The notes beneath the pieces are model-generated. The model was not told where the DNA came from. It was given only the letters and a program-made list of their open reading frames with translations, and searched no databases. The position numbers were made by a program, and so were the translations under genes. A DNA stretch of 24,767 nucleotides from assembly GCF_003334785.1 (NCBI RefSeq), contig NZ_QOWV01000030.1. One strand, given 5' to 3'. Positions within the stretch are counted from its first letter, which is position 1. Each line of letters begins with the position of its first letter. Below are positions 1 through 24,767 of the stretch, in pieces. The stretch is from Escherichia coli (GTDB taxonomy: Bacteria; Pseudomonadota; Gammaproteobacteria; Enterobacterales; Enterobacteriaceae).

Positions 1-9317: not shown

Positions 9318-10259
9318 ATGGCGATGAATGTATTGCAATCACCTTCACGTCCAGGTCTGGGTAAGGTGTCCGGTTTCTTCTGGCATAATCCGGGGCTGGG
9401 GCTGTTTTTACTGCTGCTTGGCCCGCTAATGTGGTTTGGCATTGTCTATTTCGGCTCGCTGCTGACACTGTTATGGCAGGGATTTTATACTTTTGACGAT
9501 TTCACCATGTCGGTAACGCCGGAACTGACGCTGGCGAATATCCGTGCGCTGTTTAATCCGGCGAATTACGACATCATTCTCCGCACGCTGACTATGGCTG
9601 TGGCAGTCACTATCGCCAGCGCCATTCTGGCTTTTCCAATGGCGTGGTATATGGCGCGCTATACCAGCGGGAAAATGAAAGCGTTTTTTTATATTGCGGT
9701 AATGTTGCCGATGTGGGCGAGCTACATTGTTAAAGCCTATGCCTGGACGTTATTGCTGGCAAAAGATGGCGTGGCTCAGTGGTTTTTACAACATCTTGGG
9801 CTGGAACCACTGCTGACTGCGTTCCTTACATTACCTGCGGTGGGCGGAAATACGCTGTCAACTTCCGGGCTGGGGCGCTTTCTGGTGTTTCTCTATATCT
9901 GGTTGCCGTTCATGATCCTGCCCGTTCAGGCGGCGCTTGAGCGTTTGCCGCCGTCATTGTTGCAGGCGTCGGCTGATCTCGGCGCACGTCCACGACAAAC
10001 CTTTCGCTATGTGGTGCTGCCGCTGGCAATCCCGGGTATTGCCGCTGGCTCTATCTTTACCTTCTCACTCACACTGGGCGATTTTATCGTCCCGCAGCTG
10101 GTTGGTCCTCCAGGATATTTTATCGGCAATATGGTTTATTCCCAGCAGGGGGCGATTGGCAATATGCCGATAGCGGCGGCATTCACCCTGGTGCCGATTA
10201 TTCTCATCGCACTGTACCTGGCGTTCGTGAAACGTCTGGGAGCGTTCGATGCACTCTGA
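9318..10259 (+). CDS. ydcU: ABC transporter permease (PotB/PotH-like), 313 aa
   Basis: ATG immediately follows the ydcT stop (TGAATG). Polytopic membrane protein. Confidence 0.88.
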
Positions 10260-11043
10260 ACGCGCACCGTTTTTCCTCAAACTGGCGGCCTGGGGCGGCG
10301 TTGTTTTCCTACATTTTCCCATCCTGATAATCGCCGCCTATGCGTTTAACACTGAAGATGCGGCGTTTAGTTTTCCACCGCAGGGCCTGACGCTGCGCTG
10401 GTTTAGCGTGGCAGCACAGCGTAGTGATATTCTTGATGCCGTGACACTGTCACTTAAAGTGGCGGCGCTGGCGACATTAATTGCGCTGGTGTTAGGGACG
10501 CTGGCAGCTGCCGCGCTGTGGCGACGAGACTTTTTCGGCAAAAACGCCATTTCGCTGTTACTGCTGCTGCCCATTGCGCTGCCGGGCATTGTCACTGGTC
10601 TGGCGTTATTAACCGCCTTTAAAACCATCAATCTGGAGCCGGGATTTTTCACCATCGTGGTCGGTCATGCGACTTTTTGTGTAGTTGTGGTGTTTAACAA
10701 TGTCATCGCCCGTTTTCGCCGCACCTCCTGGAGTCTGGTTGAGGCGTCAATGGATCTTGGGGCCAATGGCTGGCAAACCTTCCGCTACGTAGTGTTGCCG
10801 AATCTCAGTTCGGCGTTACTGGCAGGAGGAATGCTGGCGTTTGCCTTGTCGTTCGATGAAATCATCGTTACGACCTTTACGGCAGGTCATGAACGAACGT
10901 TACCGTTGTGGTTGCTCAATCAGCTTGGGCGACCGCGTGATGTACCGGTAACTAACGTGGTGGCACTGCTGGTTATGTTGGTAACAACCTTGCCGATCCT
11001 GGGGGCCTGGTGGCTAACCCGCGAAGGCGACAATGGTCAATAA
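10249..11043 (+). CDS. ydcV: ABC transporter permease (PotC/PotI-like), 264 aa
   Basis: Overlaps the ydcU 3' end by 11 nt (translational coupling). Polytopic membrane protein. Confidence 0.88.
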
Positions 11044-11064
11044 CCACTGATACAGGAATATGCT

Positions 11065-12489
11065 ATGCAACATAAGTTACTGATTAACGGAGAACTGGTT
11101 AGCGGCGAAGGGGAAAAACAGCCTGTCTATAATCCGGCAACGGGGGACGTTTTACTGGAAATTGCCGAGGCATCCGCAGAGCAGGTCGATGCTGCTGTGC
11201 GCGCGGCAGATGCAGCATTTGCCGAATGGGGGCAAACCACGCCGAAAGTGCGTGCGGAATGTCTGCTGAAACTGGCTGATGTTATCGAAGAAAATGGTCA
11301 GGTTTTTGCCGAACTGGAGTCCCGTAATTGTGGCAAACCGCTGCATAGTGCGTTCAATGATGAAATCCCGGCGATTGTCGATGTTTTTCGCTTTTTCGCG
11401 GGTGCGGCGCGCTGTCTGAATGGTCTGGCGGCAGGTGAATATCTTGAAGGTCATACTTCGATGATCCGTCGCGATCCGTTGGGGGTCGTGGCTTCTATCG
11501 CACCGTGGAATTATCCGCTGATGATGGCCGCGTGGAAACTTGCTCCGGCGCTGGCGGCAGGGAACTGCGTAGTGCTTAAACCATCAGAAATTACCCCGCT
11601 GACCGCGTTGAAGTTGGCAGAGCTGGCGAAAGATATCTTCCCGGCAGGCGTGATTAACATACTGTTTGGCAGAGGCAAAACGGTGGGTGATCCGCTGACC
11701 GGTCATCCCAAAGTGCGGATGGTGTCGCTGACGGGCTCTATCGCCACCGGCGAGCACATCATCAGCCATACCGCGTCGTCCATTAAGCGTACTCATATGG
11801 AACTTGGTGGCAAAGCGCCAGTGATTGTTTTTGATGATGCGGATATTGAAGCAGTGGTCGAAGGTGTACGTACATTTGGCTATTACAATGCTGGACAGGA
11901 TTGTACTGCGGCTTGTCGGATCTACGCGCAAAAAGGCATTTACGATACGCTGGTGGAAAAACTGGGTGCTGCGGTGGCAACGTTAAAATCTGGTGCGCCA
12001 GATGACGAGTCTACGGAGCTTGGACCTTTAAGCTCGCTGGCGCATCTCGAACGCGTCAGCAAGGCAGTAGAAGAGGCGAAAGCGACAGGGCACATCAAAG
12101 TGATCACTGGCGGTGAAAAGCGCAAGGGTAATGGCTATTACTATGCGCCGACGCTGCTGGCTGGCGCATTACAGGACGATGCCATCGTGCAAAAAGAGGT
12201 ATTTGGTCCAGTAGTGAGTGTTACGCCCTTCGACAACGAAGAACAGGTGGTGAACTGGGCGAATGACAGCCAGTACGGACTTGCATCTTCGGTATGGACG
12301 AAAGATGTGGGCAGGGCGCATCGCGTCAGCGCACGGCTGCAATATGGTTGTACCTGGGTCAATACCCATTTCATGCTGGTAAGTGAAATGCCGCACGGTG
12401 GGCAGAAACTTTCTGGTTACGGCAAGGATATGTCACTTTATGGGCTGGAGGATTACACCGTCGTCCGCCACGTCATGGTTAAACATTAA
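11065..12489 (+). CDS. patD: NAD-dependent gamma-aminobutyraldehyde (4-aminobutanal) dehydrogenase, 474 aa
   Basis: Aldehyde dehydrogenase superfamily hallmarks: catalytic Glu in MELGGKAP and catalytic Cys in GQDCTAACR. Sits last in the ydcSTUV cluster. Confidence 0.9.
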
Positions 12490-12531
12490 GGATAATATTG
12501 CAGATCGTAAGAGTATGAGATGATCTTGCGT

Positions 12532-12560
12532 ACTGTCAGAGCACTGATTTCTCTGACAGT
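12532..12560. terminator. Perfect 10 bp inverted repeat (ACTGTCAGAG / CTCTGACAGT, 9 nt loop) between convergent patD and yncL; possible bidirectional terminator or RNA stability element
   Basis: Stem is visible directly in the sequence at 12532-12541 and 12551-12560. No U-tract follows on either strand, so function as an intrinsic terminator is uncertain. Confidence 0.35.
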
Positions 12561-12585
12561 ACGTGCTGCGTGCAAAATCACTACA

Positions 12586-12681
12586 TCAAATAAACCAGCC
12601 AAATCTCATAGAGATAAGAGTAAACAAACCAACAGCAGCAAAGAAATTTATCAGTACTACAGTTCTACTGGAAACATTCAT
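12586..12681 (-). CDS. yncL: Small membrane protein YncL, 31 aa
   Basis: Absent from the ORF track (too short). Minus-strand translation: MNVSSRTVVLINFFAAVGLFTLISMRFGWFI, stop TGA. GGTGG Shine-Dalgarno 5 nt upstream. A single predicted TM helix. Confidence 0.75.
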   Translation of the reverse strand: MNVSSRTVVLINFFAAVGLFTLISMRFGWFI

Positions 12682-12875
12682 TTTTGCCACCTTTTATCAT
12701 TGCCCCTATGTGTATAGTACGGGTTAAGAAAATCCGCAATAATACTCATTCTGAAGATGGATAAGGGCAAGTTGCTGTTTGATGATTTTTTCTCAAACTG
12801 GTGAAAAAACTTGATGTACGTCAAAAAATGACGCATATTTGCGCGCGTTTTATTCATCTGGTTGGACGCCCGTAC

Positions 12876-13049
12876 ATGTCTCTCTATCAACACATGCTTG
12901 TTTTTTATGCGGTTATGGCAGCAATCGCATTTCTTATCACCTGGTTTCTTTCTCACGATAAGAAACGCATCCGTTTCTTAAGCGCCTTTCTGGTGGGGGC
13001 AACATGGCCGATGAGTTTCCCGGTGGCGCTGTTGTTTTCACTGTTTTAA
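12876..13049 (+). CDS. ortT: Orphan small membrane toxin OrtT (YdcX), 57 aa
   Basis: Track ORF 12801..13049 (82 aa) was trimmed to the internal ATG at 12876, giving MSLYQHMLVFYAVMAAIAFLITWFLSHDKKRIRFLSAFLVGATWPMSFPVALLFSLF, a two-helix hydrophobic peptide typical of membrane-damaging toxins. No adjacent antitoxin gene is evident. Confidence 0.78.
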   Translation: MSLYQHMLVFYAVMAAIAFLITWFLSHDKKRIRFLSAFLVGATWPMSFPVALLFSLF

Positions 13050-13134
13050 ATCTTACTCACTGGCTTGACGGCACCACGCAGACTTATATCATTTGGATGA
13101 ATCGATAAATTTCACAAGTGGCTAAGGAGAAAGT

Positions 13135-13368
13135 ATGTCGCATCTGGATGAAGTCATCGCGCGCGTGGATGCCGCGATTGAAGAGAGCGTCATTGCCCAT
13201 ATGAACGAATTATTAATCGCCCTGAGCGATGACGCGGAGTTAAGTCGGGAAGATCGCTACACCCAGCAGCAACGTCTGCGCACAGCGATCGCCCATCACG
13301 GTCGCAAGCATAAAGAAGATATGGAAGCGCGCCACGAACAGTTAACCAAAGGCGGCACCATCCTCTGA
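13135..13368 (+). CDS. ydcY: Small cytoplasmic protein YdcY, 77 aa
   Basis: AGGAG ribosome-binding site 7 nt upstream. Hydrophilic and charged. Confidence 0.82.
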   Translation: MSHLDEVIARVDAAIEESVIAHMNELLIALSDDAELSREDRYTQQQRLRTAIAHHGRKHKEDMEARHEQLTKGGTIL

Positions 13369-13818
13369 TTAAAATGAGCGTCTGGCTACCAACCAGGCGC
13401 CAACCACAAGTAAAATTGCGCCACAAATTGGGCCGAACAACGCCCGTAGTGGTACGCCATGACTGCGGAAGATATCCAGCATCAGACCGCCAATCAGCTG
13501 ACTGGCGACCAGTACAGCAATAGTTGTCGCCGCTCCCACATTCTGATATCCGCTGATACTGGCGAAGACAAAAAACGATCCCAGCAAGCCAGGTATAAGT
13601 GTCCACCAGCGCACGCTGGACACCAGTTCGCCAAACCCCGCCATGCCTTGTTTAAACCATAAAATAGAAACAAAGAGCACAATCCCCACCAGTGAGTTCA
13701 GCAACATGGCGATGAGAATGGTAGAGGAGGTCTGGGTGATGCGCACCATCAGCGTGTTCTGGACAACCAGACCAATTCCGGCGGCAATCAAAAAAGCAAG
13801 GGTGAGCGACTGATTCAT
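13369..13818 (-). CDS. ydcZ: Inner-membrane protein YdcZ (DMT-superfamily-like small permease), 149 aa
   Basis: Hydrophobic four-TM protein. Its stop codon abuts the ydcY stop (TGATTA), and its start overlaps the mnaT stop in an ATGA arrangement. Confidence 0.85.
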   Translation of the reverse strand: MNQSLTLAFLIAAGIGLVVQNTLMVRITQTSSTILIAMLLNSLVGIVLFVSILWFKQGMAGFGELVSSVRWWTLIPGLLGSFFVFASISGYQNVGAATTIAVLVASQLIGGLMLDIFRSHGVPLRALFGPICGAILLVVGAWLVARRSF

Positions 13819-14333
13819 CCAATCGCGTCCGGTTCAGTGCGCTCGTCGAGTTGCAACTGCATAAATGTCAGATCCAGCCAACGACCAAATTTAGTGCCTA
13901 CCTGCGGCATTTGCGCGGTGACGACAAATCCCAGCGACTGGTGGAGATGCAGCGAGGCCTGATTTTGCGATTCGATCCCGGCGACCATGACATGCTTCCC
14001 GCAATCCCGCGCTTCATCAATCAATCGGCTTAACAATTTACGCCCCAGACCTTTGCCCTGATGATCGGGATGGACATAAACCGAATGTTCCACGGTATGG
14101 CGAAAACCATCGAAACTACGCCAGTCGCCAAACGAGGCATATCCCGTCACTACGCCGTTTTCCTCGCTCACCAGCACTGGATAACCTGCTAAAGTCCGCG
14201 CTTCAAACCAGGCAATGCGGTTATCAGCATCCACCGTTTGGTCATTCCAGATAGCCGCCGTATACAACACGGCGTGGTTATAAATTTCCGCAATGGCAGC
14301 ACAGTCGGCTTTGCGGGCAAAACGGATGGACAT
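13815..14333 (-). CDS. mnaT: GNAT-family L-amino acid (methionine derivative) N-acyltransferase MnaT (YncA), 172 aa
   Basis: Track ORF 13815..14567 is over-extended. The start was placed at the internal ATG (plus-strand cat at 14331-14333), giving MSIRFARKADCAAIAEIYNHAV.... GNAT acetyl-CoA motif around HQGKGLGRKLL. Confidence 0.85.
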   Translation of the reverse strand: MSIRFARKADCAAIAEIYNHAVLYTAAIWNDQTVDADNRIAWFEARTLAGYPVLVSEENGVVTGYASFGDWRSFDGFRHTVEHSVYVHPDHQGKGLGRKLLSRLIDEARDCGKHVMVAGIESQNQASLHLHQSLGFVVTAQMPQVGTKFGRWLDLTFMQLQLDERTEPDAIG

Positions 14334-14513
14334 GTCTGGCCTCAATAAAATAATGATGATGATGTTATCAATACTATCGAAAACAGCCCGAAGCAACGGA
14401 TTCCTCGATGAAATTATTGCGTGTTGCAGAGGGGATGTGACGGCTGCAAACAAAACCAATCCCGTGAGCCTGCTACTATTGATGGATTCATGCCAAAAGC
14501 ACAGGAGAGCATT

Positions 14514-15551
14514 ATGGGGCAACAAAAGCAGCGTAATCGACGTTGGGTTCTGGCCTCGCGTCCACATGGCGCACCTGTTCCGGAGAATTTCCGTCTTGAA
14601 GAAGATGATGTCGCCACACCGGGTGAAGGACAGGTGTTACTGCGCACAGTTTATTTGTCCCTGGACCCGTATATGCGTGGACGTATGAGCGATGAGCCAT
14701 CTTATTCACCGCCTGTTGATATTGGCGGCGTGATGGTCGGCGGTACGGTGAGCCGTGTCGTGGAGTCGAATCATCCTGATTATCAGTCTGGCGACTGGGT
14801 GCTGGGCTACAGTGGATGGCAAGACTATGACATATCCAGTGGTGATGATCTGGTGAAACTTGGCGATCATCCGCAAAATCCATCGTGGTCGCTGGGTGTG
14901 CTAGGGATGCCAGGCTTTACCGCTTATATGGGCCTACTGGATATCGGTCAGCCTAAAGAGGGCGAAACGTTGGTGGTAGCTGCGGCGACAGGACCAGTGG
15001 GGGCGACGGTGGGGCAAATCGGCAAACTTAAAGGTTGCAGAGTGGTGGGGGTAGCCGGTGGCGCGGAAAAATGCCGCCATGCTACCGAGGTGTTAGGCTT
15101 CGATGTTTGTCTTGATCACCACGCGGATGATTTTGCCGAACAACTGGCGAAAGCGTGCCCAAAAGGTATTGATATCTATTATGAAAACGTGGGCGGTAAG
15201 GTATTCGATGCGGTGCTACCGTTACTTAATACATCTGCGCGCATTCCCGTCTGCGGATTAGTGAGCAGCTATAACGCTACAGAGCTACCACCCGGTCCGG
15301 ATCGTTTACCTCTGTTGATGGCTACAGTGCTGAAAAAACGTATTCGCTTGCAAGGTTTTATTATCGCTCAGGATTATGGTCACCGCATCCATGAGTTTCA
15401 GAGGGAGATGGGGCAATGGGTGAAAGAGGATAAAATCCACTACCGCGAAGAAATTACTGACGGTTTAGAGAATGCGCCACAGACGTTTATCGGCCTGCTG
15501 AAGGGTAAAAACTTCGGCAAAGTGGTGATCCGCGTGGCGGGTGATGATTAA
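14514..15551 (+). CDS. curA: NADPH-dependent curcumin/dihydrocurcumin reductase (MDR-superfamily enoate reductase), 345 aa
   Basis: Track ORF starts at 14421; the start was placed at the ATG at 14514 (MGQQKQRNRRWVLASRPHG...), which has an AGGAG ribosome-binding site 7 nt upstream. Rossmann motif AAATGPVGATVGQ. Confidence 0.88.
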   Translation: MGQQKQRNRRWVLASRPHGAPVPENFRLEEDDVATPGEGQVLLRTVYLSLDPYMRGRMSDEPSYSPPVDIGGVMVGGTVSRVVESNHPDYQSGDWVLGYSGWQDYDISSGDDLVKLGDHPQNPSWSLGVLGMPGFTAYMGLLDIGQPKEGETLVVAAATGPVGATVGQIGKLKGCRVVGVAGGAEKCRHATEVLGFDVCLDHHADDFAEQLAKACPKGIDIYYENVGGKVFDAVLPLLNTSARIPVCGLVSSYNATELPPGPDRLPLLMATVLKKRIRLQGFIIAQDYGHRIHEFQREMGQWVKEDKIHYREEITDGLENAPQTFIGLLKGKNFGKVVIRVAGDD

Positions 15552-15748
15552 AGTTTCAACGGCGGCGTAAGCCGCCATAAAAATCCAGGCAAAAAGCTTA
15601 TTTTCAGCTTTAATTAACTAACCACATCATTGTTCTGCTGCTAATAACAACAAAGGTGAGTGGTTTATGATTATTCACTTTAATACACCAGGTGAATTCC
15701 TTCTGCCATGCAGGCAGGGTTGGACAGAAAACACGCGAAGGAATTAAA

Positions 15749-16414
15749 ATGCCTGGAACGGGAAAAATGAAACATGTCAGTTTGACTCTGCAGGTTGAGA
15801 ACGACCTGAAACATCAGCTTAGTATTGGCGCATTAAAACCTGGCGCACGCCTGATTACTAAAAATCTGGCGGAGCAATTAGGTATGAGTATTACACCTGT
15901 GCGTGAAGCATTATTACGTCTGGTTTCGGTGAATGCGCTTTCTGTCGCACCTGCACAAGCATTTACAGTTCCGGAAGTGGGGAAACGTCAATTAGACGAA
16001 ATCAATCGGATCCGCTACGAACTGGAATTAATGGCAGTTGCTCTGGCTGTTGAAAACCTCACCCCGCAAGACCTTGCGGAACTCCAGGAATTGCTCGAGA
16101 AATTACAGCAGGCGCAAGAAAAGGGCGACATGGAACAAATCATTAATGTAAACAGGCTATTTCGCTTAGCGATTTATCATCGCTCAAATATGCCCATCCT
16201 GTGTGAGATGATTGAGCAACTGTGGGTCAGGATGGGGCCTGGTTTACATTATCTCTATGAAGCGATTAATCCAGCGGAATTACGGGAGCATATAGAAAAC
16301 TATCATCTGTTACTCGCTGCGTTAAAAGCAAAAGACAAAGAGGGATGCAGACATTGTCTTGCTGAAATTATGCAACAAAATATTGCTATTTTATACCAGC
16401 AATACAATCGTTAA
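15749..16414 (+). CDS. mcbR: GntR/FadR-family transcriptional regulator McbR (YncC), 221 aa
   Basis: Track ORF starts at 15692; the start was placed at the ATG at 15749 (MPGTGKMKHVSL...), which has a GAAGGA ribosome-binding site. N-terminal winged HTH (LAEQLGMSITPVREALLRL) and an FCD-type C-terminal domain. Confidence 0.85.
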   Translation: MPGTGKMKHVSLTLQVENDLKHQLSIGALKPGARLITKNLAEQLGMSITPVREALLRLVSVNALSVAPAQAFTVPEVGKRQLDEINRIRYELELMAVALAVENLTPQDLAELQELLEKLQQAQEKGDMEQIINVNRLFRLAIYHRSNMPILCEMIEQLWVRMGPGLHYLYEAINPAELREHIENYHLLLAALKAKDKEGCRHCLAEIMQQNIAILYQQYNR

Positions 16415-16420
16415 AGTAAA

Positions 16421-16440
16421 TGCCCGGCAAATACCGGGCA
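16421..16440. terminator. GC-rich hairpin (TGCCCGG caaata CCGGGCA) between convergent mcbR and yncD; likely bidirectional terminator
   Basis: A 7 bp perfect stem immediately after the mcbR stop and before the yncD stop. U-tracts on both strands are weak. Confidence 0.5.
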
Positions 16441-16449
16441 TCAAGGTAA

Positions 16450-18552
16450 TTACTCAAATCTCCACGCAATATTCATGCCGACACCATAATTTCGTCCGGG
16501 CGAAGGTTCGTAATATCGCCCGTTTGACTCATTGACAATGACAGAACCAACGTATTCTTTATCGAATAAATTATCGACACGACCAAATAAATCCACAGTT
16601 AAATTGTGGTAATTGTATTTATACCCGGTGAATAAGCCGACGAGAGTATAAGACGGCGCTTTTGCCGTATTTTCATCATCTGCCATAATATCGCCCATAT
16701 AACGCGCTTCCGTGCCTGCATACCAACCATCTTCCGGTACATAACCTATCGACGCAAAGCCCATATTACGGGCGATCCCTGGCATCCGATTACCGTTACA
16801 ATCCTGTTCATTGCAAACATTGCTGCGATAGGTCGCATCAAGCCAGGTCCAGGACGCGTTTACGCGAAAATCTCCTGCGAAACGTTGATCCCATGCCAGT
16901 TCAGCGCCTTGACGACGGGTCTTTCCGGCATTTTTGTAAGTCGTACGCCCACCGCTACTGCTATCGACAACAATTTCATCATCAGTGTCGGTCTGAAACA
17001 ATGCGAGACTAAGCAGCCCATCACCAATACGCGTTTTACTGCCGATCTCAATTGTATCGTTGGTGGATGGTTTTAAACCTAAGTTCATACCGCTTTGCCC
17101 ATCAGCACGATAAGACAGCTCATTAATCGTCGGCGTTTCAAAACCTCGCCCGGCTGCCAGATAGATATTCCAGGCATCGGTCATTGCATATTTTAACGAA
17201 CCGGCAGGTAGCCATTTATGATAACTGGCATCACCGCTGTCATCGCCGTTACCCGGAGTAACGTAATGGTCGTTGGAATCAAACCACACGGAGCTGTAGC
17301 GCACGCCAGCATCCAGCGACAGTTTTTCGCTCAGCTGCCACTGCGTCTGTAAATAGGGATCGATGTTCCACATCAGATTGCGTTCGTCGCGACGCAACTC
17401 ACCTTTTTGCCCGTACTCCGGCATGCCGCTATTCAGGCGGAAGTTATTGTAGCCCTTGCGGTTTTCACTCATGTTTTCGTAGTTCAGGCCGGTAGTGAAC
17501 GTGACCGGAACGCCCAGTTCACCACGGTGTGTCCAGCGGCTGTCTATTCCCTGGTAATGGCGTTGCAGGGTAATCACGCCGCCCGCATGTGACGGGTTAA
17601 GTTGTGGTGCCATGGGTATTGACTGGTACTGGGTCGTTTCTCGCTCTCCGGCATACATCATCACACTCATATCATCCCGCGAACTCAGGCTACGCTCATA
17701 GCGCAACCCAGCCTGAGTTTGCTTGATGGTTTTTCGCGTGTCGTACTGTTCTGCACGAGGCGCTTGTTGTGGATTAGCCTTCCATTCTGCTTTGGTTAGC
17801 CCACCTGGGTCATCTGCTTTGATATCCACACTATTGAAAATCAGACTTAATTTGCTGGCTTCATCAATGCGTACGCCCAGTTTGGCATTGGCTAAATTTT
17901 TCTGTGCGCCACTATGGTCACGATAGCCGTGGGTCGTAAAACGCGTGGTTGAGACGGTGTAATCGACATCGCCAGGCTGTGTGCCGTCTCCCGTTGCGCC
18001 CGTTGCTTTCAGCCCATAGCGCCAGCTGCCAAAACTGCCGTAGTAACTACTGGCTTCAATGGTTGGTGGCTGTTGTCCGGTCTGGGTGGTGACATTCATT
18101 ACCCCACCAGACGCGTTGCCATACAGGGCAGAGAAGGGGCCACGCAGCACTTCCACATTTTGCACACTGCTTAAATCGATGTTGGATGTTTGCCCTTGCC
18201 CGTCGGGCATGGTGGCGGGAATACCGTCCACATACAGGCGAATACCGCGAATACCGTAAGTGGAGCGGGAGCCAAATCCGCGAATCGACAGCTGTAAATC
18301 TTGCGCATAGTTCTGCCGGTTTTGTACCTGCAAACCAGGCACGCCGGTCAGTGATTCGGACAAGTTAATGCGCGGTGTTGCCAGGCGCATCTCCTCGCCA
18401 TCCACCACGCTTACTGCTGCTGGGGTATCCAGTTCTGAAACCACCTGCGGTGCGGCACTGACAATCATAGTCTGTTCATCAGCGGCAAAAACAACGGGGG
18501 AAAGGACAAGCAGTGCGGGCAAAACGGTCTGTCGGACGGAAAAAATCTTCAT
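16450..18552 (-). CDS. yncD: TonB-dependent outer-membrane receptor YncD, 700 aa
   Basis: Signal peptide (MKIFSVRQTVLPALLVLSPVVFAADEQ), TonB-box-like TMIVSA, a plug domain, and the C-terminal terminal-Phe beta-barrel signature (...NIAWRFE). Confidence 0.9.
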   Translation of the reverse strand: MKIFSVRQTVLPALLVLSPVVFAADEQTMIVSAAPQVVSELDTPAAVSVVDGEEMRLATPRINLSESLTGVPGLQVQNRQNYAQDLQLSIRGFGSRSTYGIRGIRLYVDGIPATMPDGQGQTSNIDLSSVQNVEVLRGPFSALYGNASGGVMNVTTQTGQQPPTIEASSYYGSFGSWRYGLKATGATGDGTQPGDVDYTVSTTRFTTHGYRDHSGAQKNLANAKLGVRIDEASKLSLIFNSVDIKADDPGGLTKAEWKANPQQAPRAEQYDTRKTIKQTQAGLRYERSLSSRDDMSVMMYAGERETTQYQSIPMAPQLNPSHAGGVITLQRHYQGIDSRWTHRGELGVPVTFTTGLNYENMSENRKGYNNFRLNSGMPEYGQKGELRRDERNLMWNIDPYLQTQWQLSEKLSLDAGVRYSSVWFDSNDHYVTPGNGDDSGDASYHKWLPAGSLKYAMTDAWNIYLAAGRGFETPTINELSYRADGQSGMNLGLKPSTNDTIEIGSKTRIGDGLLSLALFQTDTDDEIVVDSSSGGRTTYKNAGKTRRQGAELAWDQRFAGDFRVNASWTWLDATYRSNVCNEQDCNGNRMPGIARNMGFASIGYVPEDGWYAGTEARYMGDIMADDENTAKAPSYTLVGLFTGYKYNYHNLTVDLFGRVDNLFDKEYVGSVIVNESNGRYYEPSPGRNYGVGMNIAWRFE

Positions 18553-18690
18553 GAAAAAAGCCAGGTTAAGAATGGGAAAACGCCGTCATGGTAATGAAAT
18601 TGTAAATTTATGGAAAATGAAACGGCACAATACGTTAAGTAATTGAGAAAATTGTAGTCGTAACGGCAAGAAATGCTCCACATTTGAGAA

Positions 18691-18709
18691 AATAATGATT
18701 ACCATTCCC
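18691..18709. promoter_or_regulatory. Candidate Fur box in the yncD-yncE divergent promoter region
   Basis: AATAATGATTACCATTCCC matches the 19 bp Fur consensus GATAATGATAATCATTATC at 14 of 19 positions, including a contiguous ATAATGAT core. About 85 bp upstream of yncE and about 140 bp upstream of yncD. Confidence 0.4.

Positions 18710-24767: not shown

Follow-up and report, generated by a model that had tools for sequence, protein, structure and literature searches.

A window of 24,767 nucleotides of Escherichia coli DNA (contig NZ_QOWV01000030.1), the whole stretch analysed here, carries on its minus strand a very short open reading frame that an initial annotation, made from the sequence alone, had called yncL. 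This raises the question of whether the frame is a genuine gene in the face of a longer ORF on the opposite strand, how its transcript is delimited, and by what means its product acts in the membrane.

Identity and anatomy of yncL

The ORF is the known, named, experimentally studied and routinely annotated gene yncL, and nothing in the gene itself is new. Translation of the window places its ATG at 12681..12679 and its TGA at 12588..12586 (Table 1), and its coordinates coincide with those of the RefSeq CDS described as "yncL, stress response membrane protein YncL" (WP_001310798.1). The RefSeq comparison was made with E. coli JKHS016, which is 100% identical over 801 bases and has yncL at 3287..3382 of the retrieved locus (L001). 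In that genome patD is convergent with yncL and ortT divergent, followed by ydcY, ydcZ, mnaT and curA. The peptide matches the YncL equivalog model NCBIfam NF000537 with 68.6 bits against a curated cut-off of 35 (E = 2.9e-19, profile positions 1-30 of 30), and the name, strand, length and start codon given by the initial annotation agree with both the RefSeq entry and the family model. In a six-frame scan of the window with a YncL ortholog profile, yncL alone matched (76.9 bits; runner-up 9.9 bits). Every feature that could be tested agrees with membership of the YncL family. A Pfam-A search with the peptide gave no match at E <= 10; the label PF28073 "YncL" is present in precomputed annotations of 30-aa relatives, and the Pfam-A copy searched probably predates this entry. 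A PDB sequence search returned chance-level matches only (E > 0.1) and no solved structure.

Table 1. Features of the yncL region, in window positions
Feature	Position	Strand	Description
Hairpin	12529..12563		13-bp stem, 9-nt loop; 22 nt past the yncL stop, between convergent patD and yncL
Plus-strand ORF	12520..12717	plus	65 aa, ATG start; exact antisense codon register to yncL; no gene
yncL CDS	12586..12681	minus	31 sense codons and TGA; product MNVSSRTVVLINFFAAVGLFTLISMRFGWFI
Shine-Dalgarno	12693..12687	minus	AAGGTGG; 5-nt spacer CAAAA to the yncL ATG
Putative -10	12717..12711	minus	cTATACA (C at -13, sigma-S type); ACTATA invariant in 19/19 aligned upstream regions
Putative -35	12739..12734	minus	TTGCGG; 17 nt upstream of the -10; assignment inferred from spacing
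FNR-type palindrome	12811..12824	plus	TTGATGTACGTCAA; one mismatch to TTGAT-N4-ATCAA
ortT	12876..13049	plus	orphan toxin OrtT (GhoT family), 57 aa; RefSeq annotation

The product had been described as a 31-aa peptide with a single transmembrane segment behind a GGTGG ribosome-binding site, and both statements hold: the GGTGG forms the end of the Shine-Dalgarno sequence, and the peptide has a GRAVY of 1.34, and its highest 19-residue Kyte-Doolittle window, 2.15, spans residues 7-25, in keeping with a single transmembrane helix. Counting both strands, the window contains 250 ORFs of 20-50 aa that begin with ATG, and yncL is the only one of them that combines a window of transmembrane grade with a Shine-Dalgarno-like motif, so that the combination goes beyond chance. 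The initial annotation also considered the gene to have been missed by the ORF track. It was indeed absent at the default setting, but merely as a result of the length threshold (minimum 60 aa); a listing at >=20 aa does report the frame, as a 34-aa GTG-started version (12586..12690). Similarly, the claim that only dedicated small-protein searches recover such a gene is correct historically but outdated, as the NCBI pipeline names yncL in the sampled E. coli genomes. The 801-base stretch around yncL has matches in 5,416 of 5,426 complete E. coli genomes, and a 171-base query covering yncL and its promoter alone reaches at least 80% coverage in 5,409 of them, with a yncL annotation under the match in all but one case among the matches listed.

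Coding selection and the reading frame

Orthologs were collected from 80 loci of different species with the adjacent ortT as anchor, which avoids selection for yncL conservation. In Escherichia, Citrobacter, Salmonella and Intestinirhabdus, yncL and ortT occupy opposite strands, with yncL approximately 190 bp upstream of ortT, and Pluralibacter has a gene of 47% identity and 30 codons at the same position. The conservation of the ORF and of its ribosome-binding site that had been suggested as a check is evident across these 25 orthologous loci: ATG is invariant, length is 31 codons in all but Pluralibacter, and GGTGG is kept in 25 of 26 sequences, being replaced by GGATGG in Pluralibacter. For the substitution analysis, 25 coding sequences were used (the window and 24 orthologs, with Pluralibacter left out), all differing in their DNA. 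Codon positions 1, 2 and 3 hold 9, 6 and 27 variable sites, respectively (binomial P = 4e-5 for position 3), so that 27 of the 31 third positions vary, and pooling gives a pN/pS of 0.16 for the yncL frame compared with 1.1-2.0 in four other frames and 0.29 in the fifth. The yncL ORF is therefore under purifying, protein-coding selection, and the synonymous-substitution bias whose absence was to count against the gene proved strong (27 of 42 variable sites at position 3).

These comparisons bear on two other accounts of the locus. The first takes as the true gene either the 65-aa ORF on the plus strand or, on the minus strand, the 34-aa version that begins at GTG, both of which are open in the window; in a GWAS paper, moreover, the generic gene caller Prokka is reported to have picked another ORF with the yncL sequence embedded in it (PMC8954029). 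However, the plus-strand ORF has a pN/pS of 1.34, its N-terminal part is unconserved, its frame contains stops inside the yncL overlap in several Citrobacter and in one Salmonella (Salmonella arizonae), and it does not appear in the RefSeq annotation. Since its pN/pS and the ortholog stop codons mark it as an antisense artefact, it is refuted as a gene by the comparative data, as the initial annotation had anticipated in calling it spurious. The GTG at 12690..12688 sits within the Shine-Dalgarno sequence and is thrown out of frame in three Escherichia lineages in which the spacer is 1 nt longer (6 nt), which identifies the ATG as the start of yncL, the assignment also made in Salmonella (PMC5437024). 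A gene other than the ATG-started yncL is thus extremely improbable here. The second account, that the locus is mainly a small regulatory RNA with an incidental or secondary ORF, can draw on the first cataloguing of the gene as the sRNA STnc1110 in Salmonella (PMC5437024), on the short transcript with a stable 3' hairpin, and on the published RIL-seq and TRIC-seq chimeras with RprA and with the candidate sRNA KilS. Against it stand the protein-coding substitution pattern given above, the conserved length, ATG and Shine-Dalgarno sequence, the lack of an Rfam family match and the detection of the peptide by top-down proteomics (PMC12529367), while the chimeras also fit a yncL mRNA that is a target of RprA and KilS. 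This account is accordingly very unlikely, and yncL is best read as a protein-coding gene.

As a form of quality control, the case shows that a reader working from sequence only picked out a genuine 31-codon gene and rejected the longer ORF overlapping it. It also illustrates that length-thresholded ORF tracks and generic gene callers can swap a real microprotein for an antisense artefact.

Putative promoter, transcript and neighbouring genes

Within the block assigned to the -35 element, TTG is invariant in the upstream alignment and ATTGCGGA is nearly invariant. A -10 element with C at -13 is typical of RpoS-dependent promoters. Judging from the positions of these elements, transcription of yncL would start near 12704, giving a 5' UTR of approximately 23 nt, and the transcript, framed by the sigma-S-type promoter and the downstream hairpin, would measure approximately 180 nt. 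Genomic SELEX with the RpoS holoenzyme has yielded a peak of 28.5 in the yncL/ydcX spacer, among the stronger ones of that study (PMC5493296), and a yncL-lacZ translational fusion needs RpoS in Salmonella (PMC5437024). A sigma-70 consensus scan did not detect the conserved yncL promoter. The match that it gave at 12539..12512 (minus) is downstream of yncL and at chance level (1 found, 1.5 expected), and was rejected.

The hairpin beyond the stop codon is supported by RNA folding combined with alignment, as 98.7% of cells are paired within Escherichia and two pairs show compensatory changes. The site is occupied by hairpins of other sequence in Citrobacter and Salmonella and by a canonical bidirectional terminator in Pluralibacter. 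In E. coli the hairpin has a U-tract on neither strand; it was not flagged by a terminator scan because no T-run is present, and the missing U-tract makes its role as a terminator uncertain. The hairpin is probably a 3'-end or terminator structure common to patD and yncL, and in E. coli it may terminate transcription leakily or stabilise the 3' end. Folded as a whole, the yncL transcript shows no unusual stability (z = -1.63), and the 3' hairpin alone stands out. The patD-yncL pair also appears in a published list of candidate excludons, in which convergent transcripts overlap (PMC12288877).

Structural variation was observed on both sides of the gene. The 801-base query is covered to at least 80% in one piece in 4,238 of 5,416 genomes, and at a junction on the patD side near 12480, just inside the 3' end of patD, it is split in up to approximately 22% of complete E. 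coli genomes. The two split examples inspected (L082 and L083) have an extra gene for a CatB-related O-acetyltransferase upstream of the yncL hairpin; in L082 this gene lies between patD and yncL, and in L083 patD is outside the stretch shown. The window has the shorter, K-12-like arrangement of the patD-yncL junction. L083 (NZ_CP063499.1) additionally has an IS3-family element between yncL and ortT, with the match breaking near 12714, within the putative -10, an insertion that may uncouple yncL from its promoter.

The control region common to yncL and ortT is 194 bp long, and published data place both the RpoS holoenzyme and FNR there. Its FNR-type palindrome has half-site cores (TGA ... TCAA) that are invariant in 19 of 19 upstream sequences (the window and 18 orthologs), and it corresponds to a published FNR ChIP-chip target under ydcX. 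One FNR-type match in the window equals the chance expectation; it is the conservation and the ChIP data that make the site credible. The K-12 site is printed as TTGATGCACGTCAA, one base apart from TTGATGTACGTCAA in the window, and this difference indicates that the window is not K-12. The ORF lister gave ortT as an 82-aa GTG-started form (12801..13049, plus) and a 92-aa antisense ORF across the spacer (12678..12956, minus); RefSeq annotates only the 57-aa ortT at this position and neither of these two forms. A minus-strand peptide M-R-x-x-L-T-x-I-K-F just upstream of ortT was also considered and rejected, its conservation being that of the FNR site and promoter DNA, with no gene involved.

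The gene ortT is far more widespread than an adjacent yncL. It occurs in Enterobacter, Kosakonia, Lelliottia, Leclercia, Phytobacter, Pantoea, Mixta, Cedecea and Buttiauxella without yncL as its neighbour (loci L016-L080), and a search for a diverged yncL beside ortT found none in the first six of these genera. Only in the Escherichia/Salmonella/Citrobacter group do two genes for small membrane-depolarising proteins stand side by side in divergent orientation. In Lelliottia sp. WAP21 a gene of the YncL family shares a contig with ortT at a distance of approximately 540 kb. Distant members carrying PF28073:YncL are found beside thrS and a YniD-like small protein, near yoaK with a Transgly_assoc gene on one side and a CSS-motif EAL phosphodiesterase on the other, and between a chemoreceptor gene and a GGDEF-EAL gene. 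The distance in WAP21 and these unrelated neighbourhoods led to the rejection of an obligatory yncL-ortT linkage, which is a trait of the Escherichia-Salmonella-Citrobacter group and not of the family as a whole. The distant family genes (L084-L088) tend to adjoin genes for small membrane proteins (YniD-like, YoaK) and c-di-GMP enzymes.

Membrane activity and related small proteins

Previous studies state that yncL directs the synthesis of a 31-aa hydrophobic membrane protein (PMC5437024), and synthesis of the tagged protein is recorded as cited in PMC5437024 and PMC12542507. Its induction in minimal medium, by heat shock and in stationary phase has been reported by Hemm et al. (2008, 2010), as cited in PMC12542507 and PMC12719787, and 3xFLAG-tagged Salmonella YncL was not detected (PMC5437024). 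When expressed from a plasmid, YncL, like YohP, raised DiBAC4(3) fluorescence, indicating depolarisation; it also condensed the nucleoid in approximately 50-60% of cells, and cells became hypersensitive to magainin-2 and pleurocidin (PMC12542507). The control membrane proteins MtlA and YqjD caused no nucleoid condensation, the depolarisation assay being reported for MtlA only and the peptide-sensitivity assay for YqjD only, and the authors stated that expression was not greatly above native stationary-phase levels, as measured for YohP and "likely" for YncL (PMC12542507). Cleavage of tagged YncL depended on RseP in three in vivo assays, and purified RseP gave no reproducible cleavage in vitro (PMC10470546). 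No report of a yncL deletion phenotype was found in the literature.

The peptide begins with the short polar segment MNVSSR and continues as a hydrophobic helix of 19 residues, with R-F-G-W-F conserved towards the C-terminus. Residues M1, V3, S4, S5, V8, I11, N12, A16, L19, R26, F27, G28 and F30 are invariant among 14 distinct ortholog sequences. When 1.84 billion representative proteins were searched exhaustively with a profile, 47 matched at E <= 0.001, many of them fragments or gene calls over-extended at the N-terminus; in the full-length distant members (30-32 aa, approximately 40-50% identity), MNVSS(R/K), the mid-helix Asn and (R/K)-F-x-W-F at the C-terminus are all retained. A mid-helix Asn with small residues on either side is well known to promote the association of transmembrane helices.

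Taken together, it is highly probable that yncL is a monocistronic gene of approximately 180 nt with a sigma-S-type promoter, encoding a 31-residue single-pass inner-membrane protein that depolarises the membrane on accumulation. Transcription from the promoter elements TTGCGG and cTATACA, 17 nt apart, would yield a short leader with a strong Shine-Dalgarno sequence, and the stop codon would be followed by the conserved hairpin presumed to be common with convergent patD. In the helix, the invariant mid-membrane Asn12 would act together with the small residues A16 and G18, and R-F-G-W-F could serve as an interfacial anchor. Accumulation of YncL would partly dissipate the membrane potential, lower protein synthesis and condense the nucleoid, and RseP probably removes the protein. 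Depolarisation itself could arise from a leaky bundle of self-associated helices, held together by Asn12 and the small residues, a step favoured solely from the conservation of these residues; binding to a partner protein is equally compatible with the YncL sequence. The proposal further supposes that depolarisation is the native role of YncL and not an effect of mistimed expression.

This last supposition is where a further explanation diverges, according to which YncL serves a larger membrane protein as a regulatory or accessory subunit and depolarisation is a side effect of its presence at the wrong time or level. Many characterised small membrane proteins of E. coli, such as AcrZ, MgtS, CydX and MgrB, act as subunits or regulators, and they provide the precedent for such a role. 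The face formed by Asn12 and the small residues would suit heteromeric packing as well as self-association, the adjacency of distant members to GGDEF/EAL signalling proteins, a chemoreceptor and other small membrane proteins would be in keeping with it, and the functional data on YncL, depolarisation included, come entirely from plasmid expression in exponential phase (PMC12542507). However, no partner of YncL is known, the control proteins lacked the effects of YncL at expression levels described as not greatly above native (PMC12542507), and the gene neighbourhood varies across the family, so that context indicates no consistent partner. A subunit role is consequently a possibility of the less likely kind. 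More doubtful still is the extended idea that YncL and OrtT form a co-regulated "membrane de-energising" pair, or that Asn12 with R/K-F-x-W-F constitutes a minimal self-assembling ion-leak helix across Enterobacterales. The conservation map (Asn12, A16, the RFG-F tail, the sigma-S -10 and the 3' hairpin) supplies concrete targets for mutagenesis and leaves the known picture unchanged, in which yncL is one of the small stress-induced membrane proteins.

Compared with YncL of E. coli K-12, the gene itself is no different, and the patD / yncL / ortT-ydcY neighbourhood is alike. Among other small membrane proteins, the stress-induced YohP of E. coli (27 aa) is similar in being a single helix of approximately 30 residues; in Salmonella the two were originally listed as sRNAs and are RpoS-dependent, and both depolarise the membrane and condense the nucleoid when expressed. 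The experiments on magainin-2 oligomerisation and on protein synthesis by labelling were performed with YohP only (PMC12542507), and a ppGpp effect of YohP is reported in a separate preprint. HokB, TisB, GhoT and the neighbouring OrtT share with YncL the character of small hydrophobic peptides that lower the membrane potential, and HokB and YncL are both candidate substrates of RseP. In contrast, type I toxins (Hok, Ldr, TisB, Ibs) have an antisense RNA antitoxin and a long leader, whereas YncL has neither: its 5' UTR would be approximately 23 nt, its Shine-Dalgarno sequence is exposed and its effect has been described as sublethal. The only antisense feature at yncL is the unconserved plus-strand ORF, and an Rfam search over 11500..14000 gave no match at E <= 1, so that a type I toxin gene was rejected for this locus. 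YncL thus acts somewhat like the small depolarising toxins while standing outside their families.

Follow-up and report, generated by a model that had tools for sequence, protein, structure and literature searches.

The question raised by this locus is how a cell restrains a lethal membrane toxin that has no antitoxin beside it, and which product the gene actually makes. The window (the whole stretch of 24,767 nucleotides of Escherichia coli DNA that was analysed, contig NZ_QOWV01000030.1) carries ortT, also named ydcX, on the plus strand at positions 12876-13049, as 57 codons followed by a TAA stop and with the product MSLYQHMLVFYAVMAAIAFLITWFLSHDKKRIRFLSAFLVGATWPMSFPVALLFSLF. RefSeq holds an entry at exactly these coordinates ('ortT: orphan toxin OrtT', WP_000061178.1) whose protein is identical, and a profile search matched Pfam PF10753 (Toxin_GhoT_OrtT) over its full length (E=3.2e-27, model positions 1-55 of 55), in agreement with the original prediction, which had named the gene as OrtT/YdcX. 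The same gene, the same protein and the same synteny (patD-yncL-ortT-ydcY-ydcZ) are found in E. coli K-12, and the 194-bp upstream and 85-bp downstream spacers given for the K-12 locus in the 2015 toxin paper are also the same here. Taken as a whole, the feature is therefore very probably best explained as the known E. coli orphan toxin gene ortT, whose toxicity, membrane damage and missing antitoxin are already known from that publication.

The gene is not confined to a few strains. A query of 1051 bp around ortT gave a 100% identical match and matched 5417 records of complete E. coli genomes, and the coding sequence itself, at an identity of at least 95%, was recovered from 5416 of 5426 complete genomes, so that ortT is to be regarded as a core gene. 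Among six Escherichia lineages, 34 of the 53 variable sites in the coding sequence fall on the third codon position (11, 8 and 34 over positions one, two and three). This is clearly a real gene and, judging from its substitution pattern, one under purifying selection. The nucleotide search of the complete E. coli genomes with the ortT coding sequence recovered ortT only and no match to ghoT, which was subsequently taken by its coordinates for comparison.

OrtT is assigned to the GhoT/OrtT family of two-helix inner-membrane toxins by the RefSeq and PF10753 matches, its identity with GhoT, its hydropathy and the third-position excess of its gene. Kyte-Doolittle peaks lie at about residues 8-23 and 35-52 (GRAVY +1.11), separated by a short and basic loop (D28 K29 K30 R31 I32 R33), and thus both the reading frame and the hydropathy profile bear out a protein of 57 amino acids with two helices, as had been predicted. 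Compared with K-12 GhoT, 36 of 57 residues are identical (63%) in a gap-free alignment in which F38 is aligned, although orthologues from Citrobacter and Intestinirhabdus have V, A or I in place of Phe38. GhoT shares with OrtT the length of 57 residues, the PF10753 domain, the two-helix topology and Phe38, and its published phenotype is that of OrtT, namely membrane damage, loss of ATP, ghost cells and lysis. The two genes differ in their setting, however. In its operon ghoT comes second, after ghoS, and the GhoS protein cleaves the ghoT transcript. For ortT, in contrast, the window contains no homologue of GhoS; the gene is transcribed from a promoter of its own, which includes an FNR box, and GhoS fails to counteract its product. 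The reported triggers are also different, being antifolates and the stringent response for OrtT but carbenicillin and cefoxitin for GhoT.

Most of what is known about the protein comes from Islam, Benedik & Wood 2015, who found that growth stops and 99.99% of cells lyse when ortT is induced with IPTG (PMC4344625); the outcome of a growth assay on induction is accordingly already in print. [quoted passage not shown] In the same study the ortT deletion improved growth as well as metabolism and respiration under trimethoprim and sulfamethoxazole, and the transcript rose with serine hydroxamate (SHX), mupirocin, trimethoprim, RelA production and heat (PMC4344625). Membrane integration of YdcX in vitro is enhanced 4.8-fold by SecYEG (PMC5093552), and expression of ortT goes up inside macrophages. 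Most of the evidence for the toxin phenotype comes from overexpression on plasmids.

Alternatively, OrtT might not be a toxin in the first place but a small, conserved protein of the inner membrane that serves housekeeping or regulation, and its lethality might be an artefact of overexpression such as hydrophobic peptides often produce. Its status as a core gene under purifying selection (5416/5426 genomes), its vertical maintenance beside patD in many genera and the missing antitoxin, which is unusual for a true toxin of a toxin-antitoxin (TA) pair, are all in line with such a role. Moreover, every lysis and ATP result was obtained with IPTG-induced pCA24N, and a Pantoea ydcX mutant is less fit in contaminated acidic groundwater, implying a beneficial function. 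However, the single-copy deletion alters growth and metabolism in the way that loss of a growth brake should, F38R lowers toxicity in OrtT and likewise in GhoT, and the 63% identity relates OrtT to a bona fide type V toxin. We therefore consider a housekeeping role somewhat doubtful and continue with OrtT as a toxin.

The gene order in RefSeq is patD, yncL (minus strand), ortT (plus), ydcY (plus), ydcZ (minus) and mnaT (minus), which places yncL and ydcY at the flanks of ortT, just as the original prediction had it. On the minus strand at 12586-12681, yncL encodes a stress-response membrane protein of 31 amino acids (RefSeq; NCBIfam NF000537, an equivalog model, E=2.9e-19), and its published transcription start site (TSS), genome position 1515241 (-), corresponds to window position 12704 (PMC3415461). 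It adjoins ortT only in Escherichia, Salmonella, Citrobacter, Intestinirhabdus and one further locus. Downstream, ydcY (13135-13368, plus strand) encodes a DUF2526 protein (Pfam PF10735, E=1e-46) that is not an antitoxin; the gene has its own promoter, with the promoter-like sequence TTGACG-16-TATCAT at 13065-13092 fitting a published TSS at 13099. It is co-directional with ortT and adjoins it only in Escherichia. Next comes ydcZ on the minus strand (13369-13818, RefSeq annotation).

The original prediction described overlapping convergent transcription around ortT, and this holds for the cluster but not for the gene itself. Transcription converges between patD and yncL and between ydcY and ydcZ, and the 3' ends of the latter two transcripts must overlap, because the genes face each other with abutting stop codons at 13368 and 13369. 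A perfect 13-bp inverted repeat (100% complementary, 9-nt loop) between patD and yncL at 12529-12563 is probably a terminator hairpin shared by both genes. In contrast, yncL and ortT are divergent, with start sites at 12704 (-) and 12847 (+) that lie 143 bp apart, and ydcY runs in the same direction as ortT.

We compared the window with 84 further loci, comprising 80 species from a scan of GTDB genomes (Escherichia, Salmonella, Citrobacter, Enterobacter, Kosakonia, Lelliottia, Leclercia, Phytobacter, Cedecea, Buttiauxella, Pantoea and others) and four non-redundant contigs with database homologues, i.e. 85 sequences including the window. When the upstream regions are aligned, a single sharply conserved block stands out from otherwise unrelated sequence. 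It contains a -35 hexamer, TTGATG at 12811-12816 on the plus strand (TTGATN in 84/85 sequences and TTGACG in the other), and a -10 hexamer, CATATT at 12834-12839, that occupies -13 to -8 and reads CATATT in 76, CATAGT in four and CATAAT in three of the 85. The two hexamers are separated by 17 bp in 80/85 sequences, and both fit the ydcX start site in the 5'-end map of Kim et al. 2012 (position 1515384 (+), 37 reads, 5'UTR of 29 nt; PMC3415461). The 51 nt printed upstream of that site end in CATATTTGCGCGCG and are identical to the window except for a known SNP, which puts the TSS at 12847 and the 29-nt 5'UTR at 12847-12875. Published ChIP peaks of sigma70 and sigmaS cover the ortT promoter region, and genomic SELEX with RpoS has given a peak in the spacer between yncL and ydcX. 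The 2015 paper credits regulation of ortT to predicted sigmaE and sigmaH promoters and mentions neither FNR nor the mapped TSS (PMC4344625).

Between the -10 hexamer and the leader is a G+C-rich discriminator, TGCGCGCG (12840-12847, plus strand), with the TSS at its last G. A conserved GCGCGCG discriminator is typical of promoters inhibited by ppGpp/DksA, which is awkward in view of the reported induction of ortT by the stringent response.

The leader offers little to the ribosome. Its only Shine-Dalgarno match is GGA at 12864-12866, 9 nt from the ATG, and the core match never goes beyond 4 nt among the 85 sequences, being 3 nt in 67 of them; the weak ribosome-binding site noticed in the original prediction is thus real, and its weakness is conserved across orthologues. 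The leader together with the early coding sequence folds at -12.7 kcal/mol, which is no better than shuffled sequences (z=+0.84), and RNAalifold found 0 conserved pairs in the leader among 16 species and genera, so that a structured 5' leader or riboswitch-like control was rejected. A 9-bp hairpin inside the coding sequence (TAAGAAACG/CGTTTCTTA, 12959-12980) was likewise set aside, being perfect in only 3/85 sequences and largely forced by the codons for KKR-I-RFL. With no antitoxin, the dose of OrtT would be fixed when the protein is made, through a promoter of modest strength and a conserved weak ribosome-binding site.

The same upstream block also contains an FNR box, TTGATGTACGTCAA, at 12811-12824. 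It agrees with the palindrome TTGAT-N4-ATCAA at 9 of 10 consensus positions (one mismatch), is centred at -29.5 from the mapped TSS and overlaps the -35 hexamer and part of the spacer. The strain analysed here has GTAC where K-12 has GCAC, at spacer positions that are not contacted. In a window of this size an FNR-type match with at most one mismatch is expected about once by chance, and the argument for this site rests on conservation and ChIP. The palindrome is found at a fixed position in 85/85 sequences, perfect in 40 of them, with one mismatch in 30 and with two in 15. Conservation of the downstream half-site points to binding by a factor, since the promoter spacer would otherwise be free to vary. 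Furthermore, in more than 50 species the locus lacks yncL and has unrelated sequence upstream, and the distance from the FNR box to ortT is unchanged. Because this distance is kept both with and without yncL on the upstream side, the FNR site belongs to ortT. The comparison thus shows an FNR site that is under strong selection and overlaps the -35 hexamer of ortT.

Occupancy of the site has been recorded repeatedly. In the anaerobic ChIP-chip data of Grainger et al., ydcX is among the FNR targets, with the K-12 motif TTGATGCACGTCAA, which is the same site (PMC1802558). An FNR peak was present here in every dataset of Myers et al. 2013, with a motif score of 14.54 (PMC3688515), and Federowicz et al. 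2014 found a peak here among the stronger ones during both fermentation and nitrate respiration (PMC3974632). In Table S9 of Myers 2013, which covers the categories without FNR-dependent change (3-5), yncL/ydcX is named with a strong peak and a high-scoring motif (PMC3688515). That table gives the TSS as 'Unknown' and the target as 'Indistinguishable', whereas here the Kim 2012 TSS and the 85 sequences place the site at -29.5 of ortT. Only this angle is new: a long-known FNR peak without a function is assigned to the core promoter of ortT and found to be conserved in 85/85 sequences.

What FNR does at the promoter may be suggested by the geometry of the site. A dimer of FNR covering -36 to -23 would occlude RNA polymerase at the ortT promoter, and ortT would then be repressed under anoxia, when FNR is active, and released when O2 or NO inactivates FNR. 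On these grounds we tentatively favour repression of ortT by FNR, which seems quite possible though short of probable. Published expression data can be read on both sides. In a uropathogenic E. coli (UPEC) mutant lacking hmp, norVW and nrfA, grown anaerobically with nitrate as an endogenous source of NO, ydcX was up 11.85-fold, and cyo, sdh and nuo, which are repressed by FNR/ArcA, rose along with it (PMC5320621). This rise and the induction inside macrophages are consistent with repression by FNR. Two other datasets count against repression. Myers 2013 saw no FNR-dependent change of yncL/ydcX in anaerobic glucose minimal medium (PMC3688515), and Federowicz 2014 classified [ydcX, ydcY] as 'N/D' in fermentation and as 'Activation' in nitrate respiration (PMC3974632). 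The latter label is probably indirect, as the same label is attached to nuo, thr, gapA and many housekeeping operons.

Alternatively, FNR could activate ortT anaerobically, especially with nitrate, from a class II promoter with a second start about 12 nt downstream (12859-12860), which would place the box at -41.5/-42.5. The 'Activation' entry for [ydcX, ydcY] in nitrate respiration (Federowicz Table S4, PMC3974632) and the 11.85-fold higher ydcX level with nitrate in anaerobic UPEC (PMC5320621) can both be taken in this sense; in E. coli the T-rich sequence TTTTAT occupies 12848-12853, and the positions just past the discriminator are moderately conserved. However, no conserved -10-like hexamer with A(-11) lies at the needed distance in Salmonella, Citrobacter, Kosakonia, Cedecea or Pantoea, while the CATATT 9 bp past the box is nearly invariant and the sole mapped TSS is 12847. 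The label itself may merely reflect, for example, an fnr mutant that lacks nitrate reduction and NO production. A class II FNR-activated promoter was rejected as the main explanation for want of a conserved -10 at the needed distance, and we keep activation as a minor and unlikely rival.

It is also conceivable that FNR occupies the site without any effect on ortT, or that the site serves yncL. No FNR-dependent change was recorded for either gene in anaerobic glucose minimal medium or in fermentation, yncL shows an O2-dependent change only in the hns/stpA mutant (Myers Table S11, PMC3688515), and a match with at most one mismatch is, as noted above, to be expected about once by chance per window. 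Against this stand the fixed distance to ortT in 85/85 sequences, including the more than 50 species without yncL at the locus, and the second half-site in the promoter spacer, which only factor binding would keep. Service to yncL would in addition require FNR to act from 113.5 bp away from the yncL TSS, an atypical position. A silent site, or one that works for yncL, is accordingly rather improbable, and repression of ortT by FNR remains the reading that we carry forward. Some likelihood is reserved for other behaviour, for example effects confined to growth conditions beyond those sampled so far.

No antitoxin was detected. A tblastn search for a GhoS homologue over the whole window returned chance matches only (best E=3.2), and Rfam gave no match at the gathering threshold anywhere in the window. 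In published experiments OrtT was not neutralised by YdcY, by GhoS, by the intergenic regions on either side (194 bp upstream, 85 bp downstream) or by a threefold genomic library (PMC4344625). The statement in the original prediction that no antitoxin neighbours the gene is supported by the missing GhoS match, the DUF2526 identity of YdcY and the negative neutralisation searches; its suggestion that the region may hold further small ORFs or sRNAs is not, as there was no Rfam match and no conserved structure, and no further conserved small ORF or sRNA was found at the ortT cluster. YdcY was rejected as an antitoxin because it is a DUF2526 protein, lies beside ortT only in Escherichia and was negative on co-expression (PMC4344625). 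YncL was rejected as a general partner or antitoxin owing to its absence from Enterobacter, Kosakonia, Lelliottia, Leclercia, Phytobacter, Pantoea and others.

The locus also does not conform to either of the TA types with which a small hydrophobic toxin might be compared. No GhoS-type endoribonuclease is adjacent to and co-transcribed with ortT as in the type V pair GhoT/GhoS, for yncL is on the opposite strand and YdcY belongs to DUF2526. The type I toxins Hok, TisB, Ibs and Ldr resemble OrtT in being small hydrophobic peptides that damage or depolarise the inner membrane, and also in their promotion of persistence on overexpression and their very low synthesis. They differ from ortT, which has neither an antisense sRNA nor a long structured 5'UTR and whose translation is not coupled to a leader ORF, its leader being unstructured and 29 nt long; the missing Rfam match, the leader z-score of +0.84 and the 0 conserved pairs likewise set the locus apart from type I systems.

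An antisense RNA search opposite ortT, as envisaged in the original prediction, yields no sRNA here, and the tests of Islam 2015 were negative (PMC4344625), yet two minus-strand start sites with low counts inside ydcY are on record. They were mapped by Cho et al. 2014 at window positions 13202 (5 reads) and 13299 (6 reads), and transcripts from them would run antisense into ortT, with no terminator-like site in between, as would be needed for a hidden type I-style antisense antitoxin overlapping the gene. Nevertheless, constructs with ortT-ydcY, constructs with the flanking intergenic regions and the genomic library all left toxicity unreduced (PMC4344625). Furthermore, no Rfam family matches here, the minus strand of this stretch lacks promoter-like sites, conserved structure is missing, and ydcY is not beside ortT outside Escherichia. 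We regard such an antitoxin as very improbable.

The position of the promoter also settles which protein is made. As the original prediction stated, the annotated ATG at 12876 is internal to a longer frame of 82 codons, which opens at GTG 12801 and has a further in-frame ATG at 12828, and initiation at 12801 had been left open as an alternative. The in-frame 'N-terminal extension' (12801-12875, plus strand) is, however, non-coding and holds the promoter and the 5'UTR. Since the promoter lies wholly inside it and the mRNA starts at 12847, the extension is never translated; and since this TSS is downstream of both GTG 12801 and ATG 12828, the forms of 82 and 73 amino acids are excluded even without Ribo-seq. 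Conservation points in the same direction. Across the 84 other loci the Met at 12876 (Met26 of the 82-aa ORF) is invariant and the amino-acid alignment collapses upstream of it, an in-frame stop occurs within 25 codons upstream of this Met in 68/84 species (within 12 codons in 15), and in two Escherichia species (L017 and L020) the upstream sequence offers no in-frame start codon. The spacing between the -10 hexamer and the ATG ranges from 31 to 38 nt among the 85 sequences, in steps that are not multiples of three, and substitutions in the extension among six Escherichia lineages show no periodicity (10, 10 and 7 over the codon positions). Moreover, the PF10753 match covers residues 29-82 of the 82-aa ORF, corresponding to residues 3-57 of the annotated protein. 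Together, the TSS position, the conservation and one published start-codon mutant support translation of ortT from ATG 12876.

A real product of 82 (GTG 12801) or 73 (ATG 12828) amino acids can be dismissed as extremely improbable, for although the frame is open in this strain and several gene callers and some Salmonella RefSeq records give forms of 73-97 amino acids, both candidate starts lie upstream of the mapped TSS within the -35/FNR/-10 block, the frame is broken by stops in 68/84 species and by indels that are not multiples of three, codon periodicity is lacking and the Pfam model begins only at residue 29. The extended models of 73-97 amino acids in many automated annotations, including those Salmonella RefSeq records, are hence wrong and represent a translated promoter.

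The two literatures on this gene have hardly met. The 2015 toxin study and the later papers of the toxin field that we examined leave FNR unmentioned, and in the FNR literature ydcX is strongly bound but listed without effect. The link between FNR and ortT therefore offers a concrete way into two questions, namely how a toxin without an antitoxin is restrained and whether 'silent' ChIP peaks are condition-dependent. More speculatively, FNR could act as a functional stand-in for the missing antitoxin, with ortT silent in the anoxic gut and expressed once O2 or NO destroys the iron-sulfur cluster; we offer this as a possibility, on balance not the expected outcome. If it is true, one of the strongest 'silent' FNR ChIP peaks would turn out to be a condition-dependent repressor site, with the box at -29.5 retained in at least 84 enterobacterial species, and OrtT would be a growth brake gated by oxygen and nitrosative stress.

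Several relatives of E. coli possess more than one member of the GhoT/OrtT family around ortT. A second, diverged paralogue lies in tandem directly downstream of ortT in Kosakonia, Phytobacter and their relatives, at about +260 to +390 after the gene (ortT loci L022-L024, L030, L041, L045, L046, L058, L064, L067, L068, L072 and L076), while some Enterobacter-like loci (L006, L037 and L039) have a paralogue about 0.9 kb upstream (about -940). Neither the downstream nor the upstream paralogues carry the FNR box, and the downstream tandem copies are found to have a strong Shine-Dalgarno sequence (GGACAGGAGG or GGAAAGGAGG) and conserved upstream motifs of their own (GCGTGAC... and TGCAACAT). Another FNR-like match in the window, TTGATTACCATCGA at 19415-19428, has one mismatch, and a match of this kind is within chance expectation for a sequence of this length.

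Our two nucleotide searches identified ortT-region matches on plasmids in a few E. coli records (8 and 6 places, respectively), and some E. coli genomes possess two to three places with partial matches. In Pantoea sp. MT58, ydcX is carried by plasmid pMT58-1; when the gene is disrupted, fitness in acidic contaminated groundwater falls (PMC11467524).

The discriminator of the ortT promoter (12840-12847) is G+C-rich and conserved; most species have GCGCGCG or GCGTGCG. A discriminator of this kind is characteristic of promoters inhibited by ppGpp/DksA, yet induction of the gene has been reported with serine hydroxamate, mupirocin and trimethoprim (PMC4344625).

On the opposite strand, the yncL promoter region (12704-12760, minus strand; TTGCGG-17-TATACA) has its transcription start site (TSS) at 12704, giving a 5'UTR of 23 nt, and sequence comparison shows high conservation across E. 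coli, Salmonella and Citrobacter; an hns/stpA mutant was the only reported background in which yncL expression changed with O2 (Myers Table S11, PMC3688515). The stretch between the convergent patD and yncL contains an inverted repeat (12529-12563) whose two 13-bp arms match perfectly around a 9-nt loop. It has no obvious U-tract on either side and is possibly a bidirectional terminator common to both genes.

The strongest published 5' end of ydcY (1515672; 284 reads, assigned to sigmaS) corresponds by coordinate mapping to the A of the annotated ATG at 13135, so that the main ydcY transcript would be leaderless, or else this end would be a processing site; two weaker published starts lie at 13099 and 13110. 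Moreover, two minus-strand TSSs with low counts (5 and 6 reads) have been published inside ydcY, at 13202 and 13299, and were assigned to the 'yncL' transcription unit. RNAs from these starts would run antisense to both ydcY and ortT; our consensus scan gave no promoter-like site near either.

The Salmonella and Citrobacter loci (L002, L003 and others) lack ydcY-ydcZ, and in them a convergent srfC/srfB-type virulence-factor operon (PF10139, PF07520) is located 10-45 bp after ortT. Overlapping convergent transcription across ortT, which the original prediction had placed in the E. coli cluster, is therefore plausible in Salmonella and Citrobacter rather than in E. coli.

Follow-up and report, generated by a model that had tools for sequence, protein, structure and literature searches.

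A ydcY mRNA 3' end embedded in the convergent ydcZ coding sequence, and a conserved mnaT-ydcZ overlap, at two ordinary gene junctions of Escherichia coli

In Escherichia coli, the small gene ydcY runs directly into the transporter gene ydcZ on the opposite strand, with no base between the two stop codons, and the start codon of ydcZ in turn overlaps the mnaT stop codon, mnaT being the gene for a GNAT N-acetyltransferase. This arrangement raises the questions of where and how the ydcY transcript ends, and of what the close packing of mnaT and ydcZ signifies for the proteins that they encode. We analyzed the locus within a window of 24,767 nt (the whole stretch of DNA under study, to which all positions refer unless MG1655 is named). 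Its sequence is K-12-like: over 16,001 positions compared with MG1655 there are 4 differences, all outside the features described here. Of 5426 complete E. coli genomes, 5416 contain the 2-kb region around the locus. Gene boundaries were taken from the sequence and the list of open reading frames, and the RefSeq annotation agrees with them, both for a strain that is identical across the queried 2 kb and for MG1655, where ydcY occupies 1517648-1517881, ydcZ 1517882-1518331, and mnaT 1518328-1518846. The two features to which the sequence-only reading had drawn attention, i.e., the directly adjacent stops of ydcY and ydcZ and the ATGA overlap of the ydcZ start with the mnaT stop, proved correct to the base (Table 1). 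At the latter, the plus strand reads TCAT, and the ydcZ ATG (13818-13816) shares two bases with the mnaT TGA (13817-13815).

Table 1. Features of the ydcY/ydcZ/mnaT locus, in positions of the window
Feature	Position	Strand	Basis
Putative sigma-70-like ydcY promoter: TTGACG, 16-nt spacer, TATCAT; 10 of 12 consensus positions	13065-13092	+	Consensus scan, pattern match only
ydcY CDS, 77 aa, DUF2526	13135-13368	+	Pfam PF10735, E = 1.2e-46
ydcY stop codon, TGA	13366-13368	+	Sequence, ORF list, RefSeq
Junction TGA|TTA: ydcY TGA abuts the opposite-strand ydcZ TAA, zero spacer	13366-13371	both	Sequence, ORF list, RefSeq
Weak terminator-like candidate for the mnaT-ydcZ transcript: palindrome, then UCAUUUUAAUCA across both stops	13366-13402	-	Sequence, fold
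ydcZ CDS, 149 aa, half-size DMT transporter (DMT_YdcZ / DUF606)	13369-13818	-	Pfam PF04657
ydcZ stop codon, TAA	13369-13371	-	Sequence, ORF list, RefSeq
Stem-loop in ydcY-sense RNA, within ydcZ codons 139-148	13375-13402	+	Folding
Rare AGA codon, YdcZ Arg146	13381-13383	-	Usage in 80 species
Published steady-state ydcY mRNA 3' end (MG1655 1517918, 'primary ydcY / antisense ydcZ')	13405	+	Term-seq, Adams et al. 2021
C-rich, G-poor tract antisense to ydcZ, C/G 1.8-2.3, ending at the Rho peak	13570-13689	+	Composition
mnaT (yncA) CDS, 172 aa, GNAT N-acetyltransferase	13815-14333	-	ORF list, RefSeq
ATGA, ydcZ start over mnaT stop	13815-13818	-	Sequence, ORF list, RefSeq
Invariant CCGGA at -14 to -10 of the ydcZ ATG, from the Pro-Asp codons of the MnaT tail	13828-13832	-	80 species

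The zero spacer was considered as a statistical exception and rejected as such, since the 116 kb of MG1655 annotation that surround the locus contain 18 convergent pairs, five of which are spaced by 0 nt or less: ydcY/ydcZ (0), pptA/yddH (-4), rimL/ydcK (-9), yncP/hokB (-23), and ydcD/yncO (-86). Same-strand overlaps of 4 nt are likewise frequent in these 116 kb (narV/narW, narY/narZ, ddpC/ddpD, ddpB/ddpC, and tehA/tehB). Both junctions are ordinary E. coli gene junctions, a new instance of known mechanisms, and neither alters the present understanding of termination or operon organization. Our best explanation of the locus, to which we give a probability of about 0.7 as a whole, joins a model for the ydcY 3' end, an mnaT-ydcZ operon, and a function for the gene pair.

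The ydcY mRNA has its mapped 3' end inside ydcZ. In the published Term-seq data, 1517918(+) appears three times as a ydcY 3' end, in a file that covers three growth conditions (Adams et al. 2021, PMC7815308). Comparison of the window with MG1655 verified that this base corresponds to window position 13405, which is 37 nt into the ydcZ ORF and 3 nt past the hairpin at 13375-13402. The claim that abutting stops leave no room for terminators is accurate for the intergenic space, of which there is none, but overlooks a 3'-end hairpin that is embedded in the ydcZ CDS. With a zero spacer between the genes, it is thus the final codons of ydcZ that carry the ydcY 3'-end signal; in this abutting convergent pair, the 'missing' terminator turns out to reside in the coding sequence of the neighbor.

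Downstream of this end, a region of Rho termination peaks at MG1655 1518196(+), or window position 13683, with a Rho score of 15.8 (p = 2.2e-25), a regional value that derives from 800-nt windows and does not refer to the 3' end itself; reads upstream and downstream numbered 164 and 9 without bicyclomycin, and 213 and 185 with it (PMC7815308). Rho stops the read-through, removing approximately 95% of it, so that under normal conditions the ydcY transcript invades antisense ydcZ for a short distance only. Of the expectation that the two transcripts must overlap and could interfere, Term-seq thus bears out the entry of the ydcY mRNA into ydcZ, by 37 nt, whereas a reciprocal overlap and mutual interference would be hypothetical. 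For the minus strand, neither a 3' end of the mnaT-ydcZ transcript nor a Rho region is listed near the locus in the supplements of the same study (Adams et al. 2021, PMC7815308). The C/G ratio of the plus strand lies between 1.3 and 2.3 across most of 13370-13689, and is about 1.05 at 13410-13529. We consider it most likely that RNA polymerase reads past the hairpin into the region antisense to ydcZ, where Rho would end ydcY-sense transcription within about 300 nt, after the C-rich tract at 13570-13689. We infer that 3'-5' exonucleases then trim the ydcY RNA back to the hairpin, which would protect it from further degradation.

Alternatively, the ydcY 3' end might be produced by termination directly at the hairpin, without Rho termination and trimming, either because the hairpin is a non-canonical intrinsic terminator or because converging polymerases collide there and terminate bidirectionally (the model of Ju et al. 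2019). The hairpin does sit at a convergent junction, as that model demands, and the plus strand has an A-rich run ahead of the stem, the minus strand a short U-run behind it. However, the sequence that follows the plus-strand stem, ACCACAAGUA, contains no U-tract; further, read-through at this locus is strongly Rho-dependent, whereas the bidirectional class is described as Rho-independent, and for none of the three conditions is a minus-strand 3' end listed at the junction. On this evidence, we judge direct termination very unlikely.

The two strands also differ in how they fold. The ydcY-sense stem-loop contains one G-U pair and folds at -14.3 kcal/mol (z = -2.95), as against -12.9 kcal/mol (z = -0.74) for the ydcZ sense, in which the stem carries a C-A mismatch. 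Both fall short of a canonical intrinsic terminator, the plus strand through its missing U-tract, and the minus strand through its mismatched, statistically unremarkable stem and its tail, UCAUUUUA. For these same reasons, the hairpin was rejected as a bidirectional intrinsic terminator, and a terminator scan called neither strand at the ydcY/ydcZ junction. Elsewhere, the generic terminator scan returned one weak minus-strand site inside ydcZ (13593-13580), with counts at the level of shuffled sequence. A scan of 12400-14700 against Rfam (both strands, E ≤ 1) found nothing, and the junction therefore holds no known RNA family.

Conservation was assessed in a sample of 80 Enterobacteriaceae species. 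Of the 76 species loci with ydcY, 52 have a gap of -4 to 8 nt between the ydcY and ydcZ stops. The hairpin embedded in these 52 loci (gap ≤8 nt) folds at a median of -18.7 kcal/mol, and 69% of them beat a synonymous-codon null at P ≤ 0.05. The excess over this null is found in the ydcY sense only (median z of -2.3 vs -1.4). In the 20 loci in which a spacer of 9-200 nt separates the genes, the hairpin median is -8.3 kcal/mol (Mann-Whitney p = 6e-6 relative to the tight loci), a contrast that represents few independent events. The difference persists outside Citrobacter, where the median is -18.4 kcal/mol for 51 tight loci and four spacer loci range from -5.3 to -14.0 kcal/mol (p = 0.002), and the two short-gap Citrobacter loci retain a hairpin of -20.8 kcal/mol. 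The spacers bear strong palindromes of their own, and the hairpin in ydcZ is weaker in five separate lineages that gained such a spacer palindrome. This pattern suggests that, where the genes abut, the hairpin is under selection for its role at the ydcY 3' end.

A competing reading attributes the palindrome to the conserved protein sequence (G-A-W-L-V-A-R-R) and to codon ancestry; it would then be a by-product, with no selected role for ydcY, and exonucleases would halt at whatever structure is present. Several observations agree with this reading. The covariation test yielded zero compensatory double changes, variation in the stem only breaking pairs, and structural conservation can therefore not be claimed from covariation. 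The columns of the 3' arm are almost invariant, and the synonymous-shuffle test, applied to E. coli by itself, gives a marginal result (P = 0.06). The codon for Arg146 points in both directions. Its first two bases are paired within the stem, and its third forms the G-U pair of the ydcY sense; it is AGA in 48 of the 80 species, and AGA or AGG in 54 (68%), although, pooled over the same loci, AGA is used at 3.7% and AGA plus AGG at 7.7%. Yet 17 of 19 Citrobacter loci retain AGA despite a degraded hairpin; because of this retention, the rare codon may in part reflect ancestry, and not selection for pairing. Against a by-product stand the strand-specific excess over the synonymous-codon null, the weakening of the hairpin in five lineages, the enrichment of the rare arginine codons, and the position of the mapped 3' end, 3 nt past the stem. 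We consider the by-product reading unlikely, and favor selection on the hairpin as part of the ydcY 3' end.

The location of the ydcY hairpin within ydcZ has a practical consequence, as a deletion of ydcZ would break it. Deletions of the Keio design reportedly retain only the last 21 nt of the gene, here 13369-13389. Published phenotypes of ydcZ knockouts, such as paraquat hypersensitivity, may consequently be confounded by effects on ydcY.

At the other end of ydcZ, the start-stop overlap with mnaT is conserved throughout the sample: all 80 species have it, 65 of them at -4 nt and 15 at -1 nt. The Pro codon in the MnaT tail, which contributes to the invariant CCGGA upstream of the ydcZ start, is CCG in 80 of 80 species, as compared with a pooled CCG usage of 54%. 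Within this motif, GGA (-12 to -10, with a spacing of 9 nt) is a possible weak Shine-Dalgarno element. The proposal of a translationally coupled mnaT-ydcZ operon fits an overlap that is kept in all 80 species and in five distant clusters; from such conservation, which supports a co-translated operon, we would predict that mnaT and ydcZ are transcribed together, that ydcZ translation begins on the mnaT stop codon, and that ribosomes finishing MnaT go on to make YdcZ.

The first homolog search returned relatives of at least 81% identity only, and the more distant ones were reached through a library clustered at 50%. A GNAT gene lies immediately upstream of the genes for YdcZ homologs of 51, 49, 43, 39, and 38% identity, in the ATGA arrangement, which is recorded in distant loci L083, L086, L092, and L094. 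These clusters have a GC content of 61-66% (in the contigs whose DNA was examined) and differing neighbors, and the adjacent GNATs have full-length identities to MnaT of 56% and 42%. Conversely, of seven distant YdcZ clusters that were informative, two are without an adjacent co-oriented GNAT. This distribution would make mnaT-ydcZ an old two-gene module.

YdcZ itself matches PF04657 with E = 9.5e-24 (residues 6-143, model positions 2-140 of 140), and a rough hydropathy segmentation gives it five hydrophobic segments, with Lys and Arg split about 4 vs 3. No NCBIfam model matched either YdcY or YdcZ, and a search of the PDB found no sequence relative of YdcZ. MnaT matches PDB 3DR6 'yncA' (E = 2e-100) and PA4866 (2BL1/2J8M; E = 2.3e-61). 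It also aligns over the full length with the NCBIfam models for ArsN1 and phosphinothricin acetyltransferase, but below their curated cut-offs (127 vs 210, 97.6 vs 170, and 90.2 vs 300 bits), and thus belongs to a sister group and is not one of those equivalogs. In work that Hentchel and Escalante-Semerena are said to have reported in 2015, Salmonella MddA acetylates methionine sulfoximine as well as methionine sulfone. A Pseudomonas homolog also acetylates methionine sulfoximine or sulfone. The MddA/PA4866-type systems described so far do not, to our knowledge, include a YdcZ transporter as a fixed partner, and our literature search found no experiment that links ydcZ to MnaT substrates.

We postulate that MnaT acetylates toxic analogs of methionine or glutamate, e.g., methionine sulfoximine and methionine sulfone, and that YdcZ, which is probably a half-size DMT working as a homodimer, most likely carries either the substrate or its acetylated form across the inner membrane. 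Such an acetylate-then-export role, of the kind that had been proposed for the pair as a detoxification system, is plausible from gene adjacency. The deep conservation of the pair offers a functional lead for DUF606, an uncharacterized transporter family.

The two genes might also be transcribed together through genome compaction only, with YdcZ carrying an unrelated cargo, for instance cationic drugs like paraquat. In a published screen of transporter knockouts, the strain without ydcZ was the one most sensitive to paraquat; two distant YdcZ clusters have no adjacent co-oriented GNAT; homologs of MnaT such as P. aeruginosa PA4866 occur in other gene contexts; and enzymes of the MnaT family act alone in other genomes. 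Nevertheless, both adjacency and ATGA persist down to 38% identity for YdcZ and 42% for MnaT in unrelated, high-GC contexts, and the mnaT knockout is also reported to be hypersensitive to blue light, an oxidative stress (in a single screen). The paraquat phenotype, moreover, may be confounded, since deletion of ydcZ would remove half of the ydcY 3' hairpin. Compaction without shared function is a possibility that we find doubtful, and we retain the functional pairing of MnaT and YdcZ as the preferred account.

A more far-reaching reading, which we offer tentatively and do not expect to hold in all its parts, would combine the two junctions. In it, (i) MnaT-YdcZ would be an ancient and widespread 'acetylate and export' module, often paired with a divergent XRE-cupin regulator; (ii) its targets would be glutamine-synthetase-poisoning or oxidized methionine analogs, and YdcZ, a half-size DMT acting as a homodimer, would export the N-acetylated products; and (iii) in Enterobacteriaceae, encoding the ydcY 3'-end hairpin would also constrain the tail of ydcZ, down to the rare AGA codon. 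Were this combination true, standard ydcZ deletions would also perturb ydcY.

The ydcY 3' end resembles a class of Rho-dependent transcript ends that are precise, directly follow protective stem-loops, and show low U and an excess of C over G downstream, and that include ends within downstream coding regions (Dar and Sorek 2018, PMC6061677). Like these, it lies 3 nt past a stable stem-loop and inside the CDS of the next gene, its stem is not followed by a U-tract, C exceeds G downstream, and read-through rises when Rho is inhibited (by bicyclomycin, as judged from the regional score). Unlike these, its stem is encoded antisense to the last codons of the convergent ydcZ, and the choice of codons in ydcZ, including the rare AGA, would therefore be constrained; a literature search found no discussion of such an antisense-encoded stem for this locus. 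Overlapping bidirectional terminators at convergent pairs are described as Rho-independent, with 3' ends on both strands (Wang et al., preprint, 10.1101/2022.10.23.513370). The ydcY/ydcZ junction shares with those of Ju et al. (2019) the convergent arrangement and the stem-loop, but it is Rho-dependent, and only a plus-strand end is listed. With 3' overlaps of the excludon type (PMC7154746; ExcludonFinder, PMC12288877) it has in common the complementarity between the ydcY mRNA and the final 37 nt of the ydcZ ORF. In contrast to excludons, this overlap is short, with Rho removing about 95% of the read-through.

The mnaT-ydcZ side of the locus has familiar counterparts as well. Stop/start overlaps of the form ATGA or TGATG couple translation in bacterial operons, and the mnaT-ydcZ pair, with its 4-nt same-strand overlap (-4 or -1 nt across 80 of 80 species) and its putative weak Shine-Dalgarno element, appears to be of this kind. 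MnaT, by its close full-length sequence relation, belongs with the detoxifying N-acetyltransferases of the MddA (YncA)/PA4866/phosphinothricin acetyltransferase/ArsN1 group. According to Lolkema et al. (2008), as summarized in PMC3962082, DUF606 includes proteins that are encoded by single genes and are probably dual-topology homodimers. YdcZ, which has a full-length Pfam match, approximately 150 amino acids, and five hydrophobic segments, and is encoded by a single gene, resembles the half-size transporters of the DUF606 / DMT_YdcZ family.

The two junctions described by the sequence-only reading, abutting ydcY and ydcZ stop codons and an ATGA shared by the mnaT stop and the ydcZ start, were exact to the base when checked against the sequence and ORF list. 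The locus is flanked upstream by ortT and yncL and, past mnaT, by curA and mcbR. In comparison with K-12 MG1655 (whose coordinates are window coordinates plus 1,504,513), four of 16,001 bases differed (window 10172, 12058, 12817 and 12862, two of these in the ortT region), none of them in the junctions, and 5416 of 5426 complete E. coli genomes matched the surrounding 2-kb region at 95-100% identity. Natural variants of the locus occur in strains H4 (NZ_CP091029.1), H10, H11 and H12 (NZ_CP167126.1). In STEC384, an IS3-family insertion breaks ydcZ into two pieces annotated 'DMT family transporter'; in some strains the match ends at query position 1882 of 2001, with curA outside it and a GntR regulator beside mnaT; and in one strain the match reaches only mid-ydcZ, leaving mnaT and the 5' half of ydcZ uncovered.

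Features of the ydcY-ydcZ-mnaT locus (window coordinates) and of distant relatives (L-numbers, loci from other genomes bearing ydcZ homologues)
Feature	Location	Strand	Source
ydcY	13135-13368	+	RefSeq annotation
ydcY stop TGA	13366-13368	+	sequence and ORF list
ydcZ stop TAA (its complement)	13369-13371	-	sequence and ORF list
ydcZ	13369-13818	-	RefSeq annotation
stem-loop (ydcY sense)	13375-13402	+	folding
ATGA, ydcZ ATG and mnaT TGA with two bases in common	13815-13818	-	sequence and ORF list
mnaT	13815-14333	-	RefSeq annotation
XRE-type regulator, distant high-GC relatives	L086:76-639, L089:2387-2953, L091:1014-1589, L092:1364-1981, L094:550-1161 and a JGI contig		

The ydcY transcript ends inside antisense ydcZ, immediately after a hairpin, and a region of Rho-dependent termination peaks further downstream. 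A generic terminator scan detected no intrinsic terminator at the ydcY/ydcZ junction. The ydcY-sense stem-loop folds at -14.3 kcal/mol (z = -2.95; matched by 1 of 200 dinucleotide shuffles) and is followed by ACCACAAG, with no U-tract. One of the 3' ends published in the Term-seq data of Adams et al. (2021, eLife, PMC7815308, supplementary file 1) falls at MG1655 1517918(+), window 13405; it is classed as 'primary: ydcY; antisense: ydcZ' and entered three times in a file covering three growth conditions. This end lies 37 nt past the ydcY stop codon and 3 nt past the stem, within ydcZ codons 138-149. In the bicyclomycin experiment of the same study, a Rho termination region peaks at 1518196(+), window 13683, antisense in ydcZ: reads upstream and downstream numbered 164 and 9 without the drug and 213 and 185 with it (Rho score 15.8, p = 2.2e-25). 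Directly ahead of this peak, at 13570-13689, the plus-strand C/G ratio climbs to 1.8-2.3.

Rho-dependent transcripts have been reported to carry precise steady-state ends right after stem-loops lacking a U-tract, also within downstream coding regions and with C exceeding G downstream; these stem-loops guard against PNPase and RNase II (Dar and Sorek 2018, PMC6061677). The ydcY end fits this pattern in its position after a stem-loop and inside a coding region, its missing U-tract and its excess of C over G. Because of this match, we take the ydcY end to result from Rho termination within antisense ydcZ, after which the RNA would be trimmed back to the hairpin embedded in ydcZ; the 3' end, the hairpin and the dependence on Rho are shown, and the trimming is proposed. 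Rho limits antisense invasion of ydcZ by the ydcY transcript. The earlier expectation that the two transcripts must overlap holds for at least one strand, that of ydcY.

On the minus strand, the published Term-seq and Rho lists (PMC7815308) contain no 3' end or Rho region between 1517200 and 1518399. In the ydcZ sense the palindrome is unremarkable (-12.9 kcal/mol, z = -0.74), a C-A mismatch replacing a G-U pair; together with the ensuing UCAUUUUAAUCA across both stop codons, it is a weak candidate for the end of the mnaT-ydcZ transcript. Two other Term-seq ends lie nearby (Adams et al. 2021): a very strong minus-strand end at 1517039 (window 12526), downstream of yncL and directly past patD, within the perfect palindrome ACGTACTGTCAGAG...CTCTGACAGTACG; and an 'orphan' plus-strand end at 1517357 (window 12844), 32 nt upstream of ortT, with an intrinsic terminator score of 3.2.

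Scanning a single genome from each species yielded 80 Enterobacteriaceae loci (YdcZ 81-99% identity), 76 with a convergent downstream ydcY. Stop-to-stop distance was -4 to 8 nt in 52 of the 76, including Escherichia (0 throughout), Enterobacter, Kosakonia, Klebsiella, Salmonella and others; it was 17-176 nt mostly in Citrobacter, and exceeded 700 nt at four loci. In four Enterobacter species (L028, L030, L031 and L041, positions 4447-4450) the genes overlap by 4 nt, and the shared palindrome, TTAA or CTAG, supplies a stop codon to both strands. Citrobacter spacers consist of strong REP-like palindromes (-20 to -85 kcal/mol) that appear to have been inserted exactly between abutting stops; in L008-L024 they span 36-176 nt from the ydcZ stop (4450) to the ydcY stop (e.g., L023:4451-4626) and hold one to three such palindromes, GCCGGATAAG...CTTATCCGGCCTAC, and the ancestral hairpin within ydcZ is degraded. 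The 44-nt spacer of Kosakonia cowanii contains a canonical terminator.

Hairpin strength in the final 54 nt of ydcZ was compared with a null model in which the protein was fixed and synonymous codons were redrawn. Tight junctions (8 nt or less) gave a median of -18.7 kcal/mol and a median z of -2.3 in the ydcY sense, with P <= 0.05 in 69%, versus -8.3 kcal/mol and z +0.7 at loci with 9-200 nt spacers (Mann-Whitney p = 6e-6), a comparison comprising few independent evolutionary events. The contrast is more than one of Citrobacter against the rest: outside this genus, four lineages with spacers had values between -5.3 and -14.0, compared with a median of -18.4 across 51 tight loci (p = 0.002), and the two short-gap Citrobacter loci retain a -20.8 kcal/mol hairpin. 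Further, 48 of 80 species have the rare AGA at ydcZ codon 146, which is paired in the stem, and 54 have AGA or AGG there (pooled usage at these loci, 3.7% and 7.7%). We regard selection on the embedded hairpin as likely rather than proven, because these contrasts come with caveats: (i) a covariation test across the species loci found no compensatory change in any hairpin pair, (ii) the E. coli sequence alone gave P = 0.06 against the synonymous-codon null, and (iii) of 19 Citrobacter loci in which the rest of the hairpin has decayed, 17 still carry AGA at codon 146.

At the other junction, mnaT immediately precedes ydcZ in all 80 species, overlapping it by 4 nt (ATGA) in 65 and by 1 nt (TGATG or TAATG) in 15, and the ydcZ start codon is invariably ATG. 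The sole purine-rich element ahead of ydcZ is GGA at -12 to -10, possibly a weak Shine-Dalgarno site, inside an invariant CCGGA encoding Pro-Asp in the MnaT tail. All 80 species use CCG for this proline, versus 54% pooled usage, which suggests constraint at the nucleotide level. Full-length homologues in a library clustered at 50% identity reach down to ~30% identity. Among eight clusters whose context was examined, five (51, 49, 43, 39 and 38% identity) have a same-strand GNAT gene directly upstream with a 4-nt overlap, ATGA wherever DNA could be read, on contigs of 61-66% GC versus 50% in the window; two of these GNATs share 56% and 42% full-length identity with MnaT. The remaining three showed a nearby but divergent GNAT, no GNAT, and a contig too short to judge. 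The same overlap and adjacency at such distances argue that mnaT-ydcZ is an old, co-inherited module, overlap included. The proposed translationally coupled operon is well supported by this conservation of pair and overlap, from which we infer both co-transcription and coupling.

Two tandem MnaT-like GNAT genes precede ydcZ at L094:1199-2211, where ATGA at both junctions chains three genes by 4-nt overlaps. In distant high-GC relatives, the GNAT-YdcZ pair or a lone YdcZ is accompanied, at the position that curA and mcbR occupy in E. coli, by a usually divergent regulator of XRE type (HTH_31/HTH_3), in many cases bearing a cupin domain; it may be the module's native regulator.

MnaT is a GNAT protein closest in the PDB to 3DR6 'yncA' (E = 2e-100) and P. 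aeruginosa PA4866 (E = 2e-61); it aligns full-length to ArsN1 and phosphinothricin acetyltransferase models, with scores under their curated cut-offs. Salmonella MddA, of the same enzyme group, is reported to acetylate methionine sulfoximine and methionine sulfone (Hentchel and Escalante-Semerena 2015). YdcY belongs to DUF2526, and YdcZ matches Pfam DMT_YdcZ (DUF606) over its full length, a family with single-gene homodimeric, paired and fused forms according to the account of Lolkema et al. 2008 in PMC3962082. About five hydrophobic segments, with K+R of ~4 versus 3 over the two membrane faces by rough hand calculation, would fit the dual-topology homodimer proposed for single-gene members. 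In the searchable literature, ydcZ appears only as a screen hit. Its knockout showed the highest paraquat sensitivity in a transporter knockout library, and loss of mnaT caused hypersensitivity to blue light; these phenotypes, from one screen each, would agree with a common function against oxidised methionine derivatives. Acetylation-export by MnaT-YdcZ would be a reasonable hypothesis. By design, Keio deletions retain just the last 21 nt of a gene; in a ydcZ deletion of this type the ydcY hairpin would lose its 3' arm, a possible confounder.

Neither arrangement is rare. The surrounding 116 kb of annotated MG1655 sequence has 18 convergent pairs, five of them with a spacing of zero or less (ydcY/ydcZ 0, pptA/yddH -4, rimL/ydcK -9, yncP/hokB -23 and ydcD/yncO -86), and at least five further same-strand pairs overlap by 4 nt. 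The 3' overlaps of pptA/yddH (MG1655 1533282-1533285) and rimL/ydcK (1499469-1499477), both within ~20 kb, would be obvious places to look for comparable hairpins inside a partner gene. The sequence-only reading stands as observation and in part as interpretation; the overlap found on the ydcY strand has a mechanism already described elsewhere, in which a protective hairpin embedded in the coding region is combined with Rho, and the junctions fall entirely within known kinds of system.
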